Position numbers and translations under genes: made by a program. A stretch of 64,000 bases of DNA, from contig OZ025737.1 in the NCBI GenBank assembly GCA_964019335.1, forward strand, positions 62,001-126,000, written 5' to 3'. This DNA is from Diplonema japonicum. Its lineage: Eukaryota; Protista; Euglenozoa: Diplonemea. The notes under the pieces are model-generated. The model was given only the letters and a program-made list of their open reading frames with translations. It was not told the origin of the DNA and made no database searches. Below, piece after piece: positions 1 to 64,000 of the stretch; the stretch's first letter is position 1; each line of letters opens with the position of its first letter.

Positions 1-758
1 CTGCCCTTTGATCATCTTTTCCTTTTTTTTTTATCTCCTTTTCCCTGACATGCTCGACAGCCCGAAGCAGGTATCAAAGTTTTTTTTTTCTTTTCTTTTT
101 TAACCTTCTTTTTATTCGAACCAGGCAACTCTCCCCCCAAAAAAAAAAAATTCGTGTGTTTTTGGGGGTTTAAGCCTTTCCTTACCGCACGATGTGTTAG
201 GGCGGAGGTGGATCGGTGGACGTGGAAAATTAGGTGATCCACCAAATCTCGCCTTTAAAAAAAAAAAAAAAAAAAAGAATTCCAAAGCCCTGTTCCGAGT
301 AACCACGATTCTCTTCCCTTCCCTGCTATCGTACTTTCTCTTTTTTTTTTTTTTTTTTTTCCATTTCATTATTAACTATGTCACACAGTTGTCTTTCAAG
401 AAAGGTATTGGTGGCGGCTTCTTTCTTTCTTTTTTTTTTTTTCCCCCGTTCTCGAAGAAAAAAGGGGGGTGGGACAGATCGAAAAATTAAAAAAAAGGGG
501 GTAGTGGCAAATATACACGTTTTTTTTTAAGGCGATCCTGTCACATACGCAGGTTCCCTTCAATGACACCTTTTTTTTGGGAGGGTATAAACCACAGAGA
601 ACACTAACGAAAACGAATGAGAAAAAAAAAAAACCTGTCTCTTGACTTTTTTTTTTTCGATTTAAACAACAATACAATTTTAATCAACCAATAAGAAGAA
701 GGGGGTGAAAAGAGCGAAATAACACAAAAAAAAAAAAAAAAAAACTGGCGGAAAAAAG

Positions 759-789
<31 letters not shown>

Positions 790-1560
790 ATGTCTCCTGT
801 GTTGTATCAGATCCTTTTTGTTCCCCTTCGAAGTCTCCCTTCTTTTTCTCTTTCGGGCTAACTTTATTATTACCCTGTTCTACCCCCCTCCTTAAATGTG
901 ACCCACCCCCTTAAAGGCGAAAAAAAAAAAATAATAACAAAAATTAAAAAAAAAAAAAAACGGAAAAGAAAAAAAATAGCCGCTATATCTAAGGTAGGGG
1001 CTTGGCAATTTCATCTGAGGGAAGCTTTTGCCTGTATTGCGAAGTCACTTCTCCCTCTTCCCTCCCCCGATTAATTTTTGGTGTTGCGAAGCTTGGGGGG
1101 TGTAGGGGGGAAGGGGGAGGGTATATCACCGACAAAAGATTTTCAAGTAAAAGGGATTTTATTAATTTAAAAAAAAAAAAAAAAAAAAAAGGAAGAAAAA
1201 AAAAAGAGGAGGAAAAAAAAGACCCTAACCATCTCTCAGGGCTCTTTTTTTTTTCCCTCTAAAAAAAAAACTTTTCTTTTTCTTGGTGACCACCCCTCCC
1301 CCCCTTTTTTTTCATTCTTACACCAACTCTGTTCCTTACCCCTTTATTATTATTATTATTATCCCCCGTTTCTGCCCCCCTCCCCCCTTCCCATGTCCCC
1401 CCCCCCCTTTTTTTTTCTCTCTCTATGCTGTCCCTTTACCCCCTCAAACACATTCCCGTTTATTTAATCATTTAAAAAAAAATACACCCACACAAAAAAA
1501 AAAATACCCATTCCCAGGCGTGGTGGTGGGGGAAAAAAAAAAAAAAAAGAATTCCCACCC

Positions 1561-3102
1561 ATGGAAGGATTCTGGGCCTATTCGCAGAAACACGCGAAAA
1601 AAAGGGACCATGCAGCAGGAACACCACCGCCAGCAATCAACATAGACAGCGATGAGGAAGATGAAGAAAGTGACGGGAGCGATAAGTCGACGGCCAGCGT
1701 GAGCACGGTGATGAGCTCGCTGATACAAGACTTCAGAATGGAAAGAGAATTCTGGGTCGGGCAGGAAGCAAGCAGCTTGTGTGACCTACCCGGCGACGCT
1801 ATGGTGTCCTGTTTCTATTTTCTATCGGAGAAGGAATTAATGCGGTGCTTGGTCACCTGCGCTGGCTGGCGAAGCCTATTGGTACAAGAAACCCCCGGAA
1901 ACGGATTCTTCTGGCGAAACGAAGTCCGACGGTTAATGCAGTCAGCGAGGGTGTGGTCGGTCCACCACAATCTTTACAAACTGTACTTTCGAAACAAGGG
2001 CACGCTACCCGACGTTGCGGACTCGGTGGTACTTTGCAAAATCCGAGCAAAAAAAATTTATGAGCTCAATAAAAGAAAACGGTTCTATGCAAAGCTTGCC
2101 CAGCAAGACGAGACCATACAACTTATTCAACGAGATGACACTGCAACCGACGACGGGACCATAGCTAATACCCCAGCTCATTTGTACTTTGTAAAAGCAT
2201 TCATCAAAGCCTCACGGGTCTACCGGGGAATGGGCGTCCCGCTTTTAGCATTCCTGTACTTCCAAGGGGGCGTTATCACCGTAGCACTGTCCATCGGGAC
2301 CCCACCGTTGTGGTGGCCGTTGTTCGTGCCGTCATTTCTCCTCACATCGATTTTCATCACAGCGTCGTGGATCGATGTTTGTGTCATGCTGTGCTCGATG
2401 TGTTGTGTTTCGGCTGTTAAGTACAACAAAGCCCTGCCTTCTTCACGGTGGCTAACGATTTCTGAGCACCCTACAGTCAACAGGGTTCTGATTTGGTTTT
2501 TAGGTGGTTTTTGGTCCGCTTTTCTTATAATGGTTGAGTACAAGATAGACGGGAAGGCTACGCATCCAGGTTGGGTCGTTGTGTTCGCACCTTTGCTGGC
2601 CATGTTGGGTGTTGTGATCATTGTGCTGGCGGTAGATCTTTATCGGCAGAGGATTATATACTTTTGGCTTGACGATGGGTACGATTTTGTGGAGAGCGAC
2701 AGGCGGTTAGAAGCGGAGCAGCAGTTGGATGAGACGTGGCATCATCTCATCTCACCGAAATTGTACTCCGCGTTGAGCTTTGCTGCTTTCATCACATTGA
2801 TCAGCATGAAGATCGATAGTGTTGTGGACATACCGTTCTCTGTAATATTCGTGCCCCTCTATTTCGTCCTGTACACCGCCAGGAGGCTTACTACTCGTTT
2901 CAATAAGGTGCACCGATATGTCACGTGGGGCATCATCTGTCACTTGGTTTTTTTTGTCTTGCTGGGCGTAAATCTCGACATCTCCGAGTACATTCACGGC
3001 ACCCCTACACGGGACAACCTTGTCATTCCAATGTCCGTGGTCAGCATCCCCTTCTGGGCTATCCTGCTCGGCCCGCTTTTGGAACGCTGTGGCCTTATCT
3101 AA
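1561..3102 (+). CDS. F-box plus TMEM185-like multi-pass membrane protein (513 aa)
   Basis: F-box-like LCDLPGDAMVSCFYFLSEKELMRCLVTCAGWRSL. The C-terminal half has repeated KIDG/KIDS...(W/F)xV(V/I)F(A/V)PL helical hairpins typical of TMEM185/TMEM60-type repeats. Confidence 0.7.
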   Translation: MEGFWAYSQKHAKKRDHAAGTPPPAINIDSDEEDEESDGSDKSTASVSTVMSSLIQDFRMEREFWVGQEASSLCDLPGDAMVSCFYFLSEKELMRCLVTCAGWRSLLVQETPGNGFFWRNEVRRLMQSARVWSVHHNLYKLYFRNKGTLPDVADSVVLCKIRAKKIYELNKRKRFYAKLAQQDETIQLIQRDDTATDDGTIANTPAHLYFVKAFIKASRVYRGMGVPLLAFLYFQGGVITVALSIGTPPLWWPLFVPSFLLTSIFITASWIDVCVMLCSMCCVSAVKYNKALPSSRWLTISEHPTVNRVLIWFLGGFWSAFLIMVEYKIDGKATHPGWVVVFAPLLAMLGVVIIVLAVDLYRQRIIYFWLDDGYDFVESDRRLEAEQQLDETWHHLISPKLYSALSFAAFITLISMKIDSVVDIPFSVIFVPLYFVLYTARRLTTRFNKVHRYVTWGIICHLVFFVLLGVNLDISEYIHGTPTRDNLVIPMSVVSIPFWAILLGPLLERCGLI

Positions 3103-3343
3103 TTTTTTTTTTCCCCCGAGACAGGGGTTAAAAAAAAGACGGGGGGAGGGGGGGGGGGGGGGGGGGGTATCTGAGCTCTAAGGAGCTGATTCGTCCATGC
3201 TTTCTTTGTTTAGCTATTTTGTTTCCTTCTTCTTTTTTTTTTCTTCTTTCCTTCAATTTTTTTTGTAGCCGATGGCGTTTCATATGTTTACATTGGTTTT
3301 GTTTTCGTTTTCTTTCTTTGTTTAGCATCTTGCACCACAGGAC

Positions 3344-6300
3344 ATGGCAAAGGCATGGTTGGTCTTCGTCACGCTGTGGGCATGCACCGCAGTGTCTAAT
3401 GGGAAGAACATCAGGGCGTCGGTCACTGCAGGATGGGGCCAGACAGAGCTTGTTCATGAGGCTGCTGAATTTGTAAGTGAAATGGGGGGAGAGGAGAAGT
3501 TCTGGGAATTTGTAGCGGGAGCGGAGGAGAGCCTCCAGGAAGGGATGACCGAGGAGGACGTGCACCAGGTTATCATGAGGCTCGGGGACAAGACGGTGGG
3601 GATGAAGTCCCTGATGGGCTTTGCCCTTGCCAACAGATACTACTCCCCGCGTGTTGTGGCACAAGCCTCGCTGTGCCCCGAAGCGACCCTCAGCGTGACC
3701 TCCCTCTGCAACCAGACGGCAAGCACTCTTGCCGAGCTCCGCACTGTTCTCAAGTCTCCCTGCTCAACACCTTACCCCTCCACCTTAGGCCATGCCCATG
3801 GCACAGCCCCACACTACCTCCTCTGCGCCCCTCTTGCCCACCCCGACCTTAAGGAGGTGCGCTCCATCCTCCTGTCAACCAAGGCTAGCTACACGCTCTG
3901 CCTGAACGGGAACTACACCTCAAGCGAGCACAACGTGGGCCTTCAGGGGTACGGGGTGTCGATGATGATCAAGGACATGGAGTACAAAGCAATGGACGAC
4001 AAGCAAAAAGACGAAGCAGGCGGCCAAGCTGAAGTGGAAGAAAAGGAAGAGGAGGCTGCCGACACAGTGCTAGGTGTGAAGCTGGAGGGCGTGCGCAAGG
4101 CGTACCCCGAAGCTGCGGAAGGCATCGATGCGCTGGAACAAAAACTACGTGAAAAGGAAGGCGAAGACGAGCACACTGCAGACATCAACCTCGCCGTGTG
4201 GCAGATTCAGGACCTGGGGTTCCAAGCTGCTTACAAGACGCTTAAGTCAGGAAGCCCCCTGCAGGCGCTTGCCACCATATCGCAAGACTTCCCGAGACAC
4301 GCGAATACCTTGTCAAAGATCAGCCGGACCAACTACAAGAGGGTCATGAAGGCACTCAAGAACCAGGCAGAAGCTATGCGTGGCAACCCGTCGTATCCCG
4401 AGCCAGGCAACTCGGCACTGTTTGTGAACAACGAGATGGTCGACATCAGTGAGCTGTCGGCACACTCGCTGTTTGAGCTGCTGGGAAAGATGCACAAGAA
4501 AACCTCGCACCTGGTGGACGTGGCCTCGTGGGGCTCTGCTGCTGACACGAATGAAACACGTGCCATCCTTGAGGCGCTGCAGAAGATCAACCTGGGCAGC
4601 GCCCCTGCACGCGGGCGCAGGAAACAAGAAGCCGTTCCCTCGCTGCGCTACGACTTCGACGCCGAAAAGGTAAGCTTTGCGAACGATATCGAGAAGGACG
4701 ACATGTACGCTGACTGGAACCCCCGCATGATGGGGCTGCCCAACTTCCCGAGGAAGAATATCTTCACGTCGATCAACCTGATCGACCCCATCCAGAGGGA
4801 GGGTCTGGGCCTGGCACAAATGGCACTTATGCTGCTAAGGCAGATGGCTCCTATTAGGATGGGCATTGTACTGGTGGACCCCAGCGTGGGCCCCGATGCG
4901 AAGGCCTCAGACGAGCAGGTCTCCGTCGAGACGGTGGACGGGACACAGCTGACAGTCACCACAAGGCAAGTCATTGCTTGCACTTTCCAAAAGATGTACG
5001 CACAAAGCCCGCAGTCGGCGTTTACTTACCTGTACAGGCTGAGGATGTCAGGTCGGGGTGAGAGGGTGACACTCGACGAGGTGGTGGCTTTGCTTGGCGG
5101 GGACCTGCAGGACGCTGTCGATGAGCAATGCGTAGCGAAGCTGAAGGAGGACTCCGAGTACGTTGCCAGCAAGGGCATGCTGTCCGAGCAGGCCAGCGTC
5201 CTGTTCAACGGTCTGCACTCCGAGAACCCGCAGGCAACTGTGATGTTCTTCCAGACGGAGGTGGAACAGGTGGCCCAACACATGTCGTCCTTCAAGAAGG
5301 AGCGCGACGTCTACAAGTTCCTAATGAAGGAGTTCTCCGCTGTCCAGAAGCACCAACCAGCTCTCGCAGACAAGAACAAAGCCTACCACTTGTTGCCCCC
5401 TTCTGCTATGTCGCCTCTTGACGATCTGCCGTACCTCTACAGCCCCAGCCACGAGACCGGACCTGTGCACACCACTATCCTGTTCGCTGCCAACCCCGCC
5501 CACCCTGTGACCCATGACCAGGTGGGCGAGATGCTCGCTTTTTTGAAGTCCGAAAAGGCGAACGGTGTGCGTGTCGCGGTGTTAGTTAACCCTGGGGACC
5601 ATGCAGAGAAGATCCAAAGGGCTCTTGCAGGGGTGAAGGGCGCTGCTGAAGGCGAGACCTTGACAATGTTTGAAAAATGCTACACGGAAGGGGTATGCAA
5701 GGGGGACGCTGTAGTGACTCCTGTGAAGATGCTACACCTGACGGGCCTAGAGGGCCCTGAGAACAGTTTCTCGATAAACGGGAGGGTTGTGAAGATCAGC
5801 ACGAAGGCGGGTGCAGATGTTGTGCCTGCCTTCACGGCAGACGACTGGGGCACTGCGGTAGAGCAGGGCAAGGAATTGGCGGAGGAGGTCAGGACCGTGC
5901 TGGCAGCTTCTGGAAGTCATGTTGCTACACAGGTCTACGCTGCGACGTCCGTTCTCATGGCAACGAAGTCCGAAACAGCGACCATCCACGGCCTGCACCA
6001 CGTCACGCAACAGCAGCGCCGCTTGGGCTTCAAGATCCCCGCGAAACTCGATGCAGATGCGCAGAACCCTTTCACGTTGGACATCATTGCAGTGCTGAAC
6101 CCACTGTCGGAAGAGGCACAGAAGGTGACACCCGTGCTGCAGGCCATCAACAGCATCATACCGTCGGAGATCTCAGTGTACTTGAACCCCTTGCAGGCCA
6201 TGAGCGAGGTCCCGCTGCGCACCTTTTACCGGTTCGTGTTCGAACCGAAGGTGAAGTTCGACGCGGAAGGTGCTGTGGCTACCCCAGCAGCTACCTTCGC

Positions 6301-7774
6301 AAGGCTCCCCGAACAGCAAGTCCTGACGATGGCTGTGCACGAGCCAGAGCCATGGATCGTGACGACGAAGGAGGCTCTGCATGACTTGGACAACATCAAG
6401 CTCAGCGACGTACGCACCAATACTCTGACAGCGAAGTACGAGCTGGACTACATCTTGGTGTCCGGGTCGTGCGTCGACACTGTAACAGGGCAGCCGCCTA
6501 GGGGCCTCCCGTTAGTCCTGTCGCACACCACGGAACACGACACCACCGACACACTCGTGATGTCCAACTTAGGGTACTTTCAACTCAAAGCCCGTCCGGG
6601 TGTATGGAATATGAGTATCCAAGAAGGCGGTAAGGCGGATAAAATGCACTACATCGAGGAAGGTGGCGGCACTGTGATTGTCAATTCCTTCGACGGGAAG
6701 ACCATGGATGTGAAGGTAGGCAGACGGGAGGGGATGGAAGACGAGGACCTCCTTAGAGAAGACGAGCCAGAAAACAAGCCCAAAACCGCGAAGAAAGAAG
6801 AAGGCATATACGGCAAGATATCGTCGCTGCTGTCAGGAGGCCAGAACGAGGGCGAAGTGAAGGTGCCTGAGAGGCCGACACTGAACATTTTCAGTGTGGC
6901 AACCGGGCATCTATACGAGAGGTTCTTGAAGATCATGATCCACACAACGATGCTGCACAGCAACGGGAAGGGGGCGAGGGTGAAGTTCTGGTTTTTGAAC
7001 AACTTCCTGAGCCCGCAGTTCAAAGAGAACATCCACAAGATGGCCGAGAAGTGGGGCTTTGAGGTAGGCCTGGTGACGTACAAGTGGCCGCAGTGGCTGA
7101 GAAGACAGAGTCAGAAACAACGCATCATCTGGGGGTACAAGGTGTTGTTCCTGGATGTTCTGTTCCCTCTGGATGTTGACAAGATTATTTACGTGGACGC
7201 GGATCAGATCGTGAAGTCTGACCTGCACGAGTTAGCCAACCTGGACCTTGCAGGCCGTGCTGTGGGGTACACTCCTTTTTGCATCCAGAACGCCAACGAA
7301 GAGACGCTTGGCTTCCGCTTCTGGGCTTCAGGGTACTGGAAAGACCATTTACAGGGCAGTCCTTACCACATCTCCGCCATTTATGTGGTGGATCTTAAAA
7401 AGTTCAGGCAAATGGCTGCTGGTGACACCTACCGTTCTCTGTATGATAACCTGTCACAGGACCCGAATTCTCTCTCGAATTTGGACCAAGATTTGCCTAA
7501 TTACGCACAAAATATTGTCCCCATATTCTCCCTCCCTGAACATTGGCTGTGGTGTGAGACTTGGTGCAATCAGGTATTAAAAAAAAAAATTATTTTTTTT
7601 AAAAAAAATAAAAAAAATCCCCAACAGAAATCCAAAGCCGCTGCCAAAACCATCGATCTTTGTAATAACCCGCTGACGAAGACGCCGAAGCTCGTGAATG
7701 CGAAAAGGATCGTCCCCGAATGGGTGTCTTATGACAAGATAATTGATGAGTTTGAAAAGTCTCTTGAACGGTGA
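3344..7774 (+). CDS. UGGT: UDP-glucose:glycoprotein glucosyltransferase; one in-frame 54-nt intron at 7574-7627
   Basis: Signal peptide; LQGYGV..IKDMEYKAMDD; GT24 catalytic domain (NIFSVATGHLYERF, WGYKVLFLDVLFPL, YVDADQ, NLDQDLPN, WLWCETWC). Removing GTATTA...CAACAG restores CNQ-KSKAAAKTIDLCNNP. Confidence 0.97.
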   Translation: MAKAWLVFVTLWACTAVSNGKNIRASVTAGWGQTELVHEAAEFVSEMGGEEKFWEFVAGAEESLQEGMTEEDVHQVIMRLGDKTVGMKSLMGFALANRYYSPRVVAQASLCPEATLSVTSLCNQTASTLAELRTVLKSPCSTPYPSTLGHAHGTAPHYLLCAPLAHPDLKEVRSILLSTKASYTLCLNGNYTSSEHNVGLQGYGVSMMIKDMEYKAMDDKQKDEAGGQAEVEEKEEEAADTVLGVKLEGVRKAYPEAAEGIDALEQKLREKEGEDEHTADINLAVWQIQDLGFQAAYKTLKSGSPLQALATISQDFPRHANTLSKISRTNYKRVMKALKNQAEAMRGNPSYPEPGNSALFVNNEMVDISELSAHSLFELLGKMHKKTSHLVDVASWGSAADTNETRAILEALQKINLGSAPARGRRKQEAVPSLRYDFDAEKVSFANDIEKDDMYADWNPRMMGLPNFPRKNIFTSINLIDPIQREGLGLAQMALMLLRQMAPIRMGIVLVDPSVGPDAKASDEQVSVETVDGTQLTVTTRQVIACTFQKMYAQSPQSAFTYLYRLRMSGRGERVTLDEVVALLGGDLQDAVDEQCVAKLKEDSEYVASKGMLSEQASVLFNGLHSENPQATVMFFQTEVEQVAQHMSSFKKERDVYKFLMKEFSAVQKHQPALADKNKAYHLLPPSAMSPLDDLPYLYSPSHETGPVHTTILFAANPAHPVTHDQVGEMLAFLKSEKANGVRVAVLVNPGDHAEKIQRALAGVKGAAEGETLTMFEKCYTEGVCKGDAVVTPVKMLHLTGLEGPENSFSINGRVVKISTKAGADVVPAFTADDWGTAVEQGKELAEEVRTVLAASGSHVATQVYAATSVLMATKSETATIHGLHHVTQQQRRLGFKIPAKLDADAQNPFTLDIIAVLNPLSEEAQKVTPVLQAINSIIPSEISVYLNPLQAMSEVPLRTFYRFVFEPKVKFDAEGAVATPAATFARLPEQQVLTMAVHEPEPWIVTTKEALHDLDNIKLSDVRTNTLTAKYELDYILVSGSCVDTVTGQPPRGLPLVLSHTTEHDTTDTLVMSNLGYFQLKARPGVWNMSIQEGGKADKMHYIEEGGGTVIVNSFDGKTMDVKVGRREGMEDEDLLREDEPENKPKTAKKEEGIYGKISSLLSGGQNEGEVKVPERPTLNIFSVATGHLYERFLKIMIHTTMLHSNGKGARVKFWFLNNFLSPQFKENIHKMAEKWGFEVGLVTYKWPQWLRRQSQKQRIIWGYKVLFLDVLFPLDVDKIIYVDADQIVKSDLHELANLDLAGRAVGYTPFCIQNANEETLGFRFWASGYWKDHLQGSPYHISAIYVVDLKKFRQMAAGDTYRSLYDNLSQDPNSLSNLDQDLPNYAQNIVPIFSLPEHWLWCETWCNQVLKKKIIFFKKNKKNPQQKSKAAAKTIDLCNNPLTKTPKLVNAKRIVPEWVSYDKIIDEFEKSLER

Positions 7775-8032
7775 TTTTTTTTTGATTTTATTATTTTTTT
7801 TTTTTCCGTAAGAAACATAGCATATACAAAATACCGTTACCAGCTGGTATGGATACCGTGCTATGCTATGCTCTGAAGAAAGAAAAGAAAGAAAAAGTGT
7901 TTCCCCCTTCTTTTCTTACCCCTTGAAGGCACCCCTTCCACCCTAGTGTGTTACAAATTACAAGTAAAGAAGAAGCGTTGTTATCCCGATACCACCCCGT
8001 GGGTAACTTTTTTTTTTTTTTTTAAAGTTTGT

Positions 8033-8079
<47 letters not shown>

Positions 8080-8264
8080 ACGGCTCACACCTCATCCCAC
8101 AGGTTACACTCCCCCTGCCCGCAACCCCGCCGGTTCTTATCCCCTCTTTCCCCCCAATTCCCTGCGTGCTTTTTCTCTTTGTAAAAGAAGAAAAGCTACA
8201 CTCCCTTTTAACACTTTAATCCCACCTTCTTCTTCTTTTTTTCTTCCCCACTTTTTTAAAAAAA

Positions 8265-9701
8265 ATGATGCAAAGTGCCCTGAAGCTTGCCGGTGCTGCT
8301 AATGGTGGCTGTGTGCCGCTCACCCCGAGCTCGTGGGTGGTGCCGCAAGGGGACAACGCGAGCGATGCTTTGATGGAGTTTTTGAACGAGCTGCCTGGCG
8401 ACATTGTAGGAAGGTTCTGGGGGAGGTTTCTCGCGGCTGGGGTGACCGACCTCCACACCTTGAGCAAGCTGTCATCCGTGCAGCTAAGGGAACTGGTGCC
8501 CCCTTTGGGTCCCTACAAGCACCTCTACGCAGAACTGCAGAAAGACTGGCACTGCGCTAAGTGCGGCTTCATCAACTACTCCCGCTACGGGAACGCGGAG
8601 TGCTACCGCTGCAGCTACCACCGCACGGTGTCGCATAACAACAACGTGATCCTGACCAGCAAGGACGCAGACACCAACAGGATCTCCGCCCTGCTGCACG
8701 AGCGGGAGCAGACCAGGCGTGCTCAGGACTTCGAGAGGGCCGATGCTATCCGCGAGCAGCTCCGTGCCATCGGTGTCGTGTGGGACGATGACATGAAGAC
8801 GTGGAGGACACCCGACGGGCGCTGCGGCAGGTGGGGCACACCCTCGCACGCAGCAGCCGCAGCAGGCGCTGCTCAAGGCGGGTACTGCATCAAGCTGCGC
8901 GGGCTGCCCTTCCGCATCCGCTACGACGACATCCGCAACTTCTTCGCCTTAGCGGGCATCGAGATCCTGCAGTACTCCGTTGTGCTGGAGAAGAACGCCG
9001 ACGGCCGTCCATCAGGCGTGGGCTACGTCAAGGTGGCCACACCGCAAGAACAGCAACAGGCGTGCGCGCAACTAAACCACAAGCACATCCCTGGCTACGA
9101 CCGCTACGCGTGGGTGGTCGAGTCCAGCGAGGCGGAGTACCAAGCGGCGAAGAACTCATGGGCTGGTGCCATCCTGACAGAGGGCCCTATCGAAGGCGAT
9201 GCACTGGAGACATCCCAAGTCCTGAAGGAGCGCGAGGAGTGCAGGAAGCTGAAACAGTACGAGAGGGCAGACATTATCAGAGAGACGTTGAAGGGGCAGG
9301 GCATCACCTTCGACGATGAGCTGAGGACGTGGACAGACAAGAATGGCAACAGCGGAAGGTGGGGGATGAAGACCCCATGCAGGCCTTTGGGGCTGGCCCA
9401 GATCGAGCTTCCTGCAGACCAGTCTGAGGAGCCGCTTTCGGAGGTCTCGTGGCCAACATCGAAGGAGGCAGAGGACGAAGAGTCGCCCCTCCTCTTTGGG
9501 AACATCTTCTCCCCCCCCACTGAGCCCATTGCCCCCCCTAGACGAGACGAGGAGGAAGATGATGTCTCGCAGATGCTCAGCGAGTACACCGACTCGTACG
9601 ATGCCTGTTACCCCGGTTCTCCTGCCCTCCAGGATGCTCCCCTAGTCACAAGGCTTCAAAGCATTCTTTGTGCCGTGGCACAGTCTCCCACATCCCCATA
9701 A
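8265..9701 (+). CDS. Multi-domain RNA-binding protein: SAM-like, RanBP2-type zinc finger, two CysRS C-terminal-like modules and an hnRNP F/H-type qRRM
   Basis: WHCAKCGFIN...CYRC; IKLRGLPF..RYDDIRNFF; two copies of RE..R....ERAD.IRE.L...G...DD...TW. Confidence 0.8.
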   Translation: MMQSALKLAGAANGGCVPLTPSSWVVPQGDNASDALMEFLNELPGDIVGRFWGRFLAAGVTDLHTLSKLSSVQLRELVPPLGPYKHLYAELQKDWHCAKCGFINYSRYGNAECYRCSYHRTVSHNNNVILTSKDADTNRISALLHEREQTRRAQDFERADAIREQLRAIGVVWDDDMKTWRTPDGRCGRWGTPSHAAAAAGAAQGGYCIKLRGLPFRIRYDDIRNFFALAGIEILQYSVVLEKNADGRPSGVGYVKVATPQEQQQACAQLNHKHIPGYDRYAWVVESSEAEYQAAKNSWAGAILTEGPIEGDALETSQVLKEREECRKLKQYERADIIRETLKGQGITFDDELRTWTDKNGNSGRWGMKTPCRPLGLAQIELPADQSEEPLSEVSWPTSKEAEDEESPLLFGNIFSPPTEPIAPPRRDEEEDDVSQMLSEYTDSYDACYPGSPALQDAPLVTRLQSILCAVAQSPTSP

Positions 9702-12366
9702 ACTTATTTTTTGGTTTGTTTTATTTTAATGTTTTTTTTTTTTTTTTTTGCCACCCCTGCCTTTTTTATTTATTATTCTTCAATTTATTTACCCCCCCCC
9801 TTATTTTTCCCTGTTTTTTGTTTTACATGCCTGATTAAGGCTGGTTATGATGGCTTTTTTTTTTATTTCTGTAAAAAAAAGAAACAAAGTAATTTAAAAA
9901 AAAAAAAGAGAAGAAGGGAAAGAAGAAAGAAAAAAAAAAGGAGAGAGGAAAGAAGAAAAACCTTTTTTCTAGTCTGTCTTATTTTTCTGATGATTTTGTC
10001 TTGCCTTTTTTTTGTGTTTTCTTTGATTCTGTTGTTTGTTGTTGTTGCTTGCTCTGGGTCGAAAAATGTTTTCTTTTTTTTTGTTTCTTATTCACACCAC
10101 TGCAGCAGAAGAAGAAGAAGAAAGAAGCTTGCCATACAAAAAAAGGGGACCCTACACTGGAGGTGTTTTTTTTTTTTTTTTTTTCCTTTTGCAGGGGGAG
10201 TCATCCCCCCCCCCCCTCCCCTTGCAAGACAAAGCAGCCAAATCAACAAGCCCCCCTGCCCCTAGAAAACCCGTGTTACAGCACCTTTGAATGCTAAATT
10301 AAAAAAAAAAAAAAAGATTTCGATGCAACTGCACGATATATGGGTGAATTAGTAAAGACAGTGCAATTTGCCACTTCGTGCCTAGCAGGAGTATACATAT
10401 AAAAAAGAACCCCTTCTCCCCCTCTAAAAAAAATTCAACACGAAAAAAAAAAAAAAAAAAAAAAAAAGCTAACATTAATTCCCCTGCCATGATAACAAAG
10501 AAAAAAAAAATCCCTCTCTTTTAGTGGCCGATATTTCTTCATTTTCAGTTTTTGAACTAGTTTGAGGAAGGACAAATTGTTTATTCTTTCCATTCTGGTC
10601 CCCCCCCCCCCCCCCCCCCTCCCCTTCTTCTTTATGTGCATATAACTCTCCTGACTTGGGGAACTCGGAAGGAAGGGACCCTGACTGGTTTTCCCTCTTT
10701 CTTATTTTTTTTTTCCCACCCCCTCTTATTCCCTGCCCCCTCTAATTTTTTTTTTCACATTTACACTACTAGTCATCTTGCTTTGAACTTTGAACTCCCC
10801 TGTTGCTGGTTGCAAGTAAATTCGTCCGGTTTCCCCCTTTTTTATTTTTTTTATTTGTACTTAACAAGTAATGCTCAATTTCTTGTAAAAAACAAGGGGG
10901 GAAAAAAAAAGAAAAAAAGAAAAAAAAAAAAAAAAGAAAAAAAAACAACAGCAAGAGTTCTGGTAGCACAAACAAATGCTAAATACCAAACTCTTTCTTT
11001 CTTTCTTTCTCTCTCTCTCTCTCTTCCCCTCATCCGTTTTCTGCAGTCCCTGAAGAGTAAGGGAACCACTTTTCTTTTGATTTTTTCCCCTTGTCTTTTT
11101 TTTTCTTTTTTTTTTTCTCTTGGGCTCTTTCGTGTATATAGGGCTTTCGCACCTTTCCTCCATCCGATCTCTAACAAACTCATCTCTGCAAGGCTGCAAG
11201 AGCCTGGTTTCTTCCTTTTCTACCCCCAGAAATCTTCTTTTTTTTTTTGACTTTTTTCATTCGACGGAAATAATAATAATAAAAAAAAAAAAAAGAATAA
11301 CAAAAAAAAAAAAGAAAAGAAGTGCAACGGTTATGCCCCCAGCTGTATTCTTTTTCTCCCTCCCCCCCCCCCCCCTTCCCCCTTTCCCTTAATCCATTTT
11401 TTTTTCTTTTTGTATAAAATAACTTTTTCTTTTTTTTTTTTACCTCCCTCCCCCCTTATGGCACTGGTGTAGGCGAATACTGAATTGTAGGAGGACGGGG
11501 GAGAGGGGGAAAAAGAAAACCATTATAAATCGGCGATTTCTTTGCCCCCCCCCCCCCCTCATTAAAAATCAAGAGAAGGAGGGGCTAAAGAGACAAGTCA
11601 CCCACTAAGTGGGCGAAAAGTAATTTTAATTATGCTATTGATTTGATTTCAAGTGGAGGGTGGGGGGGCGGTTCGTCGCCCTTACCCCTTTTGTATTTCT
11701 TCTTCTTCTTTTTTCTTTTTACCCCCTACGGAAGTTCTCAGATGATAGCGCCCCCTGCCTCACCCTTTCTCTTCCTTAAAACACATACACGAGAAGAAAG
11801 AAACATTAAAAATATTTTTCGCGCGCATTTCCCCCTTTTTTTTCTTATTGGTTTTTCCTTCACTTTTCTTCAGGAATTGGAGAAATTTGTACACGGGGAA
11901 AAAAAAATAATAATATCCCCCCCCCTCCTGTAATGGAGATTTTTTTTGAGTCCCCTTTTTCTCTTCTTTAGCTTATTTCCTTTTTGTGAATGAGCTTCCT
12001 CTCCCAATCACATTTATTTTGCTTTTTTTTTTTCCCCTTTAAATTGAATCAAGAATTTTTTCTCTTGACTTACACTGACAAAACAAACAAAACAAAACAA
12101 AATCACCCCCCCCATTTTTTATTTTTGTTCCTTCTTTTTTTGTCGTTAGGCGATTCTGTCATATACTGCAGGTTCCCATCAAGGACATCTCTTTCTTTTC
12201 TTTCTTTCTTTTCTTCTAAATTTTTCTTTTTCTCCCCTCCCCCCCTTTGCAATTTTTATCTTTATTTTTTTTTTTTTGCCCCAAAAAATGTAATTCAAAA
12301 AAAAAAAAAAAGGGCGAGGGAGGGAAAATCCCATGTATAAAAAAGAATAAAAAAAAATAAAAAAAA

Positions 12367-14515
12367 ATGAAACCCCGTCCACGAATTGGGTTCTCTGCCT
12401 TGAGGGTTGTTATGATCTTGTTAGTGGCTTTAAGCTCTCTTGTTCTGCTCTGGGAGGTGCGAAACTTCAATACCCGAACACACACAAACACCCCAGCCCC
12501 AATAGCTGTTGAAGAGCACGAGTGGGAACCGCTGATGACTGCGATTCTCGATAAAGACGAAACCCGGAAAATCTTGCAACCCGACCGGTGCTTCCACATC
12601 AGAAACATCAAATGCGAAACGGCAACATGGTCCATCTTTGGCGATCGTCTTGCCGTTGGTGGACCCCCGTTGTCTATTAGACCAATACCTTCCCGCTCCT
12701 CTAACACCTCCATCTCACTCCAACTCTGCTCTGACAACACACGATTCATTTCACAAACCGGATGCATTCTTGGCGTAACATCCAAAACCCAAACACCATA
12801 CACCCTACGAAAAGGATATTACGGTGAGGAAAACATTCGTTTGGAAATTACAAACTGGCCGTTTCACATTGTAACTACAGAAAACGGATTTCTTACAGTG
12901 ACAGGTGACGACGAACTTACAGATAAAGAAGAACGAAGAAGGGAGGGAGAATGGGTGCTTATACCGGCAACAACAACTACAACAGAGTTCGATGAAGATG
13001 TCAACACAATAACACTAGAGAGGAATCCTTCGATGATGCCTATGAAGGACACTTTCGATAAGGTACCTTGTGACAGGTCGTTTCACGGATGCTGCAACCC
13101 TTTGAAAAAACCTGGTTTTGAACAACCAAAAACCCCTCTAAAAGGACCGCAATACAGTACACAGATCACCGCCACGGCGGTTATCGTATCAAGCAGCGTG
13201 ACTCTTCCGCAAAGGGTCCCAATAGTGGTGTCGTGGCTCCGATCGTCCCTCTTCACAAACAAAATAATATCCTTGGACTGCGGTGTGAAACGGAATGTTA
13301 AATCAAAATTCAAAGATGAGTACGCCACATTTCTTATTGGACCGCAGGGTCCTCCTGTACCCGGCATGTCTGAGGTCACTTTACGAGTCCCAATGGTTCT
13401 TCACTGGTGTTTTCACAACACCCCCTCCGACTGGTATTTCATGGTGGATGACGATACATTGGTCTTTCCGGAAAACATGAAATGGGTTATCTCGCATCTA
13501 CCTGACCCAAGAGCCACGCCACTGTACATCGGTCACACTTCAGAATGGTTGGAAAAAACAAGGTACCACGGCGACATGGCGTTCGGAGGAGGGGGAAGCT
13601 TGGTCTCGAAAAAATCCGGCGAAATATGGAAAACCCTGTTCGACGATGTGGAGCCGAAAAATGCAGCAATGAAATGGTTGAAATCCGGGAGATGCTCGCA
13701 TTCTGGGGGGGACGGGTCGTTCTGCCGCTGCCTTGACTGGGCCATGGAGTCATCCTCGGACACAACTGCGTCCACCGGTCACTTCATCGACTGGAAGGGA
13801 TTCCATCAGTTCGACATAGTTGGGACTGGTAATATTCTGAAGATCATCAAATGCCCTCGTTGCCCCGACCCGACCGACCTTACACTTTTGTGGATATGCG
13901 ATGTTGTAGGCAGTCAGCCTGTCATCACGCTTCACCACCTTTTGGCTATCAAAACCGGTTCTATATACCCGGGGGCAAACGGGACCGAGACGGCTAGTAT
14001 TTTAATGAAATCTTATGAGGGTTTGCCTCCGTCTGCGTTCCTCCGCAGGGTTTGTGGGCGCGATGCGGAAGGGAGGTTCACACTATGTGTCAATCTCGGG
14101 CTGTCTCTGCAGATATTCCCCCCGGAGGTGACGCCCGTGGCTGCCCTGGCTCTCCTTGTGAAGCAATCACCTTCTGCCGGTGCGGACCCTCAAGAGAAGC
14201 TCACAGCAGTCGCGGTCCTCCCCCATGTTTCACGACTCATGTGCACTATGTTCTTCAGCTCTTCCATTGATGATGTTCACAAGCAATCTTACAAAGGGCT
14301 TCCTGGGGTGCACCCCCGTCCAAAATATTCTGCTGAGTGTATTGGGACATCGGAAGTAGAGATCCAAGCAGCCGCTAAAACTATGACCGCAAAGGTTTCT
14401 TTCTTTCTTTTTTTTTTTTTTTTTTTTAATTGTAACTCAATTTTTCCCCCTCCTACAGATAACCTTCCAGGGGAGCACTGTTACGTGGGTTGAAGATTTG
14501 TCACACATCGTGTAA
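12367..14515 (+). CDS. Fringe-like/GT31 beta-1,3-glycosyltransferase, type II membrane; intron 14395-14458
   Basis: N-terminal TM helix; DWYFMVDDDTLVF (DxD), PLYIG, MAFGGGG, FHQFD, ITLHH. Splicing replaces a poly-F tail with ITFQGSTVTWVEDLSHIV-stop. Confidence 0.85.
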
Positions 14516-14730
14516 AGAGGCGAAGGAGTGTGGTGTGTTTGTTTCAAGGAAAGAAAGAGGGAGAAGGGGTGGACGTGTAATCCCCCCTCTTTCTAAAGGA
14601 ACCGAGGGTTTAAAAAAAAAAAAAAAGTCTCTCCCTCTTTTTTCCCTCTTTTCGAAGTTTTCTTCTTTTTTTCTTCTTCTTTCTTATGCCATATATTTCC
14701 ATCCAAACGCTTGTCCACCATAGTAAGGGG

Positions 14731-16200
14731 ATGGGTTGCATCTCAAGCAAGCCCGCACAGCAGGGGACAGGGCAGGGCGCGCAGCAGGCCGACGTCACAT
14801 TCAGTTCGGCGGACGTAGCGATTTTGCAGTCACATTTATGGAACATTATATTGTTGTGTGTGAAAGAAGTTGAAAAAGTAGAGAGGTTCTCCGCAGTGCA
14901 GCGGTTCATCGACGACATCCGACAGTCGATAAAGGAAGATGAGTATCAGGTCCCAACCGACGAGGAGCTGGCTTGCCGGCTGCTCAGCGACACAGTGGAA
15001 CGTGAGAACGGTGGGGCCGACCTTCATTTCGTACATAAGCTAGAAACAGAAGACCAGGTTCTCAACATCGTGCTGGCACCCGACAAGAAGGAAGTCCGCG
15101 ATGCGTCCCTCGAGGTCCTGCTTCAATGGTACGTGACGAGCTACGATGCCGAGCTGATGCTGGCCAACCTAAGCTGTTCGCAAGGCGCCGACGACAGCGG
15201 TGACACGTCCCCCGAGGAGGACGATGAAGGGCTGGCATCATCGTTCATTTCCTTTGCATGGAAAGGCTCCCTTGACGTGGGGTCCCCTGTCTTTCCAGCG
15301 TCACCTGTCGCCGATACATCACCTCTGCTGTCTCCCTCAACACCGGAGAGCGTGTACGCACGAAGAGGTTTCGTTGATGAAATCAAGAAACGTGGGGAAG
15401 GTTTGGAACAGCTAGCCACAGCATTGAGGAGCGCACTGCGTGGTGCGCTGCGGAGGTATTCGACAAGCCACCACGACGAGAGGTCGAAGCGGCAACAATC
15501 CGATGCGCAAATGCTGGCTGGTTCGGAGTGGAGCAGGGACAGGGCACGTGCCTTTCAACGCTGCCGGTCGCTATCAAACACGCACACCTCACTCCTTCCC
15601 CCGCTTTCCGAAGAAGCACCTCTCACAGTCGTCCTCGATCTTGATGAAACACTGGTTTACGCACGAAGGGGGCCTTTATGGGTCAGACCGGGTGTGCCAC
15701 AGTTTCTGAAATCCTTGAAGGACATGGGGTGTGAGATTGTATGTTGGACGGCATCGAACAGAGCCTACGCTGGAGGCATTCTAGGGAAGCTCGACCCCGC
15801 AGGGGAGATGGTCTCGCAGTGCATTTATTCCCATCCGAAATGGCTGCAGAATCGTTATGGCCCTAGTGCCAAGGACCTGTCTTTGATAGGGCGGAGCATG
15901 GAGACCACCATCATCATCGACAATCTTCCCGACACGGTCGTGGGGAACGAGGCCAACGCCATCGTGGTGGAGAACTACGAGGGGTGTGAGCTGCACGGGA
16001 ACACGCTGAGCACCCTTACCAAGGTCGTCGCAGATATCATCGCCTCGAAGAAGCCTGTCCCCCTGTTCCTCAAGGACAGCTCGGCAGCACCTGACAACTA
16101 CCTCAAATACTGCGAACGTTCCCTGTCCCCCTGTTCACTCGGCTCCATCTGGTGCTACATGCTCAATTCTGAACCTTCTTCGTTTTCGTTCCCAATTTGA
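14731..16200 (+). CDS. NIF/FCP1-SCP family HAD phosphatase with N-terminal acylation motif
   Basis: VVLDLDETLV, VRPGV..FL, WTAS..YA, KDLS.IGR, IIIDN. The likely start is MGCISSK at 14731; the ORF track starts at 14686. Confidence 0.88.
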   Translation: MGCISSKPAQQGTGQGAQQADVTFSSADVAILQSHLWNIILLCVKEVEKVERFSAVQRFIDDIRQSIKEDEYQVPTDEELACRLLSDTVERENGGADLHFVHKLETEDQVLNIVLAPDKKEVRDASLEVLLQWYVTSYDAELMLANLSCSQGADDSGDTSPEEDDEGLASSFISFAWKGSLDVGSPVFPASPVADTSPLLSPSTPESVYARRGFVDEIKKRGEGLEQLATALRSALRGALRRYSTSHHDERSKRQQSDAQMLAGSEWSRDRARAFQRCRSLSNTHTSLLPPLSEEAPLTVVLDLDETLVYARRGPLWVRPGVPQFLKSLKDMGCEIVCWTASNRAYAGGILGKLDPAGEMVSQCIYSHPKWLQNRYGPSAKDLSLIGRSMETTIIIDNLPDTVVGNEANAIVVENYEGCELHGNTLSTLTKVVADIIASKKPVPLFLKDSSAAPDNYLKYCERSLSPCSLGSIWCYMLNSEPSSFSFPI

Positions 16201-16227
16201 TTATTATTTTTTTTTTCTTCTTTTCTT

Positions 16228-16422
16228 CCAGGGCTGCTGTTTAGGGGTTGGGGTCTCGGCTCCGGTCCGGGCTACATGCCAAACCCTCTAACTCAGCGAC
16301 TCTGCCACACCACTAGTCAAGGTGTGCTTCGTAAGGGCATCGCTGGTCTACGTGAGGGCTGGTCGTGGGAGCCCTCGTGACTCAAACACCGGTAGTAGAC
16401 ATACAGCGACCGTACAAATCCC
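16228..16422. other. GC-rich structured island downstream of the phosphatase stop (structured RNA or retroposon 3' remnant)
   Basis: Nested stems cagcga/tcgctg, tgcc/ggca, cacacc/ggtgtg, gagggct/agccctc, gtctac/gtagac. The minus strand ends in a GAA/A-rich tail. Confidence 0.4.
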
Positions 16423-16850
16423 ATTCATATTTTAAAAGTAACTTTTATTTATTTGCTCATTCTTCCATTTGTGTGCTGTGTTTGTTGTGTTTTTTTATTT
16501 TGAGAAGGAGTGGGGGGGGGGGGGTAAGAGAAAGGAAAAAAGGGAAGGGTTAAAAAAAAAGAAAGAAGAAAGGAGGGGGGGGGGGAAATCACGGGTAAAT
16601 ATATATACATGTCTTTTTCTGCGAAAAAAAAAGTAATCTGTAGTTTTTTTTTAAAAAAAAAAAAACATACCTGCTACCTTCTACCCCACACCCCCTTCTC
16701 CCTCCCTCCCCCCTGCTAGTCTTTCTCGCCTCCCCCCTCCCTTTAGTATTTTAATTATATTGGTTTTTTCTTTTTCTTTTTTTTTTTTTTTGCCTGTTTT
16801 CTCCTCGGTGTTTTGATAGGCTTACCTGGATAGGTAAGCAGAAAAAAAAA

Positions 16851-17165
16851 ATGGGTAGAAAGCCATTTTCCTTGGATCTGGTGAAGAAGAAAGTGAACAG
16901 GTCAGTTGTGAACGGCTACCTGATGTACAAAATGACATGCAGCGTAAACGTGACGTGTGCTGCCTGCGCGAAGGAAAAATCAGTGATGAAAATCTCATAC
17001 AACGTAGAGAAGGGAACGGCACTCTGCCGCTCGTGCTTCCAAAAAATGCTGAACGAAAAGGGGAAGAAGAAGGTGGAAAGGCGCGAGAAACGAAAGGAAT
17101 CGGAAAAAGAAGAAAAAGAAGAAGAGGAGCAGACAAAAACCACCAAAGAAACACAATCAGAATAA
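16851..17165 (+). CDS. Small basic protein with two CxxC motifs (putative zinc binding) and a charged tail
   Basis: 104 aa ORF of normal complexity between homopolymer tracts; CAAC and CRSC. Confidence 0.55.
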   Translation: MGRKPFSLDLVKKKVNRSVVNGYLMYKMTCSVNVTCAACAKEKSVMKISYNVEKGTALCRSCFQKMLNEKGKKKVERREKRKESEKEEKEEEEQTKTTKETQSE

Positions 17166-17265
17166 AATTATTTCTCTCTCTTTTTTTCCTCCTCCCCCCC
17201 CCCCCCCCCCCACGCCAAAATCCCCACAGGACGAGCACACAAAAAAAAAAAAAAAGAAGAAGAAA

Positions 17266-19044
17266 ATGGTAATGGGTATACTGCCCAGCCTCTGCCTGCT
17301 GGTCCTTATCCCCAATGTGGAGGCTGCAGGCGGTACGAAGCTGTGGGAGCTTGGGTTTGCAGTGGAGGACAATCCATTGACGGTCTTTCTTATGTTTTGT
17401 TTTGTGGTGTTTTTAACCATTGTGATCGAACTGGCAAAGCACTCCGCAGAGACGAAAACAAAGGATCGAAGTAGAAGAAAGGCTCTCGGCGCCGTGTACG
17501 CCGAGCTCATGATGGTTGGCGTGATCAGTTTCTTGTTGATTTTAACAGCGGAACTGGGTGTGCTTGACATCCGACTCGGCGACTGCGACTCACCGTCATC
17601 AGCACCCGTTGACCCTAACACGCCCCTTCCTGCTGCGGGGTCGACTCCTTTGCCCACCACCCTTGCTACCCCGGCACCGGTAACTTCAGCGTCAGGATCT
17701 GCATCAAGCTCGGAGTGTGGTATCGGGTTTGATTTGATCCTCTTTGAGTACGCGCATCTTGTGTTGTTCTTCATGGGGCTCACCTACTGCGTGTTCATGT
17801 TGGCAGCGTTCTTCCAACGTGACAGGATGTGCAAAGAGATCACAGAACTTCAAGAAACCTCCCTTCACGACTGGTACGTTGAGAAACCTAAACCAATGTC
17901 AGTCAGCGGTATCATGGGCGCGTACATGTGCCTGCGAGGCGGCCCATGGGCACGATCGATCCTCACCATGCGTGCAGCGATTGTCGTTCATCACGAGGAC
18001 ACATTAAAAGCCATCTGCGATCCGAAAAGGGTAGCGGTGGAGAGGAAGGTAGCAAGGCATAGAAGACTGCTTCCGCCTGGCAAGCTCCCTGCTCCTGAAG
18101 ATGCCGTGCATCAGTTCGACATTTCAAGGTTTGCCAAACTAGCAATGAGCGAGGTTCTTGTCGAGCTGCTGCACATCCCACCTGTGGTGTGGGGCGCGGT
18201 GCTGTTCCTTGCCGCAGCGAACTTAATCCACAAAGCGGGCCTCCCATTGGCAGACGCTATGATCATAGCATCATTCTTCGGGCCCATCCTTGGTATCGTG
18301 GTGTTGTGGAGAATCTCCATTCAACTGTCACTTGTCATCCAACGGTCTGCTGGCCACCCCGACCTTGCTCGTGTTGAGTTTAAAAGAATTGCAGGAGCAA
18401 CACCTTTAAACATCGATGCGAGGTATACCCGTGAAGGAATCGCGTGGGCGCAAGGTGGGGAGGACCCGTGGGAAATTCTGACAGGGTGCTGTGTCGACGG
18501 GTCGACATGGGATTTCTTAGACCCGTTGGACCCGCTTGCTCTGGAGAGGCAGATTCAGATTGTCATTTTCGCATCGTGTTTCTTCACCGGTCAGATCTGC
18601 ATGCTTTCAACGTTGATTTTCGACACTTCAGGGATAGGGGCGTTACTCTTCTGTTGGTTGACACCGATACCGCCTTTGTTGTTTTGGGTGCCGAGGACGT
18701 TGATGATATACGCACTGGTGCATCGGAGTAAGGAAGCTCCCCAGGATTGGCTGAAGTTCGCGTTGCAGCTGGAGGAGGATCCCGAGCCGAGCAAGGATGT
18801 TGGTACCCACTTTCATGAGGAAGACGGACAGTTGTATAATGATCACGGCGAACATGTTTTCGATCGTCCCAATGCAAAGCTGCCCCATCAGACGGTTAAC
18901 TTGTCTGAAGATGCTTCGCAGATCAACGCGCACTCCCCGAGGCACCACTCTCCTGCGCACGGGCACCCGACACGTTACCAAAACTTGTCGTTCTCCCCGT
19001 CGAACCAGAGCTTCACAGCGGCGTACCAGCCTTCTCATCATTGA
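17266..19044 (+). CDS. MLO-like multi-pass membrane protein
   Basis: ELMMVGVISFLL matches the MLO ELMLLGFISLLL motif, followed by a Cys-containing loop, HLVLFF and FDISRF (MLO FDFxKY), with about 7 TM helices after a signal peptide. Confidence 0.75.
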   Translation: MVMGILPSLCLLVLIPNVEAAGGTKLWELGFAVEDNPLTVFLMFCFVVFLTIVIELAKHSAETKTKDRSRRKALGAVYAELMMVGVISFLLILTAELGVLDIRLGDCDSPSSAPVDPNTPLPAAGSTPLPTTLATPAPVTSASGSASSSECGIGFDLILFEYAHLVLFFMGLTYCVFMLAAFFQRDRMCKEITELQETSLHDWYVEKPKPMSVSGIMGAYMCLRGGPWARSILTMRAAIVVHHEDTLKAICDPKRVAVERKVARHRRLLPPGKLPAPEDAVHQFDISRFAKLAMSEVLVELLHIPPVVWGAVLFLAAANLIHKAGLPLADAMIIASFFGPILGIVVLWRISIQLSLVIQRSAGHPDLARVEFKRIAGATPLNIDARYTREGIAWAQGGEDPWEILTGCCVDGSTWDFLDPLDPLALERQIQIVIFASCFFTGQICMLSTLIFDTSGIGALLFCWLTPIPPLLFWVPRTLMIYALVHRSKEAPQDWLKFALQLEEDPEPSKDVGTHFHEEDGQLYNDHGEHVFDRPNAKLPHQTVNLSEDASQINAHSPRHHSPAHGHPTRYQNLSFSPSNQSFTAAYQPSHH

Positions 19045-19896
19045 AACTTTTTTTTTTTCTGTTCTGTTTTTTATTTGGATTCGTTACTTTTTTCTTTCTT
19101 CAGGAAGTATAGTACTGGTGACACAGGGCAGGGCTGCTGTGTGTATAAAGATAAGAAAGGGCGGGGGTGGGAATTCCCCCCCCCCCCCCCCTATTCTTTG
19201 AAAGACAATGAAAGGGTGTATACACGATTTTCTTTTTCGTTATTATTATTTAAACCCCACCTTCTCTCTCCGCCTATTGTCATGGGTATCCGACACGGCA
19301 CACAGAAAAAAAAAAAAAAAATAGCCTTTGCATCTTTATAAAAAAGTATTAAAAAAAGCGGGCTAGGGAAGTGAAGCGTAAACTTGCGATTGAACGCCAG
19401 GGGGGAGAACAAAAAAACGCCAGGGAGGGGCAAAAAAAAAAAGTCTTCTTTAGCTAGATGGTTCTTTTTTTTTTCAGTATTTTTTTTTTTCCACCAAACC
19501 TCTTGTAGCGTGAAAGAGAGAACCGGGAGGGGAGGGACAAACTCATCAAACAGTAAAGTGAAGAAAGAAAGAAAAAGAAGAAGAAAAAAAAGTGCACCAA
19601 AGCGGTGTATATTGCCCCATACATCACGCAGTGGCACTCCGCTGAAAACGAGCACGGAATAAAGAGGGGCGAGAATTCTTTATCAAGAAGAAAAAAAAAA
19701 AGATATCTTTCTTTCCCTTAGATCCCCTATGTTTTTCCATGTGCGGGGCAAATACACACTCCCCTCTCCCTCCCCCTCCCCTTCCTCTCCTTTTCCCTTT
19801 TGTGTGCATTAGTATGAATTTTCTTTCTTTTTTTTTTTTTTTTACTCATCACCATCACTTATCTCAAGAATAAAAGAAGGAGGGCTTTTAAAGGGG

Positions 19897-19928
<32 letters not shown>

Positions 19929-19931
<3 letters not shown>

Positions 19932-20492
19932 AAGGTAGGTTTCATAGAAGAATGGCTGAAGTCCTCAGGGGAGGGGGTCCCTTACGATGTGGAATCCAAA
20001 CATGAAAAGGTGAAAAACTCACTCAGAATGTACACAAAATTAGTAAAAGAGAAGAGAGAAGCTGCACCCGTAACGGAAGATAGACCAAAGGGGAGGGTGG
20101 TGGAGTGCGTGGTCCCAATGACAATAGGGTCTGTGCTTATTGATGTAGGGGATAGGGGGTACTTGGAGGCTATTGTGCACACGAGTTACATTGTGAACAT
20201 TTGCTCAATAGTCGTGGCGGTGCCGTCGCAGACCTTTCAGATACTTTCAATGCCAAGATCGCAAAAGACTGTAGTGCTCCAGAAGGCGCTCCCGCCTCAG
20301 TCGTCGGCGCTTCTCCCGGAGCCCCACCAGCCTCTGCCCATAGGAACTAAAGGCACCCTCCTGCAGTTGTTGATAAACCCCTCTGCAACAGATGTGTTTG
20401 GTGTGCATACAGCTGCCGTGCGCTTTGGGTCTCAGATTGTCACAGATGTCCCATTGTATTGCATCACCCCTAGACTGAGAGTAAGAGCATGA
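19929..20492 (+). CDS. Hypothetical protein (187 aa)
   Basis: Uninterrupted normal-complexity ORF on the coding strand; ATG follows an A-run as for other genes here. Confidence 0.65.
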
Positions 20493-20854
20493 TTTTTTTT
20501 TTTTTTTTTTAATAGCTGTAAATATTTGATCAAAGAAAAGGGGGGGGGGTAAGGGATGAAAAAAAATGCCCCCCCCTCCCCCTAGTAAGGCCACAACCAA
20601 GCTACTATGGTTGAAGTGCCGCAAGAAAAGATCGGAAAAATTGGAGGTTCTCCGGGCTTAACCCCTCTCCCCTGACTTTTTCTTCTTTTTTTTTTTCGAG
20701 ACAACTTTTTTTTTTTTTATAATTCCTCTTAAATTTTTTTTTCTTTCCAATTCTTTTTTTTTTTTTTATATATAAATTCCCATTTTCCTTATTTAAAAAT
20801 TTTTTTTTCACTCCCAAGTTTTTACTTCTCATTGGTCTCACCTCCAGAAAAAAA

Positions 20855-20885
<31 letters not shown>

Positions 20886-20971
20886 CCCATCTTCCTGTTC
20901 GGCATTCTGAATGGGGGTAAAAGTAAAAGTCGATACTGGATGAAGTAAAAAAAAAAAGGGGGAAAAAAAAA

Positions 20972-21386
20972 AACTATTTATTTAGTGAAAATAAGATCAA
21001 ATGATTTTCACGCGTTGGTGGCAGTGTTTTAACAAGTGGGTTTATAACTTCATGAATTTTGCTTTACTCACTTCGCTTGTGAATTTACGTCAACATGTTA
21101 AACATACCACCACAAGAGAAAATCGGATCTATTTTTCACTAAATCCGTTGTTTTTATTTCACGACAGCCAGATTTGAAAGTGTGGGGTACTACAGGCTTC
21201 AAGTTACAAATTACAATTTTTTTACTGGGTGCTTATGACATTGATATTGATGTCAAGGCATATCCTGTGTGGCGCAGGCTGGCCCCACTGAAATCTGGCG
21301 TGAAAATAAAAGTGAAGCGTGAAAATAAAAGTGAAATATTATAATTCACCCCCCACAGTTGAAAATCTGACTGGAGTTATATAAAA
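20972..21386 (-). mobile_element. Non-autonomous hairpin element related in architecture to the Crypton-like element at 47152-48420
   Basis: Starts AACTATTTATT; imperfect hairpin 20979-21144 with apex ctcacttcgcttg; inverted repeat pair 21150-21186 / 21349-21386. Confidence 0.65.
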
Positions 21387-21612
21387 AAAAAAAAAAAAAA
21401 GGCAAAAATTTATAAAAAAAGAACCAAGTCAGTGCCAAAACAAATGGAGCCTCCCAACCATCTTAGAGAGTATAGTCAAAGCTGAGTTAATTTACTGTCA
21501 TCGTTTCTTTGGAATTGAAAACGATTTAACTGACCGACCAACTAAGTGTATCTATTGCTATTTCTTTTTACTCGCTTGGAGAGAGAGAGAGGGGTGGGGT
21601 TTTTTTTTTTTT

Positions 21613-21897
21613 CTACCACGCTGATGGCAGAGGGGTAGCGTTCCCAGCGGCGCGAGTGGAGCGCGTCAACTCCCTACGCTGTATCGGAGGACCGACCACA
21701 CACGGGTATGACAGGAGGCCAGTACTCCCGGAACGAACCATGAGTAGCATCGAAGGCTTGCGGGACAGGTACCTGTCGCAGACACCGACAAGGCTGCCCC
21801 GCAGCATGACCACCGCAGTAGGAACCCGCCAGAGCCCCCAGAACGGGGACAACGGGGACTAAGCGCAGCGCGGCCGGTGAGCGCAACAACGCATACC
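21613..21897 (-). mobile_element. Possible short retroposon remnant (GC-rich, poly(A)-tailed on the minus strand)
   Basis: About 285 nt homopolymer-free GC-rich island ending ...CCATCAGCGTGGTAG-A13 on the minus strand; no target-site duplication found. Confidence 0.35.
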
Positions 21898-22140
21898 TTA
21901 AAAGAATAGTTTTTCTTCTGTTTTCTTGTCCGTTAACATAAAAAGGGATTAAGCAACCCCTCTCGAGATCAATTTTTTTTTCTTTTTTTTTCCCTCCGAC
22001 CCTTTCACTATTCTTCTTTTTTCTTTAATTTTTCTGTGGCTGCAATATTTTTTGGTGCTAATGATGCACAAGCCGGAAGCTTACCTCCTTATGTAGGCAA
22101 AAAAAAGGGGAGAGAAACCCCCCCCCCCCCCCCCCCCCAG

Positions 22141-22366
22141 ACTCTTTCTCGAGCTTGGAAATGTTCCCCTACCATATCTCTAGCCAAAATGTGATTGAAA
22201 GAGAGTAAAATAAAATGCTTAACGAAAAAAAAAATTTTTTTTTATCTATCACTCTCTTGGAAGGAAAAAAAAAAAAAAAAAATTCTCTCGAGGCCTTCGG
22301 CCTCTCGTGAATTATTTTTTTTTTGCAATTTATCGAGTCAATGTGATGGGTTTTAGAAACATGGTT
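22141..22366 (+). mobile_element. Decayed hairpin element, possible third member of the Crypton-like family in the opposite orientation
   Basis: Short inverted repeat actctttc/gaaagagagt followed by aaaataaaa, then a decayed hairpin with apex aattctctcgaggccttcggcctctcgtgaatt. Confidence 0.4.
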
Positions 22367-24156
22367 TCAAATCCCCCCCCCCCCCCCCCCCCTTCTGTAG
22401 ACGTAGTGGCCTTGTGTCTCATCACTGCACGGATTGGCTTTACCTTTTTTGAGGTGCGGGCAAAAACTTCCCCCCTCTTATACAGGTGTGGTGTATGACA
22501 CCTAGATTTTCAAGAATTTAAGACCCACGGGTTTGCGCTCAGGGAACTTGGGGAAAGTGGAGGAAAAAAAAAAAAAAAAAAAAAAAAAAACACGCACAAA
22601 CTCCTGGCTGCGCTTTGTAATCTTCTTGAGGAATTGCCTATATTCCAAAGAAGGGAAACAAAAGGAAAAGAAGAAGAAATTTTTTTTTTCATCTTGTGGT
22701 AGTCATCTTACGCACATTTTATCGATTACCCATATTTTGATGACAGACCTGCTGCCACCCTAGAATAGCATTGCCAGTTAAAGGCGAAAGGCGCCTAGGG
22801 GCAGGACCAACAATTACACATTTTTTTTTCTTCTTCTTAAACTCTCACTCCAGAAAGGCAAAAAAAAAAAAAAAAAAAAAAAAAAAAGAAAGAAAAAAAA
22901 AAAAAGAGAACGAGAAATCTATTTGAAAAAAAAAAAAAAAAAAAAAAAAGAAAACAAAAAGTCCATTTTGTTATCTGACACGCAGACAACAATACCCTCT
23001 ATACGGGCTTTAAAAAAAAAAAATCTTTTTTCTCGCTTAACAGGAGGTGAGAACATGATCTCATAATAAAGGGGAAAGAAAGAAAAGATAGGGGCGGCTG
23101 GTTGCCTTTGAGGCCCTCTTGTGGCATCAAATTAAGGCAGGATGTCCCCCTGTGTAGGGGTGTACTGTATATCTACCCGCCCGATTCCTTCTTTTCTCAC
23201 CCCCCACACCCCCTATTTTACTTTTTTTTTTTATATTTTATTTTTGCGTTTTGTTGCGTAATGTAAAAGAATAAAGACAAAAAAAAAAAGAAGCGATTTT
23301 TTTCTTCTTCTTCTTCTTTCTTTTTTTTATTGTTGAAGAATTGAATGCATTCCTATTAAGACCAGTTAGAACAGGTGGGAGAACACAACACAAAAAAAAA
23401 AAAATAAGTGATCAATGGGAGGGGGGGAAACATAAACCTCTTCATGAGGTTAAAGGGGAGGGAGGGGGGAGGGATATGGCGACTCATGTTCGCCTACTAC
23501 ATCTAAAAATTTCGTTATGTTTTTTTTTTTTTTTTTTTTTTTATTTTCTTTTTTTTTTCCCCTGAACCTTTATCGATTTTTTCGTCTTTTTTTTTCCTGA
23601 AACGTTTTGCATGATGAACCCCTCCCCCCTCCCCCTCTTTATTTTTTTTTTCGGTTTGAAGCTATCGATTTATGACAAATCCACCAGGCTTTGTGGCGTT
23701 GCAGTTTGTCGGGCCAAATGCGGGTCTGTACCACACTTTTTTTTTTTTTTTTTTCTTCACCTTTTGGTGATATTTTTTTTTTTTTTTTGTGCTGGAAAAA
23801 AAAAAAAAAAAAAAAAATGGGGGAGAACCAAAATCTTTGTGTTTTTTTTCGTCCAGAGCACACTGAAATTTTATCGAGTTTTCTTTTTTTGAGGGGCCAA
23901 TGAATGGTGCCTCTCGTTCTGAATGGAAAAGGCGTCAGGTGTGGCTAAGCTGAGGGTCACCTTCAACTGGTATATACCCCGTGTTCCACAAACCATACAG
24001 TACGCCTTACGTTGCTAGCACATGAGAAATCGAGTCCCCCCATCCCCCTTTTTTTTTTTGCTCAAATTGCATTTGAATGAAAACTAAAAGACCCCCACCC
24101 CGATCCTTCTTACTATTTCTTTTGTTCGTTCCGCAACATATTCGTTTCTATTTTAA

Positions 24157-25701
24157 CCACTAAAGGACCATGAGGACATATGTGTCCTTAAGAAAAATTA
24201 TCTTTTCTATGTGACACTTTTTGTTCCGCGATTCTTTTTTATTTGAAATACCCTTTTGCGCGAAGAACGAACACAAAAACCCGTCCCCAAGGTGCTTGGT
24301 GTCCTTTTGTACTTATTATTTGAGAGCAGCTCTCAGGACCTTCGGAAGAGCTTCTTTCAGATGAGGGTGGAACCGTATACCGGCCAAGAAATGACATGGG
24401 TACAGGAGTCCAGCAACATCGAATGGTGACAAACAGCTTGCTGAGGTCCATTATCAGCTGTTCAAAGGTGTGCCACATCCAAGGGCACCACATTCGACGC
24501 GGACGTGGTACAACTGAACACCTGGATCGCCGTCAGGGTTCTGCCCGCCTTGATGGACGGACTACTGGTCTACAAAGGAAGAGATTACAACGCCTTACAT
24601 AGGCCGTGTCCTGGGTTTCTCCATATCTTCTTGTTGTGTCCACTTTGGCTCACAGGGCAACGGGACACTATCAAAAATGGAGATGCTGCATTCCCGGACT
24701 CCCCCAGCTGGAAAGCTGCATACCACCCCCGGTCAAGGGCTGAGCATTGATTCGCTCCTTCTCCCGCCTTAAGCACAGCGTTTTTCAACCAGCTAAACGC
24801 AAGCGCTATGGCTTTAAGGTGTACTCCGTCGGGGTGCGCGCTTAACATTAGAATTTACCCTGGTGGGGACCCAAAGGACACGGTACCACGTCTTCTGCGA
24901 CAGTTCGAGCATCGTGGTCACTGGGTTGCGATGGATAATCTTTATTCTAATTACCAGTTCTTCTGCTCTCTTTTGAGTACGGGTATGCATGCTATCGGAG
25001 GTTCAGCGCAACAGAAAAATACAACCCCATGGGCACGGTTCAACTCCGGAAGACGACAGTGGGCAGAAAAACGAAAAAGGAGGCCAGCAAACAAATCTCA
25101 CGCCATGACAGAGTTATGCGGCAGAGTTCGGACAGCTTCCTCTTGTGGCACGGCCGTACTAAACCCGTGTTAACCTTTTCGGCTTTTGCCTATAATTTTG
25201 CCTTTAATCTCTACGAGTGCCAAATGTTGCCCTGTGCCCTGAGTGCTTTGAGATTTTTCATACAAAAAAATGACTACCCTGACATGATAAAATACCGACA
25301 ATTCTGGAAAAAAAATCCTCAAGGGCTTCAGCGTCCGCCAGGACCCAATGTTGGAAGAAAATCGACATCTGTAGAAGAAAAGAAAAGTGAGGAAGGCTGT
25401 CCTCCGCCCAAGCGCCCTCGAGCGGGTTGAGCAAAGTCGCTCGTGATGCTCAGTACTTTGTCGTATATTTCCTCTCCCGACCCCGTATGAACTCTAAGTA
25501 AGCCCCCCTGCATGGAAAATAAACTGTTTTTTTTACCCCCTGGGTCACGTGCTTTTTAAAGGGTATAGTGTACTTTCCTATGGTTAAACTCTCGCATTTT
25601 TTTCTAAATGTCTCTTTTTTTTTTTTTTTTTTTTTTTCCCCGGGTTCATAAATAGACGGTCCTTGGTACTTTTTTCGCCAAAACCCCCGGTCCTTTAGTG
25701 G
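24157..25701 (+). mobile_element. Decayed piggyBac transposon with a pseudogenised transposase
   Basis: TTAA at 24153-24156 and 25702-25705; perfect 13-bp TIR CCACTAAAGGACC; fragments QPAKRKRYGFKVY, WVAMDNLYS and LLWHGRTKPVLTFS resemble piggyBac DDD-domain motifs; broken by stops, frameshifts and deletions. Confidence 0.9.
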
Positions 25702-26527
25702 TTAAAAAAAAGGGGGGGGGGGAAGACAAAATTGAGAGGGAGAGATGTCGTTTTTTTTTTTTTTTACCCCCTCACCTTTGTATCTGAAGGCGTTCGGGCA
25801 GAAAATGCACCCCAAAAAAGGAGGGTGAGGGTGGTATGTTTCGACACTAAAGAGGAATGGCGATTACGACAAAAAAAAAGAAAATATATACAAAGGCAGA
25901 CCTGTTGTCTCTTTGTGTGGAAGAAAGAAGAAAGAGAAAGAAAAAAAAATACCGCAAAAAAAAAAAAAAAAAAAAAAAAAAGAGAGCCCAAATCCTCAAA
26001 CTTCCCCTTCCCCAACCTTCCCCTTTTAACAGTGGAATTGGGATTGCAAAAAACAGAAAACGGGGGGGGGGGGGGGTGAAAAGATAGCCTTTTTTTAATC
26101 GCCTCTCCGTCTCCCAAAAGAGGAGGAATGGTGGCCCTGGAGTAATTTAGGTGTTTGCAAAAAAAAGGTGGGGGGAGGAAATGTTTTGGTCTTTTCGTTG
26201 TTTCTTCAAAAATAACATGCCTCGCTGAAGGAAGGAGAGTAAGAGGGGGGGGAAAAAATAGAGATGAATAAGCTGCGAACGGTTCTTTTTTTTTTTTCTT
26301 TCTTTCTTTTCTCGTTTCTTTCTGGGGGTGGAGCCGCATGACTAGCTGGTGAGCGCATTAAAAAAAAAAAAAAAAAACGCAATCCGTAACATTTCTAGTT
26401 TTTGTTTTTTTTTGTTTTTTTTTTAAACTTTTTTTTTTGGCTGAATTCTTTCAATTCATTTTGTTCTCTGTTTTGCAGAGAAAAAAAGAAGAAGGAAAAG
26501 AAAAAAAAAAAGAGGGAAAAAAAAAAA

Positions 26528-26558
<31 letters not shown>

Positions 26559-26760
26559 CAACAACAACAACAAGAGTCAGGGTGTGCATTTTAGCATTTA
26601 TCTTTGTGCACACGCGACAGATGTTTTTTTTTTTTTTTTTTTTTTTTTTTTTCCCATCCTCTTTTTGACTTTTTCTTTACGCTGGCAAATAAAACGGGGG
26701 GGGGAGAAAAAAAAGGGGGGGTAAAAGGGCAACAAAGAAGGGGGAGAAGAAAAAAAAAAC

Positions 26761-27095
26761 ATGATCCATTTCCTATTGTTGGTGAACAAGCAGGGTCAGA
26801 CAAGGCTGGCGCAATATGCCAATTATATGGACCTGCGAGAAAGGGTGACTTTGGAGGGCGAGGTTGTAAGAAAATGCCTGCAGAGGAAAGATACAGAATG
26901 TAGTTTTATCGAACATTTGCAGTACAAATTAATATACAGGAGATATGCTTCTCTCTTCTTTATTGTTGGTTTGTAAGAAGGGGGGGAAAAAAAAGGAAAA
27001 TAAAAAACAGGAGTTGATGGTGATGAGAATGAACTAGCAATCTTGGAGTTTATTCACGTGGTAGTAGAAACTCTGGATCGGTATTTTCGAAGGGG

Positions 27096-27130
<35 letters not shown>

Positions 27131-27297
27131 GCAGCTATTTCGAAAATGTGTGCGAACTCGATGTGATGTTCAACCTTGAAAAGGCACACTTCATAGTGGA
27201 GGAGATGTTTGCCAACGGTTGCATTGTGGAAACGAACAAAGTGAATTCCCTTCACACGCTGATATTCATGGACAAGCAAGCAAAGAAAGCAGGATAG
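26761..27297 (+). CDS. AP4S1: AP-4 adaptor complex sigma subunit; introns 26969-27010 and 27081-27134
   Basis: MIHFLLLVNKQGQTRL, IYRRYASLFFIVG, ENELAILEFIH, ETLDRYFENVCELDVMFN after splicing. Confidence 0.93.
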
Positions 27298-27674
27298 AGT
27301 CCTCGAAGGGGTGAAAAAAATATAAGAAGTGTGTCCTTCCCCCCCCCTTTTTTTCTGTCTTTCCATGCCTTGTTTTTTCTTTCTTTTTCGTTTGACTTTG
27401 TTGCCCCGGTCAGGTTGTTTGTGGAAAAAAAAAAAAAAAGAGAAAAAAAAAAAAAAAAAAAAACTAAGGGATCAAGTTAGCGATCCGCCCTTTTTTTTTT
27501 TTTTTTTTCTTCTTCTTTTCCTGCTCTGTGCAATCCCCCCTTTCTCCCACCTCGTTCCACAACCCTTTTTTTTCTTTTTTTTTTTCTCCCCCTCCCCCCA
27601 GTAACGCATCTGTTTGTCTTGACACACACAAGGCCTTCGGGGAAAAAAAAAAAAAAAAAAAAAAGAGACAACAC

Positions 27675-28070
27675 ATGTCGCTGACGGCTGATGGAGAATT
27701 TTTCAAGTGTGACATGTGTGGGGTCTATTTCCACATGAACATCTTCTGTAGCCACAGGAGGCAGTGCAAAGGTTTAGATAGCCAAGAGATGAAGAAGGCT
27801 CTGTTAGAGGAAGTTCAAGGCGAACTTGACAGGGAAGAACGCGCAAGGCTCAGGAAGCTCGGTGAGGTGAGCAACAACAACTTCAACGGCGACATTTGTG
27901 AAGCAGCCCACACCAAGAGTCTTATGGAGAAGGAGCTGCGGAGTGCTCCTCTAGATAAACAACAGGCTATCGCCACCAGCAAGCGGAACTCCGCCTGGCA
28001 GCGAAAAATGATGGAAGAAGACGACGAAGATGATGACATACCCGATAACATCCTTGATGGTTTCGATTAG
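27675..28070 (+). CDS. Small protein with an N-terminal C2HC-type zinc finger and coiled coil
   Basis: KCDMCGVYFHMNIFCSHRRQC; first ATG after the A-run is at 27675. Confidence 0.7.
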   Translation: MSLTADGEFFKCDMCGVYFHMNIFCSHRRQCKGLDSQEMKKALLEEVQGELDREERARLRKLGEVSNNNFNGDICEAAHTKSLMEKELRSAPLDKQQAIATSKRNSAWQRKMMEEDDEDDDIPDNILDGFD

Positions 28071-28244
28071 ATACGACAAGGAGGGGGAAAAAAAAGGGGG
28101 GGGGTGAAAACCTCCCCCTACCCAACTACCACCCACTTGCTTTTTTTATTATTATTTTAATGCTTTGTTCCTTTTTTTGGTTTGGCTTTTTTTTAAGAAA
28201 TTCTCCTGTACATATACCTGAACCTACAGTGGGGGGTCAGGGAG

Positions 28245-29798
28245 ATGCGGCTCCCCAAGCTTTCCCTCATGAGCATGATGATGTGCATCGTGGCAATGGT
28301 TGTGCTGTACACATCTGTGGTAGAGGGGCTTCTCAGGCGGAGCAGGGAAGGATCCGAGACCCTAATCCCTTCCCCTTCTCCTGTGAAGCTGGCTGGTGAC
28401 GAGAAGCACAGTGACCACGGCCCTCGTTCCTTGGTGGTGCCTGAGGAGCTTCCCGCAGGAGGTGTTCTGTGTCGCTACGCCAACGGTGTTGGTAGCGAGG
28501 ATGGGCTGGGCAACGGTGGCGACAACACGGCAGGCATCACGGACGAGGACATCACAAGGTGGGCCGGGAAACGAATTCTCCCCTTGTCCAAGGGCCCTAC
28601 TCCCGGTGGGGTGGAACCGCAGAACACAGTGTGGAAGCTTCTCGCCCCTTGGCTGCAAGTTGGTGAGACCTACCCCGACCCCATCATGCTGCAGCTCCAG
28701 CACGCCCCCTCGCAAGGCCCGTCCATAGGCGAGTACTATGCCCTGCACCACCCTGCTGCCTCTGTTGTCAGTCTGGAAGCACACCCCCGCTCTGCACCAG
28801 ATCTCGCTAACTTCATTCATGTAGCCCTCCCCAAGAACCCTGTTCTCTATGAGCCGTTGTTTGCCTCTTGCCACCTGTTTAACACGGCCTTGCTATTAGG
28901 GAGGTGGCGTGAGTTCCAAGGCGGGAAGCTAGCAGAGAAGGTTGCAAACCTCTCAAGAGTAACGTACGTGGAGGTGGGACGGGGGGAAAAGACAGGGCTG
29001 GAAGGAGTAACACACCTCGAACTGACACCTGTGATCGACACGGGAAGCAGTGTGATCCACCGTGTGGTGCTGAAGGAACTGTCACGTGGGTGCCGCAAGA
29101 CATGGGTCGCACCGGTAGTGCAGTGGGGGCGGAGCACGACGCTGCAGTACGAGAGGGGGACGGGGGTGGTGAGGTTCAAGGTGGTTTCAAAGAAGAAGAA
29201 GCTTGGAAGGGAAATCCACCCGATGGCGTTTATCCCACACATCAACTTAGAGACGTTGGCGGCACTGGGGCTCACGGAGGGACAGAGAATACAACTATTT
29301 GGACAACAACTAGGCGTGAGCAGGTACCCCGACCCCATGGTACACAACTGGATATGGGCAGGAGGGCTGAAGCGCATAGACAAGGTGGACCAAAGGTACG
29401 AAACAGATGTCAATGAGACCGCCACGTACTGGGGCACGTCGACCTTGGGGTACTTCACACTGTTGACGGACAACATTTGCCTCCACCAGCAGCCCTCAGG
29501 CTTCCCTTCTCTTCCATCGTCTTGTGTTGAGTCTTGTTCATGTTGTGTTAAAAGCTGCTCGTATGCACCAAAGTGCAACCCGCCTGCACCTGGGTGCACA
29601 TGGGGCCAGCCCATCTGCCCCGCTTGCTTGAAGTGCTCTACCTGTCTCGCCACTTCCGACCCTTCCACGCACCATGTGGCGAAACAGTGTCCTTTTGATA
29701 AGTATTCCTCGTGGAGCCAAGCGTCGCGAGTGTGGCGGAAGTGGAAGAAAAAAGCGGACGAACATAAAGTTAAAGAGAGTTGGTACAAAGCGTGTTGA
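28245..29798 (+). CDS. Type II membrane or secretory protein of unknown function with a Cys-rich C-terminal region
   Basis: 517 aa ORF; N-terminal hydrophobic anchor; about 13 Cys in the last 115 aa. Confidence 0.75.
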   Translation: MRLPKLSLMSMMMCIVAMVVLYTSVVEGLLRRSREGSETLIPSPSPVKLAGDEKHSDHGPRSLVVPEELPAGGVLCRYANGVGSEDGLGNGGDNTAGITDEDITRWAGKRILPLSKGPTPGGVEPQNTVWKLLAPWLQVGETYPDPIMLQLQHAPSQGPSIGEYYALHHPAASVVSLEAHPRSAPDLANFIHVALPKNPVLYEPLFASCHLFNTALLLGRWREFQGGKLAEKVANLSRVTYVEVGRGEKTGLEGVTHLELTPVIDTGSSVIHRVVLKELSRGCRKTWVAPVVQWGRSTTLQYERGTGVVRFKVVSKKKKLGREIHPMAFIPHINLETLAALGLTEGQRIQLFGQQLGVSRYPDPMVHNWIWAGGLKRIDKVDQRYETDVNETATYWGTSTLGYFTLLTDNICLHQQPSGFPSLPSSCVESCSCCVKSCSYAPKCNPPAPGCTWGQPICPACLKCSTCLATSDPSTHHVAKQCPFDKYSSWSQASRVWRKWKKKADEHKVKESWYKAC

Positions 29799-29939
29799 GA
29801 TAAGAGAGCTAGAGAAAAATGACCCCCTCCCCAACATAACTTCTTTTTTTTTTGTTATTGTTGTGTTTGTTCATCCTTCAACCCCCATCCTAAACAGCAG
29901 TGGGGTGTGTGTACATGTTACGAGAAACGCCCGCTGTGA

Positions 29940-32407
29940 ATGAACGTTTTAGCTGAGGAGCAAAGAAAGAGTAATAACAAAGAGAATCAGGCAAGTCGCC
30001 TTGTAACTTTCGAGGAGTGCTTGCCGAATGCGATCCAGCCAGTTCAGGAAGTAGAAGCACCGGAAACTGCCTCACCCGAGCTGAAGGAGCTGTTCCATGT
30101 TGAACAGGTAGAGGATGTTCTGGACTCGCAGTACCCCAGCACCTCGCAAAGCGAGCAGTTCAATGTGCGCACGAAGGACATCATCGCTGCTGTGAAGCAT
30201 GCAACTGCGTGGAATGAAGCCAATTCAGAAAGCAACGAGTACAAAAACACAACCAATTTCATCCGCCCGGACAGTGCTTTGAAGCGGTGGTGGGACGTTC
30301 ACACGGCGCTATATATCTTTTACTACTGGATCTCCTTCAGCCTGAGCTTCTTTTGTAACTCCTCGCACGAGGAGACGATCCTCATCCTCGACCTCATCTC
30401 CCTCACTATGCATTACGCGGACGTCTTTCTGCGTCTCAACACGGCCACAGATACTGGTGAACCGACCAAAGATCGCAAGGAGTTGCTTGCAGCGTACTCC
30501 AAACGTCACCTCGCGGCTGACGCCATCCTAGGGTGCCCCATCGACTTCATTGTCTGGTTGGTGCAAGGTGGTACCTTCGGGTGGAAGCTCACCCGTGTTA
30601 AAAATCTTGCATGCTTGTGGAAGCTGCGTACGTTCCTTCGAATCCCCGAGTCTGTCATCATTGTGCCCCGTCTTGTCCACTTCTACTTCTTCATTGTACC
30701 CATCCTGCAGAGGGTCATCTGGCTCGTCATTGTAGCACACGTCTTGATCACCATGCGAATGGTGTTGGCACCTTTTGATGACCCGCAGACCAATGGTACC
30801 TGTCCCAAGGCTCCCGACTCTTGCACCGATACTGTACAAAGCAAATATTTATACTCTGCTTTCTATGATTGGGCTGTCTTGACGACGCAGGGGCCTTCTG
30901 TTGTGTCGATTGAGTGTATGCTGTTCGCGTCGTTAATGTGTTTCATGTGCCTGCTGCTTCAGGGGCACGTCATGGCTGAGATGTCTACCTTCATGGTGGT
31001 GGGGAATGTGAAGGAGCAGAATAGTGATATGATGCGGAACTCCAAGGCCATCATGAACCATTTCGACGTCCCGCCGTCGCTGCAGCAAGAGGTGCTGTCC
31101 TTCAGCTACCACACGCTGGGGAGCAGCAGCAACGCGGCGCTGGCGCAGGCTCTCTCGACGCTGCCAAACCCGATCATCCTCGAAGTGTTTATGTACATCA
31201 AGGTCACAGTGATCGAGTCTATTCCAATGTTCCACGATCTGGGACTGGACTGCACCCTTGCTCTTGCAGGCTGTCTCGAACAACGCAGTGCGGAACCTGC
31301 AGAGGAGCTAATCACATATGGAAGCCAGGGGAGAGAAATGTACATCCTTATGTACGGCCATGCAGATGTCCTAATACCATGCGGGTCCACATGGAGGAGT
31401 GTGACCATCCTTGTGCGTGGGGAGCTGTTTGGTGAGATGGCATTGCTCAACCCGAACAGCCTTCGAACGGCTTCTGTGTGCGCAATGGGGTATTGCGATT
31501 TGTTTGTGCTAATGACTGTTGACTTTCAAGCGGTGCAGCAAAGCTTCGGGCACCTTCAAGAGCGCATGGAGATGGAAGCGAATAAAAGGGGGCTTCTTAA
31601 AGCGCCTGTTTCTGGAGTAAATCTGAAGAGGGAGATCACATGTCCCATGCCACTGCAGACCGGAGAGCAGCCTGCTGACATGGACGAGCATGTGGTAGTT
31701 AACCTCGACGCCTCCCTTGGTGTGTCAATGTGCAGCAGCTCAGGTGAATCAACACAGTCGAGTTCGGCATGTGCGCAGAAGACAACGCCGGGACACACCC
31801 AGTCTTTCTCGTCGGCGCGTGTGTCACGGCATTCCACCGTGAAAGGGGCGATGTTCACTACTGGATCTTCATATCGAACGCTAGACCAGAGGTACAAAAC
31901 GCAAATTAACCTAAGCGCTGCATGCCCTGTGGAACAATCGAATATAGAAACTAATGTGGTGAAACGGGACAACTTCACAGTACCGATTATTGCAGGTGTG
32001 CGCCCTCTGACACAGGTGATGAAAGATGTTATGGGGCGTGCTGAGGTTTGGGATTTTTTTTTTTTTTCCATGGAAAAAAAAAAAAAAAAAAAAAACAGAA
32101 CACCATGTTGCAGCGAATAGAATGCACACAAGAGCACTTATTCAGCAGCATGGTTGACGATTTGGCCGAGCTCAGCACGGCCACGCAGAAATTTTATACA
32201 AGTTCTGTTGGGAGGATAGAACGCCTCGAGCAAGCGATGGTGCTGTCTGGCAACAGAAACAGCAGAACCAGCACCAGGAAGTCCCTCTCCAACACTCACC
32301 CCTTCGTCGTACCCCACTCGCCTGAAGGGTTTGGAGAGTTCAGTCCCTTAGAGATCTCCTTCTGCCCTGACCCTGTGAGGCAGTACCCGCAGTACTTACC
32401 CCACTGA
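29940..32407 (+). CDS. Cyclic-nucleotide-binding-domain ion channel (CNG/HCN/KCNH-like); intron 32046-32098
   Basis: FIRPDS..KRWWD, VFLRLNT, six-TM core, C-linker, CNBD GELFGEMALL..RTASV.A...CDL. Splicing joins RAE to NTMLQRIE. Confidence 0.9.
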
Positions 32408-32659
32408 CGCTTTGCAACGGTCCTTATGGACTACGCTATCTTCTTTTACAAGAACATGCCTACAACTGTTTTGGTTCGTTTTTTTTTTCTTGCGTTTCGT
32501 TTTTTTCGTCGTCCCCCCCCCTTTTTTTTGCTTTTTCTTTTTTTTTTTACGTGAGTAATTTCACAACATCGATCACCATTAAAAAAAGAAAAACAGTTTC
32601 TTTCCCCCCCCCTTTTTACACACCAAAAAAAAAAAAAAAAAAAAAAAAAAAAAGCAACC

Positions 32660-33757
32660 ATGAGCGAGAACCAGAACCCATACCTGATGCCGTACCTCTC
32701 AGGGGATGTGTACTCCGGCTACCCGCCAATGCCCATGGGTATGAACATGGGTATGGGCATGGGCATGGACGGGTACATGCAGCAACAATGCCCGCCTCAC
32801 GGGAGGGGGAAGAAAAGGAGTTACTACGCAAAGGCACCAAGCATGCATGAGTGCGTAATCCTTCCTATTGAACTACAGGACAACAAGGAGCTGATGGCGG
32901 TGAGCGCGGCTGTCGCCTACGCTGCATCGTTGCTGGCAATGGTGACACCTGAGGAAGAACCGAAACCTCCTGTAACACCACCGACACCAACCATCAGCGT
33001 TGAAGAAGGATTGTCTCCTGGAAGGGTCGCGAAGATGACGGATGCTGCTCTGACGCAATTTATGAAGAATGGGGTGGTAGGTTATGAAAGCGTTGAAAGA
33101 AGCCTTCAAGGCATTGCGAGGAATATAGAATGCAGATCGGGGTTGGAATACCTATCGGAGAGGTTGGTCCAGTTCGGGACGGATTACAAGCAATTTCTGG
33201 ATGCCACTGTGCAACTGATTGGTTCACTGTCGGACACCGTACGCATTCAGGAACCAGACTGGACTCCGCCTGAAGATGAATTGTCCCTTTACCAGACGGG
33301 CGAGGGCGAGGACTGTGTTCTCAAGCTCGGCGTGGGTAACAAGAGCATCGGCGTGTTGGACATAATTGAGAAAAACTGTTTGATGAGATTGGAAACATGC
33401 GACGAATGTGAGGTAGCGAGAATCGCTACATTCATAACCAAATTGGGGTATGAGGGTGTCGCTTCTGAAAAATTGGTGAAGGCGTGCGTGGCGAAAATAA
33501 TTCTGGGTGCTCCAGATTTTGACGATTATGTTGATGAAACGTCAAGCATCACGGCTTCGCCGATTTACGTTAAGCGAGCCGCCACCATCTTGGAGACTTC
33601 TCACCCTGGGCTCCTTGGAGTCCCGTATTGCTTCTCTGCCATCACCTTCGCAGCACACATTAACGAGTTTTACTTAGATGAGGACACTGCTCCTGATTCG
33701 GTGTGTGGGCGTGCTAAATCGTCCCCTTTGCCATTGATTTCTGCAATTGAGGCATGA
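32660..33757 (+). CDS. Hypothetical protein with an M/G/P-rich N-terminus and a possible MIF4G-like helical domain
   Basis: 365 aa ORF; IATFITKLGYEGVASEKLVKACVAKII loosely resembles the MIF4G FIGELY helix. The domain call is weak. Confidence 0.6.
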   Translation: MSENQNPYLMPYLSGDVYSGYPPMPMGMNMGMGMGMDGYMQQQCPPHGRGKKRSYYAKAPSMHECVILPIELQDNKELMAVSAAVAYAASLLAMVTPEEEPKPPVTPPTPTISVEEGLSPGRVAKMTDAALTQFMKNGVVGYESVERSLQGIARNIECRSGLEYLSERLVQFGTDYKQFLDATVQLIGSLSDTVRIQEPDWTPPEDELSLYQTGEGEDCVLKLGVGNKSIGVLDIIEKNCLMRLETCDECEVARIATFITKLGYEGVASEKLVKACVAKIILGAPDFDDYVDETSSITASPIYVKRAATILETSHPGLLGVPYCFSAITFAAHINEFYLDEDTAPDSVCGRAKSSPLPLISAIEA

Positions 33758-34782
33758 AGGGGGGGTAGAAACCTGACCTCTGTTTTCCTGGGCATTCCAT
33801 CATTATGTTCCCCTCTTTTTTTTTTTTTTTTTAATTTATTATTGGTTTATTGCTGTTCCTATCCGTAAACCCTTCTTCATGATGGCTCTGTCTCCCCTCA
33901 GAAGAATGGAGTTTGGGGAGAAAAAAAAAAAAAACGAGGGGATTTATTGTTTTTTTTTTTCTTTTTTGATGGAAGTGGGGAAAAGAGGTTTTAAAAAAAA
34001 AAAAACAAAAAATAAAAAAAAAAAAAATAAAAAATACAGTTTTTTTTTTTTTTTTTTTTTTCCGATCTACAGCATTCAAAATTCCCTTTCATAATTTTTA
34101 TGTTACCCTATTTTTTTTTTTAATTTATTCTGCCACTCCTCCTTCGATGTGTATTTCTTTTAAAGAGTTAAAGAGGCAGTTGGAAAGATCAAGGAGAGAA
34201 GGAATGTCAGGAGTTTATTTTTTTGATTTCAAATAAAAAAAAATTGATTTCAATATTTTTAGATTTCCTTAACCTCCCACCATTTCTTTTTCTCCTTTTT
34301 TCTTTAGTTATGCTTTTTTTTTAACTTATGCAAAAGAAAAACAGAGGAGTTTTGCCATCTTGTTACATAGATGGGGGAAAGGAATAGGAAAAAAAAAGAA
34401 GAAAAGAATGGTAGGAATATTTTTTTTTCCCCCTGTTTCATTCGTTTCTGATTTTTTTATTCTCTTTTTTCTTCTCCCCCACCTTCAAGCATATGCCTTT
34501 CCCTCTCTCTTGCTTTTTTTTTTTTTTTTTTCTTCTTATTCTTCTGTTTTTTTTTTATTTAAAAAATCCAAATTTGTTATTTTATTAACAACAAAAAAGC
34601 CTTTTTGATCTATTTCGTTATATTTCTTCCTTTTTTTTTTTCTTTCTTTTTCTCTTCCCATTTCTATTTTTTTCCCGATCCTTTCGCTTTTGGTGCCCTG
34701 CTTGGTTGTACGCTTGCTTCGGGTTCTTTTCCCCCTTTTTTTTTTTTATTTCTTTTTAAAATCTTTCTCAGAAAGATTTTAG

Positions 34783-34826
<44 letters not shown>

Positions 34827-35071
34827 ACGAGGGCCTGACCCCAGAACTAACCCGGGGAGCCAAGTTTGAGACGTGGGGTGCCCAGAAAGAGAACGGGGAA
34901 TAGTATGGGTAAAGAAGGTAAAATTTCAAAAAAAAAAAAAAAAAAAAAAAAGGGGTCAATCTTTGTTCCCGCTCCCCCCTCCCCCTTGCTGGCATGTTTT
35001 GTGTCTTTAAGGGACTTTGTTCACTTCTGAGCCTCGTCTAGCTTCGTCAGTCTTTTTCTTTTTTTTTTTAA

Positions 35072-35430
35072 CCTGATGCACACTAAGGCGCAATAAATTG
35101 TCGTTTTTACAATTTCGTGTTCTTTTTTTTTTCTTTTTTTTTCTTTTTTTTTTTTTCTTTTTTTTTGAACCTCTACCACCCCCCTCTCTTCAAAGAACAG
35201 CGAACTTTTAATCACTGGGAGCATGCCGCAGTGCGCCAGAAAACCTCATTTGAGACCGACCAGGTTGGGAGAAACTGAATTTAGGGCCTTTTGAAAAAGA
35301 GGGGATTTTCAAAAAAAGAAAAGGAAAACCACATGCTGATGACGAAACAAATGAAAAAAACAGCGTTTTTGCTCCACCCGATCAAAATTGCAAAAATTTG
35401 GACCGGAGATAGGTCGCGGTGTGCATCAGG
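35072..35430. mobile_element. piggyBac-type MITE (359 bp)
   Basis: TTAA at 35068-35071 and 35431-35434; perfect 12-bp TIR CCTGATGCACAC; no coding remnant. Confidence 0.85.
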
Positions 35431-35664
35431 TTAATATCCCCCTTTCTTTCTGTTCTCTCTGTTTTTTTTTTTTTTTTCTTTAAAAAAAATCTTTTTCTTC
35501 TTTCTTTTTTTTTTCATCCCCCCCCACCCAAGATTCCAATCCTAATGTACTAAATGAAGTATATTATTTACTTGCTTTTTTTTTTGTTTCCCCCCCCTTT
35601 CCCCTCTTTTTTTTTTTCCAATTTGTAAAAAAAAAAAAGGGAAAAGGAAAAAAAAAAAAAAAAA

Positions 35665-36342
35665 ATGCAAATGATGAACGTGTTCTGCGTGCTGCCAGAC
35701 AAGCGAAGGGTGACCGTGGATTTAGAAGAAACAGATTGTGAAACAGACCTGATCAGAAAAGTACAGGACGCAGCAATAGACCTCTATGGCGTTGGTATAA
35801 GTCTCCCTGAATGGGTGGATCTGAGGACACTGATGGAGGGAGACGAAGTTCCCATCACATGGGACGAAAAAGAGCTTGCGATGAAGCTGTTGAACGAGGC
35901 GAACGTCACTAGCATCAATGAGTGGGGCTTGCGCATGGCGGTTGTGAGGGGGAACACCAAACTTGTAGAGCTCTTCCTGAAGGCCGGGTTGGACATACAG
36001 TACTCAGATGATTCAGGAGAGTCGCTTCTTCACCTTGCTGCCTTACATGGTGATCGCGATGTGCTTGAACTTCTTCTGGCATTCGGTGCCTCCCCTACAG
36101 CAACAAACACATATGGTTCTACACCTTTGCATGTTGCCAACAGCCTCGAGGTTATTGAGATTCTTTTCCATTCGACCCCGCCCAACTCTGTGAACAATTA
36201 CGGGAACACACCCCTTCACAGCTCCGCGTTTAAGAGAAACCGTGCGGCCTCCGATTTGCTTATCTCGCTCGGCTCTGATCCTTCGATCAGGAACGATTTG
36301 GGATTGACCTTTGCTGACATATTCGATATGCGGCAAACGTGA
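35665..36342 (+). CDS. Ankyrin-repeat protein with a short, possibly ubiquitin-like N-terminal domain
   Basis: GESLLHLAA, GSTPLHVA, GNTPLHSSA. Confidence 0.9.
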   Translation: MQMMNVFCVLPDKRRVTVDLEETDCETDLIRKVQDAAIDLYGVGISLPEWVDLRTLMEGDEVPITWDEKELAMKLLNEANVTSINEWGLRMAVVRGNTKLVELFLKAGLDIQYSDDSGESLLHLAALHGDRDVLELLLAFGASPTATNTYGSTPLHVANSLEVIEILFHSTPPNSVNNYGNTPLHSSAFKRNRAASDLLISLGSDPSIRNDLGLTFADIFDMRQT

Positions 36343-36694
36343 AAAAAAAAAAAAAAGAGATGGAAGCATTAAAAAAGATTTAAAGATCCCCCCCCTTTCC
36401 CCTAGCCTTATTGTTGAAACAAATATGTTTCAATAAATTGTTTTTTTCTTTTTCCCTCCCTTTTTCTATTTATATCTCCCTCTCTCTCTCTTCTTTATTT
36501 TTACTGTAAAGCGGGGGGGGGGGGGGGGATATCTCTAGAAGAATTTTAAAAAAAAGTAAACCCGAAAAAAAAGGGTTTTCTTCTGTGAACCATTGCCCCC
36601 CCCCCCAAAAAAAACAGTAATTTTATTTTTACTTTCCTTTTTCACTTCTGATTACTAAGAAAACACAAAGGCACGGCACCCCCCCTCCGCAGGG

Positions 36695-38701
36695 ATGAGG
36701 CAAGACATGAAGCTTCTTGCGGCCGCCGTTGTAAGCGGCGTAGTTACTCGACTAATGGTCATACGGTGCAAGAGGAGGCGGAAGCCTGTGGCAGATCTCG
36801 AAGGGTTGGATGGGAGTGAAGGCTTAAGGAAAGCAGTGAAAGAAGGATGCAGGGTCGGGGTGAAGCGGTTGGTGGGAAGAGTGGACAAGACAGAACTAGG
36901 TGTTGTTCTGCACATGGCAGTTGTGGGGGGCGACGGGGGGGTGGTGGAAGAGCTTCTGTGGGGTGGGGCCGACCCCAACGTTGATGTGGAAGGAAGGTAC
37001 GCAGTCCATGTGGCGGCAGACAGGACGTCAAACGGGGCCGACATCCTGCAGCTACTAGTCAAGCATGGGGCTGATGTCAACATGCCACAGGCCACCAACT
37101 CTAACGTCACACCACTGCACATCTTGTGCACCAAGGGGAACATGCCAAGCATCGTTGCCCTTCTCGCTTCACCGAACATACAGCCAGATCTCCCTAACTC
37201 CTGCGGTTGGCGTCCTGTGCATCTCGCCGCAGCCACTAACAGACCTGCTGTCCTCGACCTCCTTGAACCCCATGCGTCCCTCAACAGCCCTAACAGTAGG
37301 GGGTCCACACCCCTTCATCTAGCATGCACAGCGCAGGCACACGCCGCCACCAAGTGGCTCGCCCTCCACAATGCTGACGTGACCGTCACCGATGGCGACG
37401 GCAACACACCCCTGCACTTCCTCATGCTGTCCACCTTGAAGCACCCTGTGCTCCATGAGCTGCTCGACATGTTCCTCGAACGGGGTGCCGACGTCACTGC
37501 GAAGAACATGCGGGGTCGGACACCCCTGCACAACGGACTGCAGCGGGGCCACGGTAGGCTCTCCGCCTTCTTACTCATCAAAGGCGCTGACGTCACAGCG
37601 CAGGACGACCAGCTTGTTACACCTATCCACCTCGCGGCTAGCTGCGGCGATCTAGGCATGTTGACGCTTTTGCTGGACGCGAGGCCTGTGAACCCCAACA
37701 TCCCCGACATCAAGGGGAGGACACCGTTGGCGGTGGCTGCTGCAAATGGTATAGTAGTGGACGCAGAACAAACATCTCACCACACCACACCACACCACAG
37801 GATACGATAAGTGCATCGAGTTCCTGCTGACAAAAGGGGCCTCCGTGGACACTATGGATGCAAACTCGTGCACGCCGCTGATCACAGCACTGAAGAACGA
37901 CCGCAAGATGGCCTCGCTGATACTGCTGCGGAATGGGGCCGACGGGATGGTTGTAGATGGTGATGGAAACACACCACTGGCGATAGCGCTGCATCAAGGT
38001 ACTGAGGTGAACCACCACGCACCACACCTACAGGGAAGGAGCACTCCTCGCTGGCAGAGGAGCTCATCACGAAGCATAAAGTGGACGTCAACTGCATGGA
38101 CTCCGAGGTATCCCGAGCTGCTGTAGATTACTGTAAAAAACGAAACAGGGTAGAACGCCATTACACTGGGCAGCAGCGAACGGTGCCATCAACCTGTGCA
38201 CGTTGCTGTTGTCTGAACGTGCCGGTGTATCGGCGAGGACCAACAAGGGAGTGACACCTCTTCACTGGGCTGCGGGTGAAGGCGAGGTCGACGCCACTGA
38301 GATGATGCTCATCGAGGGCAACCAGCAAGGCATCCCCGACTGGGCCAACGTGTCCGACAACGATGGCCGCACACCTTTGCACTGGGCTCTGCGGGTATGC
38401 TAAGCTTTCCGTTCACCACCATTAATTACAGTATATTGAGAGGGGCCACGCGTATACACGTGTCTGCGAACTCCTCTTGGAGAACGGCGCTAAACTGCGA
38501 CAAGAGGACAACAGAGGCATCGATCATACACGCGGGCTAAGTGAGACCCTTGTCGATCGATTCCTCGATGCTGAAATGCGAGGCGAGGTATGCATGAAAG
38601 AGGCTAGGGGTTGGGGGGGTAAATAAAAACAGAGCAAAAAGTCGCCTGTCGACGTGCCTTTCGGTGCGTTCACCGCTTTCGGGGGCCTTTCTGATGACTG
38701 A
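36695..38701 (+). CDS. Long ankyrin-repeat protein, six exons; introns 37749-37800, 37999-38033, 38108-38148, 38395-38431, 38588-38632
   Basis: Many TPLH repeats; removing five GT-AG introns gives one open frame ending GGLSDD-stop. Confidence 0.88.
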
Positions 38702-39069
38702 CACTTTTCGACGATTACACGTTGTGCGCGAAATATTTTTCTCTCGCGTGTACTATTTTTTTTCATCTTTTCTTTTGTTTTGTTTCCTCCGGGCTTGGTT
38801 GGGTTATGTAATATAGGACAAGAGATACCATGCAGCTTCTTTTTTTGGTTCTTCTTTAAAAAAAAAAGAGGTTTTTTTTTTCTTCTTCTTTCTTTTCCGT
38901 TTCTTTTTTCCGCTCTGTGTTGGACTTCATTTTCTTTTACTGAACTGTCGCCACTTATGAATCCTTCTGTGACACCCTGGGTGTGCTTGGCTTTCGTTCC
39001 TTGCTCTTTTCCCATTCTTCACAGCCTCTTCCACGTAAGACACTACAGTTGTTCGACTTAACAAGTAAA

Positions 39070-40282
39070 ATGGCCGCTCGTCCTGAAGTCCAGGTCTTCT
39101 CCACTGAGGGTAAGGCCGCCTCGAAGCTCGCCCTCCCCGAGGTGTTCCTCGCGCCCATCCGTCCCGATGTTGTGAGGACGGTGCACCGTGACATGGCTAA
39201 GAACCGTCGCCAGGCCCAGGGTGTGGCCAGGAGGGCTGGTCACCAGGCCACCGCTGAGTCGTGGGGTACCGGTCGTGCCGTCGCACGTATCCCGCGTGCG
39301 GGTGGTGGTGGTACCCACCGTTCGGGCCAGGGTGCCTACGGGAACCAGTGCCGTGGTGGGCACATGTTCTCGCCCCTCAAGGTTTGTGGCTATAAATAGG
39401 AATGCATATAAACTCAATCACAGGTGTTCCGCAAGTGGCACCGCAGGATCAACCGTGACCAGAGGAGGTACGCCACCGTGTCTGCACTGGCCGCCTCCGC
39501 TGTCCCCGCCCTTGTCATGGCCCGTGGCCACAAGGTATGAGCAGACAGAAAAGAAAGGGTGAGACCACACACACACATACATACAGGTTGACGAGGTTGC
39601 TGAGTTCCCTGTCGTGATTGACGGTCTTGAGAAGACCCAGAAGACCAGGGACGCCGTGAAGGTTCTTGGTGCCATCTCTGCTGACGACGACTGCGACCGT
39701 GTGGCCGCTGCTGAGAAGTTCAGGCAGGGCAAGGGTAAGATGAGGAACAGGCGTTACACCAACCGCCGTGGTCCTCTTGTGGTGTTCGCTGACGCTGACG
39801 GTGTGCGTGCCTTCCGCAACATCGTTGGTGTGGACACCTGCAACGTCGACGCCCTGAACCTCCTCCAGCTCGCCCCCGGTGGTCACGTTGGCCGTTTCAT
39901 CGTCTGGACCAAGTCCGCCTTCGAGAAGCTTCCCTCCGTCTTCGGTGGCTTCGACTCCAAGAGCGACTCCAAGAAGAACTACACCCTTCCCCGCCCTACC
40001 GTGACCATGTCGGACGTGAACCGTGTGCTCAACAGCGAGGAGGTGAAGAAGGCCTGCCGTGACCGTTTGAAGAACGACCAGAAGGTCAGGAAGCACACCA
40101 ACCCCTTCACCAACAAGAGCACCATGAGCCGCCTCAACCCCCACGCCAAGGTCATCAAGGTATGTAGCAGAGGCAAGGGACACAAGTATACAAAACCAAC
40201 AACACAGGGCAACACCAAGAACATGAAGAAGACCAAGGTCAACACCCTCAAGAAGGTCGCCAAGAAGACCGGCAAGAAGTAG
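39070..40282 (+). CDS. RPL4: 60S ribosomal protein L4 (uL4), copy 1; introns 39382-39423, 39535-39586, 40160-40207
   Basis: [44 protein letters not shown]; 356 aa after splicing. Confidence 0.98.
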
Positions 40283-40440
40283 ATGTCTTGGTAAACAATA
40301 TGCGGGCGGAAGCAGGGAAAAAAAAAAGAAAAAAAAAAATACTGCAGCCAATTATCAATGTTATTGTGCTTGTTCTGCTTCTTGACTGCGTTCTGACTCC
40401 GTTGTCCTTTAACCATCCATAGAACTCTTAATCAGTTAAA

Positions 40441-41653
40441 ATGGCCGCTCGTCCTGAAGTCCAGGTCTTCTCCACTGAGGGTAAGGCCGCCTCGAAGCTC
40501 GCCCTCCCCGAGGTGTTCCTCGCGCCCATCCGTCCCGATGTTGTGAGGACGGTGCACCGTGACATGGCTAAGAACCGTCGCCAGGCCCAGGGTGTGGCCA
40601 GGAGGGCTGGTCACCAGGCCACCGCTGAGTCGTGGGGTACCGGTCGTGCCGTCGCACGTATCCCGCGTGCGGGTGGTGGTGGTACCCACCGTTCGGGCCA
40701 GGGTGCCTACGGGAACCAGTGCCGTGGTGGGCACATGTTCTCGCCCCTCAAGGTTTGTGGCTATAAATAGGAATGCATATAAACTCAATCACAGGTGTTC
40801 CGCAAGTGGCACCGCAGGATCAACCGTGACCAGAGGAGGTACGCCACCGTGTCTGCACTGGCCGCCTCCGCTGTCCCCGCCCTTGTCATGGCCCGTGGCC
40901 ACAAGGTATGAGCAGACAGAAAAGAAAGGGTGAGACCACACACACACATACATACAGGTTGACGAGGTTGCTGAGTTCCCTGTCGTGATTGACGGTCTTG
41001 AGAAGACCCAGAAGACCAGGGACGCCGTGAAGGTTCTTGGTGCCATCTCTGCTGACGACGACTGCGACCGTGTGGCCGCTGCTGAGAAGTTCAGGCAGGG
41101 CAAGGGTAAGATGAGGAACAGGCGTTACACCAACCGCCGTGGTCCTCTTGTGGTGTTCGCTGACGCTGACGGTGTGCGTGCCTTCCGCAACATCGTTGGT
41201 GTGGACACCTGCAACGTCGACGCCCTGAACCTCCTCCAGCTCGCCCCCGGTGGTCACGTTGGCCGTTTCATCGTCTGGACCAAGTCCGCCTTCGAGAAGC
41301 TTCCCTCCGTCTTCGGTGGCTTCGACTCCAAGAGCGACTCCAAGAAGAACTACACCCTTCCCCGCCCTACCGTGACCATGTCGGACGTGAACCGTGTGCT
41401 CAACAGCGAGGAGGTGAAGAAGGCCTGCCGTGACCGTTTGAAGAACGACCAGAAGGTCAGGAAGCACACCAACCCCTTCACCAACAAGAGCACCATGAGC
41501 CGCCTCAACCCCCACGCCAAGGTCATCAAGGTATGTAGCAGAGGCAAGGGACACAAGTATACAAAACCAACAACACAGGGCAACACCAAGAACATGAAGA
41601 AGACCAAGGTCAACACCCTCAAGAAGGTCGCCAAGAAGACCGGCAAGAAGTAG
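40441..41653 (+). CDS. RPL4: 60S ribosomal protein L4, copy 2
   Basis: Identical to copy 1 at +1371 bp, introns included. Confidence 0.97.
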
Positions 41654-41811
41654 ATGTCTTGGTAAACAATATGCGGGCGGAAGCAGGGAAAAAAAAAAGA
41701 AAAAAAAAAATACTGCAGCCAATTATCAATGTTATTGTGCTTGTTCTGCTTCTTGACTGCGTTCTGACTCCGTTGTCCTTTAACCATCCATAGAACTCTT
41801 AATCAGTTAAA

Positions 41812-43024
41812 ATGGCCGCTCGTCCTGAAGTCCAGGTCTTCTCCACTGAGGGTAAGGCCGCCTCGAAGCTCGCCCTCCCCGAGGTGTTCCTCGCGCCCAT
41901 CCGTCCCGATGTTGTGAGGACGGTGCACCGTGACATGGCTAAGAACCGTCGCCAGGCCCAGGGTGTGGCCAGGAGGGCTGGTCACCAGGCCACCGCTGAG
42001 TCGTGGGGTACCGGTCGTGCCGTCGCACGTATCCCGCGTGCGGGTGGTGGTGGTACCCACCGTTCGGGCCAGGGTGCCTACGGGAACCAGTGCCGTGGTG
42101 GGCACATGTTCTCGCCCCTCAAGGTTTGTGGCTATAAATAGGAATGCATATAAACTCAATCACAGGTGTTCCGCAAGTGGCACCGCAGGATCAACCGTGA
42201 CCAGAGGAGGTACGCCACCGTGTCTGCACTGGCCGCCTCCGCTGTCCCCGCCCTTGTCATGGCCCGTGGCCACAAGGTATGAGCAGACAGAAAAGAAAGG
42301 GTGAGACCACACACACACATACATACAGGTTGACGAGGTTGCTGAGTTCCCTGTCGTGATTGACGGTCTTGAGAAGACCCAGAAGACCAGGGACGCCGTG
42401 AAGGTTCTTGGTGCCATCTCTGCTGACGACGACTGCGACCGTGTGGCCGCTGCTGAGAAGTTCAGGCAGGGCAAGGGTAAGATGAGGAACAGGCGTTACA
42501 CCAACCGCCGTGGTCCTCTTGTGGTGTTCGCTGACGCTGACGGTGTGCGTGCCTTCCGCAACATCGTTGGTGTGGACACCTGCAACGTCGACGCCCTGAA
42601 CCTCCTCCAGCTCGCCCCCGGTGGTCACGTTGGCCGTTTCATCGTCTGGACCAAGTCCGCCTTCGAGAAGCTTCCCTCCGTCTTCGGTGGCTTCGACTCC
42701 AAGAGCGACTCCAAGAAGAACTACACCCTTCCCCGCCCTACCGTGACCATGTCGGACGTGAACCGTGTGCTCAACAGCGAGGAGGTGAAGAAGGCCTGCC
42801 GTGACCGTTTGAAGAACGACCAGAAGGTCAGGAAGCACACCAACCCCTTCACCAACAAGAGCACCATGAGCCGCCTCAACCCCCACGCCAAGGTCATCAA
42901 GGTATGTAGCAGAGGCAAGGGACACAAGTATACAAAACCAACAACACAGGGCAACACCAAGAACATGAAGAAGACCAAGGTCAACACCCTCAAGAAGGTC
43001 GCCAAGAAGACCGGTAAGAAGTAG
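41812..43024 (+). CDS. RPL4: 60S ribosomal protein L4, copy 3
   Basis: At +2742 bp; one synonymous GGC>GGT change near the stop; different downstream sequence. Confidence 0.97.
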
Positions 43025-43147
43025 ATGCTTTACCTGATTTTTCTTTGAGTTCCTCACTTCATCTTTTTTTTTCATCTTTTCATTTTTTTTTTCAAAGGGC
43101 GCCGCCAACACCGGCCTCCTTTAACTCATATATTTTTTTTTCATTTA

Positions 43148-44736
43148 CTGTAAAACGAATAATGTCGGACGGAAAAATTCTCGGACAGAAAAACTCCCGG
43201 ACGGACGGACACCAAAAAAACCCGGACATTTTTCCGTCCGGGAGTTTTTCTGGGAAGAAGTTTTTTTACTTAAGGGGGGTAGCAGCTCCCACCACGTTTG
43301 CCTGGAAGGGCTTTATTCCTTGTGCAGAGCCAAAATGTCACCCTGCGTGGCAGTTTGAATTTTTCTTCCCCTTTCAATGCACCAACAAACAGCACCCACG
43401 GGATCTTTAACTTCTCATAAACCCGTACTTCTTTCGTCAGATTGACCAGTTCGACTACCCAAGGCACGTTGAGCAGCTGGCTTGTGAGGGGCCCAACTTT
43501 GGTGCTGACACCCCCCGAGATAAACTCCTTACACCGGGCCAGTACAAACCCCCGAAAGCAGCTTGGCGGCCTCTGCCTCGGTCAGAAGACGGCAGCAACA
43601 GGTTCAACAGAGCCCCCGGTTTCTTCCAGACGGAAATACTGGACGTTGCTATTCCACCCTACCACACCCTGGCCGCCGCGACGCCGTGATAGCAGCGTAT
43701 CGCCCAATACGGGATCCTTCGGGGGCTGAAAGATTTTTGCTTGAGTCGATAGGTAAACGGGCTTGGTGAGCCTATCCCAGCACAACAAATATGCCCCTAT
43801 GCAGAAGGGCTGCTGTGCGCCAATCCAGCCCGAAAGACAGACCTGGTAGACTTTGGTGGGGCACTGTCCTTTTCCACTGGCTAGGCTGACAAAACTTTGC
43901 AGCAAGAAAGACAAAAGCCGCAAGCCACCTCCGGAAAGCCCGGAAACGAGAAGGACAACGAGAAGGCACGCTGTTTCACCATGGAATTCAGGTCCATAAT
44001 CGACACCCATAAAGTAAGGCCGGAATTGGTCTGGAATACGGGTTAAAAACCAAAACAAAAAGGGGTGCTAAGGTCGTAAAAGTCCGTGGCTTGGGGGACA
44101 AAACGGGCTATAACCGAACAGCTGGCTGTTTCCTTGGCTGGATGGTTAAATACAAAGGCAAAGCGGAAACGCAACCAGCAGGGATTATCCGGTGATGCCC
44201 CGGTCAAGCACCCGCCCACCGAATGGAGCCTAACGGCATCGCCCAATCATTGGGCTAATTATGATACTCGGTATCTGGGTTACGGAGCTGTTTCTCGATT
44301 CCCATGGTTTTGCCGAACGCCGATTCTGCTGCTTGTCGGCGACCACAACTCTCACACGACCTATGCCTATGGGTTCGTAGAGTGGTTCGCAGGCGCAAAC
44401 GTGCACATTGCTTTTGTCCCCCTGGGCTCACCTACATGGTTCAACCGATGGATATTGGGTTGAACGCAGCTGTAAAGCATCTATTAAGAAAGGTAGTAGG
44501 CCACACGAAGGCTCGACAAGCTGATTGCCTCAGGGCAGCAAGGGAGGACAAAGATGCAGAAAGGGAACCCTGGGGGTTTCTTCGCGCGGTTGCCGTTTGC
44601 AGCCCAGGCCAGTATGTAGGTGGTAGTGGACCAGGCCCCCTGACGGCCTTACCTAAAAAAAATTCCCGGACGGAAAAATTCCCGGACGCCAAAAAAACTC
44701 GGACATTTTTCAGTCCGGGAGTTTTTCGTTTTACAG
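43148..44736 (+). mobile_element. Decayed pogo-like (Tc1/mariner superfamily) DNA transposon
   Basis: TA at both ends; TIR starting CTGTAAAACGAA with subterminal cggacggaaaaa repeats; frameshifted DDE_1-like fragments PILLLVGDHNSH and PPGLTYMVQPMDIGLNAAVKHLLRK. Confidence 0.9.
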
Positions 44737-45353
44737 TATTTATTGTTCAAATCGTGCGTCTTGATCATCAGAAGTCCCACCTCGTCACAGACTGATTAAG
44801 GTTTCTGGGAAAAGTTAGAGTTTGCAGGAAGTCACTGCTGTCTCTCGACAGGTAACAGTCTTTCCTTTGACACGCGAAGACAAAAAGTCTTTGTATTCAG
44901 CAGACCAAAGGGTCACCTCTTGTATCTATATTTGCTAGAGCCTACTTACGGTACCCTCCCATGTTCACTTGTGAATTGTGAGTTTAAAAAATTGAATATG
45001 CTTGGGGGAAAAAAAAGTAAAGGTGCCATGCAACCATGGGAGGGGCAGAGGAAAAGGTAAAATCGACCCAACTTTTCAATTCAATTCCAGCCATGAAAAG
45101 CAGATGGGAATATCCTCTTCTGCGTTTGTGTGACCATTTTCTAGGGTGTTGCTGTGGGTCTGTGTTTGGTTCAAAGGCATTCAACCCTATTCTCTGCCCA
45201 AAACTCGGAGTATTAGGCCGGTTTTGAGACTTTTTGGCACTCAGTGCAGAGAACCACCCACCGGACGAGAACGTCCTTTTGTCATTCAGGGGATAATAAA
45301 AAAATATACCTCAACACCACCACAGTATTGTAAAAGGACATCCTTTAAGTAAA

Positions 45354-46566
45354 ATGGCCGCTCGTCCTGAAGTCCAGGTCTTCTCCACTGAGGGTAAGGC
45401 CGCCTCGAAGCTCGCCCTCCCCGAGGTGTTCCTCGCGCCCATCCGTCCCGATGTTGTGAGGACGGTGCACCGTGACATGGCTAAGAACCGTCGCCAGGCC
45501 CAGGGTGTGGCCAGGAGGGCTGGTCACCAGGCCACCGCTGAGTCGTGGGGTACCGGTCGTGCCGTCGCACGTATCCCGCGTGCGGGTGGTGGTGGTACCC
45601 ACCGTTCGGGCCAGGGTGCCTACGGGAACCAGTGCCGTGGTGGGCACATGTTCTCGCCCCTCAAGGTTTGTGGCTATAAATAGGAATGCATATAAACTCA
45701 ATCACAGGTGTTCCGCAAGTGGCACCGCAGGATCAACCGTGACCAGAGGAGGTACGCCACCGTGTCTGCACTGGCCGCCTCCGCTGTCCCCGCCCTTGTC
45801 ATGGCCCGTGGCCACAAGGTATGAGCAGACAGAAAAGAAAGGGTGAGACCACACACACACATACATACAGGTTGACGAGGTTGCTGAGTTCCCTGTCGTG
45901 ATTGACGGTCTTGAGAAGACCCAGAAGACCAGGGACGCCGTGAAGGTTCTTGGTGCCATCTCTGCTGACGACGACTGCGACCGTGTGGCCGCTGCTGAGA
46001 AGTTCAGGCAGGGCAAGGGTAAGATGAGGAACAGGCGTTACACCAACCGCCGTGGTCCTCTTGTGGTGTTCGCTGACGCTGACGGTGTGCGTGCCTTCCG
46101 CAACATCGTTGGTGTGGACACCTGCAACGTCGACGCCCTGAACCTCCTCCAGCTCGCCCCCGGTGGTCACGTTGGCCGTTTCATCGTCTGGACCAAGTCC
46201 GCCTTCGAGAAGCTTCCCTCCGTCTTCGGTGGCTTCGACTCCAAGAGCGACTCCAAGAAGAACTACACCCTTCCCCGCCCTACCGTGACCATGTCGGACG
46301 TGAACCGTGTGCTCAACAGCGAGGAGGTGAAGAAGGCCTGCCGTGACCGTTTGAAGAACGACCAGAAGGTCAGGAAGCACACCAACCCCTTCACCAACAA
46401 GAGCACCATGAGCCGCCTCAACCCCCACGCCAAGGTCATCAAGGTATGTAGCAGAGGCAAGGGACACAAGTATACAAAACCAACAACACAGGGCAACACC
46501 AAGAACATGAAGAAGACCAAGGTCAACACCCTCAAGAAGGTCGCCAAGAAGACCGGCAAGAAGTAG
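45354..46566 (+). CDS. RPL4: 60S ribosomal protein L4, copy 4
   Basis: Same exons and introns as copy 1; unique flanks. Confidence 0.97.
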
Positions 46567-47151
46567 AGTGCTGTCCTGCTACGAAACCCTTCTCTACATC
46601 GTTATTAAACAAAGCAGCTCTCAAACAGGGACGCCTTCTTTTTGTGGACCAGAACTTAAATTAAGCCCTTACTTTTTAACATCTTTTCAAGGAACGTCTT
46701 ACAATACGCAAACAAGAACAACACGTGAAAACTATCAAAGAAGAGGGGAGTAATCAAGTTAAAGGAACTATTTATTTTTTTTATTCATAAAAATCTGATC
46801 AAAGAACAAAAACGACGTCGCCAAACCCCCCTCCCTCCCCGTACTCACCCTTTTTTTTCACCCCCCCCTTTCTCTTCTTGTTTTTTTTATTATCCCTCCA
46901 CACGTAATCAAAATGATATCTTTTTTTTTTTTATTCCCCCAAAACTCGCGAAGAAGAGAAAGGAAGAAAAAAAAAAAAAGAATTACGCAAAACTTTTCTT
47001 CTTTTCATTTTTTTTACGTTGCACGCTTAACGCCACCTAGTGTTGCAATCAAAGCCCCATTTTTTATTTTATTTTTTTCAAAAAAAATCTACAAAAAAAA
47101 AAAAATCTCCCAGGGAGAGGGGAGGGGGAGAAGAGAAGGGGGGAAAAGAAT

Positions 47152-48420
47152 AACTATTTATTCCGGGGGCAATAAAGTAGGGTTTATTTCCCCCGAGACA
47201 GATTGTGGCTCCCGAGGACATAATTTTTACCTCGCTTCGCTCGGTAAAAATTGGTTCCGAGGGGCCAGGACAATCTGTCGAGGGAAAAGGTAAACCCTAC
47301 TTTACCCCGGAATACGGCGTTTTATTTACAGTTTATTTTCCCGAGGCCTAAATTCTCAAAGAGCGGGACGTGGACTCCGGAATACGCTGGACTATCACGC
47401 TTGTTTGTAGAATGAAAAAATAAAAATGGCAAAAGAAAAGAAAAAAGGGGTGGAGTGGGTACTATCTACTCCTGGCGTGTGCGGATGTTGATGTCCTGTG
47501 ACTGGCTTGGGCTTCCTGGTCCTGGGCTGGTCTGTATTTGACTCAAAAGTCCTGCCATGTGTTGCGCACTGCTTGTGCTCTGTTCCACGTACGTGGATAT
47601 CTCATTGGCGGGCTTTCCGATGACGGATGCCACATCGTACCCCAGTTTGTATACCTTGTTTTTGCCAATGGGCGTTCCTCTCTCCGAAAGGAACAGACGC
47701 TTGGTCTCTTTCTTAGGTCGTAGCAACAAGTACTGGTCCATTGCTGATGCATAAATGCCAGACATGTGGAATTTTGTGTGCCCACCTGTCTTTGAACGTG
47801 CTGCGGTGCAGATAAACCTCCCATCAACTTGATTCTTTACAATGTCGCTGATTTCCATCGACACCACTTCATGCTAAACATGCAAGCAACGATAGCGGCG
47901 TTAGCGGTCCCTTTTTGTTCAATATAATCTTGAACCCCGTCACTTGATAAAGTGGCAGCCACGTGACGCTCTTCGTTACGGTCCCAGGACTTTAACAAAG
48001 ACGTCAAGCGAGGCCAAGCTTGTAGTTTGCAGTTGTACTTGGCTTTGAAGGTTGCGTTCAATTTGGAGTAAAGACACCAGAGGCTCGATGCCTTGAGCCC
48101 GGCTTCCCTCCTGCTTTGGAAGTAGCTCACGATATCTTGCTCACGCGGCTTCCCTGCTATGTTCTCTGACTCGAGCATCGCAGTCCACGCTTTTTCATAG
48201 GAAGGGTTCTTATATGTGTTTGACTCATAGATCTCTTCCATGCGCTTGACCTTGCTTTTTGGCATCTTTGATAAAAAAAAGAGCTGGAAGAATTATGTTA
48301 GTTTATTTCCCCGCCCTGTTAAATTTGGCTTCAAAGTTTATTTGCCCGGGGGGAAAATACCCTACTTTACGTTCCCCGCTCTTTGAGAATTTAGGTCGAG
48401 GGAATAAACTGTGAAATAAA
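47152..48420 (-). mobile_element. Tyrosine-recombinase (Crypton-type) DNA element: terminal 160-bp hairpin plus about 50-bp inverted repeats enclosing a broken recombinase gene
   Basis: Hairpin about 47158-47314 with apex ctcgcttcgctcg; inverted repeats 47321-47371 / 48369-48420; recombinase-like ORFs between them. Confidence 0.8.
47466..48265 (-). pseudogene. Frameshifted, internally deleted tyrosine recombinase
   Basis: N-terminal core-binding-like SYF..R..GLKASSLW..YSKL; catalytic-domain-like RSKT...F, YLLLRP....LFL...PIGKN and a terminal YVEQS. The catalytic Arg region (frameshift near 47870) and HxxR box appear deleted. Confidence 0.75.
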
Positions 48421-48430
48421 AAAAAAGAGA

Positions 48431-50386
48431 ATGTTTAGACAAAGTTATGTGGCAACGTGTCATCAGATGGGAATTGATCCAATGCCGAGTATTGAGTCAA
48501 TTGAGTTGCCAGGCGAGAAATTGTGTGTGACAAGTCAGACATTGGCGGTGAAAGGCAGCCTTGCGTTGGGAGAAGCGTTACGCTGTTCGGAGTTCAAAGA
48601 GGTGGAGCTGTGTAACAGTTACATAAACGACGAAGGCTGCAGGGCACTGTGTGAAGGCTTGATTAAGAACACGTTTTTGATGCGGTTGAACCTTTCAGGA
48701 AACAACTTTGGATCGGCAAGCTCGGACTCGCTGGCTGCGGTGGTCCGCTGCTGCCCGAATCTCACCGAACTCATTCTGGAGTGGAACGGGATGGGATCCT
48801 CCCACGTTGCATTCTCAACGTTCGCCGACGCAGTTTCAGCAAGCAAAACCCTGAAACACCTGGACCTCCGCAACAACAGGCTGACATTCGACTGCGCAGC
48901 ATCTTTAGAAAAACTTCTCATCCATAACACCGTTCTCATCTCACTCGACCTACGCTGGAACAGGCTCTCAACTCGCGGCGGCGACCTAATCGCCTCTGCC
49001 GTCGCAAAAAACACTGTCATCACATCAATACAACTTACCGGCAATGACATCGACTACGCAACCCTCATAGCCATCGACGCAAAGACATCTGGAAACGATA
49101 AGATGAAGCAAAACCATTCTGAGGTGGCAACGCTGTACAAACAGCAGCAGGAGTACCAAGAGGTTATGATACAGAACGCAGAGAGGCTGCAGAAAGAAGT
49201 CGAACAACGGGAATCGACAATGGCCACAGAACGACGCAAAACAAGCTCTTTGATAGAACAAAACGAACAGCTCACCGCCACACAGCACCAACTCAAAGCA
49301 GAGCTCATCATCGCTCGAGAACAAGCCGAACGAGCTACCTCCGAATCATCTGCCAAACTCCACGATGTCAACCTTGCTAGTACCGCGAATCTTGCGGAGA
49401 CTGTTGAAAAGCACGACATCGAAATGCGTAAGCTGTCCACAGCCAACAAGGAACTTGAATCCACAAACTCAACCTTAACCGGGGAGATCGCCCATCTCCG
49501 CCATCAATTAGAAGGTTTCGAATCCGGCAAAGCCGATCTATTGAAACGCCTTGAGCATGGCGAGCTGGAAAACACGTCTCTCAGCCAAACCGTAGCAACG
49601 CTCCGCGAGGAGGCCAAGGAACTTATTTTCAAATCGAACCAGGACAGGATACTCCTCAGACGTACGACTGACGAGCTCGAAGCTAAGACTCAAACAAATA
49701 CTGTTGTGCAGTCACGCAAAGCCGAACTGGAGGACAAAATACTGGAATTGGAGAGAGAAAGAAACACAATGACAGCCCAGCTACAACGGGTGGACTTGGA
49801 ACACGAACGGGCCGTGCAAAGCATGCGGGAAGACCTTATCAAAGAGAAGAAAGATGAATCAGAGAAAGCTGCAAGGCGTCTGCGTGAGGCGCAAGACGAG
49901 GTAGCCGCAAGAGAGAAGACGATCAATGAGCTAACTGCTGAAGCGGTCCGTGCTGTCGAACGCCATCAAACTGCAATCGACGATATCGAAGAAAGACACA
50001 AGAAAGCAAAGGACACTCACTCCTCTATGGAGATCGACTATCACAGGATGTCAGGGTACATCGTGCAGCTCGAAGCTGAAAGAAAGCGAACCGACCAGGA
50101 AGCCAGGTCCGCAGAAGATCGCCGCGAAACTCTCGTCGCCGAGATCGAAACAATGCAGAGGCAGCACCAGGCCGACATTGACCGTCTCACTGAACGCTTT
50201 GCTTCCGACCGTCTTGAGCTCGAAAGAAAGCTCCTCCAGAAAGAAGAACGCCTCAACCACCTTGACACGGAGAACAACGACCTTTCCCAGAAGCTCAAAC
50301 GAGCCACCGAAGACCACACGCGTGAGAAGGACCGCCTCCTCCGCCGCGTCACCGAACAGGTCCGCGTCATCTTCGACGAAAGCTGA
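48431..50386 (+). CDS. Leucine-rich-repeat plus long coiled-coil protein (LRRC45-like)
   Basis: RI-like LRRs (LNLSGN, LILEWN, LDLRNN, LDLRWN, IQLTGN) followed by about 430 aa of heptad-rich sequence. Confidence 0.85.
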   Translation: MFRQSYVATCHQMGIDPMPSIESIELPGEKLCVTSQTLAVKGSLALGEALRCSEFKEVELCNSYINDEGCRALCEGLIKNTFLMRLNLSGNNFGSASSDSLAAVVRCCPNLTELILEWNGMGSSHVAFSTFADAVSASKTLKHLDLRNNRLTFDCAASLEKLLIHNTVLISLDLRWNRLSTRGGDLIASAVAKNTVITSIQLTGNDIDYATLIAIDAKTSGNDKMKQNHSEVATLYKQQQEYQEVMIQNAERLQKEVEQRESTMATERRKTSSLIEQNEQLTATQHQLKAELIIAREQAERATSESSAKLHDVNLASTANLAETVEKHDIEMRKLSTANKELESTNSTLTGEIAHLRHQLEGFESGKADLLKRLEHGELENTSLSQTVATLREEAKELIFKSNQDRILLRRTTDELEAKTQTNTVVQSRKAELEDKILELERERNTMTAQLQRVDLEHERAVQSMREDLIKEKKDESEKAARRLREAQDEVAAREKTINELTAEAVRAVERHQTAIDDIEERHKKAKDTHSSMEIDYHRMSGYIVQLEAERKRTDQEARSAEDRRETLVAEIETMQRQHQADIDRLTERFASDRLELERKLLQKEERLNHLDTENNDLSQKLKRATEDHTREKDRLLRRVTEQVRVIFDES

Positions 50387-50555
50387 CCGACACCCACACA
50401 CCTAGACCTCTACCTAGAATAGCTATCTCAAAGAGTTTTTTTTATTCTTTCCTTTAGACTTGTGTATTACTATTTAACTCTTTTTTGTTGCTTTTTTCTT
50501 TTGATACCATCTTCCCAGACTTTATACGAAAAAAAACAAAAAAAAACCCACACAA

Positions 50556-51200
50556 ATGTCACCTGTGACCTTCACCTACTTCGGTCTGATGGCGAAGGGC
50601 TTCGGGCCCATCATGTGCCTGGAGACGCACGGTGTGGAATGGGTGGGGAAGTCAGTGGCCTTTGAGAACTGGCCTGAGATGAAGAAGAGCGGGGTGTGCC
50701 CCTTCGGGCAGCTCCCCATCTTGGAGTGCGAGCACGGTGTGGTGGCGCAGTCTCAGACTGTGATGAGGTACGTGGCGAGGAAGGTCCCTGCTGCTGGTGG
50801 GAAGGACGAGAAGGAAGGGATCGTGTCGGACATGCTCCTCGGGTTGAGCGAGGACATCTTCGACGCCCTTGCCAAGGCACAGCCCACCCTCCTCGCCCCC
50901 AAGAAGGACGCTGAAGGGGTGAAGACCTTCTGGGACGAGACCCTCCCCGGGAAGCTCTCCCACCTGGAGGCCTTCTTGAAGGGGGAGGATTCCTTCACCT
51001 CCTCTGGGGTGACCATCGGGGAGCTCGCCCTGTGGTGCATCCTGCACATGATGGTTGTTGTGGGTCCCTCTTGTTTGGACAAGACCCCCAAGACGAAGGC
51101 CTTCTACACCCGCATCCTGAACCTTCCCTCCACACAGAAGGTCATCACCGGGAAGACTTCCTTCGGTGACCTTCCCAGCTTCTTCGTGAAGGCAGAGTAA
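50556..51200 (+). CDS. Glutathione S-transferase A, copy 1 (Tyr-type, sigma-like)
   Basis: FTYF N-terminal Tyr, CPFGQLPILE, AQSQTVMRYVARK, TIGELALW. Confidence 0.92.
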   Translation: MSPVTFTYFGLMAKGFGPIMCLETHGVEWVGKSVAFENWPEMKKSGVCPFGQLPILECEHGVVAQSQTVMRYVARKVPAAGGKDEKEGIVSDMLLGLSEDIFDALAKAQPTLLAPKKDAEGVKTFWDETLPGKLSHLEAFLKGEDSFTSSGVTIGELALWCILHMMVVVGPSCLDKTPKTKAFYTRILNLPSTQKVITGKTSFGDLPSFFVKAE

Positions 51201-51271
51201 GGTCGCTTTGCTTCTCTAGCAAACACAAAAGAAAGATGGTAGGAAAATAGTCCTTCCTCTTTTCTTCTTTT

Positions 51272-51302
<31 letters not shown>

Positions 51303-51796
51303 GTCGACCTTCTTCTTATTTTAAATGGGTTTTCTCTCTTCTTTCTTGTCTTCATCTATAAAAAAAAGATGAAGAAAGAAAAAGAAAAAAAGAAAACAAG
51401 TAAACTGCTTTGTACACCCCCCTTCGTTTGCTGAGGGAGGGAGGGAGTGTGTCTGTAAAGGCTGCCTTCTCACTGTGGTTGTGTGGCCCATTCAAAGACA
51501 CCTCCTTCCCTCCTCAAACAGCTCCATTCTGGTGTCAAGCACTCCGCCCACTGTGGCACAACACTTTTCTCCCTTTTATTATTTTTCCTCTTTACGACTC
51601 ATACTCGGGGGATGTTTTTTTTTCCCCCTTCTTGGATGATGAATCTTGAAACATCTCATCTTTTTTTTTTTCTTTTTCTTCCGAGTTTGAAAAGTGAGCT
51701 ATTCTGCTTCTTCTTTTTTCTGCCCTTCTCCTCTATTTCACCACCAGGACTGTTTTTCCTCCTTTAAAAAAAAACCCCCCCTCTTCAAATAAAAAG

Positions 51797-52447
51797 ATGT
51801 CGTCCCTGACCTTCTCCTACCTGACGCTGTACGCAAGGGGGTTCCCTCCCATCATGTGCTTCGAGACGCACGGGGTGGAGTGCAAGGAGAACCCTCTGAC
51901 GATGGAGACGTGGCCTGCGATGAAGAAGACGGGTATCAGCCCCTTCGGGCAGCTCCCTCTCCTGGAATGCGAGCACGGTGTGATCACACAGTCACAGAGC
52001 ATCATGAGGTACGTGGCGAGGAAGGTCCCTGCTGCTGGTGGGAAGGACGAGAAGGAAGGGATCATATCAGACATGCTCCTCGGGTTGAGCGAGGACCTGT
52101 GGGGATCCCTCTCTCAAGCCCAACCATCTCTCTTCGCCCCGAAGAAGGACCCTGAAGGGGTGAAGGTTCTGTGGGAGGAGACCCTCCCTGGGAAACTGTC
52201 CTACCTGGAGGCCTTCTTTCCGAAGGGGCAACAGAACACTTTCACCTCCTCGGGGAAAACGATCGGGGAGCTCGGTCTCTGGTCCCTCTTGCACATTCTG
52301 GTTCTTCTGAAACCCACTTCCCTGGACAAGACCCCCAAGACGAAGGCCTTCTACACCCGCATCCTGAACCTTCCCTCCACACAGAAGGTGGTCACCGGGA
52401 AGACTGTCTACGGCACCCTCACAGACTTCTTCGTGAAAGCGGAGTAA
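51797..52447 (+). CDS. Glutathione S-transferase B, copy 1
   Basis: FSYL, SPFGQLPLLE, TQSQSIMRYVARK; paralog of GST A. Confidence 0.92.
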   Translation: MSSLTFSYLTLYARGFPPIMCFETHGVECKENPLTMETWPAMKKTGISPFGQLPLLECEHGVITQSQSIMRYVARKVPAAGGKDEKEGIISDMLLGLSEDLWGSLSQAQPSLFAPKKDPEGVKVLWEETLPGKLSYLEAFFPKGQQNTFTSSGKTIGELGLWSLLHILVLLKPTSLDKTPKTKAFYTRILNLPSTQKVVTGKTVYGTLTDFFVKAE

Positions 52448-53010
52448 TATAAAAAAAAAGAATAAAAAGAGGAGGCCTTTCTTGATCCATCTCTTTTTTG
52501 TTAGTCTTCTTCTTCTCTGCTTTCCTCCCCTCTCCGATTATACTCAATTATACTAATCCTATTTCTTCCCGTTACGCACAAACAAAAGAATAGCACCCAC
52601 TATGCTTTATTTTTTGTTGTTGACTATTAAAAGAAAATAAAATGAAAAAGAAAATTAAAAATCTGGTGTGCGCTGTATGTGCGTTCGAAAGAGCTGCTTT
52701 CTTTTTTTTTTTTTTATTTTTAACGTTGTGGCAGGAGGTTAGGTGTGTATTGTTGCGAACATGCTCCCCCACGACCTGTCGCCGTGAAAGAAATGTGGCC
52801 CATCGAAGGAAACCACCAGACACAATCCACTGTGGTTGTTGTTTCTCTTTTCTGCTTTCTTCTCTCTCCCCCTCCGTCCTCTTTTGGACATATGTACCGC
52901 ACTCACACATACTCGCTTGTGGGGCTTACTTGCAAATTTTAACTGTGTAAAAAAGCCAAATTAAGTTTTAAAACACCACCCCCTCCCCCCGTCAGGTAAC
53001 ACACTCAACT

Positions 53011-56000
53011 ATGTTGCGCTGTTCACGCCTTGCTTCTAGGCGCCTCCTCAGTGGGCGTGCCTCCCGCGCTCTGAAGGACACAGGCGTCAAAGTCGCAGCC
53101 GTAGAAGTTGCTCCGAAATGCCCTGTGACCAACAAGATGGGTTCGAAGACTCTAAAGACCTGTCCTGTACAAACCGAGAGAGAGCCGCAGCTTCAAAACC
53201 AGGAAGTTATTTTTGACCAGATGAATGCAGAGATGGAACTTGACATCAAGGATATCCAGGGGGACATCATCCTGGGTTTCAACAAGCGTTACAGCGTGAA
53301 CCTGGTCCTGGACTTCGTGGGGAGCAAGGACAAGGTGAAGAAATGGTTGGAAGAAGTCGTGAGTAGCAAACTGAGCACATGCCACACGGTTCGCACTCAT
53401 CGTGAGTTGCACAGAGGTGACTACACATCGCAAGCCGCATGCAACGAGGTCTTCATGAACTGCGCCTTCGGCTACGCCGGCCTCCAGATGCTTCTCAAGG
53501 GATCGCCGCTGGAATTTACACTCAAGCCGCGCAAGTCTGCCATGGAACCTGGCTTCGACGCGACATCACCCTTCGTCCTTGGGGCATGGCAGAGGTCGAC
53601 CATGACTGGCGACACAGAGTGCCGCGGGAAGTGGGACTTCGGGAAGGACCGCAACAACGACATGATGCTCACATTCGGAAGCGACAACAAGGAAGCAGCC
53701 GAGGCGTTTATTGCCGACATAATGAAAAACACAAAGGGCTTCCTGAAGCAACAGGAACAGACCTGGTCGGACCGCGGAGTAAAGGGCAAGGACCTGTTCT
53801 ACGGACACGAGCACTTCGGGTTCCAAGACGGTTTGAGCCAGCCTGAGGTGCGCGGTAAGTTCAGGAACCCAGACACCGGGAAGACGAGCTTTATTGTGGA
53901 ACGCCAGCTGTGGACCGGCGGCAACGACGAAGAAACCACGCAGTGGCGTGACTACAGCCGCCCCGGGTTCAGGTTGTGCGACACGGGTCACTTCTTGTTG
54001 GGGGAAAACTACCTGAGAGCGATCACAGACGACAGGGACGCGACCACCGACCCCGTCAAGTCCAACCTATTGAAAATCCCCCCCTACCCCGGTTGGGCCA
54101 ACAATGGGAGCTTCGTGGTGTACCGCAAGATTGAACAGCGTGTACACGACCTGTGGGAGAAGATGTACACAACGGCAAAGGATCTGGCGGCTGCGAACAA
54201 CATTCAGGACGAGGCTACGATTAAGAACCTTGCTGGCGACATTGCGGCGAAGGTTTTCGGCCGTTGGTGGGATGGAACGCCTACTGTGATGGATGCGGAT
54301 CAGATGTTCACGAAAGACTTCAACCTACCGAGGTACCCGCCGAACCTTGATGACAGCACGACGGAAGAGAATTCGAAGAAGTACATCAACGCGGTGAAGA
54401 AAGAAGCGCAGAAGAACGGCTTCGAGTACACCACCGAAGCGAGCTGGAAGTACCCCGACGGCTCGAGCAAGAAAGACATCGAAGGTATTTACCACAAGGA
54501 CCCGAATGGCACACGCTGCCCGTACGCATCGCACATCCGCAAGGTCAACCCTCGTGACGAGTTCACTGACGTGGGAGGGAAGGTGGAAACACTGCGCCAC
54601 CGTCTGCTCAGACGTGGAAACAACTACGGGACACGTGTGAAGGATGTATTCGCAGCTACTGGGGGAGACGACAAGGTCAGGCGTGGTCTTGCGTTGAATA
54701 TGTACCAGGCTGACATCGAAGAACAGTTTGAGTTCGTCCAGCGCCACTGGGCCAACAACAACAGCCGTCCTGTTGGCACAGGTGATGACATGGTCATCGG
54801 CCTAAGCTCCAAGCCGAAATCCATCACTGTCACAGTGAACGTTCCAGGTGTGGGCGACAAGACTGTGGAGATCGCAACAGAAGATGGTGTTCGTGACTAT
54901 ACCTACAGCGCAGGGATGGGCTACTTCCTCGTTCCGAGCATCTCGGCTATCAATGATGTGCTGTGCTGGAAGAAACCCACCGAAGAGTTTAAATTGCCGA
55001 TCCCCGCAGAGGTAAAACCCCAAAAGGAAACGTACAACCCCCCTGCGTGCCAACGCGACTTCAAGAAGCCGGCGACCTTCAACATGTGGACGAAGTTCGT
55101 CAAGGATCAGTTTAACACCGCCATCTGGGCGCTCACAGAGGACACGATTGAGCACGCTGGTGATAACCTGTACCCGCCGCATGGTATTGCCTACCGTCTG
55201 CCGGACCCCGCAAAGATTGCGTATGATTTCGACGACCTTAGCAAGAAAACCCCGTTGCAATTCCGTTCCACAAACGACATCCTCCGCATGGCAAAAGCTC
55301 TGAATGAAACCCCCGTCAGCAAGGTTATAGCATGGACGGGTTTCCCGAAGCAGGTGAAGACAAAGTACGAGGAGACGATGACCAACATGTACGAGGTGTC
55401 CGATCTGATCACCACCAACGACCCACGTTACAGCACCACATACAACACTAGAGGGTACCAGGACGAGTACTGCGAGTGGTTCAAACACACCGACAAGAAC
55501 GGGAAAATCACCCGCGTGGACTTCACGAACGAGTCCCCCGAGTACTGGACCTTCCTCGCAGAGACCGAGCCCGACACCGCACTGGCGCTTTACAGAAAGT
55601 ACATCTCGAAGGATGTTAAAAAACAAGACCTGTACATCCTCAAGGAAGAGAAAGTTTCACAGGAAGGTGATGCTGCACCAAAGACAAAGAAGGTGTGGAG
55701 GTACAACATATTCAACAAGTGGAACACGACGCACGGTGCGATGCATCTTAACCAGCCAAACAACTCACTTGCTGCGGAAATATACATCGCGGCCGAAGCG
55801 GCCATGAAGTGGGGGTGTACCAGCGAAGCAGCCTTGGAAAGCCCTCAGGCTCTGATCGGGTGTGCCCAGTACGGCCAGCCAGCACGTGCATCGGATCCTT
55901 TAATCGGTGCCAGTGTGAACGCGTTGGTCCGTCAGGACATGATCGTGTCGATCGAGGACCCTGTGGGTCTGTACTTTAAGGACTTTGACACATCTGGGTG

Positions 56001-56409
56001 GTCGAAGCCAGACGGAACACCATTCACCAAAAAAGAGATTGAAAAAATAGTACACTACGAACGTGGAACGAGAAGCAAGACCCCCCTCGACCCCTCCAAG
56101 CCCAGCCAGAACCTCCGTGTCAGGGTAGAAGTCCCTGCCTCAATGGGGTTCAAGCTTGGTGACTGCACCATTGGCGGTGTCCCCATCAAGTATGCAGGGC
56201 AAATCGCTGAGGCCTCTGTTACTGTGTACCTTAATGGATTGGCCATTAACGGAAAAGAGCTTCTGGAGGACACTGAGGTTGTCCTTTGTAAGGAACAATG
56301 GAGGCAGGAAAACAAGAACGGCGAAGGTGGTGTTGGTCCGCAATTACCTTCTGACTACATGCCTCTGTACCCTCCGTCGCCCTCGGAGCCTAAAGCTTCT
56401 TCAGCGTGA
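53011..56409 (+). CDS. DyP-type heme peroxidase fused to a C-terminal domain of unknown function, with a predicted mitochondrial presequence (1132 aa, intronless)
   Basis: DIQGDI..GF, EHFGFQDGLSQP (GxxDG), NGSFVVYRKIEQ, CPYASHIRKVNPR (proximal His), LLRRGNNYG (distal Arg), QFEFVQRHW; N-terminus MLRCSRLASRRLLS. Confidence 0.9.
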   Translation: MLRCSRLASRRLLSGRASRALKDTGVKVAAVEVAPKCPVTNKMGSKTLKTCPVQTEREPQLQNQEVIFDQMNAEMELDIKDIQGDIILGFNKRYSVNLVLDFVGSKDKVKKWLEEVVSSKLSTCHTVRTHRELHRGDYTSQAACNEVFMNCAFGYAGLQMLLKGSPLEFTLKPRKSAMEPGFDATSPFVLGAWQRSTMTGDTECRGKWDFGKDRNNDMMLTFGSDNKEAAEAFIADIMKNTKGFLKQQEQTWSDRGVKGKDLFYGHEHFGFQDGLSQPEVRGKFRNPDTGKTSFIVERQLWTGGNDEETTQWRDYSRPGFRLCDTGHFLLGENYLRAITDDRDATTDPVKSNLLKIPPYPGWANNGSFVVYRKIEQRVHDLWEKMYTTAKDLAAANNIQDEATIKNLAGDIAAKVFGRWWDGTPTVMDADQMFTKDFNLPRYPPNLDDSTTEENSKKYINAVKKEAQKNGFEYTTEASWKYPDGSSKKDIEGIYHKDPNGTRCPYASHIRKVNPRDEFTDVGGKVETLRHRLLRRGNNYGTRVKDVFAATGGDDKVRRGLALNMYQADIEEQFEFVQRHWANNNSRPVGTGDDMVIGLSSKPKSITVTVNVPGVGDKTVEIATEDGVRDYTYSAGMGYFLVPSISAINDVLCWKKPTEEFKLPIPAEVKPQKETYNPPACQRDFKKPATFNMWTKFVKDQFNTAIWALTEDTIEHAGDNLYPPHGIAYRLPDPAKIAYDFDDLSKKTPLQFRSTNDILRMAKALNETPVSKVIAWTGFPKQVKTKYEETMTNMYEVSDLITTNDPRYSTTYNTRGYQDEYCEWFKHTDKNGKITRVDFTNESPEYWTFLAETEPDTALALYRKYISKDVKKQDLYILKEEKVSQEGDAAPKTKKVWRYNIFNKWNTTHGAMHLNQPNNSLAAEIYIAAEAAMKWGCTSEAALESPQALIGCAQYGQPARASDPLIGASVNALVRQDMIVSIEDPVGLYFKDFDTSGWSKPDGTPFTKKEIEKIVHYERGTRSKTPLDPSKPSQNLRVRVEVPASMGFKLGDCTIGGVPIKYAGQIAEASVTVYLNGLAINGKELLEDTEVVLCKEQWRQENKNGEGGVGPQLPSDYMPLYPPSPSEPKASSA

Positions 56410-57025
56410 AAATGATGTTTAAAAAAGTTTAAAAAAAAAAAATGATGATAAAAAATTTTTTGCGGTGTAGAAAGGGTTTAACTTCCTGCAGGGGTTTTTT
56501 TTTAACCTTTGTCTTTCCCCGACCCTTGCTTGAGCGAAGAATTATATTGTTATTTTTTTTTTTTTTTTTTTATTATTTTATAATTAAAGATTAAAAGAAT
56601 TAAGATTAAAAAAGAAGAACACATTCAAACTCTCTGAACAAAAAAAAATTTTTAATTCTTTTTTTTTTTTTTTTTACTCTTTAGTAACTTCTTCTCAGTT
56701 TTACTTTTTCTTTTTTATATATCCTGTCCCTTGAGAATCCCTATATAAAGGCGTTATGGGAAGAAGGGGAAAAAAAAAAAAAAAGAAAAGAAAACCTGTG
56801 TTACATCTCTCTCTTTCCCCCTTTTTAATAAACTTCGGAGTTTAAAACAAGTGTTGCAAAAGGGTCGAAAAAAAAATTAATAATACCTTCCTTATTATTA
56901 ATGCCGTATTTTTTTTTTTTTTTATATATATCTTTTTATATCTTTTTTATAAAAAAAAAAATACAATACTTTCCCTTTTTGTAGTGCAGTTTCATTCACC
57001 GTGTACTTTCCCACGAACGACCCAT

Positions 57026-57066
<41 letters not shown>

Positions 57067-57598
57067 GGGCAGCAAGGCCCTTGGCCAGGCCGCCGCACAG
57101 GTTAGAATCTCTCTGATGTGTCGTCCTTTATGATACACTTGGAGCCGTATGACTTGTGTTACCTTAACGTTAAAAGATCGATTTCCCCCCCCCCCCCCCC
57201 TCCCTTACACCTTCCTCTTTGAGTGATCATTGAGCTGCTCCCCTCTCGCCCCTTTCTTCCTCTCTCCTATTTTCGGAAACCAATTCTTTTTTTTTTTTTT
57301 TTTTTGGCAAAGCCACGATCGATTGCCGTGTTGCCGTGTTGCCGTGCTCGTTATGGTTCTCATGTGGGGGGGAGAAATGAGAACAATAAAAAGAACATCT
57401 ATACGAGACGCACAAATGCCAGAAAATACGGTTTCTTTTTTTTTTTTCCTTTTCTTTTTCTTCTCTTTTTTTGCTCTACATCCCTCTTTTATTTACTGTT
57501 ATTTTTATTTCTTTTTGAAAGGTTCAGCCCACAAATTTCTTTACCCCTTACAACAAGCTTCACATTTAAAAAAACAAAAACAAAAAAAAACCACACAA

Positions 57599-58243
57599 AT
57601 GTCACCTGTGACCTTCACCTACTTCGGTCTGATGGCGAAGGGCTTCGGGCCCATCATGTGCCTGGAGACGCACGGTGTGGAATGGGTGGGGAAGTCAGTG
57701 GCCTTTGAGAACTGGCCTGAGATGAAGAAGAGCGGGGTGTGCCCCTTCGGGCAGCTCCCCATCTTGGAGTGCGAGCACGGTGTGGTGGCGCAGTCTCAGA
57801 CTGTGATGAGGTACGTGGCGAGGAAGGTCCCTGCTGCTGGTGGGAAGGACGAGAAGGAAGGGATCGTGTCGGACATGCTCCTCGGGTTGAGCGAGGACAT
57901 CTTCGACGCCCTTGCCAAGGCACAGCCCACCCTCCTCGCCCCCAAGAAGGACGCTGAAGGGGTGAAGACCTTCTGGGACGAGACCCTCCCCGGGAAGCTC
58001 TCCCACCTGGAGGCCTTCTTGAAGGGGGAGGATTCCTTCACCTCCTCTGGGGTGACCATCGGGGAGCTCGCCCTGTGGTGCATCCTGCACATGATGGTTG
58101 TTGTGGGTCCCTCTTGTTTGGACAAGACCCCCAAGACGAAGGCCTTCTACACCCGCATCCTGAACCTTCCCTCCACACAGAAGGTCATCACCGGGAAGAC
58201 TTCCTTCGGTGACCTTCCCAGCTTCTTCGTGAAGGCAGAGTAA
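57599..58243 (+). CDS. Glutathione S-transferase A, copy 2
   Basis: Same protein as 50556-51200, offset 7043 bp. Confidence 0.92.
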   Translation: MSPVTFTYFGLMAKGFGPIMCLETHGVEWVGKSVAFENWPEMKKSGVCPFGQLPILECEHGVVAQSQTVMRYVARKVPAAGGKDEKEGIVSDMLLGLSEDIFDALAKAQPTLLAPKKDAEGVKTFWDETLPGKLSHLEAFLKGEDSFTSSGVTIGELALWCILHMMVVVGPSCLDKTPKTKAFYTRILNLPSTQKVITGKTSFGDLPSFFVKAE

Positions 58244-58314
58244 GGTCGCTTTGCTTCTCTAGCAAACACAAAAGAAAGATGGTAGGAAAATAGTCCTTCC
58301 TCTTTTCTTCTTTT

Positions 58315-58345
<31 letters not shown>

Positions 58346-58839
58346 GTCGACCTTCTTCTTATTTTAAATGGGTTTTCTCTCTTCTTTCTTGTCTTCATCT
58401 ATAAAAAAAAGATGAAGAAAGAAAAAGAAAAAAAGAAAACAAGTAAACTGCTTTGTACACCCCCCTTCGTTTGCTGAGGGAGGGAGGGAGTGTGTCTGTA
58501 AAGGCTGCCTTCTCACTGTGGTTGTGTGGCCCATTCAAAGACACCTCCTTCCCTCCTCAAACAGCTCCATTCTGGTGTCAAGCACTCCGCCCACTGTGGC
58601 ACAACACTTTTCTCCCTTTTATTATTTTTCCTCTTTACGACTCATACTCGGGGGATGTTTTTTTTTCCCCCTTCTTGGATGATGAATCTTGAAACATCTC
58701 ATCTTTTTTTTTTTCTTTTTCTTCCGAGTTTGAAAAGTGAGCTATTCTGCTTCTTCTTTTTTCTGCCCTTCTCCTCTATTTCACCACCAGGACTGTTTTT
58801 CCTCCTTTAAAAAAAAACCCCCCCTCTTCAAATAAAAAG

Positions 58840-59490
58840 ATGTCGTCCCTGACCTTCTCCTACCTGACGCTGTACGCAAGGGGGTTCCCTCCCATCATGT
58901 GCTTCGAGACGCACGGGGTGGAGTGCAAGGAGAACCCTCTGACGATGGAGACGTGGCCTGCGATGAAGAAGACGGGTATCAGCCCCTTCGGGCAGCTCCC
59001 TCTCCTGGAATGCGAGCACGGTGTGATCACACAGTCACAGAGCATCATGAGGTACGTGGCGAGGAAGGTCCCTGCTGCTGGTGGGAAGGACGAGAAGGAA
59101 GGGATCATATCAGACATGCTCCTCGGGTTGAGCGAGGACCTGTGGGGATCCCTCTCTCAAGCCCAACCATCTCTCTTCGCCCCGAAGAAGGACCCTGAAG
59201 GGGTGAAGGTTCTGTGGGAGGAGACCCTCCCTGGGAAACTGTCCTACCTGGAGGCCTTCTTTCCGAAGGGGCAACAGAACACTTTCACCTCCTCGGGGAA
59301 AACGATCGGGGAGCTCGGTCTCTGGTCCCTCTTGCACATTCTGGTTCTTCTGAAACCCACTTCCCTGGACAAGACCCCCAAGACGAAGGCCTTCTACACC
59401 CGCATCCTGAACCTTCCCTCAACACAGAAGGTGGTCACCGGGAAGACTGTCTACGGCACCCTCACAGACTTCTTCGTGAAGGCAGAATAA
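58840..59490 (+). CDS. Glutathione S-transferase B, copy 2
   Basis: Same protein as 51797-52447; a few synonymous differences near the 3' end. Confidence 0.92.
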   Translation: MSSLTFSYLTLYARGFPPIMCFETHGVECKENPLTMETWPAMKKTGISPFGQLPLLECEHGVITQSQSIMRYVARKVPAAGGKDEKEGIISDMLLGLSEDLWGSLSQAQPSLFAPKKDPEGVKVLWEETLPGKLSYLEAFFPKGQQNTFTSSGKTIGELGLWSLLHILVLLKPTSLDKTPKTKAFYTRILNLPSTQKVVTGKTVYGTLTDFFVKAE

Positions 59491-59940
59491 GAGTACTAAT
59501 AATGTAGAAAGAGGAGGCCTTTCTTGATCCACCTCTCTTTTCGTTGGTCTCCTCTCTCTCTCGCTCTCCCTCCGATACGGATATAACAAAACTATTACTC
59601 GTTATAAAAAAAGAAAAAAGAAAGAAACGTAAGGATCTGGTGTGCGCTGTATGTGCGTTCGAAAGAGCTGCTTTCCGGTTGGTGTGGTTGTGAACAAACC
59701 CCGTCGAAATGTGGCCCATCGAAAGACCAGCACAACCCACTGTGGTTGGTGTTTCCTTTGTGCTTTCCTCTCTCCCTTTTTTTTGGAACATGCAAGCGTA
59801 TTCACATGCTTGCTTGGCTTTCCCTTACTTTCTTTATTTAAAAAAAAAGGAGGGATAAACATTTACATGAGTGGCACAAAGATTTGGAAAGAGCTACTTT
59901 ATACTTAAACAATGTGGCCCGTAGTCGAAATCTTAAAGCT

Positions 59941-59973
<33 letters not shown>

Positions 59974-60124
59974 GTCCCCTCTTTTTCTTTTTTTTTCAAA
60001 TCTTTATCTTCTCTCTGTGCCTCTTATATTCGACAAAAAAAATTTGATTCTTTAATTAATACCCTCCCTTAATTTCCCCGAAAAGAAGGGGAAGGGGAGG
60101 AGGGGGGAAAAAAATTAAAAATAA

Positions 60125-61375
60125 ATGCTGAAACTCGGGGGTCTTGCGAATGTACAAAGCCTCGTAGCAGATGTACGGGAGAGAAAAGCAGCGAGAGAAA
60201 TACCAGCCGTGGCTTATAAAGACGTAGGGGTGATGTTTCTGGAACTGAACGCGTGGACGAAGAAGAAGGCGATGGCAGAGGAGCTCGTCCGAAACAGGTA
60301 CGCGCAAAGCCTCTGCGAAGCAAAGGTGGTGTCGAGAGCTGAACCATCAAAGGTGCTTTACATGCGCGATGGACAGTGGAAACCCGCTACCAGAAAAACG
60401 CTGGGCGCAACAAAAACCTATTCAATCTCACCGAAAAACACCAGAAAACGAGCCCAAACCTCACTAGGAAACATACAACGAGACTTCCCATCTTGCGGAG
60501 ACTGGGGGGTTCGGTATAATGAGTACGATTTGGCACCGCTCAAACTTAACGCAGCAAGACAACGCGCAGATTACCAAACCAAACAGAGAAGACTGAACAC
60601 CATCCGATCTGCTAAGGAAGCAGCAGAGTCATCTGAACAAATGGAGGTCTTCACCAACAAACATGTCCTCAGGGACATCTCCGATGCCACTGTGGAGGAC
60701 AAGCTGAACCGAATGCGCGACGCCCTCTTAAAAATGACCTTGAAAATGGAAAAAAGCCGTTCCTTCTCCCTCAACAAGTATCGTAACACACCATACTCTG
60801 CGTTGTGGAACTGTGTGACACCAGCAGAGGTGAAATCTATGTATGAAAAGTACACGGGGCACGTAAGGTACCACATTACCAAAACGTCGTGGGGGGACAT
60901 ACATTTGGATTTGCGGAGGAAGAACAGAAGGCTTTACGATAAGGCTCTTCAAGAGAGGCCGTTCATCATCTCTGAAGTCTTCAGTGCGCTTGATGTTAGC
61001 AAGGACAAAAAGGCAAGTTTCACTGAGCTTGTGGCTGCACTTGCAACGCTGCTTACCACGCCGTACACGCAGTCGGTACTTCTTGGGGTTTATGAAATTC
61101 TTCGGTTGCGGGATACCAGTATCGCCCCCATAGAGGCCGACACCCTTTATGGTGCTGTTCTTCCTCACGTCCCTCATGAGCCGCGGCACCTCACAGCTTG
61201 GTCTCGTGCGCTTTCGGATTTATCCGACTTAACCGCCACCTTCACCCCCAGCGGGCCCGAGACCACCTGGTCCTTCGACACCTTTCTCGAGATGCTTTTT
61301 CTCGATCAAGCTCCTCTGCAAATCCGCTTCGGTGAGCTTGTCCTCATGAAGCAGGGGAAATCCCCCGCAAGATAA
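60125..61375 (+). CDS. Hypothetical protein with an EF-hand-like motif in the C-terminal part
   Basis: 416 aa ORF; VFSALDVSKDKKASFTELVAAL. Confidence 0.7.
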   Translation: MLKLGGLANVQSLVADVRERKAAREIPAVAYKDVGVMFLELNAWTKKKAMAEELVRNRYAQSLCEAKVVSRAEPSKVLYMRDGQWKPATRKTLGATKTYSISPKNTRKRAQTSLGNIQRDFPSCGDWGVRYNEYDLAPLKLNAARQRADYQTKQRRLNTIRSAKEAAESSEQMEVFTNKHVLRDISDATVEDKLNRMRDALLKMTLKMEKSRSFSLNKYRNTPYSALWNCVTPAEVKSMYEKYTGHVRYHITKTSWGDIHLDLRRKNRRLYDKALQERPFIISEVFSALDVSKDKKASFTELVAALATLLTTPYTQSVLLGVYEILRLRDTSIAPIEADTLYGAVLPHVPHEPRHLTAWSRALSDLSDLTATFTPSGPETTWSFDTFLEMLFLDQAPLQIRFGELVLMKQGKSPAR

Positions 61376-61577
61376 TCATTAGATAGACTTTTTCGTTGTT
61401 CTTTTTTTCTTCTCGTTCTTCTTTTTTGCTTCTTTCTTTCATGTTCTTCTGAATCGATGGTTTCCACTAGCGATTTACGCGTGAAAGAAGAGGTTCAAAA
61501 AACTGCATGTTCACCCCACTCCACCGTATTTCTTGTAGCGTCTCAACAGGAGGTCGATCGGCGATGACCGCTCTGCA

Positions 61578-64000
61578 ATGCCGGTAGGTCTAGCGGTGTT
61601 GGTAGCTTTGGGGGTGGGACAATGTCTGTTGGAAAGGACGCAGGAAGTTGTGTGGGTGGGGTGCACAAAGGTTGAGGTGAAAGTGAAGAATGTGGGAGGA
61701 GGCTTGGCCAATGTGACTGGGGGGCTGGCCTTCGACAACATAGTGCAGGGGCAGTGCGGGAACATGCGAGATGACACATGCATGGACTGGCTGGCGACTC
61801 CTGAAGGCGAGTGCGGGCAAAACGGTGTTGAAGTGAAAAACGGGAGCATTGTGATTGCACAACTGCCAACGAGCCCCCCTTACGTGAAGAATGACACAAA
61901 CCAGGTGATGGTCAACATGGTGTGCAGCAGCTCACCTTTGGATGGATCTTGCAGTTTCGAGAATGTCCAGACTTTTTATGTCCCCCCCAACCCATGCCCC
62001 ACTCCTAAGCTGTCGCCAGCTGCCGTTCACATCACTGAATCAAAATTGTTGAACCTGAAGCAAAACGACACGCTGCCCCTCTCCTTTGCCCTTTCTGACG
62101 GTGTCCTCAACATGTCGTCCATCGATGACTCATGGCTTGTTCTCGAGCCTCCTGGCAACCTTCTTGCTGAGTACTTCAGCATCACGGGCACCGTCACCGC
62201 CAACAATATCGAGCTCCTCCTATCATACAAGGGCACTCCTTGCGTCTGTAAACCCGGCTTCGACGTCACAGGCTGCACGGTCCCTGACATCCATAGGGAT
62301 ACCTCCGTCACTGTGTCTGTGATGGGCAAGCGGGTGAGGCCGCACCTGACAGATCGGATCACATCTCAGATAGTAATCGAGCCTTCGGAGGGCGTGGCGG
62401 AGATCGGACTCCCGTCCCGCTCCATCTCGATCTACGAGCTGCGGGAGAACGGGACCAGCATCACAGTGTTGCTGTGTGGCGAGAGTGTCATCGATGGAAC
62501 CATTGAGTTGAACAAGGTTCTCTCGCTGTCCTCGTCGGTCTTCGCGACGGCCCTTGCAAACCTTACTCTCAAATGGGAGCTGCCAACCGCGGACCGCTCC
62601 TACTTGAAAGTGACAGTCCCCCCGATGCCCAACATGCCTCCTGTCAACGAGACGGTCACGCTCGCCTTGTCCCCCGCCGTGGGACTCTACCTCAAGTCAG
62701 GCTTGCTGCCCTCCTTCCAGCCACTGAGCTTTCTGGTCCATGACTATTGCGCTGGAACAGAGTGCCCCATGACATCCTGCCCCGAAGGGTTCACCACATC
62801 CCTCGTCGACCATTCATGCGTGGAGTGCCCTAGGTGCACGCACGGCTTCTGCACCATAGGACCCAAATGCATGTGCGACCCTGGGTACCAAGGGGCTCAT
62901 TGCGGGGGTTACACGACGACCGCCGTTGCAGGGGTCGTCGCGAGCGGTGCTGTCATTGCCACCGTCTCGTTAGATGTGGCCATGGGGGGCTCTATTGTAG
63001 CTCCCATCAACACCATCACCACGCTGCAGCTGTTGTATGTAATAGGCAGCATGCCTGCTTCGAACGATGTAGGGAGGGAGTCGGTGTCGGGGCTGAAGAT
63101 CATTGTGTACCCATTCACCATAGACTACGACGGCGGTGGGAAACACACAAAGGAGCTGCTGGCGACGCTTGTACTGCATGTCGGCTTGACACTCATCCCG
63201 CTGCTGCTGCTGCTTATAAGGTGGGTTTCAACTCCCGTGTCGTACAGACGAACGCGGAGTGTGGCCGGTGATGTGCTGTTCCCGAACCTCATCGTCCTCG
63301 TGATGCACCTCTGCATTGTGCCACTGGTCACCGCCTCCATCTCGGGGATATCAGAGGGTGTCAATGCTGTGACTGTGTCCAGCATGCTATGGACCGTGTG
63401 CTCTGTGCTGGGGTACTTTGCGTTCTTGGTGTGGTTCCGTTTCTCACGGATGCACGGCCCGCAGAGCAGGGTGGAGTACCTCAACTTCAACATGGGGAAC
63501 TCACTCAGCAACGCCACCTGCGCTATTTCATCACCTAAACGGCAGCGCGCCATGCCGAGATGCCTCACCGCATGGCTGCCAACAGGGTACTGGAGCTGCA
63601 GGCATCTCAAGGACAGATCCTTTTTGCATAAGTACGCGGTTCTGTTTGATGATTTGTTGCCAGAGTCTGTTGATTGGTACCCGATGGCGTCGTTTGGGAG
63701 ATTGGTGGTACTTGCGGCCTTAGCGGCACACAGGTCGTGGGGGGGCAAGGCGAGGATGGTGTTGGTGTTTGTTCTCTCGCTGTGCTACCTCGTAACGCTG
63801 CTGTTGAAAAGGCCGTTCAAGTGCATGGGCTCAAACTCCGTGAGCTCTGTCTGCCACACATGCTTCACCCTCGCCACGCTGGTGTTCCTCGTGTGGGAAG
63901 CTATGGTAGCACCCGTTCTCATTCTAATGGCGGTAGTGGTGGTTGGATCTGCAGTGTGGAGCGCCATCGTATTCCTTGCCACCAAACGGAGGTACGACCC
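61578..64000 (+). CDS. Signal-peptide, EGF-like, multi-pass membrane protein; runs off the window end and is missing from the ORF track
   Basis: Frame starts MPVGLAVLVALGVGQC. The same frame gives CPRCTHGFCTIGPKCMCDPGYQGAHC near 62826-62908, followed by several hydrophobic helices. I translated only parts, not every codon. Confidence 0.8.
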   Translation, partial: MPVGLAVLVALGVGQCLLERTQEVVWVGCTKVEVKVKNVGGGLANVTGGLAFDNIVQGQCGNMRDDTCMDWLATPEGECGQNGVEVKNGSIVIAQLPTSPPYVKNDTNQVMVNMVCSSSPLDGSCSFENVQTFYVPPNPCPTPKLSPAAVHITESKLLNLKQNDTLPLSFALSDGVLNMSSIDDSWLVLEPPGNLLAEYFSITGTVTANNIELLLSYKGTPCVCKPGFDVTGCTVPDIHRDTSVTVSVMGKRVRPHLTDRITSQIVIEPSEGVAEIGLPSRSISIYELRENGTSITVLLCGESVIDGTIELNKVLSLSSSVFATALANLTLKWELPTADRSYLKVTVPPMPNMPPVNETVTLALSPAVGLYLKSGLLPSFQPLSFLVHDYCAGTECPMTSCPEGFTTSLVDHSCVECPRCTHGFCTIGPKCMCDPGYQGAHCGGYTTTAVAGVVASGAVIATVSLDVAMGGSIVAPINTITTLQLLYVIGSMPASNDVGRESVSGLKIIVYPFTIDYDGGGKHTKELLATLVLHVGLTLIPLLLLLIRWVSTPVSYRRTRSVAGDVLFPNLIVLVMHLCIVPLVTASISGISEGVNAVTVSSMLWTVCSVLGYFAFLVWFRFSRMHGPQSRVEYLNFNMGNSLSNATCAISSPKRQRAMPRCLTAWLPTGYWSCRHLKDRSFLHKYAVLFDDLLPESVDWYPMASFGRLVVLAALAAHRSWGGKARMVLVFVLSLCYLVTLLLKRPFKCMGSNSVSSVCHTCFTLATLVFLVWEAMVAPVLILMAVVVVGSAVWSAIVFLATKRRYD

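What the first reader, a model, noticed from the sequence alone, without database searches (positions are those of the whole stretch)
53011..56409. Mitochondrion-targeted DyP peroxidase fused to a large uncharacterised domain
Seen: an intact DyP catalytic set (GxxDG, SHIRK, RRG) in aa ~75-655, then about 450 aa of well-formed non-repetitive sequence (QDEYCEW, ITRVDFTNESPEYW, NKWN..HGAMHL..PNNSLAAEI, YGQPARASDPLIG, DPVGLY); no introns; Arg/Ser/Leu-rich presequence. Established: DyPs are mostly bacterial or fungal and usually single-module. Inference, from recollection and unverified: the C-terminal part resembles a hypothetical protein encoded next to dyp genes in bacteria. If so, this is a horizontally acquired two-gene module fused and retargeted to the mitochondrion, and the fusion hints at an undescribed peroxidase-partner oxidative system.
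Basis: partly seen in the sequence, partly recalled or inferred. Interest (0 to 1): 0.85.

Follow-up and report, generated by a model that had tools for sequence, protein, structure and literature searches.

The report
DyP peroxidase fused to its unknown partner
This protist gene joins a haem peroxidase (DyP) to a domain of unknown fold and function that sits next to dyp genes in bacteria and is fused to DyP in either order elsewhere, pointing to an unstudied two-part oxidative enzyme system whose chemistry remains unknown.

Summary
Window 53011-56409 (+) is one intact 1132-codon ORF. Residues ~77-655 are a class V (C/D-type) DyP with the distal Asp (D273), proximal His (H508) and RRG arginines. 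Residues 670-~1105 form a well-conserved domain that carries only the uncharacterised Pfam tag PF26676.

In 80 metagenome loci of stand-alone bacterial homologues, dyp lay immediately downstream in 55 and divergently upstream in 7. It was absent in 3, and 15 could not be tested. Fusions exist in both orders. A third branch of the family instead sits in an operon with a secreted cytochrome P460-like haem-c protein. The family therefore looks like a general partner of haem oxidoreductases.

Two parts of the reading are not shown:
- Recent horizontal acquisition. The same fusion occurs in a choanoflagellate and a diatom at about 40% identity, and its gene order is the reverse of the bacterial operon.
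- Mitochondrial import. This rests on N-terminal composition only; the 5' end was not covered by reads.

No paper on the fusion or the family was found. The scan also noted this stretch in another window (s1-862293).

The parts
52981..52996 (+). Polypyrimidine run followed by AG, about 15 nt upstream of the ATG: a candidate spliced-leader acceptor that would leave ATG 53011 as the first AUG of the mRNA
   Evidence: Read directly from the sequence. This is inference only; no read covers the 5' end.
53011..56409 (+). Whole gene: 1132-codon ORF plus stop, with no intron
53011..53085 (+). Arg/Ser/Leu-rich N-terminal head (aa 1-25): a candidate mitochondrial presequence
   Evidence: 6 Arg, 1 Lys and no Asp/Glu in the first 22 residues; the other eukaryotic fusions have no such head. 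Import was not tested.
53086..53238 (+). Poorly conserved spacer (aa 26-76) between the head and the DyP domain
   Evidence: Alignment A4: the homologues' N-termini do not align until the conserved L-x-[VI]-x-[DQE]-IQGD at aa 77-85.
53239..54975 (+). DyP-type haem peroxidase domain (aa 77-655), class V (C/D-type), with lineage-specific insertions
   Evidence: TIGR01413 E 1.9e-31. PDB hits 7anv, 2d3q, 4g2c, 5c2i. D273, H508, R534 and R535 are invariant in 15 fusions.
53827..53829 (+). Codon of D273, the distal Asp of the GxxDG motif (FGFQDG)
54532..54534 (+). Codon of H508, the proximal haem ligand (SHIRK)
   Evidence: Aligned to the AHIRK motif of 7anv; invariant in A4.
54610..54615 (+). Codons of R534-R535 (RRG), which include the distal Arg
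54976..55017 (+). Short linker (aa 656-669)
   Evidence: Variable columns between the two conserved halves of A4.
55018..56325 (+). PF26676-family domain (aa 670-1105) of unknown function. The predicted alpha/beta fold has no PDB match.
55474..56064 (+). Span holding the family-invariant polar residues E822, E841, N902, H912, N918, R959, S961 and R1018: the candidate active or ligand site
   Evidence: Invariant in 96 diverse family members and in the fusions; codon positions. Their clustering in space could not be checked because no coordinates are returned.
56326..56406 (+). Low-confidence Pro-rich C-terminal tail (aa 1106-1132)
   Evidence: pLDDT below 50 for model residues 438-463.

Best explanation
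The gene encodes one polypeptide that joins two proteins which work as a pair.

Shown: the N-terminal half is a class V DyP haem peroxidase with all catalytic residues. The C-terminal half belongs to the uncharacterised PF26676 family. In bacteria that family is encoded immediately beside dyp in a self-contained two-gene module, and it has been fused to DyP independently in both orders. Another branch of the family pairs with a secreted cytochrome P460-like haem-c protein.

Inferred: the PF26676 domain is the substrate-specific component. It is an enzyme or ligand-binding module with a conserved polar pocket (E822, E841, H912, N902, N918, R959, S961, R1018), possibly metal-binding. It makes, binds or presents a small molecule that the neighbouring haem then oxidises, with H2O2 in the DyP case; alternatively it supplies the peroxide. 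Fusion channels this step.

In this protist (Diplonema japonicum according to earlier scan notes) the protein has gained an Arg/Ser/Leu-rich head and probably acts in the mitochondrion. The substrate is unknown.
For: DyP half: TIGR01413 109.6 bits, above the cut-off. It is aligned to solved DyPs with the proximal His and RRG in register. D273, H508, R534 and R535 are invariant in 15 fusions.

Partner link:
- Of 163 family proteins collected, 23 also contain DyP: 19 as DyP-then-domain and 4 as domain-then-DyP. Pfam confirms DyP in P0103 and P0120.
- Of 80 metagenome loci of the stand-alone branch, 55 have dyp directly downstream on the same strand, 7 have it divergently upstream, 3 have none and 15 are cut by contig ends. 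Pfam DyP_N confirms two of these dyp genes.
- No third gene is conserved in these loci.
- The same arrangement is seen in Massilia horti (L011) and a Polyangiaceae MAG (L059).

C-domain tree (FastTree, 192 rows): three well-supported clades follow the type of partner.
- 35 rows: all DyP-then-domain fusions, including the window.
- 65 rows: all domain-then-DyP fusions plus the dyp-adjacent genes.
- 47 rows: genes paired with CxxCH proteins.

Conserved polar residues: ten invariant and about 30 nearly invariant columns across 96 diverse members.

The ORF is kept intact across the junction in a ~97%-identical relative, with changes mostly at third codon positions (21 third, 15 first, 4 second, of 40 listed).
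Against: Nothing shows what the C-domain does. It has no known fold, no cofactor motif and no characterised relative. Whether the invariant residues form a pocket could not be checked, because model coordinates are not returned.

A channelled small molecule is only one way to read a conserved gene pair. The same data fit a protein-substrate or a scaffolding role.

Mitochondrial import rests on composition alone, and the start codon is not confirmed by RNA.

Both trees are FastTree only, with long branches flagged.
Confidence: 0.55

Rival explanations
1. The C-domain is not an enzyme for a small molecule. It is a protein substrate or cofactor-bearing partner of the haem domain. The peroxidase would oxidise one of the domain's conserved Trp/Tyr residues to create or recycle a protein-derived cofactor or metal site, as MauG does for methylamine dehydrogenase and MbnH for MbnP (from general knowledge).
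For: Many nearly invariant aromatic residues (W, Y) sit beside the invariant polar ones. The pairing is strictly one-to-one with a haem protein of either type. A copper chaperone SCO1/SenC lies inside the Massilia cluster. DyPs are known for long-range oxidation through surface Trp/Tyr radicals (general knowledge).
Against: No residue could be shown to lie near the haem domain. In the haem-c branch 64 of 75 partners have a signal-peptide-like head but only 11 of 75 family proteins do, which argues weakly against a physical complex there. SCO1 was seen in one locus only.
Confidence: 0.15
2. The C-domain is a non-catalytic accessory: a binding, anchoring or regulatory module that brings DyP to a polymeric or surface substrate or gates its activity.
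For: Other family members are fused to unrelated enzymes: a subtilase in P0070 and a PLD-like domain in P0111. This is what a portable binding module would show. No cofactor motif was found.
Against: The domain has ten invariant, mostly charged or polar, residues across very distant members. It also occurs as a stand-alone protein of 370-500 aa in an operon. Both features are more typical of an enzyme than of a binding module.
Confidence: 0.2
3. One reading: a bacterial dyp-partner operon was recently transferred to this lineage, fused there and retargeted to the mitochondrion.
For: The operon is abundant in bacteria. The nearest stand-alone DyPs that carry a source organism name are bacterial. 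The fusion is patchily distributed among eukaryotes. Only this orthologue has a presequence-like head.
Against: The fusion is shared with a choanoflagellate, a diatom and other protists, and is only 39-44% identical to them, so the fusion event predates this lineage. The fusion's gene order is the reverse of the operon. The C-domain clade that contains the window also holds a stand-alone animal protein. Deep branches of the DyP tree are unsupported.
Confidence: 0.15
4. The long ORF is an artefact, and two separate genes or mRNAs are really made.
For: None found, except that no RNA read evidence for a single transcript could be obtained.
Against: There is no stop across 1132 codons. The linker is short, and 14 full-length homologues have the same architecture. 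Contigs from a ~97%-identical relative span the junction at 55018 without a break.
Confidence: 0.03

Closest known systems
Class V (C/D-type) DyP peroxidases, e.g. Bjerkandera adusta DyP (2d3q), ancestral D-type DyP (7anv), Amycolatopsis DyP2 (4g2c), Anabaena AnaPX (5c2i)
   Same: Homologous catalytic domain. The GxxDG Asp, the proximal His in AHIRK/SHIRK and the RRG arginines are all in register.
   Different: Those enzymes are single-module proteins of about 450-500 aa. Here the DyP part spans about 580 aa with insertions and is followed by a 440-aa PF26676 domain. Identity to stand-alone DyPs beyond the fusion clade's own close relatives (P0169, P0170, ~38%), including all that carry an organism name, is only 26-31%.
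Bacterial two-gene module [PF26676 gene]-[dyp] (e.g. L011:7380-10419 in Massilia horti; L091, L101)
   Same: The same two protein families, evidently one functional unit. The C-domain is 41-43% identical to the bacterial dyp-adjacent genes.
   Different: Here they form one polypeptide in the reverse order (DyP first). The bacterial module is itself uncharacterised.
MauG / pre-methylamine dehydrogenase and MbnH / MbnP (haem peroxidase-type enzyme plus a dedicated partner protein; from general knowledge)
   Same: A haem oxidant genetically coupled one-to-one to a non-haem partner protein.
   Different: No sequence or fold relationship. Those haem proteins are di-haem c-type enzymes. No modified residue is known here.
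Catalase-related allene oxide synthase-lipoxygenase fusions of corals and cyanobacteria (from general knowledge)
   Same: A haem enzyme fused to the enzyme that makes its peroxide substrate, which is a precedent for the channelling model.
   Different: No homology on either side. The C-domain model shows no lipoxygenase fold.
EfeB of the EfeUOB iron-uptake system (the name that some sources give to homologues)
   Same: DyP superfamily.
   Different: TIGR01412 scores 32 bits against a cut-off of 428. No efeO or efeU context was seen in the bacterial loci. The EfeB name on P0004 is not supported.

Membership tests
DyP-type peroxidase superfamily (TIGR01413; PF21105 + PF20628) | Profile match above the curated cut-off | tested here: met
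   TIGR01413 109.6 bits vs 100.5. PF20628 21.4 vs 20. PF21105 21.0 is below its cut-off of 27.5.
DyP-type peroxidase superfamily | Distal Asp in a GxxDG motif | tested here: met
   FGFQDG 269-274; D273 is invariant in 15 fusions and aligned to 7anv.
DyP-type peroxidase superfamily | Proximal His haem ligand and distal Arg | tested here: met
   H508 (SHIRK) and R534/R535 (RRG) are aligned to AHIRK and RRG of 7anv and are invariant in A4.
DyP-type peroxidase superfamily | Binds haem b and has H2O2-dependent peroxidase activity | not testable with these tools
   Needs expression and assay.
Class V (C/D-type) DyP | Closest to D-type (fungal) and C-type (DyP2, AnaPX) enzymes rather than A- or B-type | tested here: met
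   The top PDB hits that could be classed from their names are D-type (7anv, 2d3q) or C-type (5c2i, 4g2c), at E 2.4e-29 to 7.7e-14; the 20 listed hits reach 5e-13. Named nearest stand-alone relatives include 'DyP2' of Nocardia.
EfeB deferrochelatase/peroxidase (TIGR01412) | Equivalog profile above cut-off | tested here: not met
   32.3 bits vs 428.
PF26676 (uncharacterised Pfam family) | Carries the family's Pfam hit | tested here: met
   The precomputed tag PF26676.1 is on the window's own protein P0001 and on every homologue listed. The model is not in the local Pfam copy, so its name and boundaries could not be read.
PF26676 (uncharacterised Pfam family) | Conserved motifs R-x-Q-D-E-Y-[CL]-E-W, [TS]-x-E-x-P-E-Y-W, N-K-W-N...H-L...N-[ST]-L-x-A-E, R-x-S-D-P-x-I-G and P-V-G-L-Y | tested here: met
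   All are present in the window protein and across 96 members.
Mitochondrial matrix-targeted protein | N-terminal presequence rich in Arg/Ser/Leu/Ala and free of acidic residues | tested here: met
   6 Arg, 1 Lys and no Asp/Glu in the first 22 residues.
Mitochondrial matrix-targeted protein | Presequence is on the mature mRNA, and import and cleavage are demonstrated | not testable with these tools
   No read covers the 5' end. No predictor or localisation data were available. A comparison with this genome's ATP synthase beta head was abandoned because that gene model is interrupted.
Cytochrome P460 / c'-beta family (bacterial partner of the long-form branch, not of the window gene) | Beta-sheet haem-c fold with a C-terminal CxxCH | tested here: inconclusive
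   [not shown]

The most novel reading that the evidence does not exclude
PF26676 proteins are a new-fold enzyme class that works only together with a haem oxidoreductase: DyP in one branch and an enlarged cytochrome P460-like haem-c protein in another. Together they form an undescribed two-component oxidative system that runs from soil bacteria to protists and marine animals. This protist (identified as a diplonemid in earlier scan notes) has the fused form and has moved it into the mitochondrion.
Probability: 0.35. Interest if true: 0.8.

Novelty: new variant of a known kind. Interest (0 to 1): 0.62.

Why it matters
DyP peroxidases are widespread, but their physiological substrates are mostly unknown. 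A dedicated, co-evolving partner domain gives a concrete handle on what at least one large DyP clade really does. The partner is genetically locked to DyP by an operon in bacteria and by fusions in both orders.

The partner family is large: 804 cluster representatives, and 553 loci in the bacterial and archaeal species-genome collection. It has a confidently predicted fold with no solved relative and no published function. Its alternative pairing with a P460-like haem-c protein suggests a shared chemistry built around a haem oxidant. For diplonemids, abundant marine heterotrophs, it would add an unusual oxidative enzyme to the mitochondrion if the targeting is real.

Tried and rejected
- Sequence searches of the C-part against local Pfam, NCBIfam and PDB, as a single sequence and as a 96-row profile: nothing.
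- ESM Atlas. The window part gave no usable hit. P0021 gave scores of 0.81-0.83 to short ADP-ribosyltransferase-like clusters, with 64-79 of 256 shared features and low recognition. I rejected this as chance: the lengths, motif order and fold search do not agree with it.
- PF26676 is not in the local Pfam copy, and no paper mentions it.
- Literature searches for the fusion or the operon found nothing relevant; one query was malformed.
Neighbourhoods were obtained through the search for related loci instead. The first attempt, with the 96-row alignment, had no conserved stretch.
- A 401-genome sample of one phylum found the family only in the starting genome, so that route was dropped.
- hhalign of the P460-like partner against the fusions found no relation.
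- Reads. Only Logan contigs were available and no run is on record as RNA. The apparent poly(A) end at 56442 coincides with a genomic A-run, so expression, the spliced-leader site and transcript ends remain unproven. The look-up of sequencing runs failed twice before it answered.
- Presequence comparison with this genome's ATP synthase beta was abandoned because that gene model is interrupted.
- Signal-peptide scan of the bacterial pairs was suggestive but inconclusive.
Full report
**1. Observation**

The ORF listing finds a single ORF at 53011..56409 (+) of 1132 aa. The open frame begins only 13 codons upstream of the ATG. The gene is single-copy in the 62.5-Mb assembly for both halves with these queries. 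Earlier scan notes name the organism Diplonema japonicum; I did not verify this. The same stretch was noted before, from another window, as a GST/DyP/GST cluster (s1-862293). I confirm GST-like ORFs on both sides, and one of them is repeated with an identical translation.

**2. The DyP half**

- NCBIfam TIGR01413 scores 109.6 bits against a cut-off of 100.5, E 1.9e-31. The two Pfam DyP models match weakly.
- The best solved relatives are D-type (7anv 2.4e-29; 2d3q) and C-type enzymes (5c2i, 4g2c).
- The HMMER alignment puts FGFQDG, SHIRK and RRG in register with the catalytic Asp, proximal His and distal Arg region of 7anv.
- In an alignment of 15 full-length fusions, D273, H508, R534 and R535 are invariant.
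- The EfeB equivalog model fails (32 vs 428 bits), so the 'EfeB' name that one source gives to a homologue is not supported.

**3. The C-terminal domain**

- Residues 670-1132 match nothing in the local Pfam or NCBIfam libraries or among PDB sequences, even as a 96-sequence profile.
- In the large protein collection, the window protein and all its homologues carry the precomputed tag PF26676.1. That model is not in the local Pfam copy, and no held paper mentions it.
- An exhaustive HMMER search found 804 cluster representatives at E<=1e-3. Most are stand-alone proteins of 370-600 aa, and all that carry a name are 'hypothetical' or 'uncharacterized'. They include a Fluviispira protein and a sea-star protein.
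- Across 96 diverse members, ten columns are invariant. In window numbering these are E822, E841, N902, H912, N918, R959, S961, I965, P984 and R1018. About 30 more columns are nearly invariant, many of them aromatic.
- The Cys of QDEYCEW alternates with Leu, so it is not a cofactor residue.
- AlphaFold2 with this alignment gives a confident alpha/beta model: pLDDT 87.9, pTM 0.88, with disorder only at 41-52 and in the last 26 residues.
- On this evidence the fold has no solved relative. Two caveats apply: the model has 463 residues and was not re-folded in parts, and no AlphaFold-DB search was possible.

**4. Is the domain linked to DyP beyond this gene?**

Yes, in three independent ways.

(a) Fusions.
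- Of the 163 family proteins collected, 23 also contain DyP.
- 19 have the order DyP-then-domain. These include a choanoflagellate (Didymoeca costata), a diatom (Epithemia) and other EukProt entries.
- 4 have the order domain-then-DyP. One of these lies on a 3.7-Mb contig, hence probably bacterial.

(b) Operons.
- A metagenome scan with an alignment of the stand-alone branch returned 80 loci.
- dyp lies directly downstream on the same strand in 55, usually 30-100 nt away, and divergently upstream in 7. It is absent in 3, and 15 contigs end too early to tell.
- Pfam confirms DyP_N in two of these downstream genes.
- No third gene is conserved, so the module is self-contained.
- The same arrangement occurs in Massilia horti and a Polyangiaceae MAG.

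(c) Co-clustering on the tree. A FastTree of 192 C-domains resolves three well-supported clades that follow the type of partner.
- 35 rows (support 99): all DyP-then-domain fusions, including the window, plus ten rows of unknown context that include the sea-star protein.
- 65 rows (support 98): every domain-then-DyP fusion and both dyp-adjacent genes.
- 47 rows (support 99): the haem-c-associated genes described in section 5.
- The domain-then-DyP fusions are scattered within their clade (five changes for five rows), so operon genes have fused repeatedly.

**5. A second kind of haem partner**

- In the bacterial and archaeal species genomes the family occurs at 553 loci.
- The 80 best loci, a long form of about 600 aa, have a conserved gene of ~500 aa a median of 18 nt downstream on the same strand in 77 cases.
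- Most of these downstream ORFs carry a single C-terminal CxxCH. In a scan of 75 such ORFs, 64 have a hydrophobic N-terminal head.
- Neither Pfam nor PDB sequence searches recognise it, and hhalign finds no relation to the fusions.
- I read it as an enlarged P460-like haem-c protein, at moderate confidence.
- A few loci pair a further family member with a different CxxCH protein of ~600 aa.
- Scattered neighbours include a tyrosinase, SCO1/SenC and a cytochrome-d1-like propeller.
- So the family is associated with a haem oxidoreductase in every context I could read.

**6. Evolution**

- The DyP halves of the fusions form one clade: 18 rows at support 100, or 23 rows at support 95 when the reverse fusions are included, with a long-branch warning.
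- That clade is nested among metagenomic and bacterial C-type DyPs. Those that carry an organism name are 28-31% identical. The operon DyPs form their own 36-row group. Deep branches are unsupported, so no donor can be named.
- The window protein is only 39-44% identical to the other eukaryotic fusions. The fusion's order is the reverse of the operon.
- The fusion therefore predates this lineage and is not a simple read-through of the common bacterial arrangement. Recent horizontal acquisition is not supported, and ancient transfer cannot be excluded.

**7. Targeting and expression**

- The first 22 residues hold 6 Arg and 1 Lys and no acidic residue. The other eukaryotic fusions start directly at the DyP domain or with acidic heads.
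- A pyrimidine run followed by AG lies about 15 nt upstream of the ATG, consistent with a spliced-leader acceptor that keeps this ATG.
- Only assembled contigs of public runs were available, and none is on record as RNA.
- Two runs of the same organism reproduce the locus exactly.
- Two runs of a ~97%-identical relative give contigs that span the domain junction at 55018 unbroken. Their changes are mostly at third codon positions (21 of the 40 listed; 15 first, 4 second).
- The 5' end is not covered. The apparent poly(A) end coincides with a genomic A-run.
- Mitochondrial import is therefore a reasonable inference, not a result.

**8. Mechanism**

Shown: an intact DyP is covalently joined to a member of a family that is genetically locked to haem oxidoreductases.

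Inferred (about 0.55): the C-domain is the substrate-specific component. It is an enzyme or ligand-binding module with a conserved polar, possibly metal-binding, pocket, and the small molecule it makes, binds or presents is oxidised by the haem. Alternatively it supplies the peroxide.

Rivals:
- A MauG/MbnH-like relation, in which the haem domain oxidises a residue of the partner (0.15).
- A non-catalytic binding or regulatory module (0.2). Fusions of other family members to a subtilase and a PLD-like domain point this way.
- A gene-model artefact (0.03).

The substrate is unknown.

**9. Verdict**

The dyp-neighbour recollection is strongly borne out; horizontal transfer and mitochondrial location are not shown.
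- The gene is a new member of a catalogued but unstudied fusion family.
- The underlying DyP-partner module, its alternative P460-like pairing and the unmatched fold are, as far as the searches reach, undescribed.

There is no spliced model here.

Noticed in passing
window 50556-51200, 51797-52447 and 57230-58243: GST-like genes flank the DyP-fusion gene (Pfam GST_C_3 and GST_N for the first two ORFs, which were the ones scanned). The ORF at 50556-51200 recurs with an identical translation inside 57230-58243, so the gene lies between long direct repeats, as noted in s1-862293.
   Followed up: partly
[not shown]
   Followed up: partly
L042:9968-16719 (+), Enhygromyxa salina: Four same-strand, overlapping genes: long-form family gene, P460-like partner, a 633-aa CxxCH protein with no Pfam match, and a second family gene. 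Nostoc (L013, L014) has the same 'other CxxCH protein + family gene' pair.
   Followed up: partly
L013:3194-4954 (-); L011:5184-5759 (+); L011:59-1858 (+): Redox neighbours inside the bacterial clusters: a tyrosinase (Nostoc), and an SCO1/SenC copper chaperone and a cytochrome-d1-like beta-propeller (Massilia). None is conserved across loci.
   Followed up: no
P0070, P0111, P0078, P0098 (family members): Other fusions of the PF26676 domain: to a subtilase (P0070), to a PLD-like domain (P0111), and within proteins of 1650-1700 aa that have no other recognised domain.
   Followed up: no
P0169 and P0021: The closest stand-alone DyP (582 aa) and the closest stand-alone C-domain (448 aa) both come from a contig of 5993 nt, probably the same one. 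That would be a split (unfused) version within the fusion clade.
   Followed up: no
window 52451-52468 and 56421-56441: Short, similar A-rich 3'-flank motifs downstream of the GST gene and of the DyP-fusion gene produce an apparent 'joint' (52468 to 56421, 21-nt sides) in contigs of run X4.
   Followed up: no
L166 (G000:C70:390385-394851) and L165: One ATP synthase beta copy in this genome has an in-frame T-rich insert and no ATG at the head of its open frame (intron-like). The other copy has one in-frame TGA.
   Followed up: no
runs X1 and X2 laid on window 53338-56442: A close relative (~97% identity; organism codes A and B) carries the same fusion gene. Its kind (RNA or DNA) is only guessed.
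   Followed up: partly
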